DNA of 64,000 nt, from NCBI GenBank assembly GCA_964470105.1, contig CAYXZI010000004.1, positions 5,271 through 69,270 on the forward strand, in the 5' to 3' direction. A program made the translations under genes and the position numbers. Numbering within the stretch: the first letter of the stretch is position 1; every line of letters begins with the position of its first letter. Below the pieces are notes generated by a model. The model was not told the origin of the DNA and did not search any database. It saw only the letters and a list, made by a program, of their open reading frames with translations. Source of the DNA: an uncultured Candidatus Saccharibacteria bacterium (GTDB taxonomy: Bacteria > Patescibacteriota > Minisyncoccia > Phycocordibacterales > PALSA-1337). Positions 1 through 64,000 of the stretch are shown here, piece after piece.

Positions 1-558
1 AAGCCAAATAGGGAAGTATTAAAGGTGCATGTTGCAAAGATTGCAAAAAAAGAAGGATATACATTAGAAGCAGGAGTATCAGATCTAGTTGCTTTGCTTG
101 GTGACGGATCATTTAGAGATACACTTGGAATTTTACAGAAAGTTATATCTTCTTCAAAAGATAGCAAAGTTTCAATTAAAGAGGTGGAAAGTATAACCGG
201 AGCTCCAAAGGGAAGTCTAGTAAATGATTTTATTATAGCTATTGCATATGGAGACAAGGATAAGGCATTTTCAGTCATATCTAAGGTTAAAGAAGAAAAT
301 ATTTCCATAAAGACATTCATTGCACTGCTTTTGGAGAAAATTAGAATTATTTTGATATTAAAAAACACAACAAAGAATGATTTAAGACAGCATGTGTCTG
401 ATGATGACTGGGAGGTGATTGAAAAGGTAGCAAAGGATGAAAAAAGTAAGATTGGATCACCAACATTACGTGAACTGCTTAAAGCCTATGACGCTACTTC
501 TCTTGCATATATTGAAAGTTTGCCACTTGAATTGATGGTTGTTGACATTATTGGTTAG
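1..558 (+). CDS. dnaX: DNA polymerase III gamma/tau subunit, C-terminal fragment; the 5' end lies outside the window
   Basis: Frame is open from position 1. The motif GSFRDTLGILQKV resembles DnaX domain III. Stop at 556-558. Confidence 0.55.
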   Translation, partial: KPNREVLKVHVAKIAKKEGYTLEAGVSDLVALLGDGSFRDTLGILQKVISSSKDSKVSIKEVESITGAPKGSLVNDFIIAIAYGDKDKAFSVISKVKEENISIKTFIALLLEKIRIILILKNTTKNDLRQHVSDDDWEVIEKVAKDEKSKIGSPTLRELLKAYDATSLAYIESLPLELMVVDIIG

Positions 559-570
559 ACATTATAATAT
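542..570 (+). promoter_or_regulatory. Sigma70-like promoter: TTGACA, 17-nt spacer, TAATAT
   Basis: Hexamers at 542-547 and 565-570. It drives the GC-rich unit that ends at the terminator 1113-1150. Confidence 0.45.
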
Positions 571-609
571 ATTTGTGGCATAGAGATCTGTGCTAGAAAG
601 GAGACTACC

Positions 610-762
610 ATGAATGGCATGGACGATAGCAACACCGGTGTCGGTATGCCCCAGATCGATGGGACCGAACTGCCACCGGCTCTTGATCACCCCAAAGGCG
701 AACAAGAAGTCATTGCTCGGGTGCTTGCACTTGAGCAAGGGGTGGATCAGTTCCGCCCCTGA
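610..762 (+). CDS. Small GC-rich ORF of 50 aa, preceded by AAAGGAG
   Basis: ATG at 610 with an AAGGAG-like motif 6 nt upstream; such motifs are otherwise absent before genes here. Product is Gly/Asp/Pro-rich with no recognised domain. Confidence 0.2.
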   Translation: MNGMDDSNTGVGMPQIDGTELPPALDHPKGEQEVIARVLALEQGVDQFRP

Positions 763-1112
763 AACCAAACCATAAGAAAGAAGGGAGGTGACAAAAGACC
801 CCCAACTCTTCATTAGACCCACCTGCAAGGTTCCGCAGGTGGGTCGCTTCATATCTAATATACATGCTAACGTGTGCCACCAGCTTTTTCTTTAGTTTGA
901 AATATACTTTGTTTGTGGTAATCTTATCGAAGCTGCGCTTATGCCTACGCATAATAAAGGACACGGGAGTGAACAGAGGGATTCCCTCTGCCTCCGTGTA
1001 CAAACAAAGGGCCCGTTGCCACGGGGCATCAGGCGGAAACAAAAACCGGCAGTTGTGATAGCTGCCTTACAGAAAGGGGGTGAAAAAGAATAGAATTACA
1101 CCAATTCATAAT

Positions 1113-1150
1113 GCCTGTCCGTGGCAATTCCCGGACAGGCTGCTGTTTTT
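1113..1150 (+). terminator. Intrinsic terminator
   Basis: Stem GCCTGTCCG / CGGACAGGC followed by TGCTGTTTTT. Confidence 0.6.
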
Positions 1151-1189
1151 ATATTATAAATTAATTTACAAAGTGCTTTTTGTTTCGTC

Positions 1190-1218
1190 TTGTCTAATCT
1201 GTATTTACAAGTTAGTAT
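1190..1218 (+). promoter_or_regulatory. Promoter for tRNA-Gln: TTGTCT, 17-nt spacer, TAGTAT
   Basis: Hexamers at 1190-1195 and 1213-1218, about 18 nt upstream of the tRNA 5' end. Confidence 0.4.
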
Positions 1219-1235
1219 AGAGAAGTTCGATGTTT

Positions 1236-1304
1236 GCGGGATCGTCTAATGGTAGGACTCCAGGTTTTGGTCCTGGCTATCTAGGTTCGAGTCCTAGTCC
1301 CGCA
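1236..1304 (+). tRNA. tRNA-Gln, anticodon UUG
   Basis: Acceptor stem GCGGGAT/GTCCCGC with one GU pair. Anticodon stem CCAGG/CCTGG with loop TTTTGGT. T-arm CTAGG-TTCGAGT-CCTAG. Discriminator A. CCA is not encoded. Confidence 0.8.
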
Positions 1305-1370
1305 GCAAGTAAGTTTACTGTGTTTTGATTGTATATACTCAAGCTAGCCTGATGTGCTAGTATATCTTTT

Positions 1371-1886
1371 ATGAAAGATACAATACTAATCATTGTTGAT
1401 ATGCAGGATTTCTTTCTCAAAAGATTTCCCATTTCTGTGCAACATGAGATAATAGAAAATCAAAAAATAATAATTGATTTTTGTGTGAGAAGAAATATTC
1501 CCTCCATCATAATTGAGTACAAAGCGGGTGGAGTAGAGAGGGGAAAAACTAAGAAAGAATTGGTAGATAGTATTGGAAATAATCTGGTTAATGTAATCGT
1601 TAAGGATAATAATGGAGGATTTACGAAGACAAACCTAGATGTAGTTTTAAATAAACTCAATATTAGGAAGATAATATTAATGGGGTTAAATGCAAATGGA
1701 TGTATACAAGATACTGTAATCGGTGCTAATAATAGAGGCTATAGGGTAATAACATCTAAGGGGATAATCGCTAATTCATCTTCTGGAAATATGGAAATAT
1801 CTAAACGTAATAAAGAGTGGTATATAAAAAATACTGTCTTTTTTGATAATGTTAAGAGTCTTTACACATACCTTAGTAAAAAATAG
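1371..1886 (+). CDS. Isochorismatase-family (cysteine hydrolase) protein
   Basis: N-terminal ILIIVDMQDFF and an LMGLNANGCIQDTVIGA nucleophile-Cys region typical of the family. Confidence 0.6.
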   Translation: MKDTILIIVDMQDFFLKRFPISVQHEIIENQKIIIDFCVRRNIPSIIIEYKAGGVERGKTKKELVDSIGNNLVNVIVKDNNGGFTKTNLDVVLNKLNIRKIILMGLNANGCIQDTVIGANNRGYRVITSKGIIANSSSGNMEISKRNKEWYIKNTVFFDNVKSLYTYLSKK

Positions 1887-1954
1887 GGGATACTGGTTTC
1901 TATTGTGTACTTATACACAATATCAACTATCCTATTATAGGTTATAATTTATAC

Positions 1955-2350
1955 ATGAAGCACACATTATTGTATCTTATTACGCTACTAGTCATCACTC
2001 TATCTGACTTCACATGGTTTAAGCTTTCCTCATCTTTTTATCAAAAAGAAATAGGATTTTTATTTGGATCTAAAATTAACTATTTACCAGTTGCACTTTT
2101 CTATCTAATATATGCATTTGGTATACTGTTTTTTATTATTAATCCTCAGATTAAAGCTGATTCATCGTACATCACTGTGTTTTTAATAGGTGCTTTTTTC
2201 GGGCTAATAGCATATGGAACCTATGATTTTACTAATAATGCAACAATAAATAATTGGCCTGTTATTGTAACAATTGTTGATATTCTATGGGGAATGATAG
2301 TGACTGGTTTCGCTAGTTTGTTTGTATATATTATAAGTAAATATATTTAA
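1955..2350 (+). CDS. Hypothetical polytopic membrane protein
   Basis: 131 aa with about four hydrophobic helices. Confidence 0.45.
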   Translation: MKHTLLYLITLLVITLSDFTWFKLSSSFYQKEIGFLFGSKINYLPVALFYLIYAFGILFFIINPQIKADSSYITVFLIGAFFGLIAYGTYDFTNNATINNWPVIVTIVDILWGMIVTGFASLFVYIISKYI

Positions 2351-2360
2351 TACCAATTAT

Positions 2361-3026
2361 ATGTATAAAATTAAAACAGAAGGATGCTATACTACACCTA
2401 TGATTATCATATATTCTATAATCGCTGTAATTGTTTTGTGGTCTATCTGGGGATTCTTTTCCTCAAGAGTAGAGAGTGCTGAGTATTCAGTTATTGCTTC
2501 AAAGAATGGTTACGAAATCAGACTATATCCAGAACATATTGTTGCTCAAACAACTGTAAAGGGATCATACAATGAGGCATTAAATGAAGGCTTTCGTATT
2601 ATCGCTGGATATATTTTTGGAAACAATGTTAAGAAGCAAGATATTGCAATGACAGCTCCAGTTGTAGAGGAGACTAGTAAATCTGAATCCATATCTATGA
2701 CTACTCCAGTATCATCAAATATCGACGGTGAATATCACACGATAACTTTTGGTATGCCACGATCATATACATTGGAAACATTGCCCACTCCTTCTGATCC
2801 ACGTGTAAAGATAGAGACCATACCAGAGAAGAAGGTCGCTGTTATCAGATTCTCATGGATACGTACCGAATCTCGTGTTCAATCTAAGAAATTGGAACTT
2901 ATTGATCTATTAAAGAAAGACGGTGTGGTTATCAAAGGTGAGCCACAATACGCTGGATATAATGCACCTTGGACTCCACCATGGATGACTAGAAATGAGG
3001 TTATGATTGAAATTAAAGGTAATTAA
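2361..3026 (+). CDS. SOUL/HBP heme-binding family protein
   Basis: N-terminal TM helix, then YEIRLY ... FRIIAGYIFGNN ... IAMTAPV, matching the SOUL family pattern. Confidence 0.5.
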   Translation: MYKIKTEGCYTTPMIIIYSIIAVIVLWSIWGFFSSRVESAEYSVIASKNGYEIRLYPEHIVAQTTVKGSYNEALNEGFRIIAGYIFGNNVKKQDIAMTAPVVEETSKSESISMTTPVSSNIDGEYHTITFGMPRSYTLETLPTPSDPRVKIETIPEKKVAVIRFSWIRTESRVQSKKLELIDLLKKDGVVIKGEPQYAGYNAPWTPPWMTRNEVMIEIKGN

Positions 3027-3106
3027 GAAGAAGTGGTAAGGATATATGAAATAGTCCAACGGAATGCTTCCCGTTGGACTATTTCATGTGTTAATTCTTG
3101 TACCCC

Positions 3107-4894
3107 TTATTCCTTTCTTCTTGCCTTAGCTCTATCTGTGTCAGTTAGGAATTTCTTTCTCAAGCGTACTGAAAGCGGAGTGATCTCCAGGTATTCATCT
3201 TCGCGCATAGTCTCAAGTCCTCTCTCAACATCTATTTTCCAAGCTGGAGTCAACATGATGTGCTCATCATTTCCTGATGATCGCATGTTAGACATAACCT
3301 TTCCTTTACATGGGTTTACATCCATATCATCTCCCTTTGAAGTATCACCAACAACCATTCCTTCGTAAACCTCTGTAGTTGGTTCAATAAATATACGTCC
3401 TCTCTCTTGTAGATTCCATAGAGCAAACGCCAGAGCCTTTCCTGTCATCATTGATGTCATTGATCCGGTTGAATGCTTCTCAATCTCACCAGCATATGGT
3501 TTGAAGTCAATAAAACGACTAGCTAATATACCTTCACCCTTTGTGTCAATAACGAAAGCATTTCTGTAACCCAAAAGACCACGTGTTGGTATTTCAAATA
3601 GGATTCTACTCAGACCATCTTTTGTCTTCATATCTATCATTGTAGCTTTTCGCTTACCAAGTTTTTCGATGATAGCCCCAGTGAATTCTTCTGGTATATC
3701 AACAGTCAATTCTTCAAAAGGTTCACTCTTTACTCCATCTATATCTTTAACGATAACTTGTGGTTGTGATACTTGTAGTTCATATCCCTCACGTCTCATA
3801 TTTTCTAGTAGAACCGCAATATGTAGTTCACCACGACCGAATACTCTGTAGAATTCATTTGATGAGAAATCAACTCTTAGTCCAACGTTAATTTCCAGTT
3901 CCTTCTCTAGTCTCTCTCGTATTTGTCTACCTGTTACGAATTTTCCTTCACGTCCAGCGAATGGGGAAGAGTTAACAAGGAAGTTTAGGGAGATTGTAGG
4001 TTCGTCAATCTTGATTGCAGGTAGAGCAGGTGTTGCTTCGCTATCAGTTAAAGTCTCACCAATGTATATCTGTGGGAATCCAGCTATAGTTACGATGTCT
4101 CCAGCTGTTGCCTCCTGAATTTCAATTCTTTTCTTTCCTTCAAATGTAAATAGCTTGGTAACACGTCCTTGGTTTACAGTTCCATCAATTTTCTTTTCAA
4201 AAACTGTTTGACCAGTCTTAATTGTTCCATCATAAATACGACCTATAGCTAGTCTACCTAGGAAATTGTCATATCCGAGGTTAAAAGTCTGTACTGTAAG
4301 TGGAGCTGTTGCACTATGATCCTTATTTGCTGGTGGTACATGCTCGAGAATCATATCAAGAAGAGGAGTTAGATCTTTTTTCTCATCTGTGAGTTTTCTC
4401 ATAGCGACTCCTTCACGCCCTATAGCATATATAGTAGGGAAGTCGAGCTGAGCATCATTTGCTCCAAGCTCCATGAATAGCTCTAGAACCATTTCATGAC
4501 AGTGATCAGGATTAGCTGCTGGCTTATCTATCTTGTTGATGATAACTATAGGTTTTAGGCCTAGTTCAAGAGACTTCTTAAGTACGAAACGAGTCTGAGG
4601 CATAGGACCCTCCTGTGCATCAACTACTAGAAGCACCGTGTCGATAGAGCGGAGAACACGCTCTACTTCAGAACCGAAGTCTGCGTGTCCTGGAGTGTCC
4701 ACGATATTGATCTTTGCTCCCTTATATTCAATAGATGTATTCTTGGCATAAATAGTGATACCACGCTCTTGCTCTAGGGCATTAGAGTCCATAGTACCAT
4801 CCTCACCATGGCCACATTGGGTCATTATCGCATCTGTTAGGGTAGTCTTACCGTGGTCTACGTGGGCTATGATTGCTATGTTTCGGATATCCAT
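3107..4894 (-). CDS. typA: Translational GTPase TypA/BipA
   Basis: [15 protein letters not shown] and DTPGHADF G-domain motifs; 595 aa with BipA-like C-terminal domains. Confidence 0.9.
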
Positions 4895-4949
4895 AAGATT
4901 TTAATATGTTAAATATGAGAATCTATTAAAGCATAAAAAAAGGCTAAAA

Positions 4950-4995
4950 GTCAAATGAAAACCGCCCGTGGGCGATTCTCATCGATTGGGGCGGC
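4950..4995 (-). terminator. Minus-strand hairpin followed by TTTTCATTT
   Basis: On the plus strand the sequence is CCGCCC...GGGCGG; the reverse complement gives a stem followed by a T-run. It lies after the stop of the 4998..5297 ORF and before the typA promoter region. Confidence 0.4.
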
Positions 4996-4997
4996 TT

Positions 4998-5297
4998 CTA
5001 ACTGAGTACCCTCAGTATTCCGTATGTAGTGGTACCACAATTGGTGACCTCTTTTATACTAGCCTGAAATGGCTGGCTGAATTCGACCATGTCACCACTA
5101 ATGATTATGGTATCGGCTACTCTGGTACATTGGGTTACGTTTATTCTGTACACCATCTTCTCACCTACAGGTACGTGTACCTTGTCTACAAAGTCATATA
5201 TTTGATGACAAACATGTACAGAGATTTGAGCTTTCATTTCCTCTGCGTACCTTAGGCTTGATGTGTTGATTTCCTCAACGATAATATACTGTACCAT
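4998..5297 (-). CDS. Hypothetical protein, 99 aa
   Basis: ORF lies between the GatB/YqeY gene and the terminator hairpin. No recognised domain. Confidence 0.35.
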   Translation of the reverse strand: MVQYIIVEEINTSSLRYAEEMKAQISVHVCHQIYDFVDKVHVPVGEKMVYRINVTQCTRVADTIIISGDMVEFSQPFQASIKEVTNCGTTTYGILRVLS

Positions 5298-5364
5298 AGG
5301 ACTCCTTTGTGCAGTTTGTTTACCAAAATCTACACCTCCTAGGTCTATAACGCAAGAAGGTGCA

Positions 5365-5805
5365 CTACTTCACCATCCCTTCAACTACTTCCTTCACATC
5401 AGCTCCATCAGCTTTTCCTTTTAACTCCTTCATTATCATTCCAATGAATTGACCTAGTTTAGCCTTATCAATCGCACCCTTAGACTCCACAACCTTACGT
5501 ATCTCATCCTTGCTCATCATTTGCGGTAGAAATACTTCAAGTATTTTTAATTCAGCCTTTTCTTTTTCAGCTAAATCACTTCTTCCTCCTTTCTCGAATT
5601 GTTCTATAGAGTCTTTATGTTGCTTAACACTTCTTTTGATTAATGTTAAAGCCCCTTCATCATCAATGAAAGGATTAGGATTTCCTTTTGCTATGAGTTC
5701 ATTTGAGAACAGGGCAGTAAGACCTCTTAGAGTATCGAGCTTAATTGAGTCCTTTGCACGCATTGCATCAATAATTTGTTTTTTAATTGTTTCGTGTATT
5801 GTCAT
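5365..5805 (-). CDS. GatB/YqeY domain protein
   Basis: 146 aa with the family pattern (DAMRAKD, LTLIKRS, EKAELKILE). Confidence 0.75.
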   Translation of the reverse strand: MTIHETIKKQIIDAMRAKDSIKLDTLRGLTALFSNELIAKGNPNPFIDDEGALTLIKRSVKQHKDSIEQFEKGGRSDLAEKEKAELKILEVFLPQMMSKDEIRKVVESKGAIDKAKLGQFIGMIMKELKGKADGADVKEVVEGMVK

Positions 5806-5826
5806 AATGTTGATATAATAGCATAT

Positions 5827-6873
5827 ATGAATACCCTTATCATCATACTCATAGTCCTTGTTGCTATTGCCATAATTGTAATGGTCTCAAATTACAGACG
5901 TTCCTCTGGTAGCAAGGATGATATTGGTCTTAAGTTAATACTAGAACAGATAAATGAACTTAACCGTACAGTTGATGACAAGATTGGTCGTGGACACAGG
6001 GATATGCGTGAATCCATGCAGGTTCAGCTATCAGAATCGACCAGAATGATACGTGAGGTAACTGCTGGACTTACTAAACTTGATGAGACGAACAGGCAAG
6101 TGGTTTCTTTTGCAGATCAACTACAAAATCTCCAAGACATTCTTAAGAATCCTAAACATAGAGGTATACTCGGTGAATACTATCTAGAAACCCTATTAAG
6201 CAATGTACTCGCTCCTAATCAATTCAAAATGCAATATATGTTCGCAAATGGAGAGATTGTGGATGCTGCTGTATTTGTAAAAGACAAGATAATTCCAATT
6301 GATTCAAAGTTTTCTCTAGAGAACTACAACAAGCTTTCTCAAGAACGAGATCCAATTGAAAAAGAAAAGTTAGAAAAAGCATTCGTAAATGATTTAAAAC
6401 TTCGTATTCAAGAGACAGCAAAATATATACGACCAAATGAGGGCACTATGGACTTCGCTTTTATGTTCATTCCTCATGAAGCTATATACTATGATCTATT
6501 AATTAATAAGATAGGTGCAATAACAGAGGAGACTGATAATCTCATACAAAGGGCAGCTAATAAGTACAAGGTAATAATTATATCCCCAACATCATTCTTG
6601 GCATATCTTCAGACTGTTTTACAGGGCTTAAAAGCCTTACAGATTGAGGAGACAGCAAAAGACATTATTAAGCGTGTAGATGAGCTAGGAACTCATTTAA
6701 AGAAGTATGAAGAGTATCATGTAAAGCTCGGTACCTCGCTATCAACAGTCGTTAATCACTACAACCACTCTGGTAAGGAGCTAAGGAAGGTAGATAAGGA
6801 TATTTTACGTATAACAGGGGAGACTCCAGGTCTAGATGTGGGGGTGATTGACCATCCAGACGAGATAGTGTAA
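5827..6873 (+). CDS. rmuC: DNA recombination protein RmuC
   Basis: N-terminal TM helix and coiled coil, with FAFMFIPHEAIYYDLL and KVIIISPTSFLAYLQTV conserved blocks. Start placed at MNTLIII to avoid overlap with the upstream gene. Confidence 0.8.
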   Translation: MNTLIIILIVLVAIAIIVMVSNYRRSSGSKDDIGLKLILEQINELNRTVDDKIGRGHRDMRESMQVQLSESTRMIREVTAGLTKLDETNRQVVSFADQLQNLQDILKNPKHRGILGEYYLETLLSNVLAPNQFKMQYMFANGEIVDAAVFVKDKIIPIDSKFSLENYNKLSQERDPIEKEKLEKAFVNDLKLRIQETAKYIRPNEGTMDFAFMFIPHEAIYYDLLINKIGAITEETDNLIQRAANKYKVIIISPTSFLAYLQTVLQGLKALQIEETAKDIIKRVDELGTHLKKYEEYHVKLGTSLSTVVNHYNHSGKELRKVDKDILRITGETPGLDVGVIDHPDEIV

Positions 6874-6885
6874 TATAACCTAACT

Positions 6886-7203
6886 ATGGAATTTGCAGTA
6901 ATACAAACAGGCGGAAAACAATATAAGGTCAAAGTAGGGGATGAAATCAAGATTGAGAAGATCCTCGGTGACCACAAAGAAGGCGATAAGGTCGTTTTTG
7001 ATAAGGTTTTGCTTGTTGATAATGGAAAGGATACTACTATTGGTACTCCTTACATTGCTAATGCAAAGGTTAATGCAACTATCACTAAAATCGGTCGTCT
7101 ACCGAAAGTTGATGTTATAAAGTACAAGCAGAAGAGTAAATATTTTAAGAAGAACGGTCATAAGCAACCATATTTCCAGGTAAAGATTGAGGGGTTGAAG
7201 TAA
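6886..7203 (+). CDS. rplU: 50S ribosomal protein L21
   Basis: MEFAVIQTGGKQYKV is an L21 signature. It is not followed by rpmA here. Confidence 0.9.
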   Translation: MEFAVIQTGGKQYKVKVGDEIKIEKILGDHKEGDKVVFDKVLLVDNGKDTTIGTPYIANAKVNATITKIGRLPKVDVIKYKQKSKYFKKNGHKQPYFQVKIEGLK

Positions 7204-7210
7204 TTTAAAT

Positions 7211-7849
7211 ATGATGAGTGAGAAGAGCCCTAATTACAGACTGCTAATCAAGGTGGTAGTGATTATTTTCTTTTTTTTAATATCAATTTATTTTACATAT
7301 TATCTTTTTTGGAATATAGAGAATATCAAAATTCCTATCAGAAATGAAGCAACTATAGATGGGTTCGTACTAGTGACGATAGACGACGGTATATTTAATG
7401 ATAATGCCGCAAACGCTATACGTAGGCTATTTCAGGTACCCTTTAATTTGAATACGTTCCAAATTTGTATAAGAAATAGAAGTACCGTTGGAGATACTCT
7501 TGGTCCTGTAGGAGTGGATGTAGACTTTAATATTATCGAGAGTAAGTCTGATCGGGAATTATCAGATCCAATACATCTATCTCCATATGGTGAAGAGTGT
7601 ATTCCATTTGAGTTACAAAGGAAGTTTAGATTAAAAATGATAGAAACTAAATTTAATGTTGATCCTGATCTAGTCTCAAAAAATACAACTTTAAAGTTTT
7701 CTCCAGATATTTCTGTAAACGAAGCCAAAGGGGTTTATCCAAGTCTAAATACTAAACTAATTTCTAGTTTCATCTTTCTTGTAGCATATTTAACGATCCT
7801 AGATTCATTGCTTATATGGACAGAAAGAATTGTAAAATTTTTTAAATAA
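7211..7849 (+). CDS. Hypothetical membrane protein with N- and C-terminal TM helices
   Basis: 212 aa with no recognised domain. It occupies the position where rpmA usually follows rplU. Confidence 0.4.
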   Translation: MMSEKSPNYRLLIKVVVIIFFFLISIYFTYYLFWNIENIKIPIRNEATIDGFVLVTIDDGIFNDNAANAIRRLFQVPFNLNTFQICIRNRSTVGDTLGPVGVDVDFNIIESKSDRELSDPIHLSPYGEECIPFELQRKFRLKMIETKFNVDPDLVSKNTTLKFSPDISVNEAKGVYPSLNTKLISSFIFLVAYLTILDSLLIWTERIVKFFK

Positions 7850-8336
7850 AAAACAATAAAATTTTTCTTCTGTCTACTTGCATATAAATTTATCTGAAAT
7901 ATAATTATCTCATCGTATACAAAGTTTTTGCATTTACGAAGTCAACTTTGTACAATCAAACACACTAATTGAATTGGGATTCGTCGATTTATGCAGGAAG
8001 TGGTAGAAGAACTTCAAGACAAGAAGTAATACTTACTAATAAAAGCGAAAGGGCAAAATAGAGTAGTTTCTAGGAAACATTATTACAATGGTATTGTCAC
8101 CAAGTGGGTGCAAATAAACTAAATCACCCTATATTCACAAAACACATAGAAGATACTCTGCAGTTTATCTCCTGCGTGGAATATATAAGGCAAGTAGTGT
8201 CGGTTGGACGCTAGCCTATACTAAACCAAGTTGGCTTGGGAGGTATCAAAAATAAAAGTTGAAACAACCCCTAGATTGCGAGTACACCCAAATCTCGCCT
8301 TCCTGCATAAGTTGAGGAAATAAATAATTTAAAAAT

Positions 8337-8879
8337 ATGGATCAAGAAAATATTTCAATAAAAAATAGTATTGAAGTGATGGAAAAGGTGATAAAAAGTA
8401 AAATCCTTGTTATTCGCGGTGAAAAGGTAATTCTAGATAAGGATCTTGCAGAGTTATATGAAGTTACAACAAAACGTTTTAATGAGCAAGTCAAAAGGAA
8501 TATAGAAAGATTCCCTAATGATTTTATGTTCAGACTTACGGAGGAGGAGAACTATGGGCTGAACCGGTCGCAAAATGCGACCGGTTCTCAAAAACATCGT
8601 GATCCACGATTTTTACCGTACGCTTTTACTGAACATGGTGTAGCCATGCTTTCATCTGTTTTAAACAGTAAAACAGCGATACAGATGAATATATTGATTA
8701 TTCGGATATTTATAAAAATTAAGGAATGGATTATATCAAACAAAGACCTAGAGCTAAGAGTTGATGAGATAGAAAAGATACAGAGAGGACACTCTGAGTC
8801 CTTAGATTCAGTCGATCTCGCTTTACGACACATTATGGAAGAACCAATTAAACCTCCAGGTAAAATAGGTTTTAATTAA
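8337..8879 (+). CDS. ORF6N-domain (KilA-N-like) DNA-binding protein
   Basis: IRGEKVILDKDLAELYEVTTKRFNEQVKRNIERFPNDFMFRLT and PYAFTEHGVAMLSSVL match the ORF6N family pattern. Confidence 0.7.
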   Translation: MDQENISIKNSIEVMEKVIKSKILVIRGEKVILDKDLAELYEVTTKRFNEQVKRNIERFPNDFMFRLTEEENYGLNRSQNATGSQKHRDPRFLPYAFTEHGVAMLSSVLNSKTAIQMNILIIRIFIKIKEWIISNKDLELRVDEIEKIQRGHSESLDSVDLALRHIMEEPIKPPGKIGFN

Positions 8880-9483
8880 CCCTCTCTCTATTCTTCAATG
8901 CATTCTTAATCGTATCACTATCAGAGTATTCCAGTTCTGTACCAGTTGAAAGACCTCGTCCAAGTACAGTTATGTTTAGTCCCAGATCAGGAAACTTTTG
9001 CTTTATATAATCACGGATAAAATCTGCAGTATGTTCACCTTCAGCATTAGCATTTAAAGAAAGTATAATCTCCTTGTACTGACTACTGGTAATTTTCTTA
9101 ACCAATTCAGTTAACCTCACTTTCTTCTCAGGCTCTTTATCAAGAATTGGAATAGTTCCACCGAGGATGAAGTAGTGACCAGTATATGACTTACTTTTTT
9201 CAATAGCTTCAAAGTCCACATCACGACTTACTATCATTAATTGACTCATATCTCTTCCTTTATCAGAACAGATAGAGCATAGGGTTGTATTACCATCCTG
9301 ATAGAATCGGAAGCATGATGAGCAGACGCGTATATTTTTTTTAATACTTAATATTAGTTTCGCTATCTCATCTAGATATGAAGTATTTTTAGTTAACAGA
9401 AAATATACAAAGCGACGAGCTTGTCTAGGTCCTATACCAGGGAACTCTCTGAAGTATTCTGTTAGTTTAGAAATCGGATCCAT
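8872..9483 (-). CDS. recR: Recombination protein RecR
   Basis: YFREFPGIGPRQARRFVYFLL HhH motif, C4 zinc finger CSSCFR...CSIC, and a Toprim C-terminus. Start taken at MDPISKL. Confidence 0.85.
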   Translation of the reverse strand: MDPISKLTEYFREFPGIGPRQARRFVYFLLTKNTSYLDEIAKLILSIKKNIRVCSSCFRFYQDGNTTLCSICSDKGRDMSQLMIVSRDVDFEAIEKSKSYTGHYFILGGTIPILDKEPEKKVRLTELVKKITSSQYKEIILSLNANAEGEHTADFIRDYIKQKFPDLGLNITVLGRGLSTGTELEYSDSDTIKNALKNRERVN

Positions 9484-10903
9484 TTCCTTGTTGGTCAAAA
9501 TCACCGAAATCACTTTTATCAATATTCATAAATGATGTTTTCTTGTCGTCGAAGTATAGCTCTGCGTATCCAGTAGGTCCATTTCTGTGTTTTTCGATCA
9601 TAATTTTTGCTATGTTAGGCCTTGCTGATGCTGGGTCTTTGTTTAGCTTGTCCTCCCTGTGAATAAACATAACAACATCGGCATCCTGCTCGATAGATCC
9701 TGAATCTCGGAGGTCAGATAGTCTAGGTTCACCACCACGTTGCTCAACTGCACGTGACAACTGTGAAAGAGCAAGTACAGGTACTTCAAGTTCACGTGCC
9801 AATTGCTTTAGAGATCTAGATATTTCTGTAACTTGTTGAACAACATTATCTGAGTTTCTACTCTGCGTTGGTACCATGAGTTGAAGGTAGTCCACAACAA
9901 TTAGTCCTAATCCTTTCTCACTCTTAAGTCTTCTTGCGACTGCACGCATCTTAAGGATATTGTTTGCTGGCTGATCATCGATATATATAGGGGCAGTCGA
10001 AAGTCGATCCATTGCATCACGAATAGCTTTGAAATCATTCTCTACATTTAAATTTTGTCCAGTACGTATCTTCCAAGAATCAACCTGTGATTCTGCAGCA
10101 AGCATACGATCTACCAGTTGTTGGGAACTCATTTCAAGAGAAAATATACCAACTGGTACTTTGTGTTTGATAGCAGCCATACGTGCTATATCAAGAGCAA
10201 GAGACGTTTTACCCATCGAAGGTCGAGCTGCGAGTATGATCAAATCAGATTTTTGTAACCCTGCTAGTTTATTATCTATTGCTTGAAATCCTGTTGGTAT
10301 ACCTCTTAATTCATCCTTAGTCGCATGAAGTTTGTCGATTCTCTCCCAAGCCTCAACAAGTGTATCCTTTAGTGCAATGAACTTATGAGTACCTGTGTAG
10401 TTTGTTACTTCAAATATCTTTTTTTCAGCCTTATCCAATGTTTCTTCAATATCCATTTCCTCATCAAATCCAAGATTACCAACAAACTCTGATGCATTGA
10501 TTAAATCTCGCATTATATTTTTCTTCTGGACAATCTCCGCATAATGTTTTGCATTTGTTGAAGAGGGAACTCCATGAACTAGTTCTGTGAGATATGCCAT
10601 TCCGCCAGCTTGATCAAGTATTTCTCTATCTTTCAATCGTGCTGAAAGAGAAAGGATATCTATTGGTGTACTTTTGCTAAATAGCTCCATCATTGTTGAC
10701 CATATCATCTTGTGGCGGTCGGAATAGAAGGCTTTTTCATTTATGATATCGGTAATGTCGTGCATTACTTCAGGTCGGATCATAATTGAGCCAAGCAAAG
10801 CTTTTTCTGCTTCTAGTGATTGAGGAGGGATTCTAAGATCCTTAGATTTAAAGTATGGTGATGATGTTGGATTCATATTTGTATGCATATTGTAGCATAG
10901 CAA
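9467..10903 (-). CDS. dnaB: Replicative DNA helicase DnaB
   Basis: LEAEKALLGSIM N-terminal domain and the RPSMGKTSLALD Walker A motif. No intein. Confidence 0.9.
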   Translation of the reverse strand: MLCYNMHTNMNPTSSPYFKSKDLRIPPQSLEAEKALLGSIMIRPEVMHDITDIINEKAFYSDRHKMIWSTMMELFSKSTPIDILSLSARLKDREILDQAGGMAYLTELVHGVPSSTNAKHYAEIVQKKNIMRDLINASEFVGNLGFDEEMDIEETLDKAEKKIFEVTNYTGTHKFIALKDTLVEAWERIDKLHATKDELRGIPTGFQAIDNKLAGLQKSDLIILAARPSMGKTSLALDIARMAAIKHKVPVGIFSLEMSSQQLVDRMLAAESQVDSWKIRTGQNLNVENDFKAIRDAMDRLSTAPIYIDDQPANNILKMRAVARRLKSEKGLGLIVVDYLQLMVPTQSRNSDNVVQQVTEISRSLKQLARELEVPVLALSQLSRAVEQRGGEPRLSDLRDSGSIEQDADVVMFIHREDKLNKDPASARPNIAKIMIEKHRNGPTGYAELYFDDKKTSFMNIDKSDFGDFDQQGNGSDF

Positions 10904-11008
10904 ACAAAATATGTTTTATCTCTAAAATTGAATATCGGGTTGATAAGGTGTTGATAGTATTTTCTGACATGAATTATCATTGTATGCAATATTGATGTTG
11001 TTAAACAT

Positions 11009-12433
11009 TTGCAATATAATGCCGCTAATATGAAAAAATACCTTTCTGACTTAGAAAAGCTTGTTCTATTATCAATAATTGCACTTATAGTGGTTGTTTT
11101 TCCAGTTAAAATGGTTAGTGCTAGTGGCTCCCTAGCTGTTACTGGTGTTAGTTCAGTTAAAGTGACCGGTATTGCAAATAATACATACAGTGATGGTTGG
11201 AAGTGGATTTTTCACATAACGCTTCCTAGTGATGAGAATCTAGTCAGGATGAGATTTAGTGACTTTTCTAACGGTTCTCAAATAATCCCAGCTAACAATA
11301 TTAGACTATATTCAGCACAGTCGGTTAATTCAAGTAATGAAGCAACTGCTGTACAAATTTCTGCTGCTGATACATATAGCGATCAAATCAATATTAATTC
11401 AGTACTCGATCTCGACCCTCTTACCGATGGAATACAAATTGATATGAATGTTGATTCGAGAATCCCATTTGGAATAGTGGGTACAGGATATAATACTAGC
11501 TACGATATCACCTCCGAGGCTCCAGAGGTTACGACTCCCGATCAAACTCCTGATGCAGAGGTATATGCTACGACTACTAAGATTACATCCGGACTATGTT
11601 TGTCTCTCGACGTTCCAAAAGGGTTGCAGATGAGAGTTGCAGTATCAGACGGAACTGTTATTTTTGGTACAAGTACACGTGCATACCCAGCCTTTACAGT
11701 GTCTTCTCCCTCAGATCAAACTCTTGCAACATACGGTCACGATTGGTACTTGAGTATAGGGGTATTTCCAGTACTACAGCTAAATACATATTCATTACTC
11801 ACTTATGATGAAGCTCAAGATCCATTTATGGTTGGTTCATCAACTATTTTGGGTAGAATTAAATTTGATAATGTTGGTAATATTACGTACTTGGAGTCTG
11901 TAAATCCTAATTGTCCACAGGTTGAGGTTCCACTAGTTGAAAAACCAATAATCAATTCAAGTGCACCTATAGACGTAACTCAGACAGCTGGTACGCAGTT
12001 TTCAGATCCACTTGCCACCGCTTGGGATTCAGTCGATGGTGACATAACCGAGAAACTTGTTTATTCAAATAATATTCAAATCTGGAACGAAGGTGACTAC
12101 AGAGTAGATGTAAATGTGGTTAATTCAAGAGGATATAGGGCAGACCCGTTTACTCAGTATTTACATCTACTACCAATAACACCAGAGGCGGAGGCTAGAA
12201 AAGTCCTGAATAATACTATCGTTTCAATAGTTGCCTCCATAGACGCTAGTATATTTAAAGTTGGAGATAATCCTGGTGAGTATCCTCAGCAGGCAATGGA
12301 TGATTTGTTGTCTGCAATATCAGATGCGACTAATATAAAAGATAATCCAAGTCTAACAGTTTCGGAATATGTTGAGGCGAATTCAAATTTAAATTTAGCA
12401 ATTGTTACATTTATGAGTAAACGAATAATATAA
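11009..12433 (+). CDS. Secreted/surface protein with a C-terminal Ig-like (DUF5011-type) domain
   Basis: Signal-anchor N-terminus. The C-terminal block DPLATAWDSVDGDITEKLVYSNN...GDYRVDVNVVNSRGYRADP resembles DUF5011/HYR-like Ig domains. Confidence 0.45.
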   Translation: MQYNAANMKKYLSDLEKLVLLSIIALIVVVFPVKMVSASGSLAVTGVSSVKVTGIANNTYSDGWKWIFHITLPSDENLVRMRFSDFSNGSQIIPANNIRLYSAQSVNSSNEATAVQISAADTYSDQININSVLDLDPLTDGIQIDMNVDSRIPFGIVGTGYNTSYDITSEAPEVTTPDQTPDAEVYATTTKITSGLCLSLDVPKGLQMRVAVSDGTVIFGTSTRAYPAFTVSSPSDQTLATYGHDWYLSIGVFPVLQLNTYSLLTYDEAQDPFMVGSSTILGRIKFDNVGNITYLESVNPNCPQVEVPLVEKPIINSSAPIDVTQTAGTQFSDPLATAWDSVDGDITEKLVYSNNIQIWNEGDYRVDVNVVNSRGYRADPFTQYLHLLPITPEAEARKVLNNTIVSIVASIDASIFKVGDNPGEYPQQAMDDLLSAISDATNIKDNPSLTVSEYVEANSNLNLAIVTFMSKRII

Positions 12434-12434
12434 A

Positions 12435-12971
12435 ATGAATACACATTTTTTTAAAAGAATATTCCTCTTTCTTGCTGTCCTTGCTGTAGCAAATTTACAC
12501 ACTACTCATGCTTCTAGTGTTTCAGGTAAATTGGATTCTACAGCTTCAATTGCGAGTCAGCAAGCAGTAACCACAGGGGATACGGATCAATCAAGTAAAA
12601 CAACATCGTCAGGTAGTAAATCTAGTAGCTCAGGTAAGGTAAATAAAACCGAGAGTCAAAATGTTATTTATTCAAATCTTGAACAAACAAATTTCTCAAC
12701 AAATACAGAGAACCCAGATCGTAATTCGCCTGAGATAATAGTTGAGGGGACTCAGGATAATGTTGGTGTTGAAGAGGGTTCTGTATCAAGTACAACAGAT
12801 CAGATTGTTGAAAGCGTGAAAGATGATCAGAATTCACAAACAGCTGCTGCTGTAAATTCATTAGATTGGCTAAATACCAATAATCTACTATGGATCCTAC
12901 TAATAATTCTAATCCTACTAGGAGTTTTCTTTATCTATTCGTACTTTAAAAGAGATAGGCGTGCCTACTAG
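12435..12971 (+). CDS. Ser/Thr-rich secreted protein with a C-terminal TM anchor
   Basis: Signal peptide, low-complexity S/T/Q-rich region, and C-terminal LLWILLIILILLGVFFIY helix followed by KRDRRAY. Confidence 0.4.
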   Translation: MNTHFFKRIFLFLAVLAVANLHTTHASSVSGKLDSTASIASQQAVTTGDTDQSSKTTSSGSKSSSSGKVNKTESQNVIYSNLEQTNFSTNTENPDRNSPEIIVEGTQDNVGVEEGSVSSTTDQIVESVKDDQNSQTAAAVNSLDWLNTNNLLWILLIILILLGVFFIYSYFKRDRRAY

Positions 12972-13081
12972 TTTTGTCTTGTTGATACTCTACGTTGTAA
13001 AGTTAATAGCTGAAGGTAAGCCTTCATAGCTATTTAAAACTGATATTATAGAAAAGGTTTTTTTGGGAAAACTTGAGTAGA

Positions 13082-14449
13082 TTATACTCTATTCAATTCG
13101 AAGCTATCACCAGTATCTTTGACTGTATATCCCCTAGACTCGATTTCCTTTCTTAAAGCATCAGCTTTGTCCCATTCCTTATTATTTCTTGCTTCATTTC
13201 TTGCTTCAGCCAATAGATTCACCTCTGCAGGCACGCTCTCTTTTTCATATGCCTTCATTTCCATAACTGCTTTTAAACCTAAGCCAAATATACTATCAAA
13301 ATCGAGAAGAATTTTAATCTTTTCCTTCGCCTCAACAGAATGATCCTTTATTAGTTCCCAGGCCAGAGCCAGAGCTTCTGGGGTATTGAAATCATCATTT
13401 ACTCTCTCGATAAACTCCTTTCTATAGTCTCTAGGATTAGCAGATGCATGTATATGTTCATACTCTACCTCACTTAATCTTACAAAAGTCTCTATGAATC
13501 TTATAAATGCTGTTTGTGCGGCTTTTACTGCATCAATTGTGAAGTTCACCTGTGACCTATAGTGAGATGTTAGAAGCCAATATCTAAAAGCGATAGGGGA
13601 TATGCCAGCTTCTTCCAGTTCAGCAAGTTTTAGGAAATTTCCTTTCGACTTTGCCATCTTATCGTCATTTACATTCATGAATGCGCAATGTATCCAGTAG
13701 TTAACAAAATGTTTACCAGTTGCTGCTTCAGATTGCGCGATTTCATTCGTATGATGTGGAAAGATTAGGTCTGTTCCGCCTGTATGAATATCAAAATTTG
13801 GTCCAAGAGCTTTTGTGGACATTGCTGAACACTCAATACTCCAACCTGGCCTTCCTTTACCAAATGGCGCATCATAGGATACCTCACCATCATTAGGTGT
13901 GTAAAACTTCCAGAGAGCAAAATCCCTAGGATTCTCTTTTTCGTATTCATCATTTGATATTCTCTCTCGAAGTTTAGATGAGTCAGTTGCTTCTATCTTT
14001 AATTTTGCTAACTTTCCATAGTCCTTAAACAAACCGATACTATAGTACACTCCATCCTTAGTTATATATGCAATTCCTTTTTCTAAAAGAATAGCGATCA
14101 TATCAGTCATTTCTTTAATATGATCTGTTGCTCTCAGGATTCTGTTTGGTGTAAGGATATTAAGTGAATGTAGGTCAGCAAGGAAGAGCGTTTCGTAATG
14201 ACGTGTTAGTTGTTCGAGACTCATCTTGTTCTCCTGACTTCTTCTAATAGTCTTGTCATCCACATCAGTTAAGTTCATTACATGCTTTACGAAATATCCA
14301 TTATATTCAAAAACCCTTCGAATGATGTCGTTTGATGTATATGTTCTTAAATTACCTATATGTGCCGTATCATAAACTGTTGGTCCACAACTATATATAC
14401 CCACTCTTTTCTCCTCAATAGGTTTAAACTCCTCTTTCTTACCACTCAT
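13082..14449 (-). CDS. cysS: Cysteinyl-tRNA synthetase
   Basis: YSCGPTVYDTAHIGNLRTY (HIGH motif) and KMAKSKGN (KMSKS motif). Start taken at MSGKKEEF. Confidence 0.9.
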   Translation of the reverse strand: MSGKKEEFKPIEEKRVGIYSCGPTVYDTAHIGNLRTYTSNDIIRRVFEYNGYFVKHVMNLTDVDDKTIRRSQENKMSLEQLTRHYETLFLADLHSLNILTPNRILRATDHIKEMTDMIAILLEKGIAYITKDGVYYSIGLFKDYGKLAKLKIEATDSSKLRERISNDEYEKENPRDFALWKFYTPNDGEVSYDAPFGKGRPGWSIECSAMSTKALGPNFDIHTGGTDLIFPHHTNEIAQSEAATGKHFVNYWIHCAFMNVNDDKMAKSKGNFLKLAELEEAGISPIAFRYWLLTSHYRSQVNFTIDAVKAAQTAFIRFIETFVRLSEVEYEHIHASANPRDYRKEFIERVNDDFNTPEALALAWELIKDHSVEAKEKIKILLDFDSIFGLGLKAVMEMKAYEKESVPAEVNLLAEARNEARNNKEWDKADALRKEIESRGYTVKDTGDSFELNRV

Positions 14450-14532
14450 TGTGTTGTATATATGTATAGACATATGTTGTAGTATAACCTTCGTATTGTA
14501 TGAAATCAAATTGTTTGAGATAATGCTTAAAC

Positions 14533-15747
14533 ATGAACAAAGATAATATATCTAGAATAACATACACCATTTCAGGTCTAGTAATTGCTTCAATTATCTT
14601 TTCTATCGGTAGTCTATACGGAGAGGGCAGAGGAAGAGAGAAGGCTTTAGAAAGCATAGCACCTGAAGGAATTAAAGTGACAAATGCGCAGTTAGCTCCT
14701 TTTTGGAAAGTTTGGGGAATATTAAGTGAAAAATATGTTGAAGCGACAACAACTGATACACAGAAAAGAATCTGGAGCTCAATTGAAGGTCTAGCTCAGT
14801 CTCAAGGTGATCCATACACGGTATTCTTTCCACCAACAGAGAGCAAGATGTTTAAGAGTGATATAACAGGTAACTTTGAAGGTGTTGGTATGGAAATTGC
14901 AATAAAAGACAAGATTTTAACAGTGGTTTCTCCGCTTAAGAATAGTCCGGCTGAAAAAGCTGGGGTCAAGGCAGGAGATAAGATTATTAAAATTGATGAC
15001 AAAGTTGTCTCTGATCTGCCAGTTGACGAAGCGGTAAAACTAATAAGAGGACCACAGGGTAGTAAGGTTAGAATAGTTTTTCTAAGAGAAGGGCAGTCAG
15101 AACCACTGGAGAAATCAATTACTCGAGGTGTTATTGATATTCCTACTATTGAAACTGAGATAAAAGATAATATTTTTATCATCCGCCTATTTAGCTTCAC
15201 AAGCCAATCACCGGACCTGTTCAGAGAATCTCTACGTTCATTCCTTAAATCTGGTAAAAATAGACTAATAATAGATCTTAGAGGTAATCCTGGTGGATAT
15301 TTAGACGCTGCTTGGGATATAGCAAGTTGGTTCTTGCCCGCTGGGAAAGTGATAGTTACTGAAGATTTTGGTGGTAAAAATGAAAATAAAGTGCTCAGAA
15401 GTAAAGGATATGATGTATTGAACAAGTATTTTGGATCAAACTATAAAATAGTAGTCCTAGTTAACGGTGGTTCAGCATCAGCTGCTGAGATTCTCGCTGG
15501 GGCATTACAAGAGCAGGGTGTGGCAAAATTAGTAGGACAAAAGACTTTTGGCAAAGGATCAGTTCAGGAACTTGTAGAAATTACCCCTGAGACATCTCTT
15601 AAGGTGACGATAGCACGATGGTTGACCCCAAGTGGACACAATCTATCACATGATGGATTAAATCCTGACTATGTTGTCGCTGGTACCGCTAAAGATAGTG
15701 GTACTGATCCACAATTAGATAAGGCAGTTGAAATTTTAAGTAAATAA
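14533..15747 (+). CDS. ctpA: Carboxyl-terminal processing protease (S41) with PDZ domain
   Basis: PDZ region GVGMEIAIKD...SPAEKAGVKAGDKIIKIDD and the S41 motif LIIDLRGNPGGYLDAA. Confidence 0.85.
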   Translation: MNKDNISRITYTISGLVIASIIFSIGSLYGEGRGREKALESIAPEGIKVTNAQLAPFWKVWGILSEKYVEATTTDTQKRIWSSIEGLAQSQGDPYTVFFPPTESKMFKSDITGNFEGVGMEIAIKDKILTVVSPLKNSPAEKAGVKAGDKIIKIDDKVVSDLPVDEAVKLIRGPQGSKVRIVFLREGQSEPLEKSITRGVIDIPTIETEIKDNIFIIRLFSFTSQSPDLFRESLRSFLKSGKNRLIIDLRGNPGGYLDAAWDIASWFLPAGKVIVTEDFGGKNENKVLRSKGYDVLNKYFGSNYKIVVLVNGGSASAAEILAGALQEQGVAKLVGQKTFGKGSVQELVEITPETSLKVTIARWLTPSGHNLSHDGLNPDYVVAGTAKDSGTDPQLDKAVEILSK

Positions 15748-15761
15748 GCTAATATACAACT

Positions 15762-16205
15762 ATGAAAATAATATTATTGAAAGATATAGCTAAGGTTGGA
15801 AAGAAATATGATGTTAAGGATATTAGTGAGGGATATGCACAGAATATGCTCATCCCTAAAGGTTTGGCTATCGCTGCAACCAAAGATGTTCTAAAGAGAA
15901 TAGAGCTTGAGAAAGCGCGTGACGAGGGTGAAAAGAAGTTGAAAGAAGAACTTCTTCTTAACAACCTTAAGGAATTGGACGGTAAGACTATTACAATGAT
16001 AGAAAAGGCCAATGACAAAGGTCATCTATTTGCAGGTATACATAAACCAGAAATTATTCCAGCTATACAGTCACAGACAAGACTACAGATCGATGCTGAA
16101 CATATGGTATTAGATAAACCTATCAAGGAGATCGGGAATCATCAAATAGAAGTTAGGGTAGGGAATAAGAGTATTAAGTTTAACCTCGAGGTTAAGTCTA
16201 AATAG
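15762..16205 (+). CDS. rplI: 50S ribosomal protein L9
   Basis: MKIILLKDIAKVGKKYDVKDISEGYAQNMLIPKGLA. Confidence 0.85.
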   Translation: MKIILLKDIAKVGKKYDVKDISEGYAQNMLIPKGLAIAATKDVLKRIELEKARDEGEKKLKEELLLNNLKELDGKTITMIEKANDKGHLFAGIHKPEIIPAIQSQTRLQIDAEHMVLDKPIKEIGNHQIEVRVGNKSIKFNLEVKSK

Positions 16206-16233
16206 AATAAAATCTTATAGAGAGATAAAAAGA

Positions 16234-16506
16234 CTAGACGATATTTACTATCTTCTTTCTTTTTATTGTATTATCAAAATGAGTCTTTCTCTTTGTTCCG
16301 AACTCAACCTTACCCTCCTTTAGAGCGAAAAGAGTGTGATCCTTACCCATACCAATGTTTCTACCTGGTATTACCTCTGTACCTCTCTGTCGAACGATAA
16401 TAGAGCCAATAGCCACAGTTTCCCCGTGATTTACCTTAACTCCTAAATATTTAGGATTCGAATCCCTTCCGTTAGCGGTCGATCCACCTGATTTTTTGGT
16501 TGCCAT
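16234..16506 (-). CDS. rpmA: 50S ribosomal protein L27
   Basis: [23 protein letters not shown]. It is separated from rplU by about 9 kb. Confidence 0.9.
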
Positions 16507-16653
16507 AGTTCAAACAGTATATACCAATATACCCATATAATGCAAGCTTTTAGGGGGACATATTAGCTATTGACATTTTAGCCTAAAGGTGCTACTATTA
16601 TGTCATTAGCGAGGTAAGTTGATTATATCAATACAGCCTCGCTTTAAAATTAT

Positions 16654-17109
16654 ATGATTGAACTTACAACCGGAATAGCATTTCTTTTGTCATCAATGTA
16701 CGGAGCGGGTAATGCCTCTATTGATGCTGTGGATGTTCAACCATTAACAGCTAATTCAGTAGGTAATGCACCAGCCGTAATATCAACAATTAATAGACAG
16801 TTACTTGAAAAATACCTAAGAGAGAATTTTGCAGATACTCCAATTCTAGTTGAGATTGCAAGATGTGAATCAGAGTTTAGACAGTTCGACAAGAATGGTA
16901 AGGTGGTTCGTGGAAGAGTGGATAATGCCGATGTAGGTGTTATGCAAATCAATGAAAGATATCACCTTGAGAACTCTAAGAAGCTTGGTTTCGATATACA
17001 TACTGTAGAGGGTAACGTAGGATACGCTAAGTACCTTTACAAGAAGTATGGTTCAGAACCATGGAATGCTTCATCTCCTTGTTGGAGTAAGACTGTAGCA
17101 ATGAAATAA
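16654..17109 (+). CDS. Lysozyme-like (SLT/GH23-type) domain protein, secreted
   Basis: ARCESEF...GVMQINERYH resembles the ES...G(L/V)MQI transglycosylase core. N-terminal signal. Confidence 0.4.
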   Translation: MIELTTGIAFLLSSMYGAGNASIDAVDVQPLTANSVGNAPAVISTINRQLLEKYLRENFADTPILVEIARCESEFRQFDKNGKVVRGRVDNADVGVMQINERYHLENSKKLGFDIHTVEGNVGYAKYLYKKYGSEPWNASSPCWSKTVAMK

Positions 17110-17165
17110 TATTAAACAAAAGACTCGTCGAAAGACGAGTTTTTGTTTGTGGTACAATAACTATT

Positions 17166-17501
17166 ATGAAAATTCCTAACAAAGTTCCAGAAAAAGGGTA
17201 TTACTACCACTACAAGCATGATCCTAAAGGTGAAATTAACAACTATGCATATGAAGTTGTTGGTGTTGGTGTGCATACAGAAGATGATTGTAGACCAGAA
17301 GATGCCAATATGGTTGTATACAGACCAATATACGAATCATCAGTATACAAGGCTGGTAAGCTATTTGATCTTAGACCTCTAGATATGTGGATGGGGAGTA
17401 TAGACAAGGAGGGAAAGACTATTTCCAGATTTTCTAAAATTACTGATGAATCGGTAATCAAAAAACTGACTGAGATCAGAGATTTGATGTATGTAAATTA
17501 A
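17166..17501 (+). CDS. DUF1653 domain protein
   Basis: GYYYHYKHDPKGEINNYAYEVVGVGVHTE...MVVYRPIY matches the DUF1653 pattern. Confidence 0.6.
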   Translation: MKIPNKVPEKGYYYHYKHDPKGEINNYAYEVVGVGVHTEDDCRPEDANMVVYRPIYESSVYKAGKLFDLRPLDMWMGSIDKEGKTISRFSKITDESVIKKLTEIRDLMYVN

Positions 17502-17813
17502 AGAGTCCTCCCCGTGGTGGGGAGGAGCTCGTGAAGGGTTACTTCAAGGCGATCAGTCGCCTTCGTGGGGAGGAGGCCTTCTTTCCGAAGGCTCCTTAGT
17601 CTGCTTCTTGGGAACACCTCCGTTTTCGGAGTCCCCGTGCGGTGTTTTTGCGAGGAGAGCGTCACCGATCTCCTGTGCCGATGCCTCAATACTTGATGTG
17701 CTCATCGTAGAATATTATATTCCAATAATTATTTTAAGCAAGCGATAATCAGATTATCATATGTTGATATGTATATTTACAAAGTCATATATTAGTGTTA
17801 TAGTCACAAATGT

Positions 17814-18390
17814 ATGAATCTTGTAATTACAGTTAGATATGGTTTAGAACTACGACGCCGATCGGAGTACGATGCTGAGGCGGTCTTCCAGGTTTATCGA
17901 TAAGAACAGAAACTACCTGAAGCAATGGTTACCCTGGCTCGATGATAGCAAGACAGTTGATGATATTCGAAAGTACATACGAAGTGATGCGGTGGAATTT
18001 GAAAAAAAGGAGGGTTGTGATTTCGGAATCTGGTATGAGGGTCAATGGATTGGGGGAATTGGTCTCAGTTCGTTCGGTACCAAAGACAGAAAAACATCAA
18101 TTGGATACTGGTTATCTGAGGACTTTCAAGGTAGGGGTATAATGACTGATTGTGTTCGTGCCCTTGTTAACTATTGCTTTGAGCATCTAAATCTCAATCG
18201 TATTGTGATACGTTGCGCAAGTGGAAATACCAAGAGCCGGGCTATTCCACAGCGACTCGGATTCAAAGAAGAAGGAGTACTTAGACAATCCGAATGGTTA
18301 TACGACCACTTTGTCGACCTTGTAATGTACGCCTTACTTAAGGAAGATTGGAGTAGAGACCCACAGGTCTTCAAGATCAAAAAGTTATGA
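17814..18390 (+). pseudogene. rimL: RimL-type GNAT N-acetyltransferase with a +1 frameshift near 17890-17903
   Basis: One frame (ATG 17814) reads MNLVITVRYGLELRRRSEYDAEAVFQVYR* and aligns to the RimL N-terminus. The +1 frame continues IDKNRNYLKQWLPW...IGYWLSEDFQGRGI...GFKEEGVLRQSEWLYD, which is RimL-like through to the C-terminus. Terminator follows at 18428-18468. Confidence 0.6.
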
Positions 18391-18427
18391 CATCAGAAAC
18401 GCTATATGAGGACGCGCGGTGAACCTC

Positions 18428-18468
18428 AACCCAGACAATTCGGTCTGGGTTTCATTGTTTATTTTTTT
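18428..18468 (+). terminator. Intrinsic terminator after the rimL-like gene
   Basis: Stem AACCCAGAC / GTCTGGGTT followed by TCATTGTTTATTTTTTT. Confidence 0.6.
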
Positions 18469-18731
18469 CTATAAGCATGGTTAGGGTAGGGGAATTTGAC
18501 CCAAGCTTTGACATGGTCTTCCCCGATGTAGTTTTTTGAACAGATAGCATGTGCAGGGTAGAGAATAATTATATTTTATTTATGGGTACGTAATAAAAAT
18601 TGGTAATTAATATTAATTAATCTGATTATTTTGTGTACATCAGGTGCTGATGGGTGATAGGTTTTCACACCCATTCTCCTCTATATACAACGTCGCACAA
18701 TATATCTTTTACGCACTAGTATAGAGAGAAA

Positions 18732-19013
18732 TTAGGCCAAGAAAAAAGCGTCTTGTTGTCTGACGCTTGTTTCCCCTTTCACTTTTTTATCTAAAATCTT
18801 TATCGACGGTTCCCAGATATATTTTATGAATACTTCACTCCATAAAAACTTTGCTGGCTCCTTTAAATATTTTTGCCAAACAAAAACTGTCACATCCTTG
18901 GCGTATTCCAGGTTAGATTGAGCTACTGGTGAATGCACGGACTTTTTAATGTCAAAACCGAGGTTACCTAATATAATAAGTGCGATGATTGATATAACTA
19001 TCCATTTAATCAT
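18732..19013 (-). CDS. Small membrane protein (hypothetical)
   Basis: 93 aa with an N-terminal TM helix. The 3' end overlaps a minus-strand terminator hairpin at 18742-18772, so the C-terminus is uncertain. Confidence 0.3.
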   Translation of the reverse strand: MIKWIVISIIALIILGNLGFDIKKSVHSPVAQSNLEYAKDVTVFVWQKYLKEPAKFLWSEVFIKYIWEPSIKILDKKVKGETSVRQQDAFFLA

Positions 19014-19043
19014 GTGTTGTATTATATCACCTCTAAATTGATT

Positions 19044-20309
19044 TTAAAGGTAAGAAAGTGGATTAAGATGCGCAGAAGGATCCGCAAGAGGATACAATAC
19101 GTACCCGCACGATGTTTGGACAGATTTGATTTGTACCCCCTGAGTCGCATATAAACCAAAGTGTAGATGAGGTCCAGTAGTAAGACCTGTGTTCCCGCTA
19201 TAGCCTATTAAACCACCGGTTTCCACCTTTTGGCCCAGTATTACTGTTGGTAATGACAGGTGGCCGTACAATGAGGATAGGCCGTTATTATGTTTTATCA
19301 TGACCCACTTACCATATGCACATGGTATATTACCAAAACCGACAATTTCTCCAGCAAGTGCTGCTGTAACCGGAGTACCCACTGTCGCAGCGAAGTCTAG
19401 ACCATAATGCTGACCTGACTTGTAATACTTGAGGCTAGACTTACCGAAATACTGAGTAATTCTAACGCATGTTGTCGGCGAAAAAACACAATTATTGTGT
19501 AATGGCCATTTTAATATGGAACCACTCTTAGGTACGCTATTTGGATCAATAACTAATTTAAGTGATGATTCGAGCTCATTTATTTCCCTCTCGAAAGCCT
19601 CTTTTTGCAATTCCCTCTGCTTAAGCAGTCGAGAATAATTTGCTTCAGAATTTTTAGTCTCATTCAGTAACTCTTTCTTTTCCTTAACTGTACTGGCAAT
19701 TATATTTGCCTGATTCTTAAGATCGTTTGTAAGTACCATCAATTCGGCCTTCTTTTTTTCAGTTAATTTTTTATTTTCCTCAAGATTAATCTTTAGACTC
19801 TCTAAGTCCTTAATTTTATCCTGCATTTTACCTTGTAATACAACAAGCTCATCTGCAGTACGCCACATTTGTGAGAATGATTTTTGTCCCAATATACTTT
19901 CTACAACAGACACTGAATTCATTGTATATATATCAGTGATAGCTTTAGTTATGACTCTTTTTCCATCACTTATTCTATCTCCCTTATCACCAATCTGAAG
20001 ATTTAATTCTTTAATCTCCAGATTTTTAGACGCTATTTTATTCTCTGTTATCTTTGTGTCTGCTTCCAATTTCTTCTTAGAGATGTCCAGAGACTTAATT
20101 GTATTACTTAATGAATCTTTTTCTTTACCCAAAGCATCAATATCTGTTTGATATTGTCTAATTTCAGATTCTAATTTACTTATTGCATCATTCCTATCAT
20201 TAATCTTGTCTTTTATCTCTTCTACAGTTTCAGCTTTTACAGTTTGGGTTAATATGAAGGAAAATACAATAAAAAGTATGGTTATTTTTTTATATTTTAT
20301 CATATGCAA
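19044..20309 (-). CDS. M23 family metallopeptidase with N-terminal coiled coil (EnvC-like)
   Basis: Signal peptide and long coiled coil, then a LytM domain with HYGLDFAA and GPHLHFGLY motifs; the catalytic residues are intact. Confidence 0.8.
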   Translation of the reverse strand: MHMIKYKKITILFIVFSFILTQTVKAETVEEIKDKINDRNDAISKLESEIRQYQTDIDALGKEKDSLSNTIKSLDISKKKLEADTKITENKIASKNLEIKELNLQIGDKGDRISDGKRVITKAITDIYTMNSVSVVESILGQKSFSQMWRTADELVVLQGKMQDKIKDLESLKINLEENKKLTEKKKAELMVLTNDLKNQANIIASTVKEKKELLNETKNSEANYSRLLKQRELQKEAFEREINELESSLKLVIDPNSVPKSGSILKWPLHNNCVFSPTTCVRITQYFGKSSLKYYKSGQHYGLDFAATVGTPVTAALAGEIVGFGNIPCAYGKWVMIKHNNGLSSLYGHLSLPTVILGQKVETGGLIGYSGNTGLTTGPHLHFGLYATQGVQIKSVQTSCGYVLYPLADPSAHLNPLSYL

Positions 20310-21609
20310 ATTTAAGTCTCTTAAGAACCTCTTCCTTGCCTAATATTTCAGATATAGTAAAAGGATCTGGAGACTTATCCTTTCCTGATAGGGCATAGCG
20401 CATAGGCCAGAGTACATTCCCCTTCCCTTTTGATTCAGCTATAGGCCAAATTACATTTTTAACTGAATCCTTTGAAAAATCAGATACATCCTCGAGTAGA
20501 TCAATAATTATTTTTAAATATTCTTTTGTATTTACAAGATCTTTTTCCTGTTTCCATTTTAGTGACTCTATATTGTATTCAGGTAGTGGATTGATGAATG
20601 AAAGCTCTCCAGATAGCACCTCCCCTATTTCTCCTAAATAGCTGATTTTCTCCTTTATTAGAGGGAAAAGTTTGGGCGATGTATTCTTTGGAAGAAAATC
20701 ATTAGCTCGATTAGTAAATTCATCAATACTCATTTTTGATATGTATTGTTTGTTGAACCATTTTAGTTTCTCCTCATTGAAAATTGCCCCAGCCTTCTGT
20801 ATTTTTGAAATATCGAATACTTGGATTAACTCTTCAATACTAAACATTTCTTGATCAGTTCCCGGATTCCATCCAAGCATTGCTAGATAGTTCACTAGAG
20901 CTTCTGGTAGACATCCTTTGTCTCTGTACTCAGTCACACTGACTGCCCCATGCCTTCCTGATAACTTTGACCTATCTGAGGCTAGTATGAGCGGTAAATG
21001 AGCATATAGAGGCTGTGGAGCACCTATAGCTCTTTGTATGAGAATCTGTCTGGGTGTATTTGATATACCATCTTCACCACGGATAATATGCGTAACTCCC
21101 ATTTCAAAATCATCTATAACTACAGCTAGGTGATATAGTGGTTCATTTATATTTCTTGCGATAATAAAATCTTCTAAATCTGTTGTATCTATGGATATTT
21201 CTCCACGAATCAGATCAGTGAAGGTAATTTTAATATTTGGATTTCTAAATCTTACAACTTCATTCTCTTGACCAGCCTTGTCACCTTCCTCTATTTTTTC
21301 TTTTGATAGATAGGCCTTATCCTCAGCAATTAATCTAGCCAAATACTTTTTATATATTTCGTTTCTCTCACTCTGCCTCTCTATCACCTTGTTATCCCAA
21401 GATATACCCAACCAGCTTAGACTGTCCTTCATAATTTCCTCAAATTCAACTTTTGATCTTGCCTTGTCTGTATCTTCAAATCTAAATATGAGCTTACCAC
21501 CATTTTTCTTAGCAAAAATATAGTTAAAAAGAGCTGTTCTTGCACGTCCTATGTGCAGGAAACCAGTAGGGCTTGGTGGAAATCTAGTTATGACGTTACT
21601 TGTATTCAT
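20290..21609 (-). CDS. gltX: Glutamyl-tRNA synthetase
   Basis: RFPPSPTGFLHIGRARTALFNY (HIGH motif) and KLSGRHG (KMSKS-like). Confidence 0.9.
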   Translation of the reverse strand: MNTSNVITRFPPSPTGFLHIGRARTALFNYIFAKKNGGKLIFRFEDTDKARSKVEFEEIMKDSLSWLGISWDNKVIERQSERNEIYKKYLARLIAEDKAYLSKEKIEEGDKAGQENEVVRFRNPNIKITFTDLIRGEISIDTTDLEDFIIARNINEPLYHLAVVIDDFEMGVTHIIRGEDGISNTPRQILIQRAIGAPQPLYAHLPLILASDRSKLSGRHGAVSVTEYRDKGCLPEALVNYLAMLGWNPGTDQEMFSIEELIQVFDISKIQKAGAIFNEEKLKWFNKQYISKMSIDEFTNRANDFLPKNTSPKLFPLIKEKISYLGEIGEVLSGELSFINPLPEYNIESLKWKQEKDLVNTKEYLKIIIDLLEDVSDFSKDSVKNVIWPIAESKGKGNVLWPMRYALSGKDKSPDPFTISEILGKEEVLKRLKFAYDKI

Positions 21610-21675
21610 TAGCGGGTATTATAGCAAAAAAGTACCGATTAAGGTACTTTTTGCATAACATATTGCTATATGTAA

Positions 21676-22179
21676 TTAACCCTTTACCTCTGATACTGTT
21701 GAAGTTGCTCGGAATGGCTTCATTATGATATTTCCAGCCTCATCCTTAAGTGGCATATCCTTTGCAGCATCAAATACCTTATTTCCATCTGTGTCTGAGT
21801 ATATAACTGCATAGTACATACCACTATCGACAGTTGATGTCTTTAGAGTAATCTTACCTGGATTGATACCCTTATCAAAATACTGTGAACCGATTATATC
21901 ACCTGGAGTTCCAGCATTATCCTTCTTTACAACAACAAACCCTGGGTTTGCTAACTGAACTGAAGAAAGATATACAACATTTCCTGGGAATTGATCAGTG
22001 ACCACCACTCGATTCAAATCTTTTGAAGTACTTATTGCTGTATTATCGTTATCATTATCCATATCTGTAGTTACTCCATTACCCTTAAACATATAGTATC
22101 CAAGGAGGATAAGCACGATGATAACAATTACTGTTACTACCCACTGCCATGTTCTAATTCCACTTGTTTCTGGTTGCAT
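21676..22179 (-). CDS. Hypothetical secreted/membrane-anchored protein
   Basis: N-terminal TM anchor with no recognised domain. Confidence 0.4.
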   Translation of the reverse strand: MQPETSGIRTWQWVVTVIVIIVLILLGYYMFKGNGVTTDMDNDNDNTAISTSKDLNRVVVTDQFPGNVVYLSSVQLANPGFVVVKKDNAGTPGDIIGSQYFDKGINPGKITLKTSTVDSGMYYAVIYSDTDGNKVFDAAKDMPLKDEAGNIIMKPFRATSTVSEVKG

Positions 22180-22241
22180 AATTTTTATAATTAAATATTA
22201 ATGCTAATAAATATATTGAGACCACTATTATACCATACTAC

Positions 22242-23378
22242 TTATTCATGTTTCAAGCCAATCTCAAGTATAGCTTCAGCGATTTTAGATGCAGCATCCG
22301 TATGACTAAAGCTCTTTGCTCCTTGTTTCATCTTCTCTCTTATATTCTGATTGTTAAGTATTCTATCAATCTCAGAAACTAGTATATGTGAGTTCAGATT
22401 TTCCTCCTCTATAACCGTGCAGGCTCCACTATGAGCATATGCAAATGCATTTTTAACCTGATCATGACTAACCTCCTTTGAAAGAGGTATGATAATTGAT
22501 GGTATTCCCCATGCTGAAATTTCAAATATGGTTGATCCAGCCCTAGAAATAACGAGATCAGATACGCCTGCAGCCATTCTTATAGCTAAATCATTTAAAT
22601 AGTCAAAAGGATGATATCTGTATGATGTAGTTGAATCCTTAAGAACTACACCCGTCGTCTCTTTAACTACTGCCAAATTATTCCTGCCTGTCTGGTGTAA
22701 TATTTGGTATCTCTTAACAAGTTCACTGACACTATCAATCAATACATCGTTAATTATTTGTGAACCCTGTGATCCACCAAGGATGAATATGGTTGGAGTT
22801 TTTTCTTCAAGGTTTAGAAATTCCCTGGCTCCATTTGATAGAGGTAGAACAATTTCTTTTCTAATTGGATTACCTGTATACGCGACCTTCCCTTCCTTCA
22901 CTTGTTTTTCGAAAGAATTAGCTACTTGTGGATATGATATAGCTATTTTCTGCGCAAAGTTGGCTGCCCATTTATTAACTCTACCAGGTGAGCTATCTGA
23001 TTCGTGAATTATAACTGGTATACGCAATATCTTCGCAGCAAGAAGAGCGGGAAAGCTGGTATAGCCACCTTTAGCAAAAATCACATCCGGATATATACTA
23101 TATACTTTGGTTATTGCAACAAATACACCATAGAGTGTTTTAAAAAGATCAGTAAAGTTAAGTATTGAAAAGTATCTCCTAATCTTTCCCGCAGGTACCT
23201 GTATGAACTCTATCTCATTATCAAACAATGCTCTCGCATTATACCTATTGGGTGACATGAAATAATATTTAGGGGGCAATATCTTTTTCTCAGCTACTTT
23301 ATCATTAAGAGCCTGAACAACTGCAATAATTGGATAGAAATGTCCTCCTGTACCTCCACCTGTAAAAAGAATTTTCAT
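22242..23378 (-). CDS. murG: MurG glycosyltransferase
   Basis: ILFTGGGTGGHFYPIIAV N-terminal motif and a GT28 C-terminal domain. Confidence 0.9.
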   Translation of the reverse strand: MKILFTGGGTGGHFYPIIAVVQALNDKVAEKKILPPKYYFMSPNRYNARALFDNEIEFIQVPAGKIRRYFSILNFTDLFKTLYGVFVAITKVYSIYPDVIFAKGGYTSFPALLAAKILRIPVIIHESDSSPGRVNKWAANFAQKIAISYPQVANSFEKQVKEGKVAYTGNPIRKEIVLPLSNGAREFLNLEEKTPTIFILGGSQGSQIINDVLIDSVSELVKRYQILHQTGRNNLAVVKETTGVVLKDSTTSYRYHPFDYLNDLAIRMAAGVSDLVISRAGSTIFEISAWGIPSIIIPLSKEVSHDQVKNAFAYAHSGACTVIEEENLNSHILVSEIDRILNNQNIREKMKQGAKSFSHTDAASKIAEAILEIGLKHE

Positions 23379-24469
23379 GATTGATATTTAGAAATATTTG
23401 CGATAATTCCAGCAGCTGCTAGGGTGATAATTAAAGCCGTTCCACCGTGACTTACGAATAGAAGCGGCATACCTGATAGCGGTATTAAACCGAGCATTGA
23501 TGATATATTCATAAATGACTCGATTAATATAAGTATAGCAATACCTATTGCAACAAGTCCACCGAATGGGTCCTGCACCTTTACCGATATTTTCATTGAT
23601 CTAATGAAAAAAAGAAGGAAAAGTCCAATTAAGACCAGGCTCCCAATAAAACCGAATTCTTCTGCACCAACAGCAAATATTGAGTCTCCGATGGGTTCGG
23701 GTAAATAATTAAATTTTTGTATACTTTGACCAAATCCTCTTCCAATAATTTGTCCTGAACCTATAGCAATAAGTGATTGCTGTATTTGATATCCTGCACC
23801 CTTGGAGTCTACAGCGCCATTTACGAATGTCATTATTCTCTGTTTAACATATGGACGGAAATATACAAGACTAGCTAATAGCACAAGCATAGTAAGGCAG
23901 AGTAGAGCTATATACCTTAACCTGCCTCCAGCAATATATAGCATTATCATTCCTGTTGTCGCTATAACTACAAGAGTATCCGTATCAGATTGTGCAAGGA
24001 GTAATATTCCCAAAATACCTACGATAATTGCATACGGTAGGATTCCAAATTTGAATGTTTGCACTTTCTCCTTTAATCCGGATAGCCATGCAGCAAAATA
24101 TATTATGAAAGCGATCTTTAAGAACTCTGAAGGTTGGAATGTGATGAATCCCAAGTCTATCCATCTCGATGCTCCTCCATGATTTAATGCAAATGCTGGT
24201 ATGAAAAGTAGGAGATTAATAAAAATCGCACCGATTAAAATATAAAATGCGTATTTTCTAAGCTTTTTATAGTGCAGTCTAGACATAACATAGAAAGCAA
24301 TTATTCCTAGGAATAATCCCATGGATTGATTGAGTGCAACAGATTGAAAACTCGCACCATTACGCGCCAAAAGGCCAAGTGAGGCAGAACTAAAGATAAA
24401 AAAGCCAGTTATCGCTAGTAGGCCAACAGACACTAGAAATAGTTTATCAATCTTTAATTTGTTCATCAT
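23375..24469 (-). CDS. ftsW: SEDS family peptidoglycan polymerase FtsW/RodA
   Basis: About 10 TM helices with SEDS conserved blocks. Adjacent to murG. Confidence 0.85.
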   Translation of the reverse strand: MMNKLKIDKLFLVSVGLLAITGFFIFSSASLGLLARNGASFQSVALNQSMGLFLGIIAFYVMSRLHYKKLRKYAFYILIGAIFINLLLFIPAFALNHGGASRWIDLGFITFQPSEFLKIAFIIYFAAWLSGLKEKVQTFKFGILPYAIIVGILGILLLAQSDTDTLVVIATTGMIMLYIAGGRLRYIALLCLTMLVLLASLVYFRPYVKQRIMTFVNGAVDSKGAGYQIQQSLIAIGSGQIIGRGFGQSIQKFNYLPEPIGDSIFAVGAEEFGFIGSLVLIGLFLLFFIRSMKISVKVQDPFGGLVAIGIAILILIESFMNISSMLGLIPLSGMPLLFVSHGGTALIITLAAAGIIANISKYQS

Positions 24470-25001
24470 TTGTCTGTGTTTTAAATATTTCTATATCTCT
24501 TTTTACTGCTTCGAATTCCGGTATATCTTCTATCTTTGAAATTCCTAAATAAGACATTAGTTCGAGTGTTGGTTTATATAAAAAGCTTCTCTGATCTTGT
24601 GGATTATCAACTCTTTCGATTAATCCACGGATGAGTAGATTTCTTAATATAAATTGAGAATTAACTCCACGTATATAGTCTATATCAGCCCTAGATATAG
24701 GACCTTGGTATAGGATTATAGACATAGTTTCAAGTCCAGCTTTTCCCAAGTCTCTTGATAATTCCTCCTTATTTAATTTCTCAATTAATCCAGAGACCTC
24801 CTTTGCAGTACCCAGTGTCACATCATCCTCCCATTCGATTAGAGTGAGCCCTCTACCGTTCAATGATTCTCTTAACTTTTTAATTCCTTCTTTTATTTCA
24901 TTTACATCCTTTTCTAAAATAGATGCTATTTTTTTAATAGAAAGAGTCTCTGCTTTCCAGAATAGTAATGCTTCAATTTGTGATTCAAGACTTATTTTCA
25001 T
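24447..25001 (-). CDS. scpB: Segregation and condensation protein B
   Basis: IEALLFWKAETLSIKKIASIL and two winged-helix repeats. Confidence 0.8.
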   Translation of the reverse strand: MKISLESQIEALLFWKAETLSIKKIASILEKDVNEIKEGIKKLRESLNGRGLTLIEWEDDVTLGTAKEVSGLIEKLNKEELSRDLGKAGLETMSIILYQGPISRADIDYIRGVNSQFILRNLLIRGLIERVDNPQDQRSFLYKPTLELMSYLGISKIEDIPEFEAVKRDIEIFKTQTNDEQIKD

Positions 25002-25004
25002 ATA

Positions 25005-25736
25005 TTAATTATATCTTGGAACTCCAACTTCTTTTGTTTCCATATGGATATCACCGTAGTGATTCTCTTGTGATACGTGTATTATACCCTGCTTTACGAG
25101 CTCAAGCATAGCTAGAAAACTTACAATAACATTTACTTTTTCCTCTTTATGGATACTGGAGAATTCACTAAACTTCATTTTTAAACCAGAAGTAATACGT
25201 TTTGTAAGACTATCTATCATCTCCTCTAGACTTATAACTTTTCTAACTACAGCCTTAGGAATATTCTCTTTCTTTGGTAAAGATTTTATAATATCTTTAA
25301 TTGCTTGTGCTAGAGAGAGTAGATTCACAGATTCATGAGGTGAGAATACTGGTTCTGATGCTCTAGTTTGAGACTGGGGAAATATAATCTCTTTTCCAAA
25401 CATATCTTTTATGTGTAAACTCGCATCTTTTATTCTCTTGTATATCTTTAGTCGAGTCTCTAGATCATGTATTCCCTCCTCTTCCTCTTCAGTAAGGTTC
25501 AGTGATGGTAGAAGTGATTTTGATTTAATCAAAAGGAGAGTAGAAGCGATGAGAATGAACTGGGCAGCATCAGCCATAGGTAAAGACTCAAAACTTTTGA
25601 TATGATCTATGAAATCATCAGTGACCTTAGCTAAAGCAATATCATTTATGAAAAGTTTTCTCTTTTCAACAAGAGTTAGAAGGAGGTCTAATGGACCCTC
25701 GAAGGCTTCTGTTTTTATTTTAAAAGCATCTGGCAT
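25005..25736 (-). CDS. scpA: Segregation and condensation protein A (kleisin)
   Basis: FEGPLDLLLTLVEKRKLFINDIALAKVTDDF N-terminal kleisin motif. Confidence 0.8.
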   Translation of the reverse strand: MPDAFKIKTEAFEGPLDLLLTLVEKRKLFINDIALAKVTDDFIDHIKSFESLPMADAAQFILIASTLLLIKSKSLLPSLNLTEEEEEGIHDLETRLKIYKRIKDASLHIKDMFGKEIIFPQSQTRASEPVFSPHESVNLLSLAQAIKDIIKSLPKKENIPKAVVRKVISLEEMIDSLTKRITSGLKMKFSEFSSIHKEEKVNVIVSFLAMLELVKQGIIHVSQENHYGDIHMETKEVGVPRYN

Positions 25737-25853
25737 AGAGATATTATAGCAGGAAATTAATTATCTTGACTTATATATTGATTTTGTTAATATTAAATCA
25801 TACTTAAGAAAAAGACCTTGATGGAGCTCGTCTCCATTGAGGGCTTTTTCATT

Positions 25854-26351
25854 CTAGACCACTTTCTTTATTTCTAAGTTTGCTCTTTGCGTATCTATAT
25901 AAGTTATAGGTATTGATAACCTTTTAAGTAGGAGAGAGCATCTATTCCTTGGTGATATCACAGAGAGTAGGGATTTAGTTTCATTGAGAAATCTTGCTAC
26001 ACAGGCAAAATCTCCATCACTAGTAACAATTAATGCTTTCCAAAAGCGCCACAGGTGATAATCATCTACGATCTTTAGAACTAATTCGGAATCACAATTG
26101 CCTTTTATATTACCACTTGAATCTCGAGTAGTCTCCTTAAAAATTAGTTTGTAACCAGAATCACTTAAACTTTTGTACAGCCATTCATTTTTTTGATTAT
26201 GTCCGATAAACAAATATGCATGACTTATATCATATTTATCACTAAGCCAAACTCTAAATCTTTTATAATCTAAATTCCAACCAAGATCCTTCATGCCCTG
26301 GTGTAAGTTTGAACCATCAATATACGCACAGTTGTGTAGACTATCGATCAT
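25854..26351 (-). CDS. NYN-domain (LabA-like, PIN-like) protein
   Basis: YIDGSNL...LIVTSDGDFACVARFL matches the NYN family acidic-residue pattern. 165 aa, stand-alone. Confidence 0.6.
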   Translation of the reverse strand: MIDSLHNCAYIDGSNLHQGMKDLGWNLDYKRFRVWLSDKYDISHAYLFIGHNQKNEWLYKSLSDSGYKLIFKETTRDSSGNIKGNCDSELVLKIVDDYHLWRFWKALIVTSDGDFACVARFLNETKSLLSVISPRNRCSLLLKRLSIPITYIDTQRANLEIKKVV

Positions 26352-26528
26352 CTACCAATACTATCAAACTAGAACTAGAACAAAATAAGATATTGATAAA
26401 ATCTAAATGAAATTTTTATCAGAATTTTATTTGGTAATAGAGCAGGTAAATACTAGGTGAAATCTGCCTTTATTTCACGTACAAAAAAGTAGAGCATAAA
26501 TTATATAATTGTGAAGTAAAATTAGAAG

Positions 26529-27929
26529 TTATTTCCCCTCCTTTATCTCCAATCCCAACTCTTTCAACTGCTTAGCAGTAACCTTCCCTGGTGCCCCCAT
26601 CATTGGATCTCTTCCCTCTCCAGTCTTAGCGAAAGCGATTACTTCTCGAATATTAGGTTCATTCTCAAGTATCATAATTAGTCTATCCAATCCCCATGCC
26701 ATTCCACCATGTGGAGGTGTTCCGGATCCAAGAGCATTAAGCATGTGTCCAAAGTTTCTCTCTATTCTTTCATCCTCATATCCCATAATTTTAAATACAG
26801 ATTTCAAGGCTTCAGGATTATGATTTCTAATACTTCCACCACCAATCTCATATCCATTTAGAACAAGATCGTACTGAGTTGTAAAAATATTCTCTATATT
26901 CTTCTGCTCCATTAGATCTTTCATTGACTCTGGAGTTGGTGCAGAAAATGGATTATGAGTAAATGTCCAACCCTTTGTTTCTTCATCCTTTTCAAACATT
27001 GGGAAATCTACCACCCAAAGAAAAGCTAATTCATTTGGATTGTTTTTATCCTTTCTTATATCTGGCTTATCACTCTTATATTTCTCCATTGCCTCCTTGT
27101 ATGTCATTACTGGAATTGGAGTTTGTTGTATTTCTTTGTTTGGATATATTGATTTAACAAGATCAAGTACGATCTTTTCGTTTACTTCCATCACATCCTT
27201 TTGTTCAACAAAGCTCATTTCCATATCTAGCTGAGTGAATTCTGGCTGACGATCACCACGTGTGTCTTCATCACGCATACAACGAGCAATCTGGAAATAT
27301 TTCTCGAATCCTGAAGCCATTAGTAATTGCTTGTACTGTTGTGGTGATTGAGGGAGAGAGTAGAAGTGACCTACATCTAGTCTTGAAGGAACGATAAAGT
27401 CACGTGAACCTTCTGGAGTTGTTGCTGATAGTAGTGGAGTTTCAATTTCATTAAATCCTTCCTTAGAAAAAGCATTTCTTATATGAAGAGTTAATTTGCT
27501 TCTATTTAAAATATTTTTTTGTAATCTAGGTCTTCTTAGATCCTGATATCGATATTTCAACCTTACTTCCTCATTAATATCCTTTCCATCTTCATGCAAA
27601 TCAAATGGTGGTGTTGAAGCACTATTCAATACCTCAATACCAAGAATCTCAAGCTCTATATCTCCATTTAACTTATCTTTCTGTACATTCTTCTCTGGAC
27701 GAGCATTTACTTTTCCATGCACTTTAACTACCCATTCAGAGCGTAGAGTAGAACCTACAGCATGAGCTTCCTTTGCATTAGGGAGAATCACACCTTGTAT
27801 CTTTCCCGTTACATCACGGAAATCAAAGAAGATTAGTTTACCTTGATCACGGCGTATATCAACCCAGCCTGATATACTAACTTCTTTTCCTAATTGTGAC
27901 TTTAAATCTTTTATATATGTTCTTTCCAT
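26529..27929 (-). CDS. aspS: Aspartyl-tRNA synthetase, GAD-less type
   Basis: WVDIRRDQGKLIFFDFRD anticodon OB fold, FTQLDMEMSF motif 2 region, and GGMAWGLDRLIMIL motif 3. The sequence goes from KSDKPDIRK directly to WVVDFPMFE, so there is no GAD insertion. Start moved to MERTYIK because the longer ORF would run through the T-box terminator. Confidence 0.9.
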   Translation of the reverse strand: MERTYIKDLKSQLGKEVSISGWVDIRRDQGKLIFFDFRDVTGKIQGVILPNAKEAHAVGSTLRSEWVVKVHGKVNARPEKNVQKDKLNGDIELEILGIEVLNSASTPPFDLHEDGKDINEEVRLKYRYQDLRRPRLQKNILNRSKLTLHIRNAFSKEGFNEIETPLLSATTPEGSRDFIVPSRLDVGHFYSLPQSPQQYKQLLMASGFEKYFQIARCMRDEDTRGDRQPEFTQLDMEMSFVEQKDVMEVNEKIVLDLVKSIYPNKEIQQTPIPVMTYKEAMEKYKSDKPDIRKDKNNPNELAFLWVVDFPMFEKDEETKGWTFTHNPFSAPTPESMKDLMEQKNIENIFTTQYDLVLNGYEIGGGSIRNHNPEALKSVFKIMGYEDERIERNFGHMLNALGSGTPPHGGMAWGLDRLIMILENEPNIREVIAFAKTGEGRDPMMGAPGKVTAKQLKELGLEIKEGK

Positions 27930-28135
27930 AAATTTGCTAGTTTTCGGAGAATGAAAAAACCCCTCCGAATTCATTAATAATAAATTCGCAGGGGCGATTT
28001 CATCGCGGTGCCACCCTGTTTTTAACTCATTATCTGCTAGCGAGCAGTGCGTGGGATTCTACTTACCTTGCGGCTTTCTTTCCCTATCTCACCGGTGTCA
28101 GCCGGGTCGTAGATGGGTAAAGTATGACATTAATA
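27930..28135 (-). promoter_or_regulatory. Asp T-box leader upstream of aspS
   Basis: In minus-strand sense it reads AAACAGGGUGGCACCGCGAUGAAAUCG, the conserved T-box sequence; UGGC implies a discriminator G as in tRNA-Asp. It is followed directly by terminator CCCCUGCGAAUU...AAUUCGGAGGGG UUUUUU. GAC triplets occur in the upstream stem region as specifier candidates. Confidence 0.7.
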
Positions 28136-28150
28136 GAAGAAAAAGCAATT

Positions 28151-28179
28151 GTTGACGACAAATAAGTTTCGTGATATAA
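28151..28179 (+). promoter_or_regulatory. Promoter: TTGACG, 17-nt spacer, TATAAA
   Basis: About 11 nt upstream of ATG 28191, giving a very short leader. Confidence 0.4.
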
Positions 28180-28190
28180 AGAAATCTGAT

Positions 28191-28652
28191 ATGAAGACCA
28201 CATACTCTAGAAACGGTCGTCCGCTACCGCGAACAATCAAGGTGTTCAACGAGGATGAGTTCAAGAGACTGGGCGTCGAAGAACTCATTCGTGCCTTGAA
28301 GGCCGATAAGTTCCTTCGCTCGATGGTACAACGGGTTCAGTCTCGGCTCTCTGCTACAAAGCGAGAATATGCCACCTGGATCTTTAAACCCCACTTCCTC
28401 CCTTTTCGTACCGTCGGTACGACTACATATTTGGGTGTGAGAGGAAATGTGTGCGACACAATTCTGACAGCACAACTTTGGATCTACAGACCATCAAAGA
28501 AGGGTGACCCATTCCTTGATGGTAGGGTGACATTTAGTTACCCCCACACCATCTTCCTGTCACATCTCAACGGTGGGTGGAATGTTTCTCTTGGCGATGA
28601 TTCCCCAATGTCTCTCGCTTCGTTGGTCGAGCACATAGAGCAGCTTCGCTAG
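28191..28652 (+). CDS. Hypothetical protein encoded by a GC-rich gene
   Basis: 153 aa at about 50% GC in a 33% GC background. The first 11 nt ATGAAGACCAC are shared with the gene at 38158. Own terminator at 28680-28710. Confidence 0.45.
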   Translation: MKTTYSRNGRPLPRTIKVFNEDEFKRLGVEELIRALKADKFLRSMVQRVQSRLSATKREYATWIFKPHFLPFRTVGTTTYLGVRGNVCDTILTAQLWIYRPSKKGDPFLDGRVTFSYPHTIFLSHLNGGWNVSLGDDSPMSLASLVEHIEQLR

Positions 28653-28679
28653 AAATAGCTGCTCAACCAAACAAAAACA

Positions 28680-28710
28680 GTCCCCGAAATACTCGGGGAC
28701 TTGTTCTTTT
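28680..28710 (+). terminator. Intrinsic terminator
   Basis: Stem GTCCCCGA / TCGGGGAC followed by TTGTTCTTTT. Confidence 0.6.
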
Positions 28711-28815
28711 ATATAACCCCAATCGCTTTCTTAACCTCCAGCATCTTTGCATTTGCAACCTCATTTGCCTTTCGTGATCCTTTTTCTAGTATTTTTCTTA
28801 CTGAATCTAAATCTT
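28711..28815. repeat. Non-coding, about 92%-identical copy of the trpS 3' end; direct repeat partner of 29273-29377
   Basis: Aligns base by base with the segment encoding the TrpS C-terminus (about 8 mismatches over about 105 nt). Similarity ends where the dCTP-deaminase-like gene terminates. Confidence 0.7.
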
Positions 28816-29265
28816 TTTTAATTTACCAAAAACTCCACAAACTATTTTGGTGCCAACATGTAATCTGACAGTCATAGATCCATTGTTTGATATTTCTAGG
28901 GCAAGTTGATTATCAGTGTTCGGTTCACAGAAAAAAGAGCTTTGAGTTACATTTAATCCCATCTGTGCAATAGTCGGTCTTGTACTTAATATACATGTAA
29001 ATTTATTATTTAAGCTTACTTTTTCCTTAGTATAAAAAATAGCAAATGAACCGGGTTTTAATTCAAATCCATCGTTTCCAATTGTATACTCTTCGAATTC
29101 AGGATCTTCTCGTGAATCTATAAATTCCTTAGCTTTAAGAATTCTGTACTTTGAGCCTAGAGTTAATGTATAACTTGCACCCTTAAGGTAACCTGCATCA
29201 AATGGTTCAATTATGATTTCCTTATTTTTTACTAACTGTTCTATATCCTTACCAGATAAAAACAT
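28807..29265 (-). CDS. dCTP deaminase/dUTPase-superfamily protein
   Basis: 152 aa. GKDIEQLVKNKEIIIEPF and GASYTLTLG resemble the dCTP deaminase family. Flanked by the trpS 3'-end repeats. Confidence 0.55.
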   Translation of the reverse strand: MFLSGKDIEQLVKNKEIIIEPFDAGYLKGASYTLTLGSKYRILKAKEFIDSREDPEFEEYTIGNDGFELKPGSFAIFYTKEKVSLNNKFTCILSTRPTIAQMGLNVTQSSFFCEPNTDNQLALEISNNGSMTVRLHVGTKIVCGVFGKLKKI

Positions 29266-29270
29266 AAAAT

Positions 29271-30221
29271 TTATATAACCCCAATCGCTTTCTTGACCTC
29301 CAGCATCTTTGCATTTGCTACCTCATTTACTTTTCGTGATCCTTTTTCTAATATTTTTCGTACTAAATCTAAATCCTTTGCTAGTTCTGTACGCTTATCA
29401 CGTAATGGTTTGATGAATGCATCTAAATCATCGATTAATGCTTCTTTTAGAATTTTATATTTTCCTTTATTCGCATCATAAAGTGTCTTCAACTCTGCTT
29501 CTGTTCGGAAAAGTTTGTGAATATTGTATACATTAGTTGGTACATCTCCACTTGAATCTGTGACGATACTCATCACCGCCTTTGTAATCTCCTCTCGTGT
29601 AGAGAAAAGCGGAATTGTGTTGTTATAGCTCTTAGACATTTTTTGTCCATCGATTCCCGGAATTATTGCAGAATCTTTAAGAATTACTTCTTCAGGAAGT
29701 TTGAAAGTCTCTCCAAAAGTATTGTTAAACTTTTGAGCTATATCACGTGCGTATTCGATATGCTGTTTCTGGTCCTGTCCTACTGGAACTAGATCTGTGT
29801 TGTAAAGTAGAATATCAGCCGCCATTAATACAGGATAGTTGAATGTTCCAACACTAATCTCCTTGTTCTTAGCTTCTGCATCTTTAAAGGCATGTGCACG
29901 CATCAAGAAAGGCATTGATGTAATAGAATCAAAGATCCAAGTTAGTTCTGTGTGAGCTGGAACATCACTTTGCTTAAAAATATTGGAAATATTTGGATCA
30001 ATACCAATAGCTAAATAGTCCAAAGCTAGGTCTAAAGTATGTTCCCGCATTGTCTTTGCATCTTGGATGCTGTTGAGGGCGTGATAGTCAGCAATCATAA
30101 AAAATTTGTGAGCGTCCTTGTGCTCATTTTGTAGATCTACCATTTGCTTCATAGCACCAAAATAGTTACCGATATGTGGTCGGCCTGTTGGTTTAACTCC
30201 TGAAAGTAATATTTTTGACAT
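29271..30221 (-). CDS. trpS: Tryptophanyl-tRNA synthetase
   Basis: KILLSGVKPTGRPHIGNYFGA (HIGH motif) and KMSKSYNNTI (KMSKS motif). Start taken at MSKILLSG. Confidence 0.9.
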   Translation of the reverse strand: MSKILLSGVKPTGRPHIGNYFGAMKQMVDLQNEHKDAHKFFMIADYHALNSIQDAKTMREHTLDLALDYLAIGIDPNISNIFKQSDVPAHTELTWIFDSITSMPFLMRAHAFKDAEAKNKEISVGTFNYPVLMAADILLYNTDLVPVGQDQKQHIEYARDIAQKFNNTFGETFKLPEEVILKDSAIIPGIDGQKMSKSYNNTIPLFSTREEITKAVMSIVTDSSGDVPTNVYNIHKLFRTEAELKTLYDANKGKYKILKEALIDDLDAFIKPLRDKRTELAKDLDLVRKILEKGSRKVNEVANAKMLEVKKAIGVI

Positions 30222-30268
30222 GGATATATAATAGCAAATATGGCCTAAAATGGCGAAAATATTGTATA

Positions 30269-30297
30269 TTGACAGTATTAGATAAATATAGTATACT
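30269..30297 (+). promoter_or_regulatory. Consensus promoter: TTGACA, 17-nt spacer, TATACT
   Basis: The -10 element ends 8 nt before ATG 30306, so the transcript is near-leaderless. Confidence 0.5.
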
Positions 30298-30305
30298 AAA
30301 AAAGT

Positions 30306-30551
30306 ATGAACAAAGCTCTTACTACAGTTATTGTGATCGTTATTGCCTCTGCATGGTTGACGATTCTTCTCCAGCAAAGCCGGCTAGCCAGGCAGGCAGC
30401 CGAGATTTCCGAATGGAAATCCACTGCTCAGATTGCAATCCACAGTCGCAACGTCTATTGGCGAAGAGACCCTTCGCCGCAGGACTTGAGGGATGCGCTT
30501 GATGCATCCAAGCCCATGAACCCAACCATGAGTGGGTACATGCGTAAGTAG
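30306..30551 (+). CDS. Small single-TM protein (81 aa), GC-rich
   Basis: ALTTVIVIVIASAWLTILL TM helix followed by a charged tail. Own promoter and terminator (30572-30606). Confidence 0.4.
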   Translation: MNKALTTVIVIVIASAWLTILLQQSRLARQAAEISEWKSTAQIAIHSRNVYWRRDPSPQDLRDALDASKPMNPTMSGYMRK

Positions 30552-30571
30552 GGTTCAAACAATTCACATCG

Positions 30572-30606
30572 GGCGGGTGCAAAACAAGCACCCGCTCTTT
30601 CTTTTA
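30572..30606 (+). terminator. Intrinsic terminator
   Basis: Stem GCGGGTGC / GCACCCGC followed by TCTTTCTTTTAC. The stem resembles the hairpin at 51604-51626. Confidence 0.55.
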
Positions 30607-33600
30607 CTTTATTTCCTCCCCCCTCATCAAAATGAGATAGAATGCTGGAACCAAGAATAGTGTTAGGAATGAGGAAAGTGTAAGTCCAAATATCACTGAA
30701 CTTCCTAATGCCTGCCAGAATTCATCAGAAAGTGTTACGGGTAATATACCGAATATTGTACAAAGTGATGTTATAAATATTGCTTCAAGTCTAGACTTTC
30801 CAGCATCAACTATTGCATCTTCAAAAGCAATACCACTCTTTAGATTAAGATTAATCTTGTCTACAAGAATAATAGAGTTTTTAACCACAATACCAAAGAG
30901 AGCAAGGATTCCTATAAGTGCCGGCAATCCCAAACTCACATCAAATGTAGCCATACCGAGGAATACTCCAATCAATGCTAGTGGTATTGGTACAAGCACA
31001 ATTAGAGCCTTACGGAAGGAGTTAAATTGTATAACTAGGGTAGCAATGATGAGGAATATGGCCATTAGCATTGCTCGTACAATAGAAGCAAAGGACTCTG
31101 CATTTTGTTCATTCTCTCCACCATATGAAATGATGTATCCTGCCGGTAACTTGTAATCAGCAATCTTTTTCTCAAATGCAGCTAATATAGTTGGACCATT
31201 AGTACTTGAATCAGCTCCGGCTGATAGGACGACAGTTCTTTTCTGATCAATACGAGTAATTACATTTACTGCTGGCTTCAACTCTATCTTTGAAACATCC
31301 TTTAGAAATACAGGCTGCTTAAATGCATTAAGTATTTGAAGATTTTGTATTGATTCTAGATTTGGTAAATTATTTTTATCAAATGTGGCAATGAGTTTTA
31401 TCTCCTTCTCTCCTTTTGCTATCTTAGCAATTTCAACATCAGAAATTGCTGTACGAAGAACTGATCCAACATAGGCAGCAGTTAAGTTATTTCTTTCTAA
31501 AGCAGCCTTATCGAGAACAAAGGTATATTCTGGCACCGAGTCTTTAATAGAAGTGTCTATGTTTATAACTCCAGGTATGGTTGATAGTGATGATCTTAAA
31601 TCACTCATAATTCTCGTAAGCACACCCAGATCATCTCCAGATATGTGAGCTTCAAAAGCTGCACCAGCTGGAGGACCTCCTGCTGCTACTGATACATTTA
31701 TTTTAATACCAGAAATATTAGCCTCAGTTAGATCCTTTCTAATTAAATCTGCTAGTACATATGACTTCATTGATCTCTCCTCCTTTGACTTGAGTGTAAG
31801 ATTAATTGATGAAAGATTAGATGATCCTGTTCCACTACCACCAAATTGTCCTGAATTAGGACTTCCCTGTCCGATGATTGTTGAGTAGCTAGTAACATCA
31901 GGATATGCAGACATTTTTGCCTCAACCAATCTAGTCTTAGCATCAGTCTCATCTAGGTTTGAACCAACTGGAGTACTCATATCTATATATACATAATCTT
32001 GATCGGATACAGGGAAGAATTCATTACGGACTACACCTGTTCCAACCATTGCAATACTTGCAACAAAGAGAATACCGACAAAACCGAGTACCAGTCTCCT
32101 TCTTTTCTTGTCAAAGATATAGTATTTTAAAGTCTTTTCATATATTGGAATAAATTTATGGAAATCAACTATTCCATGTATTAGACGACTTGTGAAATTC
32201 TCATGTGATCGGTCTCCCTGAGAGGCAAGCTTCTTTTTAATGAGAGCGTCACTTTTCCACTCAAGAGACATTAGTCTTTCATTCTCTTTCATCTTTGGTA
32301 CACCTCCCTTTTCATACCACCATATTAGCCATGCTTCAATACCGACTGCTATAATTCCAAGAAATATTTGTAATCCTCCACCGTTATAGAACATGAAAAC
32401 AGAAAAGATGATTAGCAGACCTTCGATTACAAAGAAGAATCTCTTGGTTAAACGTATACGCTCAAGAATTGCTGCAAGAGGGTGATTGATCATTAGAGCA
32501 ATGAAGAGTGACGCTATTAGAGTAATGGAAACAGTAACTGGTATAGATTTAAGGTATTCACCTACGATTCCTGTTGCGAATAGTAGTGGTAGAAATGCCC
32601 ATACAGTAGCTAGGGTGGTTGTAGTTAATACCCACTTAAAATCATTCAGTACCAAAAGCACTGCTTCCTCAGGAGTAAATTTTCCAGTATTTAAATACTG
32701 TTTTGTAGCAGAAACCACTACAATCGCATCATCAACAAGAAGACCTAATGCAAGGATTAGGGAAAATAGTGAAAGAAAGTTAAGTGTCATTCCTAATGCC
32801 TTAAGAACTCCAAAGCTAACAAAGAAAACAAGTGGTATTGCTAAACCAGCCACGAACGCTTCCTTTAAACCGACAATCAGGAATAGAATGATACTAACCA
32901 GAAGTACTGTAATTAAAAAATCATGACTCAATTGATCAAAACTAATACGCACCTCCTTTGCCATATCCATAGTAGTACTATATGTAATACCTGGAGCAAA
33001 AGTTTTAAGCATACTGTCTACAGTGCTTTTAACTGAGTCTACAGTATCTAGTACGGAAGCACCTTGTCTTTTTATAACTGAAAGACTAATCGAGTTTTTT
33101 GATTCAGAACCCAATTGTGACAAACGAGAGTATGAAGTTTTCTTGATTGCCTTTTCACTTACCTTTGCAATATCTTTAAGTAGTATTGTACTACCGTCTG
33201 AGGTGTGCGATACGGGTATACGAGCTATATCAGAAATTTCTGTCATTCTACCATCTACACGGATAGGAAATATTAAGTTCTTATTTTCAAAGTTACCTGA
33301 TGGTATCGCTAGATTTGAAGTCATTACTGCCCTATTTGCCTCATCAACAGTTATGCCATAGAACAGCAATTGATTGTTATCATAAGCAATCTCATATTCC
33401 AGTTCATCACCACCATAAACCCTGACTTCTCTTACCCCTGGGTTCTTTTCGAGTTCATCTTTAATATTATCTACATAGTTACGAAGAGTGAAACCATCAT
33501 ATGGACCAATTAAGGCAATTGACCATATTGGCGCATCATCAAGTGAAATTTCATTTACGACAGGTTCCTTTGCGTCGGTTGATATATCATTCTTAACTGT

Positions 33601-34014
33601 AGCGACCTTATCACGTAAATTTCTAATTGCATCATCTAGATTTTCATTAGCATTAAACTCAACTTGTATAGATGAAAGAGAATTATATGAATTTGATGTT
33701 AGCTTATTAAGCCCCTTCAGACCTGAAAGCTTTGCTTCAATCTTTTTAGTAACAAACTCCTCAACATCAGATGGTGATGCTCCTGGATATACTGTTGTAA
33801 CTATGGCTATTGGAATTTTAACTTCAGGATTTGATTCACGCGGTAATGAAAGGAAAGAGTATATTCCCCATACAGATATTATAACAATGAGAAGAATGAC
33901 TACACGAAAATTAGTTACAAAGAAATTTAACCAGGTATTACGAAGTTCAGGTCTAAATTCTAGACGTTCGAGGTATCGACTATCAGATGATTGTTCTTTA
34001 TTTTTATAATCCAT
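30604..34014 (-). CDS. RND family efflux transporter (AcrB-like)
   Basis: 1136 aa with 12 TM helices and two large periplasmic loops; AcrB/HAE1-type conserved blocks. Confidence 0.85.
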   Translation of the reverse strand: MDYKNKEQSSDSRYLERLEFRPELRNTWLNFFVTNFRVVILLIVIISVWGIYSFLSLPRESNPEVKIPIAIVTTVYPGASPSDVEEFVTKKIEAKLSGLKGLNKLTSNSYNSLSSIQVEFNANENLDDAIRNLRDKVATVKNDISTDAKEPVVNEISLDDAPIWSIALIGPYDGFTLRNYVDNIKDELEKNPGVREVRVYGGDELEYEIAYDNNQLLFYGITVDEANRAVMTSNLAIPSGNFENKNLIFPIRVDGRMTEISDIARIPVSHTSDGSTILLKDIAKVSEKAIKKTSYSRLSQLGSESKNSISLSVIKRQGASVLDTVDSVKSTVDSMLKTFAPGITYSTTMDMAKEVRISFDQLSHDFLITVLLVSIILFLIVGLKEAFVAGLAIPLVFFVSFGVLKALGMTLNFLSLFSLILALGLLVDDAIVVVSATKQYLNTGKFTPEEAVLLVLNDFKWVLTTTTLATVWAFLPLLFATGIVGEYLKSIPVTVSITLIASLFIALMINHPLAAILERIRLTKRFFFVIEGLLIIFSVFMFYNGGGLQIFLGIIAVGIEAWLIWWYEKGGVPKMKENERLMSLEWKSDALIKKKLASQGDRSHENFTSRLIHGIVDFHKFIPIYEKTLKYYIFDKKRRRLVLGFVGILFVASIAMVGTGVVRNEFFPVSDQDYVYIDMSTPVGSNLDETDAKTRLVEAKMSAYPDVTSYSTIIGQGSPNSGQFGGSGTGSSNLSSINLTLKSKEERSMKSYVLADLIRKDLTEANISGIKINVSVAAGGPPAGAAFEAHISGDDLGVLTRIMSDLRSSLSTIPGVINIDTSIKDSVPEYTFVLDKAALERNNLTAAYVGSVLRTAISDVEIAKIAKGEKEIKLIATFDKNNLPNLESIQNLQILNAFKQPVFLKDVSKIELKPAVNVITRIDQKRTVVLSAGADSSTNGPTILAAFEKKIADYKLPAGYIISYGGENEQNAESFASIVRAMLMAIFLIIATLVIQFNSFRKALIVLVPIPLALIGVFLGMATFDVSLGLPALIGILALFGIVVKNSIILVDKINLNLKSGIAFEDAIVDAGKSRLEAIFITSLCTIFGILPVTLSDEFWQALGSSVIFGLTLSSFLTLFLVPAFYLILMRGEEIK

Positions 34015-34016
34015 TT

Positions 34017-35513
34017 TTATTGTACAATTACCTTCTGTCCTTCCTCTAGTTCATATACAGGAGATACAATTTTCATATCTGGATTAATACCACTCGTAAT
34101 TTCTATAAAGTCTCCTTGAATCTTTCCTATTGTTACAGAATTTTTAACTATTTTAGATTCATCATTAACAGTATATACATAGGCAAATCCAGGAACTATC
34201 TTTACATTTTGAATTGGAATCAAATATACCTTGCCCTCAGCAGTAGTTGCAGTAGTTTTTTGTGCTTCAATTAATACATTTACATTCTGTCCAACAATGA
34301 GTCCTGACTCATCCCCATTATCAATTGAGATCTTAGTTTCAACCTTACGATTTACTGTGTTTACACTGGGAGCAACACTCATAACTTTTCCTTTTATATT
34401 TGTCTCAACCATAACGTTAGCTCCAACAGCGATCTTTGAAAGGTCTTCACCACTTGCATATGCCTTAATTTGTAATCCTCCACCACCAACAACCGTAGCA
34501 ATTAGTTGACCTGGTTGTGCCAACTCTCCTTGACGCAACGGTAATCCAGCAATTTTCCCAGATATTGGAGAAGTTATAATTGTCTTAGCTAGTTGAGCTT
34601 CAAGATTTTTAACTATAGCCTGCGCTGAAGATATCTGTGCCTCAGAGCCTGATAGTCCAGATCCAGCGGATGTAAGACTCTTAATTGCTCCATTAATATT
34701 ATTTCTATCTAAGCTTACTGTATTTTGCCAACCAGTTAAAGTTGTATATGTACTAGATACTGGTGTACCCTTTATTGCATCATTTATTACTTTAGAAATA
34801 TCTTCCAAAAGAAGACTTATATTTCTTAGATTTTCTTGTGATGCAGAAATAACGGAGGCAATATCAGTATTACTAGAAGATGTAGTTAGTGAGTCAATAT
34901 TTTTTTTCCATGATACTGATATTTCCTTAGCCTGAAGATATCTCGCCCTTATAGACTCATCGAGATTTCTGTCTGTTATGAAGGAAGATAGACGTTGATT
35001 GCCTCCCGTTTGATCGTATAGAAAAGGACTTAGATCAATACTGATAACCTCATCGGCAATTAAATAGCTACTTTGCAAAGTTTCCAATGCTGATTTTCGT
35101 GGAGCCTCAAGAAAGTCACCAGATGAAGTATACTGTCCTTGCGCCAGTCTCAGCCCTGCTTTAGCCTGATCTAATTGAGCACGGATATCAGCATTTTGTA
35201 ATGTTGCAATCACCTGACCTTTTGTTACATTATCTCCAATTCCCAAATTTACACTCGCAAGCGGGGCTGAAATTTGACTACGAAGATCAACTTGAGATAC
35301 TGATTCAACAATTCCATCTGCAGATATTTTAGAAATATCATTTCTAAAATTACCGACTTCAACTAGAGTAACCTTCTTATCATTACCGGTATTTTCAGAT
35401 ACAACTTTTGATCTTGTGGCAACTCTACCTGCAATTACCGAAGTTATGACAGCAACGATAGCAATACCGGCTGAAAGAACAACGTGACTACGTATGTATG
35501 TAAATATCTTCAT
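34017..35513 (-). CDS. Efflux membrane fusion protein (HlyD/RND adaptor family)
   Basis: N-terminal TM helix, coiled-coil hairpin and lipoyl-like/beta-barrel blocks. Immediately upstream of the RND gene. Confidence 0.75.
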   Translation of the reverse strand: MKIFTYIRSHVVLSAGIAIVAVITSVIAGRVATRSKVVSENTGNDKKVTLVEVGNFRNDISKISADGIVESVSQVDLRSQISAPLASVNLGIGDNVTKGQVIATLQNADIRAQLDQAKAGLRLAQGQYTSSGDFLEAPRKSALETLQSSYLIADEVISIDLSPFLYDQTGGNQRLSSFITDRNLDESIRARYLQAKEISVSWKKNIDSLTTSSSNTDIASVISASQENLRNISLLLEDISKVINDAIKGTPVSSTYTTLTGWQNTVSLDRNNINGAIKSLTSAGSGLSGSEAQISSAQAIVKNLEAQLAKTIITSPISGKIAGLPLRQGELAQPGQLIATVVGGGGLQIKAYASGEDLSKIAVGANVMVETNIKGKVMSVAPSVNTVNRKVETKISIDNGDESGLIVGQNVNVLIEAQKTTATTAEGKVYLIPIQNVKIVPGFAYVYTVNDESKIVKNSVTIGKIQGDFIEITSGINPDMKIVSPVYELEEGQKVIVQ

Positions 35514-35529
35514 ATGTTTTTATTATACC

Positions 35530-36387
35530 CTATATTCCCTCCTTTTTTAATTCTTCAACCAATTTCTGTGCTGATTTTGACAACTTCTTAGGCATATCTA
35601 CTTTTGTAACAATAAGTAAATCCCCTCTTCTACCTCGAGCATCCGGTACACCCTTCTGGCGTACCCTCAATATTTCATTATGTGTCGTACCCGCTGGAAC
35701 CTTTAGCTCTATCTTCCCATCTAATGTCTCGATATCTAGAGTAGCTCCAAGAAGTGCAGTGGTGAGTTTCAAATCTAATTCCATTATCAAGTTATTTCCT
35801 TCTTTTCTAAAAACATCGTGATCTGTAACCCAAACTCTAACAATTAAGTCTCCTTTTCCTCCTGGACCATCTTCTCCTTTACCTGAAACTCTCAATCCTT
35901 GTCCATTTTCAATTCCAGATGGAATCTTTACCTCTATTTTTTCTTTGTCCACAATGATATCTTTTGCAACACCGAATACTGATTCCTTGAATGAAATTTG
36001 AATATCTATATTTATAGTTGCTCCCTTTCTAGGTCTTCTACCTCCTCCTCCAAAGAATTCTCCGAATATATCTCCTAGATCAAATTCAAATGCTTGTCCA
36101 TTCTGACTTTGATATTGTCTTGCGAACTGAGAGAAATCGAAACCGGCACCACCGAATCCTTGTGATCCTGTAAATCCACTAGGTCCGTCTGAACCGAAGG
36201 TATCATATTGCTGACGTTTTTGATCATCAGACAAGGTTGTATATGCTTCATTTATCTCTTTAAACTTAGCATCATTACCCTGATTCTTATCAGGATGGTG
36301 CTCATGAGCAAGCTTACGAAAAGCTTTCTTTATATCGTCTTTTGAGGCGTTTTTATCAACACCTAGGATTTTGTAGTAGTCTTTCAT
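35530..36387 (-). CDS. dnaJ: DnaJ/CbpA-type J-domain co-chaperone without Zn finger
   Basis: J domain DYYKILGV...HPD, G/F-rich linker, and DnaJ C-terminal domains. No CxxCxGxG repeats. Confidence 0.75.
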   Translation of the reverse strand: MKDYYKILGVDKNASKDDIKKAFRKLAHEHHPDKNQGNDAKFKEINEAYTTLSDDQKRQQYDTFGSDGPSGFTGSQGFGGAGFDFSQFARQYQSQNGQAFEFDLGDIFGEFFGGGGRRPRKGATINIDIQISFKESVFGVAKDIIVDKEKIEVKIPSGIENGQGLRVSGKGEDGPGGKGDLIVRVWVTDHDVFRKEGNNLIMELDLKLTTALLGATLDIETLDGKIELKVPAGTTHNEILRVRQKGVPDARGRRGDLLIVTKVDMPKKLSKSAQKLVEELKKEGI

Positions 36388-36429
36388 TACTTTTACATAT
36401 TAACAGAAATGTGTTGTTTAATGGGATTG

Positions 36430-36458
36430 ACTATACGGTGTATCTGTGATATGTTATG
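36430..36458 (+). promoter_or_regulatory. Promoter: TTGACT, 17-nt spacer, TATGTT
   Basis: Upstream of a 5' region containing TTTAGAGAAAGC and CGGATGCT, which are also present before the gene at 38158. Confidence 0.35.
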
Positions 36459-36488
36459 TTTTAGAGAAAGCACCGAGTATGCGCTCGG

Positions 36489-36842
36489 ATGCTAGATAAC
36501 CAACTCATAATGGGATCAAAAATGATCAAAGAAACTGAAACTCAACGCCAGAAACGAGAGGAGAAGGAAGCCATGGGAAAGGAGAGGATACTCAGGCATG
36601 CCAAATCCCTTATTGATGGAATCGAGAGCGGAAAGATGCCCAGGGTAGTGGTTGCTGGGGCGATCCACCAAATACTTGCGGGTGCCGCACTGTATTGCCC
36701 TGATCAGATGATTCTTGTTCACGGGCACAACAAGAAGGAATCAGAGGTGCCAGACCCAGAACTGATCACTCGGACTGCGAAGTGGCTCTCAAAGGCAGAT
36801 GCGGAGATAGAGAGAGCAAGAGAAGAAGGCAATGGATCATAA
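36489..36842 (+). CDS. Hypothetical protein (GC-rich gene); the start codon is uncertain
   Basis: 117 aa ORF at about 50% GC with no recognised domain. Followed by the 46-nt terminator repeat. Confidence 0.4.
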   Translation: MLDNQLIMGSKMIKETETQRQKREEKEAMGKERILRHAKSLIDGIESGKMPRVVVAGAIHQILAGAALYCPDQMILVHGHNKKESEVPDPELITRTAKWLSKADAEIERAREEGNGS

Positions 36843-36844
36843 CC

Positions 36845-36886
36845 GAAAGCCGGCCTCCCCAGTGGACGCCGGCTTCGCTTTTTATA
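36845..36886 (+). terminator. Terminator, repeat copy 1: GAAAGCCGGCCTCCCCAGTGGACGCCGGCTTCGCTTTTT
   Basis: Stem AAGCCGGC / GCCGGCTT followed by a T-run. About 46 nt identical except 1 nt to the element at 38779-38827. Confidence 0.65.
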
Positions 36887-36891
36887 TTTAA

Positions 36892-37893
36892 CTAGACTAA
36901 TAGATTAGTTGTAAGTGCTACCATCAGTTCCTTATCCTTAGGATCACTTTCAGCAATCAACAGTGCTAAAGCTACTAGTGTATTATCATTTATTTTTCTT
37001 TCACCATTTGCTCGTATATCAATTCTATTAAGTCTCAAGAAGAAAACAAAACAGAATGAAGCTATACGCTTATTACCATCTGAGAATGGATGGTCCTTTA
37101 TGATGAAGTACAGTAGATGAGCTGCTTTTTCATCGAGACTTGAATATAGCTCCTTTCCATCAAAAGTTTGATATATGGTTTTAAGTATACCCCGGAAACT
37201 TCCATCACGTTCTATACCGAAGAGATCTGATGCTTCCTTTTTATCTATTAATACAGTCTTTAAGACTTCAATTGAACTATGAATGAATTCATAATCAAAT
37301 TTCTTTTTTTCAATATCCTTACTTTTCCTTAACTTTAGCTCACCTTCATCATATTCCTTAAGAAATTTCCATGAATTAGCATAGTCATGTATTACAGACA
37401 ACAAGCTATTACTCTCGCCTTGGCTTAACTCTCTTTCTCTAACAGTGCGCTGAATGAAGGAAATCTTTTCTTCTAGATCCTTAAGTATTCTATCTGGGAG
37501 ATTACTAACTCTTTCATTGTTAATAACAATACCTTTAATTAGATACTCTCGAAGTGTTGTAGTGGCCCACTGTCTGAATTTAATTGCCTTTGAAGAATTA
37601 GTACGATATCCGACTGCCAGGATGATGTCTAGTGAATATAAGGTAACTGGCTTATATGAATTAGTATTATGCATATTTTGCATATTGCTTTTTTCATCCA
37701 CCTCACCATCACTGAGTGTATTCTTTATGTGTCTAGACACAACCGACTGATCAATTTCGAACAATTCAGCAATCTGAGCCTGTGTTGCCCAAATTGTTTC
37801 CTTATCTGTGTCAGCTCTCAATTCTACTGTCCCATTAGCACTTGTATATATTACAAGCCTACCATCATCATTTTTAATGATATTTGTGTTCAT
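36892..37893 (-). CDS. RhuM-family N-terminal domain fused to a Fic/DOC domain
   Basis: N-terminal LVIYTSANGTVEL...TIWATQAQIAELF is RhuM-like. The C-terminal HPFSDGNKRIASF matches the Fic motif HPFx(D/E)GN(G/K)R. Confidence 0.7.
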   Translation of the reverse strand: MNTNIIKNDDGRLVIYTSANGTVELRADTDKETIWATQAQIAELFEIDQSVVSRHIKNTLSDGEVDEKSNMQNMHNTNSYKPVTLYSLDIILAVGYRTNSSKAIKFRQWATTTLREYLIKGIVINNERVSNLPDRILKDLEEKISFIQRTVRERELSQGESNSLLSVIHDYANSWKFLKEYDEGELKLRKSKDIEKKKFDYEFIHSSIEVLKTVLIDKKEASDLFGIERDGSFRGILKTIYQTFDGKELYSSLDEKAAHLLYFIIKDHPFSDGNKRIASFCFVFFLRLNRIDIRANGERKINDNTLVALALLIAESDPKDKELMVALTTNLLV

Positions 37894-38157
37894 ATTTAGT
37901 TTGTTAGTTAATAATCTAATAAAAAAATGTCATTCTGACTTAATATGTTTGATTCAAAATAAAAATCTCTATTTCTCCTCTCTCCTAAGAAAATATCGAG
38001 CGAGCCTTGTGGGCATTAGTGGGTATATTATACCAAATATGTGTGGGTAATCTGAACTTTACTTTATATAATAAGTGTGTTACTAATAGTCAATATGAAC
38101 ACGAGCGGATGCTCGAAAGTTCTTTGGAAAACTCAACTTTTTGTTTAGAGAAAGCTT

Positions 38158-38748
38158 ATGAAGACCACCCCTACTTTAGAGCGAGTTGTCGATGCAATAC
38201 AGGAGACAGTTATCAAGGAATTGCTCACGGTATGGAGAATCAACCGTGAGATTACGACCGAGAAACTCTCGGCAATGACCTATCGGCAATTGAGGTCCCA
38301 GCTCGGCCCCAAATCAATCCATCGTTTGTATCTCGAGTGTTGGAGTACAATTTCCCCCGACATGGCCTGGATGAAGGATCATGAAAGGAAGCGAGAAAAA
38401 AGATTGTCTCCGATCGAAGTGACTGGCTACTCTATCACATATCAGGAAGTCAGGTGGGCTGAAATTGAAGCAAGTGTCAAAAAGATACAAGTACTCGCCA
38501 CCCCATCAATCAAACTCCTTCTCAAGAAGTTTCGAAAAAAAGGAGAAACTCAGCAAGGTGAATGGGCGTGTGAAAGAGCAGATGATGTATTTCCTAGCAA
38601 ACTTCCTGAAGATCAGCGTCTGCACCCCCTATTTCTGATCAATCAGAGGCTGCAATTCGATGGAGTTCACTTTAGGTTTAAGTTCATGCCTTACAGAAGT
38701 GGACCTGCCAGTACTGATCTGGTCGAAATTGTCGCCAGGAACAGATAG
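38158..38748 (+). CDS. Hypothetical protein (GC-rich gene)
   Basis: 196 aa. Starts with ATGAAGACCAC, as does the gene at 28191. Upstream TTTAGAGAAAGC and CGGATGCT motifs. Followed by terminator repeat copy 2. Confidence 0.45.
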   Translation: MKTTPTLERVVDAIQETVIKELLTVWRINREITTEKLSAMTYRQLRSQLGPKSIHRLYLECWSTISPDMAWMKDHERKREKRLSPIEVTGYSITYQEVRWAEIEASVKKIQVLATPSIKLLLKKFRKKGETQQGEWACERADDVFPSKLPEDQRLHPLFLINQRLQFDGVHFRFKFMPYRSGPASTDLVEIVARNR

Positions 38749-38778
38749 TCCACATCTCTACGACTTACCTGGAACACG

Positions 38779-38817
38779 AAAGCCGGCCTCCCAAGTGGAC
38801 GCCGGCTTCGCTTTTTA
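38779..38817 (+). terminator. Terminator, repeat copy 2
   Basis: Same sequence as 36845-36886 except CCCCAG becomes CCCAAG. Convergent with the dnaK stop codon. Confidence 0.65.
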
Positions 38818-38841
38818 TATTCAATTTTACTTTCTTTTAAT

Positions 38842-40722
38842 TTACTTCTTCTCCTTAAACTCTGCATCCTTTACATCTCCCTCTGGACCCTTGTTCTCTC
38901 CAGTTGGTGGTGTCTGTGCTTGAGCTTTGGATAGTATTTCTCCAATCTTTGATAGCTCAGATGATAGTGCATCAGAAGTTGTCTTTAGTCTTGCAGAATC
39001 TGTTCCATCTTTTGCACTCTTAACATCTGCAATCTTGTCCTCAATGCTCTTTCTAAGATCAGCTGGAACCTTGTCTCCTGCATCCTTAAGAGATTTCTCT
39101 GAAGTATGGATCAATTGCTCTGCCATATTCTTGGCTTCAATCATATCCTTCTTCTTTGCATCTTCAGCAGCATTTACTTCTGCATCATGTTTCATCTTTT
39201 CTACTTCTTCTTTTGAAAGACCTGAACTAGCAGTTATTTTTATACTGTTTGCCTTTCCTGTAGCTTTGTCTTTTGCAGTAACTGAAAGGATACCGTTTGC
39301 ATCTAGATCAAAAGTAACTTCAACTTGTGGCATACCACGTGGAGCTGGAGCTATACCATCTAGAATAAATCTTCCTAATGATTTGTTATCAGCTGATAGC
39401 GGTCTTTCACCTTGAGTAATGTGAATTTCTACAGATGTTTGGTTATCTGCTGCTGTAGAGAAGATTTGAGACTTCTGGGTAGGGATAGTTGTATTCTTTT
39501 CAATGAGTTTTGTAGCTACTCCACCCATTGTCTCTATAGCTAGAGAGAGTGGTGTAACGTCTAGGAGAAGCACTCCCTTAACATCACCGGCTAGTATACC
39601 TCCTTGAATAGCAGCACCTACCGCAACCACCTCGTCAGGATTCACACCTAAGTGTAGCTCCTTACCGAAGAAATCTTTCACAGCTTTTTGCATAGCTGGC
39701 ATACGTGTCTGACCTCCCACCAAGATTACTTCATTAATATCTGCAATCTTAAATGGTGAAGCACTCATAGCACGCTTCGTAATCTCCATTGCTCGATCAA
39801 TGAATTCACGTGTAAGCTCTTCAAGCTTTGCTCGTGTCATAGTTACAAGCAAATGCTTTGGACCATCAGCACCAGATGTTAGGAAAGGAATATTTACTTC
39901 TGTCTGCATAGCTGTTGAAAGTTCTATCTTTGCCTTTTCAGCTGCTTCATCTAATCTCTGTAGAGCTAGAGCATCTTTTCTTACATCAATTCCCTCTTGC
40001 TTCTTGAATTCTTCAGCAAGCCAGTTGATGATCTTCTGATCAATATCCTTACCTCCTAGGTGAGCATCTCCATCAGTTGATTTTACTTCTACAACATCAT
40101 CTCCCACTTCTAGAACTGATATATCAAAAGTTCCTCCACCGAAGTCGAAGACTACGATCTTTTCATCTTTCTTTTTGTCGAAGCCATATGCTAGAGCTGC
40201 AGCTGTTGGTTCGTTTATAATTCGTTTTACATCGAGTCCTGCAATCTTTCCTGCATCCTTTGTTGCTTGTCTCTGTGCATCGTTGAAGTATGCAGGAACG
40301 GTAATAACTGCTTCAGTAACTGGTGAACCTAGACGAGCTTCTGCATCTGCTTTCATTTTTCCTAGAATCATAGCTGATATCTCCTCTGGTCTGTACCATT
40401 TATCACCCATCTTTACTTCAATTCCTCCTGTTGCACTTTTCTGCATTTCAAAAGGAACAGATGCGCGATCCTTTTGTACTGCTGGATCATCAAAGTTGTG
40501 GCCGATAAATCTTTTAATTTGATATATTGTATTTTTTGGATTTGTTACTCCTTGGCGCTTTGCTAGAAGTCCTACCATGCGCTCGCCAGTTTTTGACATA
40601 GCAATGATGGAAGGAGTTGTACGTGCACCTTCTGCGTTTTCTAATATTTTAGGGGTACCAGCTTCCATCACAGCGACGGCTGAGTTGGTGGTACCGAGAT
40701 CGATTCCGATTATTTTGGACAT
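38842..40722 (-). CDS. dnaK: Chaperone DnaK (Hsp70)
   Basis: [18 protein letters not shown] and [10 protein letters not shown] motifs; 626 aa. Confidence 0.95.
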
Positions 40723-40738
40723 ATTGATTTTATTTAAT

Positions 40739-40767
40739 TTGACATTATTAATGTTTTATAGTATATA
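40739..40767 (+). promoter_or_regulatory. Consensus promoter: TTGACA, 17-nt spacer, TATATA
   Basis: The -10 element ends 7 nt before ATG 40774, so the transcript is leaderless. Confidence 0.45.
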
Positions 40768-40773
40768 TATTAC

Positions 40774-40914
40774 ATGAGAAAGCTCTTTTTGGTAACCATT
40801 GTGCTTACTAATGCACTCTTTTCTGTGGCATCAGAGATCATTCTTTTTCTTGCATGTGCAAAAGTTGCACTTATTGCTATCGGAGTGATCTACTTGGTCG
40901 TAAACAAGGTCTGA
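40774..40914 (+). CDS. Small hydrophobic peptide, 46 aa
   Basis: MRKLFLVTIVLTNALFSVASEIILFLACAKVALIAIGVIYLVVNKV. Own promoter and terminator (40935-40971). Confidence 0.35.
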   Translation: MRKLFLVTIVLTNALFSVASEIILFLACAKVALIAIGVIYLVVNKV

Positions 40915-40934
40915 GGTACCTGGAACATCTCATT

Positions 40935-40971
40935 GGTGGCGAGTCTCTTATAGACCGCCACCTTTTCTTTT
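40935..40971 (+). terminator. Intrinsic terminator
   Basis: Stem GGTGGCG / CGCCACC followed by TTTTCTTTT. Confidence 0.55.
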
Positions 40972-41266
40972 ACATAGACGGCGCCCTAGTTGGTTGACTC
41001 ATTAAAAATTCAAGATAAAAATATGGAGATATCTTTGAAACAAAAGAAGGCAGATATTCAAACTCTGTAAACACTTTCTCCTTAAATTCTGGCAAGCAAA
41101 TGACTGTCTCCTTATTCTGTATTAAAGCCTCAGCAGATATAACATGAGGTTGAGGTTTACCATCTACATTTACTATAGTAAATCGTACACGAAATAGGAC
41201 ACCGTTCTTATCTCGAACGATTCTTTCAAAAATACTATTTATATTTTTATTCTGAGTTACTAACAT
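40970..41266 (-). CDS. Hypothetical protein, 98 aa
   Basis: ORF with no recognised domain. Confidence 0.3.
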   Translation of the reverse strand: MLVTQNKNINSIFERIVRDKNGVLFRVRFTIVNVDGKPQPHVISAEALIQNKETVICLPEFKEKVFTEFEYLPSFVSKISPYFYLEFLMSQPTRAPSM

Positions 41267-41414
41267 GTCTGTATTATAACAGGAATTTCAGGCTTGTCTA
41301 TATTTAATTAAATTTACTACCCATACCCAAACTTTTCATATCTCAAATCATTGAGTTTTAAATCATATGCAGTGGTATTGACATTATATACTATAGATGG
41401 TACTATTAAGTAGT

Positions 41415-41612
41415 ATGAATATTGCACCTTGCATTTTCCTCCTCATCATGAACTTCTCTGTCGTTGCTTTTGCCTACTTCTCATACGAGGAGGTGAGGGC
41501 CTTGATAAAAAGACGAGGTAGCCTACTATATTCACTGGTGCTGATAGCGGCCACCGTCGGCTCCGCATACATCATGCACACAGTAATTAAGATGGTCTAC
41601 ATCGGTCAGTAA
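41415..41612 (+). CDS. Small membrane protein (about 65 aa) from a leaderless start
   Basis: Promoter TTGACA-17-TACTAT at 41378-41406, with ATG 41415 placed 8 nt after the -10. Two hydrophobic helices. Confidence 0.35.
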   Translation: MNIAPCIFLLIMNFSVVAFAYFSYEEVRALIKRRGSLLYSLVLIAATVGSAYIMHTVIKMVYIGQ

Positions 41613-41676
41613 CAGTTCTAGGCTATCTATAAACCTAGTTTGACGAGCGCCAGAATGATCTGGCGCTCTTTCGTAT

Positions 41677-42219
41677 CTATTTTGTCTCCCCAATCTTTAC
41701 CTTAGGAGCTTTCAATACCTTACCGTTCAATTCATACCCCTTCTGAACTACAGTCGTAACCGTATTCCCATTCTTTCCATCCTCTATAGCTTCATCACGC
41801 ATAGGGTCAAACGGTTTACCCATAGGGTCAATTTCCTTTAGTCCAAAGCCCTCAAGTACAGTCTTTAACTGATTTGCAATATATTCTACTCCAACTCTCC
41901 AGTTCTTATCTACCTTCTCCCATACCTCTTTGTTCCCCATAGCCATATTGAAGCTATCCAGAACAGGTATTAGCTCACCAATCAAATTTTCATTTGAGAA
42001 TCTAGCAAAATCCTTCTGAGCTTCCTGGTCTCTCTTTCTAGCATTTAGAAACTCAGCCTTGTCTTTTTGCCAGGAATTAAGATATTCCTGCTTCTCTTCA
42101 ATAGCTTTTTTAAGCTTTTCCTTTAGTGCCTTTACTGATTCCATTGCATTTTCTTCCGCAACTACAGAATCATCGATATTTTCATCTTTTTCAATTGTGA
42201 TATCATTTTCTTCTTTCAT
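41677..42219 (-). CDS. grpE: Nucleotide exchange factor GrpE
   Basis: GrpE family pattern with coiled-coil N-terminus and C-terminal beta domain (LDSFNMA motif). Confidence 0.85.
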   Translation of the reverse strand: MKEENDITIEKDENIDDSVVAEENAMESVKALKEKLKKAIEEKQEYLNSWQKDKAEFLNARKRDQEAQKDFARFSNENLIGELIPVLDSFNMAMGNKEVWEKVDKNWRVGVEYIANQLKTVLEGFGLKEIDPMGKPFDPMRDEAIEDGKNGNTVTTVVQKGYELNGKVLKAPKVKIGETK

Positions 42220-42240
42220 ATAAAATAGTATACGTTAGAA

Positions 42241-42299
42241 TTTTAGATTTGCAAATATTTTAAGTTACATGGTATTGTCATATTGGTAACTGCAACCAT
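42241..42299 (+). repeat. 60-nt promoter/leader repeat, copy 1 (TTGCAA-18-TATTGT)
   Basis: Identical to 42783-42841 across about 59 nt. The palindromic TTGCAA at 42248-42253 also serves as the -35 of the divergent grpE promoter. Confidence 0.6.
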
Positions 42300-42344
42300 G
42301 AAATGCAGAAATTATAGGTGCTTAGCACCAGAAAGTATAGTTCC

Positions 42345-42710
42345 ATGAGAAAAATAACTATTGAGTCTGTTCCAGGTGGTATATCTGAGGCAGGCCTATT
42401 CACCGCAGTTGCAGATGCTGTCCACACACTAGGCAAGAGTGCGGACATTATAGTGTTTGTCGGGGTTTATGGTACGAATGATCCGGATGGCGATCGTACT
42501 GGTCTGCACTACAAGTTAAGGCTTGAGATAAAGGAACCAGCAGCCGGTATCTACTACGCACAGAAGGTTTCAGATGAGTTCAAGCTAAGTGGGGACCAAA
42601 CGACCGCTACCCTAACAATGGCGATTGTCGAGAAGGTAAGGGAGTTCATCAGCAATAAGGCTGCTTACCACTCGCGCCTTGCATCAGCATACGAGTCCTT
42701 ACGACAGTGA
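42345..42710 (+). CDS. Hypothetical protein (GC-rich); paralog of the 42839 gene
   Basis: About 121 aa from MRKITIESV. The ORF track gives a GTG start at 42318. It is preceded by a 16-codon uORF (MKCRNYRCLAPESIVP) whose stop overlaps the ATG. Terminator at 42735-42766. Confidence 0.45.
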   Translation: MRKITIESVPGGISEAGLFTAVADAVHTLGKSADIIVFVGVYGTNDPDGDRTGLHYKLRLEIKEPAAGIYYAQKVSDEFKLSGDQTTATLTMAIVEKVREFISNKAAYHSRLASAYESLRQ

Positions 42711-42782
42711 GGACGATATCATTTCTACATTGCAAAGCGGCAAGGTTTTCCCTTGTCGCTTTTTAATTAGCTCTTAAACCAT

Positions 42783-42841
42783 TTTAGATTTGCAAATATT
42801 TTAAGTTACATGGTATTGTCATATTGGTAACTGCAACCATG
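42783..42841 (+). repeat. 60-nt promoter/leader repeat, copy 2
   Basis: Perfect copy of 42241-42299. Here the ATG at the end of the repeat reads straight into the ORF. Confidence 0.6.
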
Positions 42842-43231
42842 GCACCTAAAACCGTGCCTCAAAGAGAAAGTGTTTGTATGGCAGAGATAACGATAAGGAA
42901 AAGTTTGGAATTCGATGATGAGATTTCTCAAAAGATTTGTGTGGATATAATTGACGCCCTTTCATACTTTGGGAATGAACGCCTTGTCATTGATCAGATT
43001 GATCTTTGGCCTAGGATTGTGGGAGATGAATGTGTCCTATCGGTCACCATTACCCACCGAGCTTCAGGGAGAGTAGAGCAATCTACTTTTGAACTCAACA
43101 ACAATTGGAGTCCACACTCGATCGCATTAGCAATCAAAACACACACAGGTATACCCCTTATGTCAGAGGTACCTGTTACCGAAAGGTTAGTATCGACACT
43201 TGGATCAATTCCAATTACACCGATTGGATGA
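42839..43231 (+). CDS. Hypothetical protein (GC-rich); paralog of the 42345 gene
   Basis: MAPK...MAEITIRKSL... The N-terminal region weakly matches the P1 N-terminus (ITI ... DAV/DAL ... FG). Terminator at 43249-43278. Confidence 0.45.
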   Translation: MAPKTVPQRESVCMAEITIRKSLEFDDEISQKICVDIIDALSYFGNERLVIDQIDLWPRIVGDECVLSVTITHRASGRVEQSTFELNNNWSPHSIALAIKTHTGIPLMSEVPVTERLVSTLGSIPITPIG

Positions 43232-43276
43232 TTGGTCCACAAACAAAAGCGCCTGGGTAAACCCCAGGCAACTTTT

Positions 43277-43687
43277 TTATCTCTTAGACCACTGTGGACT
43301 CTTTCTCGCTTTCTTAAGTCCGAACTTACGTCTTTCCTTAGCTCTTGGGTCTCTCTTTAGAAGCCCTGCCTTCTTTAACTTTCCTCTTAGCTCTTTATCA
43401 TATTCAATTAATGCACGAGCTATACCATGTCTTACTGCATCAGCTTGTCCACTTATTCCTCCTCCCTTTGTAACAACTGTAATCTTAAACTTAGTTTCAG
43501 TTAGTTTGGCCTCTTTCATTGATTCAGATGCCATCATTTGCAGCTCTTTTGTTGGGAAATATTCTTCAATAGTTTTTCCATTGATATCATAAGATGTCTT
43601 TGCAGCAGGAGTAATACGAACACGAGCAGATGCTGTCTTTCTTCTCCCTATAGCTTCTATGTATTTGTCCGCTTTCATTGTTGTCAT
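43277..43687 (-). CDS. rpsI: 30S ribosomal protein S9
   Basis: C-terminal PRAKERRKFGLKKARKSPQWSKR. Confidence 0.9.
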   Translation of the reverse strand: MTTMKADKYIEAIGRRKTASARVRITPAAKTSYDINGKTIEEYFPTKELQMMASESMKEAKLTETKFKITVVTKGGGISGQADAVRHGIARALIEYDKELRGKLKKAGLLKRDPRAKERRKFGLKKARKSPQWSKR

Positions 43688-43688
43688 A

Positions 43689-44057
43689 TTATTCTGTAAT
43701 TGTTAAATTTTTCATCATCTGCTTTCTAAGTGTATTTGAAGGAAGCATTCTGTATACTGCTCTCTCAAAAACCTCACTAGCTCCCTTTCTGTTGATTAGG
43801 TGCTCAAGAGATTCAGTGAAAAGTCCTCCTCTGAACCCTGTAAAGGTTACATATTCCTTTTCCTTCATTTTCTTTACACTAAAATCAGCTTTGCTTGTAT
43901 TGATTATACTTACCTTTACTCCTGAAACCTTATTTCTTACAAAATTTACAGTTTTCTTTCCAATTAGCAAACTTGCTGCTTCACTTGCAACTCTTCCTAA
44001 TTTCTTTCCTTGTGCGTCTATTGTGTGGTTCATATTTTTAATATTATACAAATTCAA
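43689..44057 (-). CDS. rplM: 50S ribosomal protein L13
   Basis: IDAQGKKLGRVASEAASLLIGKK. The start may be the internal MNHT, 8 codons downstream. Confidence 0.9.
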   Translation of the reverse strand: MNLYNIKNMNHTIDAQGKKLGRVASEAASLLIGKKTVNFVRNKVSGVKVSIINTSKADFSVKKMKEKEYVTFTGFRGGLFTESLEHLINRKGASEVFERAVYRMLPSNTLRKQMMKNLTITE

Positions 44058-44394
44058 TCAATGCCATTGGCGCTGCATCTAGCGCTCGTGGAGAAAGTTT
44101 AATAATACGAGTATATCCACCCTTTCGATCTGCATACTTCTTTGCAAGTGTATCAAAAAGAACTTTTGCTTCCTTTTCTCCATCTAGCTTTGAAATTACT
44201 ACTCGTCTAGAAGCAACAGTACCTGTCTTTGCTTTTGTTACAAGCTTCTCGACATAAGGTCTTAATTCCTTAGCTTTAGCTAGAGTTGTCTTTATACGAC
44301 TCTCATTAATTAGATTTCTAGCCAAAGATCTCATTAATGCATTACGTGCATCTTTTTCTAGTCCGAATTTTCTTTTTACTGAATGGTGTCTCAT
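44044..44394 (-). CDS. rplQ: 50S ribosomal protein L17
   Basis: MRHHSVKRKFGLEKDARNALMRSLARNLI. Confidence 0.9.
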   Translation of the reverse strand: MRHHSVKRKFGLEKDARNALMRSLARNLINESRIKTTLAKAKELRPYVEKLVTKAKTGTVASRRVVISKLDGEKEAKVLFDTLAKKYADRKGGYTRIIKLSPRALDAAPMALIEFV

Positions 44395-44398
44395 ATTA

Positions 44399-45364
44399 TT
44401 ATTTTAATGTAATTCCGTATTGTGACAATACCTTCTTAATCTCCTGTATACCCTTACTTCCTAGACCTTCGATATCTAGGATGTCTACCTCCTTCTTTCT
44501 TGCTAATCCACCAATTGTTCTTATATTGGCACTTGTAAGAGCTTTTGTTGTTCTTGGTGAAAGACCAATTGCATCGATTCTAGTCTTAAGGAATTCGACG
44601 TCCATTTCTTGCTTTGGTGTATCACTAGAATTTTCAGATACTTCCTCCTTTGTGTCTTCTACAATTTCCTCTTCCTTGAATCCAACAATTGACTTAAGTT
44701 GCATGATCATAAGCTTGATTGAGTCCTCAAGAGCTTCTCTTGCAGTTAAAGTACCATCTGTCTCAATTGAGATTCTTAGACGATTGAAGTCTGTTCTGTC
44801 TCCAACACGCATATTTTCAACTTCATAGTTTACTTTCTTGATTGGAGTAAAGGTTGCATCAAGAGATATAGTTCCGATATCAACACGATCCTTTGTTAGG
44901 ATATCCTTTGATACATAACCGAGTCCTTTTTCTACTGAGATCTCCATATCAAATTCTGAAGACTTGTCTGTAAGAGTCGCGATATGTAGATCTGGATTCA
45001 AAATTTCTACCTGTCCAGGTACTGTTATATCCTTAGCAGTTAATGTCTTAACACCCTTTGCCTTTAGTGTAATTGTTTGTGGCTCATCAGTTATTATCTT
45101 AATTCTTAGCTTCTTTAAATTTAGAAGTATAGCGATAACATCCTCTTTTACTCCCTCAATAGTTGAGAACTCATGCTCTGCTCCCTTTATCTTTACTCTT
45201 GTAACTGCTGCACCAGGAAGTGATGAAAGAATTATTCTTCTAAGTGAATTACCTAGTGTGTGTCCGTATCCAGGATATAGGCCGTCAATTTCGTATATAC
45301 CACTAAAACCCTCCTCTCGGATTATCTTCGGCTTTGATGGAACAATGATTGAATGATTTGACAT
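44399..45364 (-). CDS. rpoA: DNA-directed RNA polymerase alpha subunit
   Basis: N-terminal domain plus C-terminal HhH domain; 321 aa. Confidence 0.95.
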   Translation of the reverse strand: MSNHSIIVPSKPKIIREEGFSGIYEIDGLYPGYGHTLGNSLRRIILSSLPGAAVTRVKIKGAEHEFSTIEGVKEDVIAILLNLKKLRIKIITDEPQTITLKAKGVKTLTAKDITVPGQVEILNPDLHIATLTDKSSEFDMEISVEKGLGYVSKDILTKDRVDIGTISLDATFTPIKKVNYEVENMRVGDRTDFNRLRISIETDGTLTAREALEDSIKLMIMQLKSIVGFKEEEIVEDTKEEVSENSSDTPKQEMDVEFLKTRIDAIGLSPRTTKALTSANIRTIGGLARKKEVDILDIEGLGSKGIQEIKKVLSQYGITLK

Positions 45365-45385
45365 ATATTTTTTATTAAAATTTAA

Positions 45386-45997
45386 TTAACGACTATAAAA
45401 TTCCAAAACTGCTCCTACATTAAACATCAGCTCCGTCGGTGCAACATGCGGTATACCCTCAACCGTAACTTCCTTCTTATCAAAATTGAGTTTCAACCAT
45501 GATGGAATTTTAATTGTCTTTAGTCTTTCATCTAGAGTATTGAATAGGGCTTTCTTTTTACTTCCTTCACGAATACCTATAACATCACCTACTTTCACTT
45601 GGTATGAAGGTATAGTTACAATCTTTCCATTAATTGTTAGGTGGCCGTGAGATGTAACCTGTCTAGCGGCCTGGCGTGTAGTTGCAAATCCTGCTCTTAG
45701 GGCAACATTGTCGAATCTACCCTCTAGGAGATTAATGAGTTTTTCACTTGAATTACCCTTTGATTCTGTAGCTTTGATAATATAATTACCAAATTGCTTA
45801 CTTGTTATACCATAGCTATATCTTGCCTTCTGTTTTTCCAAAAGTCCTAGACCGTAATCACTCTTTGTTCTAGGTTTAGATGATTTACTAGCAGCTTTCT
45901 TTTGCTCTGTTCGCACAGCAAATTTCTGTGTCTGAGTTTTCTCAAAAACACTCACCCCTAGTCTTCTTGCAATTTTATATCTTGGTCCAATTTTCAT
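45386..45997 (-). CDS. rpsD: 30S ribosomal protein S4
   Basis: MKIGPRYKIARRLG and the S4 domain. Confidence 0.95.
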   Translation of the reverse strand: MKIGPRYKIARRLGVSVFEKTQTQKFAVRTEQKKAASKSSKPRTKSDYGLGLLEKQKARYSYGITSKQFGNYIIKATESKGNSSEKLINLLEGRFDNVALRAGFATTRQAARQVTSHGHLTINGKIVTIPSYQVKVGDVIGIREGSKKKALFNTLDERLKTIKIPSWLKLNFDKKEVTVEGIPHVAPTELMFNVGAVLEFYSR

Positions 45998-46009
45998 AAA
46001 AATTAATTA

Positions 46010-46438
46010 TTATACTCGTCTCGGCTTCTTAGGCTGAGGTCCATTATGAGGTACTGGTGTTTCATCTTTAATTGATGAGATATTTACACCTCGAGAAATA
46101 AATCCTCGGATTGCTGATTCTCGACCTGAACCTACTCCCTTTACTATTACCTGAATATCTTTTAGACCTAGAGTCTCTGCCTTAAGAGCTAGAGTTTCTC
46201 CAACCTTTGCAGCTGCGAAAGGTGTACCTTTCTTAGCGCCCTTAAATCCTAGGGTTCCACATGATGACCATAGTACAGCGTTTCCATCTGTGTCAGTTAG
46301 AAGAACCTTAGTATTGTTATATGTAGACTGAACATGCAAAATACCAGAATCCAAACGCTTCTTACTTGAAGAATTTACCTTTGGAGCCTTCTCCTTTGAT
46401 TCTGAACTTTCGGTTGTAACAGTTGTCTTTTTTGCCAT
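46010..46438 (-). CDS. rpsK: 30S ribosomal protein S11
   Basis: S11 signature. Confidence 0.95.
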   Translation of the reverse strand: MAKKTTVTTESSESKEKAPKVNSSSKKRLDSGILHVQSTYNNTKVLLTDTDGNAVLWSSCGTLGFKGAKKGTPFAAAKVGETLALKAETLGLKDIQVIVKGVGSGRESAIRGFISRGVNISSIKDETPVPHNGPQPKKPRRV

Positions 46439-46450
46439 GTTATTTATTTA

Positions 46451-46831
46451 TTATTTCTTCTCTTCCTTTTTTCTACCTGAACCCATAGTCTTTCTGATGT
46501 TACCACGTACAGTTCTTGAATTAGTTTTTGTTCTCTGACCCCTTACTGGAAGGTGTCTTGCATGACGCATACCTCTATATGTCTTAATATCTTTATGTCT
46601 CTTTATATTTGATGCGACCTCACGCTTAAGGTCTCCCTCAATTTTAAATGACTCGATAATCTTTCTGATCTCATTTTCCTGATCAACAGAGAGATCCTTT
46701 GATTTAATTTTTGGATCAATTTTAGCCTGAACTAGTATATCCTTTGCACGTGATCTACCAACACCGTATAGAACAGTGAGTGCAATATCAAGTCTTTTTG
46801 TATCTGGAATTGTTATACCGAGTATTCTCAT
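46451..46831 (-). CDS. rpsM: 30S ribosomal protein S13
   Basis: MRILGITIPDTKRL. Confidence 0.95.
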   Translation of the reverse strand: MRILGITIPDTKRLDIALTVLYGVGRSRAKDILVQAKIDPKIKSKDLSVDQENEIRKIIESFKIEGDLKREVASNIKRHKDIKTYRGMRHARHLPVRGQRTKTNSRTVRGNIRKTMGSGRKKEEKK

Positions 46832-46842
46832 GTTTATGATTA

Positions 46843-46959
46843 TTAGCCTTGTCTTTGTTTATGTCTAGGGTTAGCTTTGCATATAACATATACATAGCTC
46901 TTTCTTCGAACTACTTTACATTTTGGACAAATTTTCTTTACTGATGCCTTGACCTTCAT
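46843..46959 (-). CDS. rpmJ: 50S ribosomal protein L36
   Basis: Manual translation gives [38 protein letters not shown]. Below the ORF-track length cutoff. Confidence 0.85.
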
Positions 46960-46986
46960 TTTTATTTAAAATTTTAGGTATTACTA

Positions 46987-47226
46987 TTAAAATCTTTTTG
47001 TAATGCGCGCTCTGCCTCCATACGGATCTAATTCTAGTTCTACCTTATCTCCAATCAGCACTCTAATACGATGCATTCGCATTTTACCTGCTAAATACGC
47101 AAGCTGTACTTCTTCCTTACCATCAATTTTTACCCTAAACAAAGTATCTGGTAATGCCTCGGTTACTACACCGAATGCAGTGGTTGTTGACTTTTGTTTA
47201 GAGCTATTATTGATCTTGGAATCCAT
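46987..47226 (-). CDS. infA: Translation initiation factor IF-1
   Basis: S1-like OB fold; C-terminal HRIRVLIGDKVELELDPYGGRARITKRF. Confidence 0.9.
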   Translation of the reverse strand: MDSKINNSSKQKSTTTAFGVVTEALPDTLFRVKIDGKEEVQLAYLAGKMRMHRIRVLIGDKVELELDPYGGRARITKRF

Positions 47227-47270
47227 TAAATTTCGCGTTTATCTATACTACCAGAAGTACTGGTTAAAAG

Positions 47271-48629
47271 TCAATGCCTATACTCTATACTAATCTTATC
47301 CTCTGAGCTTGGAAAGGTTCTAAGCCAAAATGGGGTTATTAATGCATATGCATTAGCTATAGATGGGTACTTAGCAAAAACAGCTGAACTATCCTTTAAT
47401 TTTATACTCTTGAGTTCATTTTTTAGCTTCTTTTCTGATATTGTACCGGTTATAGATATTGGTCCCTTTAGTGTAAATATTAGTGGTGTACCTTTCTTTG
47501 CTGAGAAATCTTTAGAATTAGATATTCCGAATGTAAGTTCTCTATCCCCTTCGATTGAATATGTATCTGATGGGAATTTTCTAATTTCCTTGCCCGCTAT
47601 ACTCTTTATTAGTTGTTCATCATTAAATACCGCTCCGTATATTGTGCCCTTAATTACTATCTCCGCTTCTGAAGTTGTTTTCATTACTGGCTCAGGAAAA
47701 CTGAAGTCAAAAGTGTATGAATCTTTATATAGTATCGTATTAGGGGTTAATACATTTGTGAGTTTCTCAACTAATTGAGTCTTTAGCTTTTCCTGCATAC
47801 TTTTTATTGTTTCAGCCTTTACTACAGGATCAATTGTCATCTTGTTTCCAGAGTATCCGCCAGATAGATCAGTCTTTAGACGAGCATAGAAACCGGCATA
47901 CTTCGGTGTTCCCTGATATCCAGGTAGTTTAAGATCGGTTTTTAAGTCTGCTACCTTTATATTGTACTTATCTCCAACCTGATCAGCTACTATATTTACA
48001 GCTATACTACCTGCACTAGTCTTTTTACCAGGAACAACTACAGTTGAAGATGTTCTATACACAAGTCCGTCTGAAGTAGCTAACCTAGTACCAGCAACAA
48101 GGGTTTGAGATGAGGCACTATAGTTATTGTATACAATCGCTGTACCTTTTGCCTTTGTCTGAACGAGCGCACCCTTTACAGCAGCTATACTCTGCTTAAC
48201 TTCATCAGTCGCAGTTACTACATCATAGGTGAAATCATCAGTCATGTTACTAGGACCGACTTTTTTAGCTGTAAATGTTCCATTGACATCAAAATTTGTA
48301 ACTTTTGGAGTTATGGTAACAACAGCCTTAGAATATGAAAGCGACAAGGCGATGCCGATGATCAGAATAGATACAAGAGTAATACCAAAAGCTATTAGAG
48401 TTTTTTTACCAGGTTTAGAGTTATTTACTGGTTTATTTTTTCTACTTTGTATCTTTTCTATTATCTCCTCTTCTACTATTTCATCTACTTCTTCTATAGG
48501 TTGAACGATCTTTCTTCTAGTAGTAGTTTTAGGACTTGTTTTTGGATCCTCATCACGCTCAATAGTAATCTTACGTATTGAACGTCTTTCACCAGGGACT
48601 ATATCTTGTACTACTTTTTTTATGGCCAT
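47271..48629 (-). CDS. Hypothetical membrane-anchored protein
   Basis: 452 aa: charged N-terminal region, one TM helix (LIAFGITLVSILIIGIALSL), and a large extracytoplasmic domain. It sits where secY-adk-map would normally precede infA. Confidence 0.45.
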   Translation of the reverse strand: MAIKKVVQDIVPGERRSIRKITIERDEDPKTSPKTTTRRKIVQPIEEVDEIVEEEIIEKIQSRKNKPVNNSKPGKKTLIAFGITLVSILIIGIALSLSYSKAVVTITPKVTNFDVNGTFTAKKVGPSNMTDDFTYDVVTATDEVKQSIAAVKGALVQTKAKGTAIVYNNYSASSQTLVAGTRLATSDGLVYRTSSTVVVPGKKTSAGSIAVNIVADQVGDKYNIKVADLKTDLKLPGYQGTPKYAGFYARLKTDLSGGYSGNKMTIDPVVKAETIKSMQEKLKTQLVEKLTNVLTPNTILYKDSYTFDFSFPEPVMKTTSEAEIVIKGTIYGAVFNDEQLIKSIAGKEIRKFPSDTYSIEGDRELTFGISNSKDFSAKKGTPLIFTLKGPISITGTISEKKLKNELKSIKLKDSSAVFAKYPSIANAYALITPFWLRTFPSSEDKISIEYRH

Positions 48630-48644
48630 ACAAATTTAAGATTA

Positions 48645-49757
48645 TTATAACATATTGTTTAAGGCAAATGTGTATATCTTCATCATATTACTTTCTGCTG
48701 AGCCTTTACCATATACAACCTTATCACCAATATCAATTGAATCATACTGATTTATACTAAAATTTATCTGATTAATTGAAAGTGCACTTTTAAACAGGTC
48801 GAAGTGGCTATGTGCGGAAAGATATACAGTTCTCGGTATACTGGTTATATCAAGACTGTTCTTAATTGAATTTATACAATCACTACTCCATTTATTCATA
48901 AGCGGTGTAGTAATCTTATCTATACGTCCCATCTCTACCTCACTCAGTTTGTGTCCTTGATAAAGAGAGAGTATTGAATCGCTAGTATCCATATTCTCTT
49001 TATTGCTATTAGCTATTTTTTTTAACAAAGTTGATATTCCAAAAGGAAGTGTGGCGATATGTCTACACAATCCTTCCTTTATAACTATCATATCAGTCAA
49101 TTCTCTATGTATATGTATATAGATAAATTCATTCTTATCCTTAAGAATTTCTCTCAAGGCTGAATATTGTAGTAATAGTCCAGAATGGAATGAATGCTCT
49201 TTGTAGTTAAGGTATTTCGAAAGATGCACTTTAAGTTTTTCTATGAAAATAGATGGTGAAAAAGAGGTTGATATTGATAGTTCAAGTATATGTGCATACT
49301 TATCCTCAACATCTAGAGTGGGATACCCATTCAATCTTATTTCAAATACTTTTTGCTCAATCGGAAATATATCATTTTTCTTATTATCATTATTTAGCTC
49401 TCCTTTGATAATTTCAGACATAAGGGTAGATGTGACTTTGGTTTCAGATTCAAACTTAACCTGGACAGTCTTTAGTTTTGTATTTATCCAAGGCATGGAT
49501 AGTATTACCCTTATATTTCCAATCTTTCTATTACCAACATCTTTTGATATATGCTCCAAAACATCAGATATGAGTTTAAAAGTCTTCTTATTTAAATGCT
49601 CAAGATTTACTATCTCTGTTTTATTACTAAAAGACTTAGTGACAACAGAAAGTATTTGATTACCTCCATAGACTACAGATGCTCTAACTAGCCCACTTTG
49701 AATGTCTAGAATGACATCAAGAACTTTGTTTCTTCCATTAGAAAAAAGCTTAAACAT
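48645..49757 (-). CDS. Actin-fold (FtsA/PilM-like) protein with degenerate ATP-binding motifs
   Basis: VLDVILDIQSGLVRASVV resembles the PilM/FtsA phosphate-1 motif, and IHIHRELTDMIVIKEG resembles phosphate-2. Both lack the usual glycines. Confidence 0.35.
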   Translation of the reverse strand: MFKLFSNGRNKVLDVILDIQSGLVRASVVYGGNQILSVVTKSFSNKTEIVNLEHLNKKTFKLISDVLEHISKDVGNRKIGNIRVILSMPWINTKLKTVQVKFESETKVTSTLMSEIIKGELNNDNKKNDIFPIEQKVFEIRLNGYPTLDVEDKYAHILELSISTSFSPSIFIEKLKVHLSKYLNYKEHSFHSGLLLQYSALREILKDKNEFIYIHIHRELTDMIVIKEGLCRHIATLPFGISTLLKKIANSNKENMDTSDSILSLYQGHKLSEVEMGRIDKITTPLMNKWSSDCINSIKNSLDITSIPRTVYLSAHSHFDLFKSALSINQINFSINQYDSIDIGDKVVYGKGSAESNMMKIYTFALNNML

Positions 49758-49782
49758 AATGCGAATATTATACCATGCAATA

Positions 49783-51558
49783 TTAAATCAAAATAGCTTT
49801 TATTCTTCTAACACCTTGAGATGAAGCTTCTTCCTTTTGAATTTTAAATACGCCTAGCTCATTAGTATTCTTTACATGTGGACCTCCGCAGAACTCCTTT
49901 GAATATGCTGATTTAAGATCATTACCGATATAGTATATTGAAATTGTATCTCCATACTTTTCACCAAAGAAATGTCTCGCGCCTGTTTTTTCTGCCTCTG
50001 CCTTTGGTAGACTTATATTTTGTACAGGTAGTGCTTGTTTAATCTTCTCATTAACAATATCTTCTACTTTCTTCTTCTCTTCATCTGTCATTTTCTTATC
50101 GTAAGAGAAATCAAAACGTAGTCTCTCTGGAGTTATATTTGAACCCTTCTGACCCACACCCTCTCCAAGAACATCATGTAATGCTTGATGGAGTAGGTGT
50201 GTAGCAGTATGATATCTTACTGACATTTCACTTGTATCAGCAAGACCTCCTTTAAACTTTTGTTCAGCTCCGGAACGGGATAGGTCCTGATGCTTTTTAA
50301 ATTCTTGGTTAAATTTCTCTATATCAACCTTAATTCCCTTTTCCTTTGCAAGCTCTAGAGTCAATTCAAGTGGAAAACCGTAACTTGAAAAAAGTGTAAA
50401 AGCATCTACTCCTTTCTCAAATTCCCTTAATCCCTTTTCTAGAGTTTTTCTGAACTTTTCTTCTTCCTGATTAATTTCATGTTGAATATGATCTAAATTA
50501 GATCCGATGACTGGATATGAATCTCTATACACACCAGCAACGACAACAGCAAGATCCTTCAAACTGTATTCTTTCAATCCTAAATGCTGTGCATTCATAA
50601 TTGCACGCCTCAAAAGACGTCTTAGGATATATCCTCTGTCAGTGTTTGAAGGAAGAACACCATCTGCAATTAAAAAAACAGAGGAACGGATGTGATCAGC
50701 AATTATTCTTGCTGATTTTAGATCCCATTTACTAGATTTACTCTTTATTTCATCCATCAATGGTTTGAGTAGGTCAGTATCGTATATATTATCAACACCT
50801 TGTAAGGTCATAGTGAGTCTTTCTAGCCCTGCTCCGGTATCAACAGATGGTTTTGGTAATTTACCAACTATCTTTCCATCCCTCTTCTCATACTGCATAA
50901 ATACATCATTCCAGACCTCCACCACATGTCTTACATCATCAGCCTTTACATATTCATCATGAGTAAGACCTCTACCGCCATAGGTATTTGATACATCATA
51001 AAACATTTCAGTATCTGGACCGCATGGACCATTATCTCCTGCTTCCCACCAGTTATTCTTTGCGGGTAAATAGAAAATCCTATTACCCTCTATATTATTC
51101 TTCTTAAAAATCTCCTTCCAAATATCCGCAGCTTCCTCATCTCTAGGAGCATTCTCATCACCTTCAAATACAGTTACATATAGGCGTCTAGGATCAAGAC
51201 CGAGTCCTTCAGTTTTTGATGTAAGAAATTCATAACTCCAATTTATTGCATCTGTTTTGAAATAGTCGCCAAGGGACCAGTTACCGAGCATTTCAAAAAA
51301 TGTGGCATGTGTTTTATCCCCAATATCATCAATATCAACAGTACGTAAAACCTTTTGTGAATCAACTAATCTCTTGCCCTTTGGATGTTCTTTTCCGAGA
51401 AGATACGGCACTAGAGGCTGCATGCCTGCGGTATTAAAGAGTGTGGAATTAGTCACACCCTTTTCATCTGGAGTTACTAGAGAAGCAGAAGGGATTATAA
51501 CGTGCCCTCTTTTCTCAAAAAAATTAAGGAATTTACTACGTATTTCACTTGATGTCAT
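49783..51558 (-). CDS. alaS: Alanyl-tRNA synthetase, short form without the C-terminal domain
   Basis: N-terminal class II catalytic core (GMQPLVPYLLG) and editing-domain motifs HTATHLL...CGGPHV. At 591 aa it is about 280 aa shorter than canonical AlaRS. Confidence 0.85.
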   Translation of the reverse strand: MTSSEIRSKFLNFFEKRGHVIIPSASLVTPDEKGVTNSTLFNTAGMQPLVPYLLGKEHPKGKRLVDSQKVLRTVDIDDIGDKTHATFFEMLGNWSLGDYFKTDAINWSYEFLTSKTEGLGLDPRRLYVTVFEGDENAPRDEEAADIWKEIFKKNNIEGNRIFYLPAKNNWWEAGDNGPCGPDTEMFYDVSNTYGGRGLTHDEYVKADDVRHVVEVWNDVFMQYEKRDGKIVGKLPKPSVDTGAGLERLTMTLQGVDNIYDTDLLKPLMDEIKSKSSKWDLKSARIIADHIRSSVFLIADGVLPSNTDRGYILRRLLRRAIMNAQHLGLKEYSLKDLAVVVAGVYRDSYPVIGSNLDHIQHEINQEEEKFRKTLEKGLREFEKGVDAFTLFSSYGFPLELTLELAKEKGIKVDIEKFNQEFKKHQDLSRSGAEQKFKGGLADTSEMSVRYHTATHLLHQALHDVLGEGVGQKGSNITPERLRFDFSYDKKMTDEEKKKVEDIVNEKIKQALPVQNISLPKAEAEKTGARHFFGEKYGDTISIYYIGNDLKSAYSKEFCGGPHVKNTNELGVFKIQKEEASSQGVRRIKAILI

Positions 51559-51603
51559 GACAGGAGTTTAGCATAAAATACATTAAATATTAAGTACGAA
51601 GAA

Positions 51604-51626
51604 GCGGGTGTGCAAAGCACACCCGC
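51604..51626 (-). terminator. Minus-strand hairpin GCGGGTGTGC-AAA-GCACACCCGC
   Basis: 10-bp GC stem lying 12 nt after the stop of the 51638..51823 ORF, followed in that orientation by TTCTTCGTACTT. Confidence 0.4.
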
Positions 51627-51637
51627 CCATCTCTTCT

Positions 51638-51823
51638 TCAGAGTTCCTCTAGGGATGGATCTCCAAATGGATCTCCTCTAGTGGTGATTGCAAGCAGCAA
51701 CACAATTGCCACTACTACCACCACCGATACGAGAAGCGTTAGGCCCTCAAGCATCGCCTTCATGTATCCTTTGGTTGCGGAGTCGAGCTCCTGGTTGACT
51801 AAGAGGTCGATTCCCGCAGCCAA
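51638..51823 (-). CDS. Small single-TM protein (GC-rich); start uncertain (TTG at 51823 or internal ATG)
   Basis: LTLLVSVVVVVAIVLLLAITT TM helix. Consensus promoter TTGACT-17-TAGTAT at 51837-51865 on the minus strand. Confidence 0.3.
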   Translation of the reverse strand: MAAGIDLLVNQELDSATKGYMKAMLEGLTLLVSVVVVVAIVLLLAITTRGDPFGDPSLEEL

Positions 51824-51865
51824 TTTTCTAAAATAAATACTACGACTATTTTATATATTAGTCAA

Positions 51866-53668
51866 TTATTTGTTTTTCAATATCCACTTCCTGTACTTCT
51901 CTTCCATATCTTCAAAACTCTTTTTATTAGTAGCTACTACTTGCTTACCATGAACTAGCATGATCTTTGCATTTAGTTTTACTGGTTTTGTATACAATGG
52001 TACCTTAGATAACTTTCGGATTCTCTCTTTTGCCACCCTAAGCATTTCATCCATAGATCTAGTGATATTTCTAATGTATGCATCTGGTTTTAATTCTTTT
52101 TTAGTAGCGATTTTTACAAATTCTCTTGTTGTATACAGCGAACCAAGTTCCCAAACCTTAATCATTTCCTTTCCAACCTTTGGGTTATCTACTATATATC
52201 CATACTTATCAAAAAAATATTCTCTCCATTGATTAAGCGCTAATTCAGCTATACCGTAGCCATGATAGTATGCGGAGCTTTCCCAAGTATATATATGTGG
52301 AACATTCAATATTGATATTGAATCCTCTGACCTATCAAAATATTTACGATTCACATCTTTAGCTGTTTCTATGACAAACTCCTTTGTTAGATTTTTACAT
52401 TCATATATCCTTCTTTCAAACTCCATAACAAAATTAATATGCATCATATCCAAACAAATAAGTGGATGTGTTGCCTTTAACTTTCTTTCAAAAAGTTCAA
52501 ATGGATATGCATTACCCTCCTTATCCTTGGCGTACCTCATTTTCCATTCAATACTACTTGAAATTGTATCCATAAATTGACTATGTGTTTCCGCCCACGA
52601 TACAGAAGCTGGAGGATATTCTGTATTCAAACATGAATCTTTTTGAATTGAGTTTAATCTATCTGCAGCATGTCCTGCTTCATGAAAGACAGTATCAATA
52701 CCATCAACACCAGAACCAATTTGTGATGGAATAGCGGTAGAAGTAAATCCAGCAGAGCCAGGAAGAAAATTACCCTTTGTATCATATCTTACAAGTTCTG
52801 GGTAGTGACAGAAACCATTATCCCACTTACCTTTGCGATCAAGAAGATCAAGCTTCAAAGTACCTCCTCTGTACCCTATACCCAAAGCCGAAAAAGATCT
52901 TCCCCAAAGAGATATAACATTTTCAAATTGGAAATACTTATCCTCCTCTTTTGTAAAATCTCCAGTCATCATGTATCCAAAGTTCCATGGCTTTCTTAAT
53001 CCAGGTTTTTCCTTTTCCAATTCTCTAATATTCTTGAAACCGTATTTTGTCTTTTCATATATCAGATCGAAGACTTTAAACAATTCTTCCTTTGTCATTC
53101 CCTCGTCCAGCTTTGCTTTATACGCATAAAAATCCTCAAAACCTAGAATATTTGCATATTGATTTCTTAGCTTAATCACCTCTATATATGTATCAATCGT
53201 ATCAAGAGGAAGTTTCTCTAGAGCATCAAAACACGCTTTTCTGATAGCTTCATCTGGGTTAGTACGCATCAATGTCCTCATCTTGTTTCTAGACGCTTCG
53301 ACAAATATATTAGTATTTGGATCTATATATCCCTCTTTCCTACTACTATGTGCTTTTAAAATCTTTTCTTCTAGAATTGCAATTTGTTTACGAACAGGAA
53401 TCGCTTCATCTGGTGTTTGATACAAGCCAAAAAACTTATCCCATATCTGTAACCTTCTTTTCTCTTCTCCTTTACTCACAAGTATTGCTTTCTCTACTTT
53501 TTCCTTTAGTTTTTTGTTAGAACGAAAGGCATCACGTTTTTCTAGTGCAGCATTCATTTTCTTTCCATCTTTCACAATACCCATATACTTATCCCAAAAG
53601 GCCTTCTCGTAGTTTGAGTGAAGTTTGTTGTGAGTAGAGTTAAGTGAATTAATTAATTTATTCCGCAT
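51866..53668 (-). CDS. M3-family oligoendopeptidase (PepF-like)
   Basis: 600 aa with an HEAGHA zinc-binding HExxH motif in the expected C-terminal half. Confidence 0.6.
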   Translation of the reverse strand: MRNKLINSLNSTHNKLHSNYEKAFWDKYMGIVKDGKKMNAALEKRDAFRSNKKLKEKVEKAILVSKGEEKRRLQIWDKFFGLYQTPDEAIPVRKQIAILEEKILKAHSSRKEGYIDPNTNIFVEASRNKMRTLMRTNPDEAIRKACFDALEKLPLDTIDTYIEVIKLRNQYANILGFEDFYAYKAKLDEGMTKEELFKVFDLIYEKTKYGFKNIRELEKEKPGLRKPWNFGYMMTGDFTKEEDKYFQFENVISLWGRSFSALGIGYRGGTLKLDLLDRKGKWDNGFCHYPELVRYDTKGNFLPGSAGFTSTAIPSQIGSGVDGIDTVFHEAGHAADRLNSIQKDSCLNTEYPPASVSWAETHSQFMDTISSSIEWKMRYAKDKEGNAYPFELFERKLKATHPLICLDMMHINFVMEFERRIYECKNLTKEFVIETAKDVNRKYFDRSEDSISILNVPHIYTWESSAYYHGYGIAELALNQWREYFFDKYGYIVDNPKVGKEMIKVWELGSLYTTREFVKIATKKELKPDAYIRNITRSMDEMLRVAKERIRKLSKVPLYTKPVKLNAKIMLVHGKQVVATNKKSFEDMEEKYRKWILKNK

Positions 53669-54495
53669 ACAGTCTTGATTTCAGCCAGCACCTCGTCCTT
53701 TTCTTTCTGATTCATACCAATCTCATCTAATATCTTTGCATTATTATATATATCAGTACAAAGCACAATGCCCTTCTTTAATAGCTCCTTTTTATGAGAA
53801 TTGGAAAGAGATATTAAACACGTAAATGGATGAAGGTGTAGTTCTTCAATTATATCTTGTAAATTACCTTTATGAGGATAGTTCCAGCCTAGCATTTTAA
53901 TACCGTTGCACTCACCATAGCGTATTGCTTGATCAGTGAACTTTGTATTAGTAATTAACCAACCCTCATCCAGTTTTCTAACTACTCCGCCGTAATTAAA
54001 CATATTTCCCCGTAGATCATCAAATCTAGCTTTTATATATAGCGCTACTTTCAGATCAGATTTCAAAGCGAGCTCATTATGGAACTTAGCTTCAACCATC
54101 ATTAGTTTGTCTTTGTTCCAAGCAACCACATCAACTTCATGTGGCACACAAACACCTAATACAGTCTGATCAGTTAATGTCTCATAGCCCCAAGATTGAA
54201 ATATCTTGGCAACATATTTTTCAAAAGGAAATCCGTCTGGACCAAGTTCGGAGAGTGCTCTACGCAAAGAGTATTTGATAGCGACTGGCATAGAGTGACT
54301 ACGAAGTAGCTTAAATGCCCTTGAATATATTTCACTAGTCGGCATACCATCGTACATTTCCTTGGCTACGTGCTCTATGATGTCATCAATAATTTCATCA
54401 CTACCACCAGCGTTTTTAAGGGAATCAACTAGCTTTTGTTCTTCGAATAGCTCTTTTGTTCCATCGGCTTTAGTTATGGTTATGAGGTGGTTCAT
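53653..54495 (-). CDS. ATP-cone domain protein with a C-terminal Mrr-like restriction-endonuclease fold domain
   Basis: N-terminal ITITKADGTKELFEEQKLVDSL resembles an ATP cone. The central FEKYVAKIFQSWGYETL...DVVAWNKDKLMMVEAKF matches the Mrr_cat pattern (E...GY...D.VA...V.AK). Confidence 0.55.
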   Translation of the reverse strand: MNHLITITKADGTKELFEEQKLVDSLKNAGGSDEIIDDIIEHVAKEMYDGMPTSEIYSRAFKLLRSHSMPVAIKYSLRRALSELGPDGFPFEKYVAKIFQSWGYETLTDQTVLGVCVPHEVDVVAWNKDKLMMVEAKFHNELALKSDLKVALYIKARFDDLRGNMFNYGGVVRKLDEGWLITNTKFTDQAIRYGECNGIKMLGWNYPHKGNLQDIIEELHLHPFTCLISLSNSHKKELLKKGIVLCTDIYNNAKILDEIGMNQKEKDEVLAEIKTVCGIN

Positions 54496-54578
54496 GGAAT
54501 TATTATATCAGATGTTTAATTAACGAAAAACCCCACCGTAGGGTGGGGCAATTGCTTTCTGCTAACTTGTTGTTGATG

Positions 54579-54866
54579 CTAGTTGATCAACCTACCGTAG
54601 AAGTTTCTCCTTGATATCGGAGTCACTCCAAGATCATATTGTTCTTCCACGACCACAAGATGATCTCGTATCATGAGATCAAGAATCCTTCGCAGCTGGA
54701 AATCGAAAACGTAAATATGACTGTTGCGAAGACTTCTTTGGATGTCACTTAGCCTGTATCGGCGACCGTCCTTCATAAATCTTAGGATATGGTTTCCAGC
54801 GCATTGCTGCATCCATATTGAATACATGACAATTCCGAGCGGAATCAGAAAGATAAAAGTTTTCAT
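54579..54866 (-). CDS. Small membrane-anchored winged-helix-like protein
   Basis: N-terminal TM helix followed by an about 65-aa wHTH-like region. Paralogous to the adjacent 54880 gene. Confidence 0.35.
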   Translation of the reverse strand: MKTFIFLIPLGIVMYSIWMQQCAGNHILRFMKDGRRYRLSDIQRSLRNSHIYVFDFQLRRILDLMIRDHLVVVEEQYDLGVTPISRRNFYGRLIN

Positions 54867-54879
54867 CTTATCAAAGCTG

Positions 54880-55179
54880 TTATAGCGTGAGTCGCCACTT
54901 TTGAATTGGTTGATTGAGTCCGTAGCATGGATCTAGTGTACGTGCTATTTCCCCATGCTTAACCATCTCCCGGATAACTGAGTACAATGTACAGTCAGTT
55001 ACTGTAATACCGCGCTGTGAGAGTTCAATCCTAATCTCCATCACACCCATCGTCTCGACTGGAGACAGGACGAGCTTAACAAAGTGCTTCAGATTCTCCT
55101 TTTTTCGTTGTCTCTCAGTACTTACCCACCAAATCAGAACGAGGGAGGTGAAGAATATACCGACTAATTCAACTTTCAT
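54880..55179 (-). CDS. Small membrane-anchored PadR-like winged-helix protein
   Basis: N-terminal TM helix, then LVLSPVETMGVMEIRIELSQRGITVTDCTLYSVIREMVKHGEIAR, which matches a PadR-type wHTH pattern. Confidence 0.4.
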   Translation of the reverse strand: MKVELVGIFFTSLVLIWWVSTERQRKKENLKHFVKLVLSPVETMGVMEIRIELSQRGITVTDCTLYSVIREMVKHGEIARTLDPCYGLNQPIQKWRLTL

Positions 55180-55267
55180 AAGCCCTATATGGTAAACAGC
55201 AGCTTGATTACTGCTATTGATGATTGACGATCATCTACCAACAGACTACACCTATAAGTACTTTTTT

Positions 55268-56305
55268 TCAATCAATAATTCCCCCACCAAGACAAATCTC
55301 TCCATCATAAAATACTAATGACTGTCCAGAAGAAATTGTGTACTGAGGATCTGTAAATACTACTGTCTTCTCATCGACAAACAATATTTCTTGTAGAGTC
55401 TCTCTGTATCGTGCTCGTGCATGTAACTTTTTTCCAATTAATGATTTACCTTGATTCCAATTAATGTCTCTTAGAGTAATTCTAGTAATTCCATTTGGTA
55501 AATTCCCTTCTGCATTTTTGTTAGCCACAGTAATTGTATTTTTTTTAATATCTTTTGAGACGACATAATATGGTTCATCATTGGGAGTCTTTTTTAGAAT
55601 ATTAAATCCATGTCGTTCTCCGATGGTAAAGAAAAAAGCACCATCATGTTCACCAATTGCTTCTCCATTTATATTTAGAACATCTCCTTTCTTTGAATCA
55701 ATGTAGTGGGATAAAAATTCTTTAATATCTATTTTTCCAATGAAACATAGTCCTTGGCTATCTTTCTTCTCTGCATTAGGTAAATTGAACTTTTTAGCTA
55801 ATTTTCTTACCTCTGGTTTCTCAATGTTACCTACGGGGAATATAGTTTTACCCAATTGTTCCTTGTTTAATGTCCAGAGGAAATATGTCTGATCCTTGTT
55901 TTTATCGTTGCCTGCTATGAGCTTTCCATCTATAACTTGAGCATAGTGACCGGTAGCGACAAAGTCTGCTCCTTGTTTCATAGCCCAGTCGTAAAACCCT
56001 CCAAACTTTACGTAACGATTACACATCACATCAGGATTTGGTGTTCTCCCAGCCCTATATTCACTTATCATATAGTCTACTACCTCTTCCTTGTATTCCT
56101 TTTCTAGATCAAGGGTGATAAATGGTATTTCAAGCTTGGCAGCTACTCTCATGGCATCCATTCTGTCTTCCTTCCATGTACAGTTTATCCAATCTGGTTG
56201 CCAGACTTTTATAAATACTCCAGTTACGTCGTACCCCGCTTTTTTAAGCAAAGCAGCAGAAACAGAGCTATCAACTCCACCTGACATACCTATATATACC
56301 TTCAT
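55268..56305 (-). CDS. mnmA: tRNA-specific 2-thiouridylase MnmA
   Basis: KVYIGMSGGVDSSVSAALL PP-loop motif. The long ORF extends to 56374; start placed at MKVYIG. Confidence 0.9.
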   Translation of the reverse strand: MKVYIGMSGGVDSSVSAALLKKAGYDVTGVFIKVWQPDWINCTWKEDRMDAMRVAAKLEIPFITLDLEKEYKEEVVDYMISEYRAGRTPNPDVMCNRYVKFGGFYDWAMKQGADFVATGHYAQVIDGKLIAGNDKNKDQTYFLWTLNKEQLGKTIFPVGNIEKPEVRKLAKKFNLPNAEKKDSQGLCFIGKIDIKEFLSHYIDSKKGDVLNINGEAIGEHDGAFFFTIGERHGFNILKKTPNDEPYYVVSKDIKKNTITVANKNAEGNLPNGITRITLRDINWNQGKSLIGKKLHARARYRETLQEILFVDEKTVVFTDPQYTISSGQSLVFYDGEICLGGGIID

Positions 56306-56326
56306 ATTTCTTGTTTTCAGCATACC

Positions 56327-56355
56327 TTGACTTTTATGTATGTTTAGTATATAAT
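56327..56355 (+). promoter_or_regulatory. Perfect consensus promoter: TTGACT, 17-nt spacer, TATAAT
   Basis: Hexamers at 56327-56332 and 56350-56355, upstream of the GC-rich gene at 56403. Confidence 0.5.
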
Positions 56356-56402
56356 ATATATCGGATTTGAGCAATGGAGCTCATTTCAAACCTAGAATTG
56401 AA

Positions 56403-56867
56403 ATGTACTTAACCGTATCAACGATCTTCGTCATCTCAACCACCGCGATGATCATCACGAGCATCTACCTCGCCATCAAGGCCAGGAGGTGGAGTCTGTT
56501 GGTGACGGTCGTGTTCTGTGCAATCATCATCCCGTTTAGCTTTTACAAAATGGCAAAACGGGTAATGCACTCGGACTCCACAGTCCCAACTATAACATCA
56601 GTGACAAACGGACTCTACCAAGTCCTTGGCACATACGAGGATGCCGGTGGATACCTCAGCATAGTCCACCGTAGGCAAATCCAATCCGTCATTGTTGAGA
56701 AGAAGTTGGTTGAAACAATACCAGCTGATCCGCTTCCGACATTGATGAGAACGGAATTCCCTGTCACGTCCGGCACGAATGTTCTGGACAACTACCTCAT
56801 CGAGGTAGGCACTGACAAGAGCGCACCATTCGTGCGCGACTACACGCCATTCAAGTATTTCAAATAG
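56403..56867 (+). CDS. Hypothetical protein with two N-terminal TM helices (GC-rich gene)
   Basis: 154 aa from MYLTVS; the ORF track gives a TTG start at 56367. About 50% GC. Tandem hairpin terminator at 56880-56930. Confidence 0.45.
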   Translation: MYLTVSTIFVISTTAMIITSIYLAIKARRWSLLVTVVFCAIIIPFSFYKMAKRVMHSDSTVPTITSVTNGLYQVLGTYEDAGGYLSIVHRRQIQSVIVEKKLVETIPADPLPTLMRTEFPVTSGTNVLDNYLIEVGTDKSAPFVRDYTPFKYFK

Positions 56868-56925
56868 GGACCCTCGTGGTCCCCCCAACACAAACCAGCC
56901 CGCCCCATAAAGGCGGGCAAGTTTT

Positions 56926-57882
56926 TTATCTTAAATACTTACTAATATTTAATAGATGACCTTCGTAGGTGGTAGCGTAATACATTTTTCCATCCCTGCC
57001 AGTGAGATAGAAATAGTATTTTGATGAAACTGGTTCTATTGTAGCCTTTATAGCTTCTATACCTGGATTACTTATCGGACCCTTAGGTAAACCCTTATAT
57101 TTATATGTATTGTATGGTGAATCAATCTTTAGATCATCAAAAGTTACTCCACTAGTTTTACCTGTAAGATAGTAGAATGGTGGGTCGACTTGTAGAAACA
57201 TTCCCTCTTTTAGTCTTTTCCATAATATTCCAGATACCATTTTTCTATCCTCAATATTATTTGCTTCCTCTTCAACAATAGATGCCATGGTTACAATATC
57301 AAAAAGTGGTTTATTAAAATTCTTAATCTCTAAAGCCAGTGGTGCTATCTTTTTATTAAAGTTATCCTTCATTGTCCGTATTACCTCTTCTGGTTTAACA
57401 TTAGAATAGAAATTATATGTATCAGGATATAGAAACCCTTCCTCTGATTTAGCTAGAGATACAAAACGTGCAGCATTAAAGCTTGGTAAGGCCTTTAGGT
57501 ATATATATGCCATATCTGATACATTTGTACCCTCTGGTATTGTTACTCTCACTTTCACCTGTCTCTGATCTCCACTTACCATTCTTTTTGCAATAGTTAA
57601 CATATTCTCTCCTCCAGAGAATCTGTAGTCTCCAGTCTTTATACCCTTATTTCCAGAAAGGATAGTAATTGATATTTTAAATATCAGTTTTGAAGAAATC
57701 ATATTCATATTAAAAAGATCTTGAGCCACCTTACTAACTGATGCCCCCTTTTCTACTTCAAATTCAAATTGCTTTGTTGGAAAATCTTTCGGAGGTTGTG
57801 AAAGTACTGAGACACATAATACAATCACTATGGCAATCAAAAAACTTATATTTAATACTAAATGTTTTTTAAATTGAGACAT
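56926..57882 (-). CDS. mltG: Endolytic murein transglycosylase MltG (YceG family)
   Basis: N-terminal TM helix and a YceG-like domain (MASIVEEEA block). Confidence 0.8.
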   Translation of the reverse strand: MSQFKKHLVLNISFLIAIVIVLCVSVLSQPPKDFPTKQFEFEVEKGASVSKVAQDLFNMNMISSKLIFKISITILSGNKGIKTGDYRFSGGENMLTIAKRMVSGDQRQVKVRVTIPEGTNVSDMAYIYLKALPSFNAARFVSLAKSEEGFLYPDTYNFYSNVKPEEVIRTMKDNFNKKIAPLALEIKNFNKPLFDIVTMASIVEEEANNIEDRKMVSGILWKRLKEGMFLQVDPPFYYLTGKTSGVTFDDLKIDSPYNTYKYKGLPKGPISNPGIEAIKATIEPVSSKYYFYLTGRDGKMYYATTYEGHLLNISKYLR

Positions 57883-57883
57883 A

Positions 57884-59137
57884 CTATATCGGTAGATTTG
57901 AAGGAGCTTCTGATTTCTTTGAAGGTATACGATTTAGACTTGGTGTTGCAGCCACAGCACCAGGTAGGTGGTATATAGTTGCTAATTCTTCTGTGCTCAA
58001 TACAAAGAACTTACTAACGAACGGTTCATAGAAAAATGATCTTCTCTTAAACGCCTCCAAAACTAGTCTAGCCTGCTTGTTCTGTCTATATCCCTTATAG
58101 TCTTCCCATGGATCATTCTTAAATTTTGCTGACCACTTATCACCATTAGGTTTAAAGCCGTTAAAGTTTTCTGTATGGAAATGCTTAAATGAAGAGATAA
58201 TACCACCAATACCATTCGGTTTATCGAAAGAATCCTTTTTAGTAATATATATCGCCCTAACACCCACATCAAAAGCTAGTTTACCCATATTTCTCTCTAT
58301 TGCTTTAATTACCTCCTTTTCTCCATCTGAGAGTGTTGGTGGTATAACTCTTCCTGTTTCTTTATCTTTCTTACCGACAACTTTTGTCTTTGCATCACGC
58401 ACCATGATCTCGTTTATGAGATCAATTGCTTCTTTCTTATACATATCTCCCTTCTTCCATAGATGTTCAGGCATTCTTTGATCCTTTATATGAGCTCGAA
58501 TTATATACTGTATCCAAACCCTCTGATATGGTCCCTGACTACCCAAAAATTCTATGAGTGGTGTCATGGGATCAATCTTAAATTCCTCTTTTGGATCCTT
58601 ATCTAATCCATAATCAATATATGTCTTCAATGGATATGGATCTGCTTTTGTCAGGATAAATTCACCTCCCCACATTTTACTTTCAGCTGGATCAAACTGT
58701 ACACCTAATGTATAGTCTTTTGCTTCGTGAATTTCAATACCTGGGAACTGCGAATAGAATGCAGCCATAACTCCATTCTTTCTTCTGTCTTCTGTTCTTA
58801 TGAAAAACTTTACCACCCCCTCTAAAGAAACTATTTCTAGTGAATATGATGGCCTCTTCTCTCCTTTCCAGTATTGAGCAAAACCGCTACCGTCAGATGT
58901 GTTATGTAGGGAATTTAGAACCAGCTCCATAGCTAGTGGAGACTTTAACATTTCTCTTGGTAGTTTAATTTCTAGCAATGCGTATTTAAGAGAATATATC
59001 CATTCAGAACGTACATAATTTACCCACAATGGCCAGAAGACCATTGATAGTATAAATGCCAAAATAATTGGCGATATTGGCACTACGTAAGTAGTCAGAG
59101 CACTAAATACCTGATCTTGTATCAACGAAAGAATCAT
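57884..59137 (-). CDS. Hypothetical membrane protein
   Basis: 417 aa with an N-terminal TM segment and no recognised domain. Confidence 0.45.
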   Translation of the reverse strand: MILSLIQDQVFSALTTYVVPISPIILAFILSMVFWPLWVNYVRSEWIYSLKYALLEIKLPREMLKSPLAMELVLNSLHNTSDGSGFAQYWKGEKRPSYSLEIVSLEGVVKFFIRTEDRRKNGVMAAFYSQFPGIEIHEAKDYTLGVQFDPAESKMWGGEFILTKADPYPLKTYIDYGLDKDPKEEFKIDPMTPLIEFLGSQGPYQRVWIQYIIRAHIKDQRMPEHLWKKGDMYKKEAIDLINEIMVRDAKTKVVGKKDKETGRVIPPTLSDGEKEVIKAIERNMGKLAFDVGVRAIYITKKDSFDKPNGIGGIISSFKHFHTENFNGFKPNGDKWSAKFKNDPWEDYKGYRQNKQARLVLEAFKRRSFFYEPFVSKFFVLSTEELATIYHLPGAVAATPSLNRIPSKKSEAPSNLPI

Positions 59138-59181
59138 ACGTTGATATTATACCAGCTTTCTATTTTATGGACTACTGTAAC

Positions 59182-60231
59182 CTATGCAGGTAGCTTTGCT
59201 GAATCAGCTATATCGTACTTTCCATCCTTTGTCTTCTTAAAGTTTTTTTGATTTTGTAGATTAACCATTATAGTATTTTCCTTCACATACCTCTCTTTCA
59301 TAACCTTATCAATGATTTCCTCTTTTGTAAGTGGACCATTCTTCTCCAAAATGTTTTTAATAACATCCTTTACAACCCCAGACATATATCCCCATTCTCT
59401 AAGAGCATATAGACCTCTTCCAACTAAAACAAATCTCTTATCCTTTATTAGTTCATTATGTGTAGTTGCAATATGAGCTTTCTTTTTGAAAACTTGAGTA
59501 ATCTGTTTAGCAACTTCTTTAAAGTGTATTGGGGAACCATGCTTTCTGATGACCAAGAATGCATAGTCTCTGACACCCTTTGTCTTTATATTTGAAGAAT
59601 GAGAAACACCCCATTCACCCATAGCGTTCTTTCCGAGTGACTTAGAGATACCTAACCATCTTTTAATGATTTCCTGATTCTTATATTTTTCTGACACTGA
59701 TTCCAAATGAGAAAGGAATCTATTTACGATTTCAGATTCTGGAAGTAGGTCATCGTCTGAAAGACCAGTATATAGTTTTCTTAGAGAGTCTTCTACTTGC
59801 TTAGCCAACTCTTCATTTACATGCCAACGATGCTTAAATTCATCATCCTCCTTCTTCTTTTTGAAACCTTCACCGATAACTAGAATGAAGTGTATATGAT
59901 TCTGCAGTTCTTTATCCTTTGATGCATGACCAAGGAAATCATCCTCGACGACAATTCCACCAAGACTATGTATTAGAGTTTCGATTTCAGCAAAAGCTGT
60001 TTTTTCAGCTTTATATACATCTGACTTTCTGATATTTGTTAGAGCATAGTTTTCTATTTGTCTTACTCGTTCACGAGTAATACCATATAGCTTTCCTATA
60101 GCATCTAGAGTCATTTTATCTGTACTCTTTCCTAGACCGTATCTTTTAATTAGCACCTCACGAGCACGGTCTGGTAAGACTGATAGAAGTCTTTTTGTTG
60201 ATTGTTTTGGTTTGAATTGTATGTTGGCCAT
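59182..60231 (-). CDS. Sigma-70 region-4-like HTH fused to a C-terminal HARE-HTH domain
   Basis: N-terminal REVLIKRYGLGKSTDKMTLDAIGKLYGITRERVRQIENYALTNIRK resembles region 4. C-terminal PIHFKEVAKQI...DKRFVLVGRGLYALREWGY matches the HARE-HTH pattern. Confidence 0.5.
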   Translation of the reverse strand: MANIQFKPKQSTKRLLSVLPDRAREVLIKRYGLGKSTDKMTLDAIGKLYGITRERVRQIENYALTNIRKSDVYKAEKTAFAEIETLIHSLGGIVVEDDFLGHASKDKELQNHIHFILVIGEGFKKKKEDDEFKHRWHVNEELAKQVEDSLRKLYTGLSDDDLLPESEIVNRFLSHLESVSEKYKNQEIIKRWLGISKSLGKNAMGEWGVSHSSNIKTKGVRDYAFLVIRKHGSPIHFKEVAKQITQVFKKKAHIATTHNELIKDKRFVLVGRGLYALREWGYMSGVVKDVIKNILEKNGPLTKEEIIDKVMKERYVKENTIMVNLQNQKNFKKTKDGKYDIADSAKLPA

Positions 60232-60298
60232 GCAATTATTGGTTATTTGATAAGATTGATACTACATTATGATTGATATTGTGTCAAATGTGGTCTAA

Positions 60299-63172
60299 TT
60301 ATACAACTATATTTACGAGTTTGTTTTTAACAAAAATCACTTTTTTCACCTCCTTTCCATCTATCCATTTCTGTATTTCCTCCATATTTAGAGCCGTATT
60401 CTTCAATTCATCATCCGGTGTATCCCTTTTTACTTTTACCTCCCCTCTCGTCTTACCATTAATCTGAATGAATACTGTCACATTGCTTTCTACCAACCTG
60501 TTTGGATCAAACTTTGGCCATTCTGATTCATGTACTGATCCTTTGTTCTTCATCCTCTCCCATATTTCTTCTGTAAAATGTGGTGCAAACGGAGCAACTA
60601 GTTGAATGATTATCTGATAATATTCTTTAGAAATGCTTTTTTCTTTTTCAAATTCATTCAATAGAATCATTATGGAACTAACAGCGGTATTGAATCTCAT
60701 TTCCTCTATATCCTCACTTACCTTCTTTATCGTCTTATGAACTGAAGTCTCAATACTTTCTCCACCACCCTCCCCAATCTTTTCTTGTAACTTCCATATT
60801 CTTTCAATGAATCTTCTTGAACCTGCAATGGTGTTGGTATCCCATGCTATCGCTTGATCAAATGGACCCATAAACATTTCATGTATTCTAAGTGTATCTG
60901 CTCCAACTGTTTTCACTATATCATCTGGATTAACTACATTTCCTACTGACTTAGACATCTTTGCTCCACCTTCAGCTAGAATTAATCCATGTGATGTTCT
61001 CTTCTTATATGGTTCCTTTGTTGGTACAAGACCCAGGTCATAGAGGAATTTATGCCAGAATCGAGAATATAGGAGGTGTAGGGTGGTATGTTCCATACCT
61101 CCGTTATACCAATCAACTGGAGTCCAGTATTTGAGATTCTTTTGACTAGCAAACTCCTTCTTATTATGTGCATCAACGTAACGTAGATAGTACCAACTAG
61201 ATCCAGCCCAGTTAGGCATAGTGTCGGTTTCTCGCTTTGCTTTACCTTTACAATTTGGACATTTAGTATTCACCCATTTATCTAGAGAAGAAAGTGGTGA
61301 TTCACCTGTTTCAGTTGGTTTATAGTTTTTAACTTTTGGGAGCTTGAGTGGTAATTCTTTTTCAGGCACAGGAACTATCCCACATTTTGGACAATGTACA
61401 ACAGGTATTGGTTCTCCCCAATATCTCTGACGAGAGAATATCCAGTCGCGGAGTTTAAACTTCGTTACCCATTTACCTCCAACAAATTCAGTAATTTCTT
61501 TTTTAACAGATTCAGAGTCTTTACCTGTAAAATTACCGGAGTCTAACAACATACCTTCTCCTGTATATATGTATTCAGGATTAAAGATTATATTCTCAAG
61601 GAATTTTCCTTCAGAGACAGTTAGAAAATCAAATAGTTCCTTCTTGCTTTTCCAAGTTATATCATGCAATGCTCGCTCTTTTTCACTAACCACAGATCTG
61701 TCTTCATTTTCTAAATCAAAAAATACATAGTGGAAATGAGCCCATCGATTCACTTCTTTAATTCGATGAAAGAAAAAAGTATTAATATTAACTGGTGAAG
61801 TTCTAATATATTTAAGATTTTTATAGCCAGTCTCCTCTTCGACTTCTCTTCTAGCTGCCACAACTGGATCCTCACCTTCTTCAATTCCTCCTGTTATTAA
61901 ACCGTTCATCTTTGCAATTTTCCAACTTATACAGAGATACTTATCATCTTTAGGATTACGAACAACTACACAAACCGCTTCTCTTTTAATATACGGCAAA
62001 TCTTTTTTTGGAATTGAATCTGTGGCATCAATAAACTTAGGCTCTAGAACATACTTAACATTTAACTTATATTTCTTCGCAAAGTACCAATCTCTCTCAT
62101 CATGAGCAGGTACGGCCATTACTGCACCAGTTCCATAGTCAGATAGGACATAATCAGCTACCCATACTGGTATCTTTTCTTTGGTTGCAGGGTTTATAGC
62201 CCAGACTCCTTTTACTTCAACTCCAGTCTTTGTATTTTTTGCATCAGTTCTTTCTATTGTAGACTTATCCTTTGCTTGTTTTACATATTTCTTTACTTCA
62301 TCAGCATTATTCAATACTCCTTTATGATTATCGTCTATAGCTAGAGTCACCCAAGGATGCTCTGGAGAAAGTACTATATATGTGACTCCGTATATGGTAT
62401 CAGGTCGTGTAGTGAATGCCGGAATCAATCCTGGTTTCTGACCACCCTCGAACTGAATTTCAAAACTGATTTCTGCCCCCTCACTCTTCCCAATCCAATT
62501 TCTCTGTTGAATCTTTATTTTCTCCAAGAATTCAGTCTCATCCAAATCCTTATCAAGTCTCTCTGCATATTTTGTTATAGCCAACATCCACTGTTCCTTT
62601 TCTCGCTGTTCAACTTTTGTACCACATCTATCACAGCATCCATCTACAACTTCTTCATTAGCTAGACCTATCAAGTCCTTAGGACACCAGTTTATGGTCA
62701 TCTTCTTCTTGTATGCCAATCCTTTCTTTAGGAATTGTAGGAATATCCATTGTGTCCATTTATAGTATTTAGGATCTGTAGTATCTATTTCTCTGTCCCA
62801 GTCAAAAGAGAAACCGAGCATCTTCAATTGCTTTCTAAAGTTATCAGTATTCTGTTTAGTAACTATAGCTGGTTGTATACCCGTCTTGATAGCATAGTTC
62901 TCTGTAGGTAGACCAAATGCATCCCAACCTATTGGATACAGTACATTGTATCCCTCTCTTCTTCTCTTACGAGAAATGATGTCCATAGCAGTATTACTTC
63001 TAATGTGGCCTACATGCATACCAGCTCCAGATGGATATGGGAATTCTATGAGAGCATAGAACTTTTTCTTATTTAAATCCTCCTTCACCTTATTAGGCTT
63101 TTTCTTCTCCCAAACCTTCTGCCACTTCTTTTCTATTTTAATATGATCATACTGTTCCATAAAATGTATCAT
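60299..63172 (-). CDS. leuS: Leucyl-tRNA synthetase carrying an embedded Nudix hydrolase domain
   Basis: HIGH (HVGHIRSN) and KMSKS motifs, a TRPDT editing-domain motif, and the zinc knuckle CPKCG. About 100 aa longer than typical LeuRS, due to a roughly 135-aa insertion at residues 395-530. Confidence 0.9.
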   Translation of the reverse strand: MIHFMEQYDHIKIEKKWQKVWEKKKPNKVKEDLNKKKFYALIEFPYPSGAGMHVGHIRSNTAMDIISRKRRREGYNVLYPIGWDAFGLPTENYAIKTGIQPAIVTKQNTDNFRKQLKMLGFSFDWDREIDTTDPKYYKWTQWIFLQFLKKGLAYKKKMTINWCPKDLIGLANEEVVDGCCDRCGTKVEQREKEQWMLAITKYAERLDKDLDETEFLEKIKIQQRNWIGKSEGAEISFEIQFEGGQKPGLIPAFTTRPDTIYGVTYIVLSPEHPWVTLAIDDNHKGVLNNADEVKKYVKQAKDKSTIERTDAKNTKTGVEVKGVWAINPATKEKIPVWVADYVLSDYGTGAVMAVPAHDERDWYFAKKYKLNVKYVLEPKFIDATDSIPKKDLPYIKREAVCVVVRNPKDDKYLCISWKIAKMNGLITGGIEEGEDPVVAARREVEEETGYKNLKYIRTSPVNINTFFFHRIKEVNRWAHFHYVFFDLENEDRSVVSEKERALHDITWKSKKELFDFLTVSEGKFLENIIFNPEYIYTGEGMLLDSGNFTGKDSESVKKEITEFVGGKWVTKFKLRDWIFSRQRYWGEPIPVVHCPKCGIVPVPEKELPLKLPKVKNYKPTETGESPLSSLDKWVNTKCPNCKGKAKRETDTMPNWAGSSWYYLRYVDAHNKKEFASQKNLKYWTPVDWYNGGMEHTTLHLLYSRFWHKFLYDLGLVPTKEPYKKRTSHGLILAEGGAKMSKSVGNVVNPDDIVKTVGADTLRIHEMFMGPFDQAIAWDTNTIAGSRRFIERIWKLQEKIGEGGGESIETSVHKTIKKVSEDIEEMRFNTAVSSIMILLNEFEKEKSISKEYYQIIIQLVAPFAPHFTEEIWERMKNKGSVHESEWPKFDPNRLVESNVTVFIQINGKTRGEVKVKRDTPDDELKNTALNMEEIQKWIDGKEVKKVIFVKNKLVNIVV
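61583..61990 (-). other. Nudix hydrolase domain inserted in LeuRS between the CP1 editing domain and the catalytic-core return
   Basis: Canonical Nudix box GGIEEGEDPVVAARREVEEETGY (G-x5-E-x7-REUxEExGU), encoded at 61823-61891. The position corresponds to the short E. coli linker after KYGLNIKPV. Confidence 0.75.
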
Positions 63173-63180
63173 ATAACAAA

Positions 63181-63212
63181 AAGCCCTCGACGTGAAGTCG
63201 AGGAGCTTTCGA
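63181..63212 (-). terminator. Minus-strand intrinsic terminator 8 nt upstream of the leuS start
   Basis: In minus-strand sense: CCTCGAC-TTCAC-GTCGAGG followed by GCTTTTTGTTA. Confidence 0.5.
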
Positions 63213-63226
63213 GTTATAAGACCTGC

Positions 63227-63367
63227 TCACTTGAGCAAGTCCCGAAATAACGCTGGCTCAGTTGCCGCGATGAGCGCGACAGCTATAGCCAAGAATCCAA
63301 CGAAGAGAATCGCTACCGTCCTTGAACTTCTCTTCTCCTCCGAAGAGGCTGAAAATGAACTGTTCAT
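63227..63367 (-). CDS. Small single-TM peptide (46 aa, GC-rich), or alternatively a structured leader for leuS
   Basis: MNSSFSASSEEKRSSRTVAILFVGFLAIAVALIAATEPALFRDLLK. Extended -10 TGGTATAAT about 5-7 nt before the ATG. Terminator at 63181-63212. Confidence 0.3.
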   Translation of the reverse strand: MNSSFSASSEEKRSSRTVAILFVGFLAIAVALIAATEPALFRDLLK

Positions 63368-63552
63368 ATTCCCTAGTATTATACCACACCATCTATAAAA
63401 AGCAAGTGTCAAGGGTATGCGGTATTATGAGATAAATACTAGACAAAATTATCTAAATCTTGTATTGTTTTGACAGTCAGTTGCACAAGGAGGTTAGTTT
63501 CATCATCGCCAACTGACTAGTTGAGTCTAACCAACTCAGCTCGCCCGCCGGA

Positions 63553-63600
63553 CGCTCTCTCACCCCACATTTAACCAAAGGGAGCGTCCGGCTTTTCTTT
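63553..63600 (+). terminator. Plus-strand terminator: 10-bp stem CCGGACGCTC / GAGCGTCCGG followed by CTTTTCTTTT
   Basis: Closes a roughly 130-nt GC-rich multi-hairpin region (63470-63600) that has no ORF. Confidence 0.45.
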
Positions 63601-63716
63601 TGGATTGAATTATATATTTAAAAGAGTAATATTATTGATGGAGTACTATTCTGAGTATGTACTCCCCAAAGGAGGCTCTGGGGGGTTCGCAACTCTTTTA
63701 CCCCCTGCTTGTTTCG

Positions 63717-63752
63717 TGCCGGTCCGAGTGGACCGGCACTTTCTGTTTTAAA
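63717..63752 (+). terminator. Plus-strand terminator: GTGCCGGTCC-GAGT-GGACCGGCAC followed by TTTCTGTTTTA
   Basis: Closes a second hairpin-rich segment (63640-63752). Confidence 0.45.
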
Positions 63753-63772
63753 TGCATTAATAGATATCAACA

Positions 63773-63970
63773 CTACACCATAAGCAATACAGCACCCAAG
63801 AGAGCAATATTTTTTAGGAAAGAAATTTTTTCGCTTGATTTCTGCTGTGCATCTGAGATTTTCCAAAAAGCATGCATCTTAAATGTAACTGGAATCAAAA
63901 ATACAACAAGAAGTATGAGTGATATAATTTTAAAAATATTAAACAAAACCCCTAGTCCACCTAGGATCAA
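63773..63970 (-). CDS. Membrane protein fragment (DoxX-like?)
   Basis: Two hydrophobic helices. It begins with an in-frame Met near the window end, so the N-terminus may lie outside the window. Weak call. Confidence 0.25.
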   Translation of the reverse strand: MILGGLGVLFNIFKIISLILLVVFLIPVTFKMHAFWKISDAQQKSSEKISFLKNIALLGAVLLMV

Positions 63971-64000
63971 TAGTATTCCAGTAAAATATATTGCGAGACT

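Follow-up and report, generated by a model that had tools for sequence, protein, structure and literature searches.

A Perfectly Repeated 61-nt Region, Probably an Ordinary Promoter, Precedes Two Small, Highly Divergent Genes Between grpE and rpsI

Organization of the grpE–rpsI Region

The window analyzed here (the whole stretch of DNA, 64 kb) belongs to an uncultivated, ultrasmall bacterium and contains two small genes, gene 1 and gene 2, lying in the same orientation between grpE and rpsI. grpE (PF01025; 41677–42219, minus strand) is divergent from gene 1, and rpsI (43277–43687, minus strand), which codes for ribosomal protein S9 (PF00380 in the syntenic locus) and is the last gene of the ribosomal protein/rpoA cluster, is convergent with gene 2. 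Gene 1 (42345–42710, plus strand) codes for a 121-aa member of a small orphan family with a predicted β-α-β-β-β-α-α fold. Gene 2 (42878–43231, plus strand) would code for 117 aa with a predicted β-α-β-β-β-α fold if translated from the ATG at 42878; the database product is 130 aa long and starts at 42839. An earlier note on this DNA had taken the ATG that ends the upstream repeat as the start of gene 2. That ATG is in frame, but it is absent in the homologous locus of a close relative (L003; other contigs and loci are likewise given L numbers), and for this reason 42878 is the most likely start. Both genes had also been described as GC-rich, which is true of gene 1 (48.4%, the window as a whole having 36.9%) and only to a slight degree of gene 2 (41.8%). 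Each gene is followed by a predicted intrinsic terminator: that of gene 1, GCGGCAAGG-TTTTC-CCTTGTCGC followed by TTTTT (42737–42764, plus strand), has homologues downstream of the family gene in L002, L005, L087, and L094, and the bidirectional one common to gene 2 and rpsI (43251–43269, both strands) is identical in L003.

Upstream of the two genes lies a direct repeat, whose copies had been noted to be about 59/60 identical. On aligning them the likeness proved to be stronger: positions 42240–42300 and 42781–42841 (plus strand) are identical at 61/61 nt, with a period of 541 nt. Copy 1 makes up most of the divergent grpE/gene 1 intergenic region and comprises the predicted promoter and first 16 nt of the gene 1 mRNA; the homologous region is present in single copy beside grpE in L003 and is split by an inserted gene in L002. 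Copy 2 precedes gene 2. The window holds two copies of the 61-mer and no more, even when up to 3 mismatches were allowed, and second copies occurred in none of 100 shuffles. A search for the 20-mer TCATATTGGTAACTGCAACC gave no match among 185,579 species genomes, by which a dispersed repeat was rejected. A degenerate 19-mer found 34 matches in JGI metagenomes, one of them a genuine family leader (L128) and the others chance matches or an unrelated repeat. Since the window comes from a metagenome-assembled genome, the second copy might have arisen from a collapsed or chimeric join. Such an artefact is scarcely credible: an independently assembled NCBI contig (L001, GCA_013566075.1, 1,503 nt) spans window positions 41673–43175 and carries both copies, differing from the window at a single base (43050 T>G, I58S in gene 2); a typical read is longer than the 61-nt repeat; and the junction holds a biologically sensible relic of rpsI, described below.

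The 61-mer showed no sign of a structured element. No inverted repeat was found inside it, the 61-mer and both leaders folded no better than shuffles (z 0.68 and -0.57), and Rfam 15 gave no match at E≤10 overlapping the repeat copies or leaders (42240–42344, 42781–42877). Four weak Rfam matches lay elsewhere, one of them (sR44, 42986–43062) within the gene 2 coding region. A tRNA or att site was also rejected, the sole tRNA found being located at 1235–1306.

Predicted Promoter Elements Within the Repeat

The repeat had been read as a promoter and leader in front of two genes, and our analysis agreed with this reading: it would supply a promoter and the start of a leader to two separate transcription units. 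The palindrome TTGCAA (42249–42254, and 42790–42795 in the second copy; both strands) is the predicted -35 element of both gene 1 and grpE and aligns with TTTACA of the relatives. The predicted promoter of gene 1 is TTGCAA-18-TATTGT with a TG extension. Its extended -10 element TGGTATTGT (42270–42278, and 42811–42819 in copy 2; plus strand) aligns with TGATATATT or TGGTATTTT in all relatives, and it is kept even in L002, where all sequence further upstream was replaced. Over 13 upstream regions the -35 columns, the extended -10 columns, and the motif GGTAAC were conserved, the promoter columns appearing in relatives as TTTACA-16-TGATATATT; hexamers of sigma-70 type with spacings of 16–18 nt are thus conserved at orthologous positions. 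Strong conservation begins near 42285 (near 42826 in copy 2), the putative transcription start.

On the minus strand, the predicted grpE promoter is TTGCAA-16-TATACT. The -10 element (42227–42232) is conserved in relatives and lies 7 nt from the ATG, and grpE is predicted to be leaderless or nearly so. The proposal that a leaderless grpE shares the TTGCAA of gene 1 was therefore sound in that the same -35 can serve both, although the spacer is 16 nt (TATACT) or 18 nt (if TACTAT is taken) and not the 17 nt given. The two promoters have in common the perfect 10-bp palindrome ATTTGCAAAT, and the shared -35 is restricted to the clade of the window. The assignment of promoter activity and of the transcription start rests on consensus and conservation; in a promoter scan, promoter-like matches were only about twice as frequent as expected from shuffled sequence. 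With this basis, we consider it likely that the 61-mer is an ordinary sigma-70-type promoter region, with no dedicated regulatory or mobile role, whose unit was duplicated in tandem.

A Conserved, Predicted 5′ UTR Ahead of Gene 1

The predicted 5′ UTR of gene 1 (type 1; 42285–42344, plus strand) is 60 nt long, and only 42285–42300 lie inside the repeat. It contains GGTAACTGCAACC, two hairpins (CTGCA-N9-TGCAG at 42291–42309 and GGTGC-TTA-GCACC at 42317–42329), and the Shine-Dalgarno-like AGAAAG. It is 97% identical to that of L002, while dS of grpE between the two is 1.89, and in general this 5′ UTR stays 81–98% identical where synonymous sites are saturated. A single covarying pair was found (AU 7, GC 3, GU 1), the conservation being mostly of primary sequence. 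Our own covariance model of the leader scored 81.9 bits for the gene 1 leader and 16 bits (E 0.3) for that of gene 2; in a search of 906 kb, made up of the window and 80 related loci, it matched only the window and L005. Neither the leader palindrome nor GGTAACTGCAACC had a further occurrence in the window. Judged by conservation, the strongly constrained non-coding element is the predicted gene 1 5′ UTR of about 60 nt, which lies mostly outside the repeat and most of which is absent from gene 2. The 16-codon uORF that had been pointed out in this leader does exist (42298–42348, with its stop overlapping the gene 1 ATG), but it was rejected as a conserved feature, since the corresponding sequence of relatives has TTG and is closed by a stop after 5 codons.

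The leader predicted for gene 2 starts with the same GGTAACTGCAACC and then differs. Its type 2 specific part (42842–42877, plus strand) carries a hairpin, GGCAC-N8-GTGCC (42841–42858), whose first base is inside the repeat, followed by AGAGAAAG. In L003 the hairpin reads GACAC..GTGTC, a compensatory change.

The Locus in Relatives

Relatives (Patescibacteria, Taylorbacteria-like) have one unit each: gene 1 only in L002, with the right half of the 61-mer and the leader, and gene 2 only in L003, directly beside grpE and behind a homologous intergenic region identical at 50/61 positions (82%). The window genome carries both in tandem, and no second genome with both genes was found. Against more distant, L083-type relatives, identity in the promoter part of the 61-mer falls to 54–62%. 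In L002, L005, L091, and L094 the family gene is separated from grpE by other genes and retains a promoter of its own.

The rpsI–grpE gap is a hotspot with variable content ranging from 7 bp to 5.5 kb, and gene-sized units of 530–551 nt recur in it in L004, L005, L023, and L094. Independent parallels to the window occur at this locus: L094 carries a tandem pair with a 551-nt period, in which promoter and leader are 81–100% identical and the coding regions have diverged beyond recognition. In L005 a 42-nt repeat of the grpE promoter (98%) stands on both sides of an inserted NUDIX gene.

Relationship Between the Two Proteins and Their Predicted Fold

The two genes had been called highly diverged paralogues, with a faint protein similarity of the form ITI...DA(V/L)...(L/F)G. 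This similarity was not statistically detectable: BLASTP of one protein against the other gave no alignment at E≤100. In hhalign comparisons gene 2 reached P=0.03 with gene 1 and P=0.0014 (probability 17%) with the L005 type; the family HMM gave E=82 for gene 2 of the window and E 1.7–2.1 for its L003 homologue; and a whole-library profile search did not retrieve gene 2. Paralogy was therefore not established by sequence or profile, whereas slot and orientation beside rpsI, size, order of predicted secondary-structure elements (β-α-β-β-β-α), and top fold matches are the same for both. Based on these common traits, the part of the claim that probably stands is a common ancestry of gene 1 and gene 2 followed by very great divergence. 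In L094 the tandem copies have clearly homologous leaders and have likewise lost all protein similarity. Since gene 2 lacks significant sequence similarity to the family, it could instead have no relation to it and have been captured downstream of a promoter copy, a situation that has a parallel in the NUDIX gene of L005.

Gene 1 belongs to a lineage-restricted family of proteins of about 120 aa, of which gene 2 would be a very diverged relative. Family members evolve 10–45 times faster than GrpE at non-synonymous sites and, except for L128, all those whose context was read adjoin rpsI. None of 10 members matched anything in Pfam, NCBIfam, or PDB-sequence searches, PF02482 included, and a PADLOC search returned nothing. 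A phage origin was rejected, as IMG/VR held no relatives and BFVD no convincing fold match. AF2 models had pLDDT 75.7 and pTM 0.74 for gene 1, and pLDDT 64 and pTM 0.60 for gene 2 (single sequence). In Foldseek searches of the PDB with these predicted structures, the top 14 matches of gene 1 and the top 25 of gene 2 were HPF/pY/RaiA proteins (E 4e-4 to 3e-2, TM 0.4–0.6), the models having the β-α-β-β-β-α order of the HPF/RaiA/YfiA fold. Net charge is -1 for gene 1, -7 for gene 2, and -3 to +4 for other members; the acidity of gene 2 speaks against rRNA binding. No canonical HPF or HrcA was present among the 30 window ORFs scanned. RaiA has been reported to be essential in a cultivated member of the Patescibacteria (PMC11665869).

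Origin of the Repeat and of Its Perfect Identity

A 15-nt relic of the 3′ end of rpsI (42767–42781, minus strand; TTAGCTCTTAAACCA, against TTATCTCTTAGACCA in the functional gene) marks the tandem junction. It consists of the stop with the 4 codons before it, lies directly against the beginning of copy 2, and has 2 differences, encoding WFKS* instead of the conserved WSKR*. Together with the head-to-tail repeat and its 541-nt period, this junction, joining one end of the unit to the other, is what a tandem duplication would leave. We propose that a unit made of promoter, small gene, terminator, and the last five rpsI codons was duplicated in tandem in the variable grpE–rpsI slot. The duplication would be old: divergence is seen in coding regions, leaders, and terminators alike, and two disabling substitutions have accrued in the relic of rpsI. 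Later gene conversion would have made the promoter copies identical across the whole stretch still homologous, resulting in two monocistronic units with identical promoters and different 5′ UTRs. Because of the divergence of these parts and the two disabling changes of the relic, we lean, by a little, toward this old duplication followed by recent conversion. With dS of grpE at 1.24 (window–L003) and 1.89 (window–L002), 0/61 differences cannot date from either split. From the 15-nt relic and its 2 differences, which allow only weak dating, the probability of 0 differences without conversion was roughly estimated at about 0.05.

An account that stands lower in our estimation, while still deserving serious weight, is that units of gene 1 and gene 2 from close relatives were recently brought together by recombination. 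In a single acquisition, a fragment with the intergenic region, gene 2, its terminator, and rpsI would have come from a close relative by homology-facilitated illegitimate recombination anchored in rpsI, displacing the resident rpsI 3′ end as the relic; the copies would be identical because the event was recent. One such event yields the exact order observed, relic included, gene 1 and gene 2 are single in the nearest relatives, the gap is a hotspot, and the entry of foreign genes together with a promoter repeat is exemplified by the NUDIX gene of L005. However, the relic has changed since becoming one while the 61-mer has not, and copy 2 has a CTGCA arm that pairs only in the gene 1 leader, which points to copying from copy 1 and not to import with gene 2. 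In addition, the divergence of gene 2 from L003 (dS 1.09) is on a par with that of grpE, so that no sampled donor is close. Acquisition would bear on the origin of the repeat only, not on its nature. In contrast, we regard as improbable that purifying selection keeps the copies identical, the 61-mer being a regulator site or RNA element that co-controls both genes and grpE in a heat-shock response. The region does keep its 82% identity to L003 despite the dS of grpE, ATTTGCAAAT occurs in the promoters of both grpE and gene 1, and grpE is the divergent neighbor; but 82% between lineages is too low for a constraint that should hold 61/61 within a genome (a comparison drawn from the one genome carrying both copies), and the promoter part is still less conserved in L083-type relatives. 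By prediction the transcript takes in just 16 nt of the 61-mer, folding and Rfam gave nothing, and the grpE -10 is missing from copy 2. The CIRCE element TTAGCACTC-N9-GAGTGCTAA had 0 matches at ≤3 mismatches in the 64 kb. With the shared -35 confined to the window clade and adjacency to grpE broken in four relatives, the link to heat-shock control drawn in the earlier note was not borne out. That note had offered selection or gene conversion on the 5′ element as alternatives; conversion is a good explanation and selection is unneeded. For the perfect identity, a gene conversion or a duplication of recent date is the best explanation, in preference to selection.

The 541-nt gene-sized unit bracketed by direct repeats, the recurring units in the gap of four relatives, and the GC-richness of gene 1 relative to the genome would also fit mobile cassettes with the 61-mer as recombination site, either integron attC-like or the att of an integrated element. 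This we hold to be very improbable. The 61-mer is single-copy in relatives, where it is simply the promoter region beside grpE; the foldable imperfect palindrome of an attC is absent; the neighbors are dnaK, grpE, and ribosomal protein/rpoA genes, with no integrase among the 30 ORFs scanned; viral contigs hold no relatives; and in other genomes what is repeated is not this sequence but terminators or the grpE promoter.

The preferred reading, tandem duplication of an ordinary promoter unit, offers a clean example of how a small-genome bacterium would give a second gene an identical promoter. It also counsels caution, in that perfect non-coding identity beside diverged coding sequence should first suggest recency or gene conversion and not function. 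The duplication is an ordinary evolutionary event; the genes are from an unusual, fast-changing family. More interesting than the repeat are the rpsI–grpE hotspot, the fast orphan family with a predicted fold like that of hibernation factors, and the conserved 5′ UTR. A bolder reading, which we put forward as speculative and rather unlikely, is that the small proteins, whose genes close the ribosomal protein cluster, are a new, fast-diversifying hibernation-factor-like branch peculiar to a Taylorbacteria-like clade of Patescibacteria; the nearly invariant 60-nt 5′ UTR (GGUAACUGCAACCUUGAAAUGCAG..GUGCUUAGCAC..AGAAAG) would then be a new cis-regulatory RNA or operator and would control these proteins, and tandem copies behind copied promoters, as in the window and L094, would be the means by which this clade produces variants of a stress factor associated with the ribosome. 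Ribosome binding by the proteins, or a leader acting as regulatory RNA, would raise a question about the control of translation in Patescibacteria that can be tested.

Comparison With Known Systems

The locus resembles tandem duplications with concerted evolution in its head-to-tail promoter-gene-terminator units, in the relic of a flanking gene at the junction, and in having one segment kept or made identical while the rest diverges; recombination between the repeats with loss of one unit would give the single-gene state of L003. It differs in that identity is limited to the 61-nt promoter segment, the coding regions being without detectable similarity, and in that conversion is deduced from the pattern. 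Like integron cassettes, small promoter-proximal genes of unrelated sequence are separated here by a repeated non-coding element; however, this element is a predicted promoter and not a folded recombination site, it has two copies only, each gene has its own terminator, and there is no integrase among the ORFs scanned.

With CIRCE/HrcA control of grpE–dnaK the locus has in common the adjacency to grpE and a gene 1 leader palindrome, (A/G)GTGCTTAGCAC(T/C), containing TTAGCAC, which resembles a CIRCE half-site; but the arms are reversed in order, separated by a 3-nt gap, and outside the 61-mer, and the ORFs scanned include no HrcA. The leader recalls the autoregulatory leaders of ribosomal-protein and ribosome-associated genes in being a 60-nt 5′ UTR far more conserved than its gene, whereas this candidate is without an Rfam family and shows a single covarying pair amid mostly primary-sequence conservation. 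Finally, the proteins resemble HPF, RaiA (YfiA), and pY (PF02482) in predicted β-α-β-β-β-α fold, in size, and in a locus beside a ribosomal protein cluster and a stress chaperone gene. They differ from them in having no PF02482 sequence match, TM scores of only 0.4–0.6, and net charges of -1 and -7; and HPF is conserved, whereas the family in the window evolves very fast.

The Repeat and the Two Transcription Units

The sequence ATTTTAGATTTGCAAATATTTTAAGTTACATGGTATTGTCATATTGGTAACTGCAACCATG occurs at 42240–42300 and at 42781–42841, with 61/61 positions identical and the two starts 541 nt apart. At up to three mismatches the 64-kb window holds no third copy, and no such repeat appeared in 100 shuffles. 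Since L001 (1,503 nt, GCA_013566075.1), an independent contig of the same locus that is identical to 41673–43175 except for one base (43050, T>G, in gene 2), carries both copies, the duplication is real, and the observation in the earlier note of a repeat before two small genes was confirmed. GC content is 27.9% in the 61-mer, 36.9% in the window, 48.4% in gene 1 (GC3 47.5%) and 41.8% in gene 2 (GC3 36.4%). Many metagenome matches to a 19-mer were an unrelated repeated sequence (..CGTGCTTCAAAACCTGATGGCC..GGTAACTGCAACCATGACAAAGG..) present on many contigs (L098, L099, L101, L102, L105, L108, L113, L121, L123, L126, L130, and L131).

Copy 1 is preceded by grpE (41677–42219, minus strand) and followed by the remaining 44 nt of the gene 1 leader, gene 1 (42345–42710, plus strand, 121 aa) and an intrinsic terminator (42737–42764). 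Copy 2 is followed by the remaining 36 nt of the gene 2 leader, gene 2 (42878–43231, plus strand), a bidirectional terminator shared with rpsI (43251–43269), rpsI itself (43277–43687, minus strand), and then rplM, rplQ, rpoA, rpsD, rpsK, and rpsM. Given this promoter–leader–gene–terminator order, each gene is a separate transcription unit. The window (43238–43285) and the related locus L003 (5466–5513, minus strand) agree at every position across about 48 nt of the bidirectional terminator, against only 50% identity of gene 2 and a grpE dS of 1.24 for the same pair.

A GrpE search of species-representative genomes yielded 80 Patescibacteria loci (titles including Candidatus Taylorbacteria, Paceibacteria, and Parcubacteria), nearly all of which keep rpsI followed by grpE. 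Across these related loci, anything from 7 bp to about 5.5 kb separates the two genes, and this gap holds unrelated small genes. Because its length and content vary while the order of rpsI and grpE is kept, the gap is a variable insertion hotspot between two conserved genes, and the repeat sits there. Gap contents in L003–L082 (at about 5000–6000 in most loci) include membrane/coiled-coil proteins and a NUDIX gene; a class II ribonucleotide reductase and an HTH gene lie in the gap of L091, and proteins of >1,000 aa are encoded in those of L042 and L044. Between grpE and dnaK, a 98-aa ORF (40970–41266, minus strand) lacking a Pfam match is kept in position in most of the 80 loci (28–84% identity), and it is therefore an uncharacterised conserved partner of the chaperone genes. 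Elsewhere in the window, a RhuM/Fic-domain protein (36892–37893) and an ORF6N-domain protein (8337–8879) are encoded by accessory-type genes amid an otherwise housekeeping region.

Predicted Promoter and Likely Gene 2 Start

L003 (GrpE 96% identical) contains only a gene 2 homologue (50–51% amino acid identity), directly beside grpE; its intergenic region is a homologue of the 61-mer, matching it at 50/61 positions, and runs on into a gene 2 type leader. L002 (GrpE 91%) contains only gene 1 (74% amino acid identity), and there the 61-mer is split: the left 20 nt still lie by grpE, a 230-aa gene is inserted next, and gene 1 comes after the right 32 nt and the leader. Aligned upstream regions of more distant family members (L005 and L083–L097) share a conserved TTTACA, 16 nt, TGATATATT, and then a near-invariant block from GGTAAC. 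The window counterparts are a predicted −35 TTGCAA (42249–42254) followed by an 18-nt spacer, a predicted extended −10 TGGTATTGT (42270–42278), and GGTAAC at 42285. From this alignment we infer that the 61-mer holds a sigma-70-type promoter of the extended −10 class that starts transcription near 42285; only the last 16 nt of the repeat would then be transcribed. The interpretation in the earlier note was partly right, and on this point it holds: a promoter and the start of a leader are duplicated.

For grpE, on the opposite strand, a spacer of 16 nt separates this TTGCAA from TATACT, which ends 7 nt before the grpE ATG (TATACT through ATG, 42217–42232, minus strand). As this TATACT is kept in relatives (ending 8 nt before the ATG in L083-type genomes), the grpE mRNA is probably leaderless. 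A −35 common to both promoters occurs in the window clade alone; in L083-type genomes the intergenic region is 154 nt long and the promoter elements are separate. ATTTGCAAAT (42248–42257), a perfect 10-bp palindrome with the shared −35 at its centre, is kept in L002 and L003 and not in L083-type genomes, and it could be a candidate operator.

Because the ATG ending the 61-mer is absent in L003 and gene 2 proteins align from MAE(I/L)TI, gene 2 likely starts at 42878, and not at 42839 as in its database product P0003 and in the earlier reading from the ATG of copy 2. The 16-codon uORF (42298–42348) and the in-frame ATG before gene 2 are both present as previously described; treating the uORF as a meaningful feature was judged wrong or unsupported.

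Origin of the Two Units and Identity of the Promoter Copies

Past the gene 1 terminator, 42767–42781 reads TTAGCTCTTAAACCA, and a 3′-flank alignment matched it to the rpsI stop codon and last four codons (functional end TTATCTCTTAGACCA in the window and TTATCTCTTACTCCA in relatives). Copy 2 begins exactly at this relic. A tandem duplication whose endpoints lay 20 nt upstream of the grpE ATG and five codons inside rpsI would give this arrangement. The relic would encode WFKS* in place of the functional WSKR*, so it has changed since losing function. In itself the repeat is unremarkable, being what tandem duplication ordinarily produces.

Two parallels occur in the same gap. In L094, a 126-aa gene and P0012, a member of the gene 1 family of orphan proteins of about 120 aa, lie in tandem with a period of 551 nt; the terminator, promoter, and leader segments, about 126 nt in all, are 81–100% identical, including 23/23 over the GTGCTTAGCAC hairpin plus AGAAAG, and the family HMM fails to recognise the 126-aa protein (E = 7.4). 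In L005, the grpE promoter is repeated over 42 nt at 98% identity (5407–5448 and 5951–5992); the repeat ends in the grpE −10 (TATACT) and brackets a NUDIX gene (PF00293) that was inserted there. A foreign gene thus received a copy of the grpE promoter, in a second, independent promoter duplication at the locus. On the strength of these parallels, copying of a resident promoter along with a gene is recurrent here. The L094 region (1860–3369) holds three small plus-strand genes (142, 126, and 122 aa) between grpE and rpsI, the last two having clearly homologous terminator–promoter–leader segments and proteins of no recognisable similarity. Tandem units at the locus have similar periods (530, 540, 541, 544, 549, and 551 nt, and 584 and 588 nt in L009 and L008) and enclose genes of 121 to 164 aa (L004 4054–5146; L005 5407–5992; L023 5335–5915; L094 2313–2989; window 42240–42841); this similarity may be coincidence.

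The earlier note had attributed the identity of both copies to selection or gene conversion. Over the window–L003 distance, at which grpE synonymous divergence is 1.24 (1.89 for window–L002), 11/61 positions of the region changed, so purifying selection alone does not give 61/61, and this half of the proposal was judged wrong or unsupported. The identity begins at the duplication junction and ends where the type 1 and type 2 leaders (the 5′ UTRs of gene 1 and gene 2) diverge; it thus covers the whole still-homologous segment. Within it, the CTGCA arm (42291–42295) has drifted to CTAAA in L003 and is intact in copy 2, yet it pairs with TGCAG in the gene 1 leader only, suggesting that the sequence of copy 1 has replaced that of copy 2. 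Gene conversion is the plausible half, and an old duplication followed by recent conversion of the promoter copies is our preferred reading. Alternatively, recombination may have assembled the two units recently, one route being homology-facilitated illegitimate recombination with its anchor in rpsI. The data fit either reading, as species genomes and metagenomes yielded no second genome that carries both genes.

The Conserved Leader and the Proposed Heat-Shock Link

The element under real constraint is the gene 1 type 5′ UTR (42285–42344). Its identity is 97% for the window–L002 pair and 81–98% across members whose proteins share 26–80% identity. This leader of roughly 60 nt (GGTAACTGCAACCTTGAAATGCAG..AAGTGCTTAGCACTAGAAAG; L002 2512–2571; L083 3939–4000; L091 2942–3000; L094 2388–2446 and 2939–3000; L128 250–311) is conserved despite saturated grpE synonymous sites. 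RNAalifold predicted two short hairpins, the first broken in 3/11 sequences and the second with one covarying pair (A-U 7, G-C 3, G-U 1). The palindrome GTGCTTAGCAC has one compensatory G-C/A-T change, and unpaired stretches are as conserved as paired ones; both an RNA hairpin and a palindromic DNA operator would fit. A leader covariance model matched only the window and L005 among 81 sources (the window and 80 related loci), and no Rfam match was obtained. The gene 2 leader, which scores only 16 bits against the type 1 model, is of another kind that recurs before the L003 homologue, and its hairpin shows a compensatory change between the two (GGCAC/GTGCC vs. GACAC/GTGTC).

A link to heat-shock control, also proposed earlier, found no support: the window contains no CIRCE, a scan of 30 of its ORFs revealed neither an HrcA nor an HPF domain, in four relatives the family gene and grpE have other genes between them, and the constant neighbour is rpsI, not grpE. 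Divergent co-regulation with grpE might still operate in the window genome.

The Protein Family: Rapid Divergence and a Predicted Fold Resembling Hibernation Factors

Among 5.8 billion clustered proteins, gene 1 had one relative and gene 2 none beyond itself; a search from the L005 protein added eight members. An exhaustive profile search of 1.84 billion representatives gave five matches at E ≤ 0.001: three at E ≤ 1e-30, the family protein P0013 at 1.6e-08, and, at 3.4e-04, a protein of 3,142 aa that is probably a spurious hit. Wherever the context of a member was read, that member adjoins the rpsI 3′ end, with L128 as the exception. Family dN is 10–45 times that of grpE, and omega is 0.16–0.43 for the family and 0.01–0.05 for grpE. 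Family genes are GC-richer (40–48%) than the adjoining grpE (33–38%) in most genomes (window 42345–42710, L002, L003, L083, L087, and L097), L094 being an exception; possible causes are foreign origin or biased gene conversion at a recombination hotspot.

The two genes had been called diverged paralogues. Sequence similarity between them was undetectable by BLASTP (nothing), hhalign (gene 2 vs. gene 1, P = 0.03; against the L005-type, P = 1e-4 for gene 1 and 0.0014 for gene 2), or the family HMM (window gene 2, E = 82; its L003 homologue, E about 2). The two are probably diverged relatives. The gene 1 model (8-sequence alignment, pLDDT 75.7, pTM 0.74) is b-a-b-b-b-a-a and the gene 2 model (single sequence, pLDDT 64, pTM 0.60) is b-a-b-b-b-a; this common predicted fold, together with the shared slot, supports a common origin.

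Ribosome hibernation factors (HPF, RaiA/YfiA, pY, and RafH) filled the first 14 places among the Foldseek PDB matches of gene 1 and the first 25 among those of gene 2 (E from 4e-4 to about 0.1; TM-scores 0.4 to 0.6). HPF membership is not established by this likeness, since profile and sequence searches gave no match, the net charges are −1 (gene 1) and −7 (gene 2), and the family evolves very fast. A fast-evolving family combining a predicted fold like that of hibernation factors with a conserved leader is worth following up.

Follow-up and report, generated by a model that had tools for sequence, protein, structure and literature searches.

Few enzymes have been studied as thoroughly as the aminoacyl-tRNA synthetases (aaRSs), whose accessory domains have time and again led to new biology, e.g., editing, signalling and the production of Ap4A, which is a by-product of the synthetase reaction. 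Canonical leucyl-tRNA synthetases (LeuRSs), such as those of T. thermophilus (Tth; 1H3N/2BYT) and E. coli (4AQ7/4ARC), are composed of a Rossmann core with the HIGH and KMSKS signatures, a CP1 domain with editing motifs, and anticodon-binding and C-terminal domains. Both also contain a leucine-specific domain, which is not universal among LeuRSs. Relatives of aaRS editing domains exist outside synthetases as well, since AlaX and YbaK/ProX are free-standing trans-editing proteins homologous to such domains. We know of no free-standing CP1 homolog described to date.

The window analysed here, a stretch of 64,000 nucleotides from an uncultured Candidatus Saccharibacteria bacterium, contains in its list of open reading frames a leuS gene on the minus strand (60299..63172; 957 aa plus stop), which encodes a LeuRS of the bacterial type. 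The protein scores 982.2 bits against the NCBIfam model TIGR00396 (leuS_bact; cut-off 548.4), matches the Pfam families tRNA-synt_1, tRNA-synt_1_2 and Anticodon_1, and resembles the LeuRSs of T. thermophilus and E. coli in phmmer comparison, with E-values as low as 6e-214 (Tth). It belongs to the same family as the canonical enzymes and has the same domain order, all of it on the minus strand. The HIGH signature of the synthetic active site reads HVGH (aa 53-56; 63005..63016) and is invariant in the alignment of relatives (alignment A1). The first part of the CP1 editing domain (aa 229-377; 62042..62488), which is matched by PF13603, contains the T-rich motif TTRPDT (aa 254-259; 62396-62413) and the GTG...HDxRD motif GTGAVMAVPAHDERD (aa 347-361; 62090-62134). 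The second part, YTGEGMLLDSGNFTG...KFKLR (aa 533-575; 61448..61576), aligns from Tth residue 374 and is conserved both in alignment A1 and in the mini-CP1 proteins described below; it is followed by the second half of the catalytic core with the anticodon-binding and C-terminal domains (60302..61447), including KMSKS (aa 738-742; 60947-60961). With both class-I signatures and both editing motifs kept, the enzyme presumably still charges and proofreads tRNA-Leu. Unlike the T. thermophilus enzyme it lacks the leucine-specific domain (residue 736 aligns to both Tth 582 and Tth 635, leaving Tth 583-634 unmatched), which is a lineage trait and no bar to LeuRS membership.

The second difference from T. 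thermophilus LeuRS is a Nudix module of 155 aa (aa 378-532; 61577-62041, minus strand) in place of a CP1 loop that has 10 residues in Tth (364-373). The window protein aligns with Tth residues 1-363 up to the insert, where the alignment stops, and resumes at aa 533/Tth 374; other LeuRSs have a loop of 3-11 residues at this site. The initial annotation had correctly stated that canonical LeuRS has only a short loop at this point, but it described an insert of about 135 aa located after CP1 and before the catalytic core. Both the length and the position have to be revised, since the alignment to Tth LeuRS gives 155 aa and, together with PF13603, puts the insert within CP1: the profile of the LeuRS editing domain matches aa 224-382 with its positions 1-146 of 185, and it is split at position 146 by the Nudix match.

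That match (PF00293; aa 397-518) covers profile positions 3-124 of 134 with 51.3 bits (E=1.5e-13; gathering score 21.1), and the insert has the alpha/beta/alpha sandwich of the Nudix fold. It begins with a linker, PKFIDATDSIPKKDLPYIK (aa 378-396; 61985..62041), a homolog of the N-terminal extension with which stand-alone Nudix relatives start; in three of these (P0003-P0005) the alignment begins at query residue 1, and they have the motif P-x-F...P-(F/Y)-(V/I)-x-R-E in common. The fold proper (aa 397-518; 61619..61984) contains the Nudix box GGIEEGEDPVVAARREVEEETGY (aa 428-450; 61823..61891) with the metal-binding residues E443, E446 and E447. Every specified position of GX5EX7REUXEEXGU fits, the last hydrophobic residue being Y, and no box residue is missing. 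The earlier claim that LeuRS harbours a full Nudix domain whose catalytic box is intact stands. A strict box pattern had one match in all six-frame ORFs of the window and none in 200 shuffles. Downstream lies the X-loop (for the concept see PMC5389931) with the subfamily signature TFFFHRIKEVNR (aa 465-476; 61745..61780), in which aromatic residues occupy +17/+18 from the box and K472, N475 and R476 are near-invariant. The module ends with C-terminal helices, predicted by AF2 at 520-523 and 525-530, and a return linker (aa 519-532; 61577..61618). We propose that a member of a distinct subfamily of Nudix pyrophosphohydrolases was inserted whole into a short surface loop of CP1; the module would be gene-sized (~155 aa), including the N-terminal extension known from stand-alone proteins, and would fold as an independent globular domain on two linkers.

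Since the sequence was assembled from a metagenome, a misjoin of leuS and a separate nudix gene is possible a priori, and the GC content of the insert DNA (0.33) is slightly lower than that of its flanks (0.36-0.41). However, the insert shares its reading frame with the flanking sequence on either side, and the CP1 domain picks up at precisely the point of its interruption. The exact 957-aa protein is on record at NCBI (P0156 in our collection), where its cluster has four members; a 92% identical ortholog (L003) is contiguous across both junctions, and in ~30 further independent Patescibacteria assemblies (GTDB species, from different studies) the insert stands in a single reading frame with LeuRS. 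PF00293 is moreover found in ~100 of the best 120 LeuRS homologs. A misassembly, the concern raised in the initial annotation, was thus rejected, and we regard its probability as negligible. A locus syntenic with the window (L001) and another one (L002) contain fragmented LeuRS, which was considered as a case of split genes; the pieces change reading frame, as expected from frameshifts rather than from stops recoded in frame, and in L001 adjacent genes (e.g., a transpeptidase) are fragmented too, so that both were treated as error-prone assemblies.

Neither is the insert peculiar to the window genome, as a survey of orthologs found the Nudix-bearing form to be the majority architecture among the relatives of this LeuRS in Patescibacteria. 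When clustered at 50% identity, the carriers fall into at least about 100 groups, and a narrow pattern search alone recovered 37 GTDB species. An apparent rarity, suggested by a word-index search with the insert alone that gave eight proteins, was identified by exhaustive search as an artefact of sensitivity. The closest relatives include LeuRSs without Nudix: P0210 and P0217 have the most similar core in alignment A1 (80% identical), and L035 and L037 likewise lack the domain. The insert is therefore dispensable for charging by LeuRS. Nudix-LeuRS sequences have been public for years under generic names, e.g., UniProt A0A0G0QTG5 from a Nomurabacteria genome, 'Leucine--tRNA ligase'. In agreement with the earlier remark that this is not a described architecture, no description was found in the openly searchable full-text literature, a term search within the 2017 Nudix-clan survey returned none, and the NCBIfam profile matches include no curated model that combines LeuRS and Nudix. 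The architecture is thus widespread in these tiny bacteria and seemingly undescribed.

Conservation was assessed in 115 embedded copies, clustered so that they are ≤50% identical. The box glutamates E443, E446 and E447 are kept in 99, 97 and 100% of them, G428 in 98% and R442 in 79%, while the signature residues K472, N475 and R476 reach 98, 97 and 87%; together with R397 and W507 the latter three constitute the subfamily invariants. The insert has a dN/dS ratio of 0.11, the LeuRS core one of 0.04. Towards L003 the synonymous divergence of the insert is three-fold lower, for which recombination or a constraint at the nucleotide level may be responsible. Since the glutamates are 97-100% conserved and dN/dS is 0.11, we infer from sequence that the embedded Nudix is probably an active hydrolase; with a complete box under purifying selection, the most likely prediction is an Mg2+-dependent enzyme, which would provide the synthetase with a third catalytic site.

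A structural, dimerising, ligand-sensing or RNA-binding Nudix that modulates LeuRS without hydrolysis was also considered. When LeuRS insertion sites were assigned by anchor segments, the strict box was intact in 85% of 177 copies at site B, the variants retaining E-x2-EE, but extra copies often deviate from it (intact in 48% at site A and 0% at site C), and in tandem pairs a canonical copy is accompanied by a variant one, an arrangement that hints at a pseudo-dimer. In the known non-catalytic Nudix domains the box is degenerate, whereas the window copy has all box residues, the metal-binding glutamates are nearly universal and even variant copies keep E-x2-EE. The structural neighbours do include the RNA-binding or regulatory Nudix folds mL46 (mitoribosomal), NrtR and AraR, and CFIm25 (PMC2425470) is a further Nudix fold of this kind. 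Taken together, a purely non-catalytic role appears improbable, and an active hydrolase is the reading followed below.

As to its substrate, curated Nudix subfamilies give no assignment: scores against RppH, MutT, NudE, NudI, YtkD and ADPRase are all far under the cut-offs. RppH is the best-scoring NCBIfam Nudix model, yet RppH/NudH models NF001936 and NF001938 reach 27.2 and 26.6 bits (cut-offs 118 and 116), the MutT 8-oxo-dGTPase model NF008044 18 bits (148) and the ADP-ribose pyrophosphatase model TIGR00052 19 bits (79.55). The ADP-ribose pyrophosphatase marker ascribed to Dunn is reportedly a Pro at +15/16 downstream of the box; positions 465/466 are T/F here, and no Pro dominates these columns. 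The motif SQPWPFPxS, which NADH pyrophosphatases (NudC) have downstream of the box, does not occur in aa 451-480, KNLKYIRTSPVNINTFFFHRIKEVNRWAHF. Among the structural and profile neighbours, the best characterised are the Ap4A/Ap6A hydrolases (Ndx1, Rv2985, CT771), RppH/NudH and the decapping effector AvrM14, with which the insert shares the canonical box and fold. It differs from them by an identity of only 15-24%, by being embedded in a synthetase and by the invariants of its own subfamily, R397, K472-x2-N475-R476 and W507.

The marker Tyr of ApnA hydrolases is said to be spaced 16-18 residues from the box. It is located on the loop that follows the box (Dunn et al., 1999, summarised in PMC5389931). 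At +17/+18 of its X-loop the embedded Nudix has an aromatic residue, where these enzymes have the Tyr. In the window protein +16 to +18 are Phe (F466-F468) instead of the Tyr of the published marker, while across the subfamily position 467 is F or Y, and at position 468 (+18) 52% of the embedded copies have Y and 40% have F, with Y in 64% of the stand-alone ones. Ap4A/Ap6A hydrolases rank among the top structural neighbours of the insert; an assignment of substrate by fold search was nonetheless given up, as the neighbours are too evenly spread to offer more than a lean. Structure and motifs thus lean weakly towards a dinucleoside-polyphosphate or RNA-end hydrolase. The initial annotation had named Ap4A, mischarged adenylates and a nucleotide cap as candidate substrates; Ap4A and RNA ends gain weak support from the structural neighbours and the aromatic residue of the X-loop. 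Aminoacyl-adenylates have a single phosphate and hence are not typical Nudix substrates. The free-standing versions of the subfamily lack an adenylate-forming domain, which disfavours any mechanism dependent on the synthetic active site. The most likely class of substrate would be a dinucleoside polyphosphate, e.g., Ap4A, or else a group that contains pyrophosphate and is carried at the end of an RNA or tRNA.

Whether such an activity would serve aminoacylation can be approached through the hosts of the subfamily. Within LeuRS it occurs at three sites, i.e., two besides that of the window, sometimes in tandem, and it is also found inside the class-II ProRS of DPANN archaea. Two kinds of free-standing fusion exist, 'mini-CP1 + Nudix' proteins of ~280 aa and 'ProRS anticodon-binding domain + Nudix' proteins, next to bare stand-alone relatives of about 160 aa (155-190 aa) with 40-45% identity that includes the linker. 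In mini-CP1 the Nudix occupies the same loop as in LeuRS, and both the T-rich and the GTG editing motif have been lost. A mini-CP1 without editing motifs may be a scaffold and not a binder of the tRNA end, an observation that runs counter to coupling. That the mini-CP1 and ProRS fusions stem from viruses was considered and rejected, as scans of viral contigs gave generic Nudix-box matches or nothing.

The domain could also be an active but general house-cleaning or salvage Nudix that occupies a permissive LeuRS loop with no link to aminoacylation or tRNA, retained only since, as part of an essential gene with constitutive expression, it is certain to be expressed in a minimal genome. LeuRS as a simply permissive host fits the presence of further hydrolase domains in this set of loops in relatives, namely an alpha/beta-hydrolase (Ser_hydrolase) at site A, HAD at site C and, according to precomputed Pfam matches, Ham1. 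The existence of Nudix-less close relatives agrees with this, as does the faster evolution of the insert (mean identity 48%, against 69% for the core). The stand-alone homologs have varied surroundings, without a conserved gene neighbourhood or consistent aaRS neighbours: L038 adjoins a ValRS-like gene and P0007 has ProRS two genes off, whereas P0004 and P0005 have no such neighbour. The passenger explanation is less easily reconciled with the independent capture of the same subfamily by DPANN ProRS, with the three different sites in LeuRS, and with free-standing versions that keep an aaRS-derived module instead of shedding it. In a host survey covering the best 150 of 370 subfamily representatives, LeuRS, ProRS, mini-CP1 and the ProRS anticodon-binding domain account for all copies among the 403 collected proteins other than the stand-alone ones, and no host unrelated to aaRSs was found in this collection. 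We consider a house-cleaning passenger a possible explanation, though not the favoured one; if it were right, CP1 loops would be unusually permissive to the insertion of whole enzymes, which could be useful in protein engineering.

Since all hosts found are aaRSs or modules derived from them, the function of the embedded Nudix would rather be tied to the aminoacylation machinery or tRNA, beyond house-cleaning. Our preferred explanation as a whole, i.e., an inserted Nudix module that is an active hydrolase, tied to aminoacylation or tRNA, and acts on ApnA or an RNA/tRNA end, seems to us somewhat better than an even prospect. A bolder version, according to which the Nudix is the third active site of an unrecognised translation-dedicated subfamily shared by bacteria of the candidate phyla radiation (CPR) and DPANN archaea, with a substrate made by the synthetase or attached to tRNA, is unlikely at present. 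If true, candidate roles would be to destroy Ap4A or related by-products at source or to remove a pyrophosphate-containing block or cap from tRNA ends (e.g., a 5'-triphosphate, 5' cap, 3'-pyrophosphorylated CCA or an ADP-ribosyl adduct), and aaRSs would thus contain a new kind of quality control or repair; the alpha/beta-hydrolase and HAD domains embedded in relatives would then be further tools of the same kit. An apparently active, predicted pyrophosphatase lies inside the LeuRS editing domain across a large uncultivated bacterial radiation, and its recurrence in LeuRS, DPANN ProRS and free-standing aaRS-derived modules points to an activity that has gone unrecognised and is coupled to aminoacylation or tRNA; the organisms concerned have minimal genomes and depend on hosts for their nucleotides. 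Natural pairs with and without the insert exist, such as the window LeuRS and L037 or P0217.

Compared with known systems, the mini-CP1 + Nudix proteins resemble AlaX and YbaK/ProX in being autonomous genes that come from an aaRS editing domain; unlike them, they derive from the CP1 of LeuRS, have lost the editing motifs and carry a Nudix. For the full-length enzyme a precedent is NCBIfam NF040702, 'isoleucine--tRNA ligase, N-acetyltransferase domain-containing', which is among the NCBIfam matches of the window LeuRS and is treated by curators as a distinct architecture. Both join a class-Ia aaRS to an unrelated catalytic domain, the added domain being a GNAT acetyltransferase in NF040702 and a Nudix in the LeuRS of the window.

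The leuS ORF of the window (957 aa; 60299..63172, minus strand, in the ORF list) encodes a bacterial leucyl-tRNA synthetase (LeuRS), which reaches 982 bits with NCBIfam TIGR00396 (cut-off 548) and is matched by phmmer to LeuRS of T. thermophilus (E=6e-214) and E. coli (~1e-189). Its HVGH (aa 53-56), TTRPDT (aa 254-259), GTGAVMAVPAHDERD (aa 347-361) and KMSKS (aa 738-742) signatures are intact. In the alignment with T. thermophilus LeuRS (Tth), residues 5-377 correspond to Tth 1-363, residues 533-736 to Tth 374-582 and residues 736-957 to Tth 635-876; it follows from these breaks that the insert comprises aa 378-532 (155 aa; window 61577-62041), taking the place of a 10-residue loop. The initial annotation described a slightly shorter insert (about 135 aa, aa 395-530) placed right after the CP1 editing domain; the insert lies rather inside CP1, because the conserved CP1 segment YTGEGMLLDSGNFTG...KFKLR (aa 533-575) comes after it. 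The claim of a complete Nudix domain with a canonical box holds well: Pfam NUDIX PF00293 matches aa 397-518 (E=1.5e-13, 51.3 bits, gathering score 21.1), splitting the editing-domain profile PF13603 at profile position 146/185, and the box GGIEEGEDPVVAARREVEEETGY (aa 428-450; window 61823-61891, minus strand) agrees with GX5EX7REUXEEXGU at all specified positions. Across all six reading frames of the window the strict box pattern matched only this once, and it never occurred in 200 shuffles. Apart from the Nudix domain on its CP1 loop the synthetase is otherwise complete. Close relatives lacking the insert carry 3-11 residues at this point. About 10 are present in the LeuRS of loci L035 and L037, the N-terminal part of which is 69-71% identical to that of the window.

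A misassembly joining leuS to a separate nudix gene is excluded, and the fusion can be taken as genuine. The exact protein is present in NCBI (P0156, in a 90%-identity cluster of 4 members), and in L003, the closest species and represented by a separate species-level genome, the protein has 92% identity and runs unbroken over both insert junctions. When GTDB species genomes were scanned with a narrow peptide pattern, 37 loci came up, and ~30 of these encode LeuRS and insert in a single frame. Locus L001 has the same insert (64-67% identity) and the gene order of the window (leuS, sigma70_r4 protein, DUF8128, YceG). Among the relatives, a Patescibacteria contig (L026 158-6336) has the leuS region twice, in opposite orientations, so that its segments match on both strands alike; this is probably an assembly artefact of that record.

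Downstream of leuS in the window lies directly a gene for a 349-aa protein with Sigma70_r4 and HARE-HTH domains (59182-60231, minus), followed by a 417-aa protein (57884-59137, minus), which has no Pfam match and whose counterpart in L001 is annotated DUF8128, and then by YceG and MnmA. The region upstream of leuS (63250-63700) has a raised GC content (0.41-0.44, where this part of the window otherwise has ~0.35) and contains no long ORF and no Rfam family at gathering score, the sole Rfam match in the window being a tRNA (1235-1305). Two further genes of the window were noted. The AlaRS (49783-51558, minus) has only 591 aa (catalytic domain and tRNA_SAD), far below the typical bacterial length, and may be another remodelled synthetase in this genome; a 280-aa protein (53653-54495, minus) pairs, in an unusual combination, an ATP-cone with an Mrr-type restriction-endonuclease catalytic domain.

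The architecture is widespread. An exhaustive HMMER search of 1.84 billion cluster representatives with the insert as query gave 370 matches at E<=1e-3 (181 at E<=1e-10), and about two thirds of the best 150 are whole or fragmentary LeuRS with the Nudix domain at the same point; PF00293 is also carried by ~100 of the 120 top-ranking homologs of the full-length LeuRS (identity 54-75%). Where sources give names, the hosts are Patescibacteria (Nomurabacteria, Taylorbacteria, Kaiserbacteria, Zambryskibacteria, Wolfebacteria, Gribaldobacteria, Falkowbacteria, Paceibacteria/Paceibacterota), and automated labels such as Saccharibacteria, Bacillota and Gammaproteobacteria on some relatives probably reflect mislabelled MAGs.

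The insertion point in CP1 (site B) is not the only one used by these enzymes. When 244 Nudix copies were mapped in 218 LeuRS sequences, 177 and probably 38 more were located at site B, 23 at site A (~aa 242, in a hairpin loop at the start of CP1) and 4 at site C (~aa 637-650). Some LeuRS carry two or three copies (three in P0009 and P0010), and the tandem pairs at site A consist of a canonical copy and a variant 'GQTPEEAARAE..EETGY' copy that keeps E-x2-EE. Relatives of 1120-1336 aa contain whole hydrolase domains besides Nudix: an alpha/beta-hydrolase in P0169, P0180, P0187, P0197, P0229, P0256 and others, and HAD in P0176, P0189, P0208 and P0061. LeuRS of this clade apparently hosts hydrolases at several sites. 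The insert is also dispensable to LeuRS, since the most similar cores in the alignment of relatives, P0210/P0217 (766 aa, 80% identity), have no Nudix domain; they also lack CP1 aa 530-556, as if a recent deletion had overshot the insert boundary. Together with P0235 and P0268 (795-798 aa), L035 and L037, they form a natural set for comparing LeuRS with and without the insert.

Such findings speak for a passenger model, in which an active enzyme occupies a permissive loop with no coupling to the synthetase: Ser_hydrolase/Abhydrolase domains sit at site A (P0169 aa 246-402; P0229 aa 441-598), HAD_2 at site C (P0176 aa 650-804), and precomputed Pfam assigns Ham1 to P0230, where an unexplained ~220-aa stretch at site A gave no confirmation at E<=1e-4. 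The Nudix-less relatives and the unlinked stand-alone genes fit this model as well, and we would grant it about a third of the probability.

The same Nudix subfamily is found outside LeuRS. P0148 (locus L066 2906-4837) is an intact class-II prolyl-tRNA synthetase (ProRS) with Nudix between the anticodon-binding and C-terminal domains; its clade of five clusters (P0148, P0285-P0288; 641-674 aa) is nested among ~485-aa ProRS that have no insert and, where named, come from Nanoarchaeota and Woesearchaeota (DPANN archaea). Free-standing proteins of 230-300 aa comprise P0086, P0121, P0109 and P0137; P0086 (251 aa; L067 197-952) aligns with residues 295-525 of P0148, that is, the anticodon-binding domain plus Nudix (39% identity, E=8e-53), and P0121 (L068 4001-4699), likewise a free-standing gene, has an archaeal-type context. 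Proteins of ~280 aa (P0051, P0060, P0068, P0080, P0120, P0139; e.g., L064 3078-3923 and L065 322-1167) and the longer P0062 represent a mini-CP1 with Nudix in the same loop, alignable to LeuRS CP1 from one domain boundary to the other and devoid of ~50 CP1 residues and of the T-rich and GTG motifs. Two bacterial contigs carry P0060 as a complete gene, adjoining integrase, SecG and RNase R, and no LeuRS pieces were found near it there. To our knowledge, no free-standing CP1 homologs have been described so far. The plain stand-alone proteins (155-190 aa, 40-45% identical to the insert) share with it an N-terminal extension, which forms the linker in LeuRS. A ProRS lies two genes away from stand-alone P0007, and P0004 and P0005 have no synthetase neighbour. 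At L038 (3505-6873) a stand-alone member (170 aa, 3944-4456, plus strand) lies ~300 nt upstream of a gene for a ValRS-like class-I synthetase (705 aa) on the same strand, and a second, unrelated Nudix gene is present on the opposite strand (3505-4026). Among the 403 collected proteins there was no host other than a synthetase or a synthetase-derived module. Because of this repeated, exclusive association, which spans two domains of life and both synthetase classes, the function of the subfamily would be tied to aminoacylation or tRNA.

Conservation was assessed on 163 domain copies (115 embedded in LeuRS, 48 not; clusters at most 50% identical). In the embedded copies the box is kept at G428 (98%), G429 (96%), E443 (99%), E446 (97%), E447 (100%), G449 (98%), Y450 (90%), R442 (79%) and E434 (76%; Q in 13%), along with the subfamily-specific R397 (93%), K472 (98%), N475 (97%), R476 (87%), L487 (96%), E499 (84%) and W507 (95%); embedded and stand-alone copies have one common signature. 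The dN/dS against L003 is 0.11 for the insert versus 0.04 for the LeuRS core, and among more distant relatives divergence is faster in the insert than in the core (mean identity 48% versus 69%), so that it is under constraint, weaker than that on the synthetase. The domain folds independently, with its catalytic box intact and under selection, and it would be an active Mg2+-dependent pyrophosphohydrolase. A non-catalytic role is unlikely for the window copy, given its intact box; for the degenerate extra copies of sites A and C it is plausible. As a separate observation, the synonymous divergence of the insert (61577-62041) from L003 is about a third of that of the flanking core (dS 0.34 versus 1.08; third-codon-position differences 10-18% versus 28-56%). 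The cause may be recent recombination of the segment, constraint at the nucleotide level or a stronger A/T3 bias.

None of the curated NCBIfam Nudix subfamily models was reached by the insert, RppH being the best (27 bits, cut-off 118) and MutT, NudE, NudI and ADPRase falling far below their cut-offs. Residues downstream of the box serve as substrate markers, i.e., Pro for ADP-ribose and SQPWPFPxS for NADH, and an ApnA marker is defined as well (Dunn et al., summarised in PMC5389931). The first two are missing here, and the ApnA marker gives an ambiguous picture, with Y or F at +17/+18 across the subfamily and Phe in the window LeuRS. A dinucleoside-polyphosphate or RNA-end pyrophosphate is tentatively favoured as substrate. 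Ap4A is a side product of aminoacyl-tRNA synthetases. The free-standing forms have no adenylate-forming site and are therefore evidence against mechanisms that require the synthetic site; they mildly favour a tRNA-linked role or scaffold dependence, both of which are compatible with the degenerate editing motifs of mini-CP1.

As the initial annotation supposed, no description of LeuRS with an embedded Nudix domain was met in the openly accessible full-text literature on Nudix with LeuRS, ProRS, aminoacyl-tRNA synthetases, Patescibacteria, CPR or the editing domain, and the words 'tRNA' and 'synthetase' are both absent from a comprehensive Nudix-clan survey (PMC5389931). The architecture is unreported rather than unseen, because automated Pfam annotation of public sequences displays it; in the databases the insert-bearing proteins go under the generic names 'leucine--tRNA ligase' or 'class I tRNA ligase family protein', as for UniProt A0A0G0QTG5 / GenBank KKR43508.1 from a Nomurabacteria genome. 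Synthetase specialists would find the feature a surprise; it is robust and widespread and lends itself to immediate testing, with a function that we infer. Compared with T. thermophilus and E. coli LeuRS, the window enzyme is missing their leucine-specific domain (Tth 583-634, on either side of which residue 736 aligns; region window 60947-61447). It is a synthetase with an accessory domain, here a Nudix hydrolase; for IleRS with an N-acetyltransferase domain NCBIfam holds a curated model, whereas none surfaced for LeuRS with Nudix.
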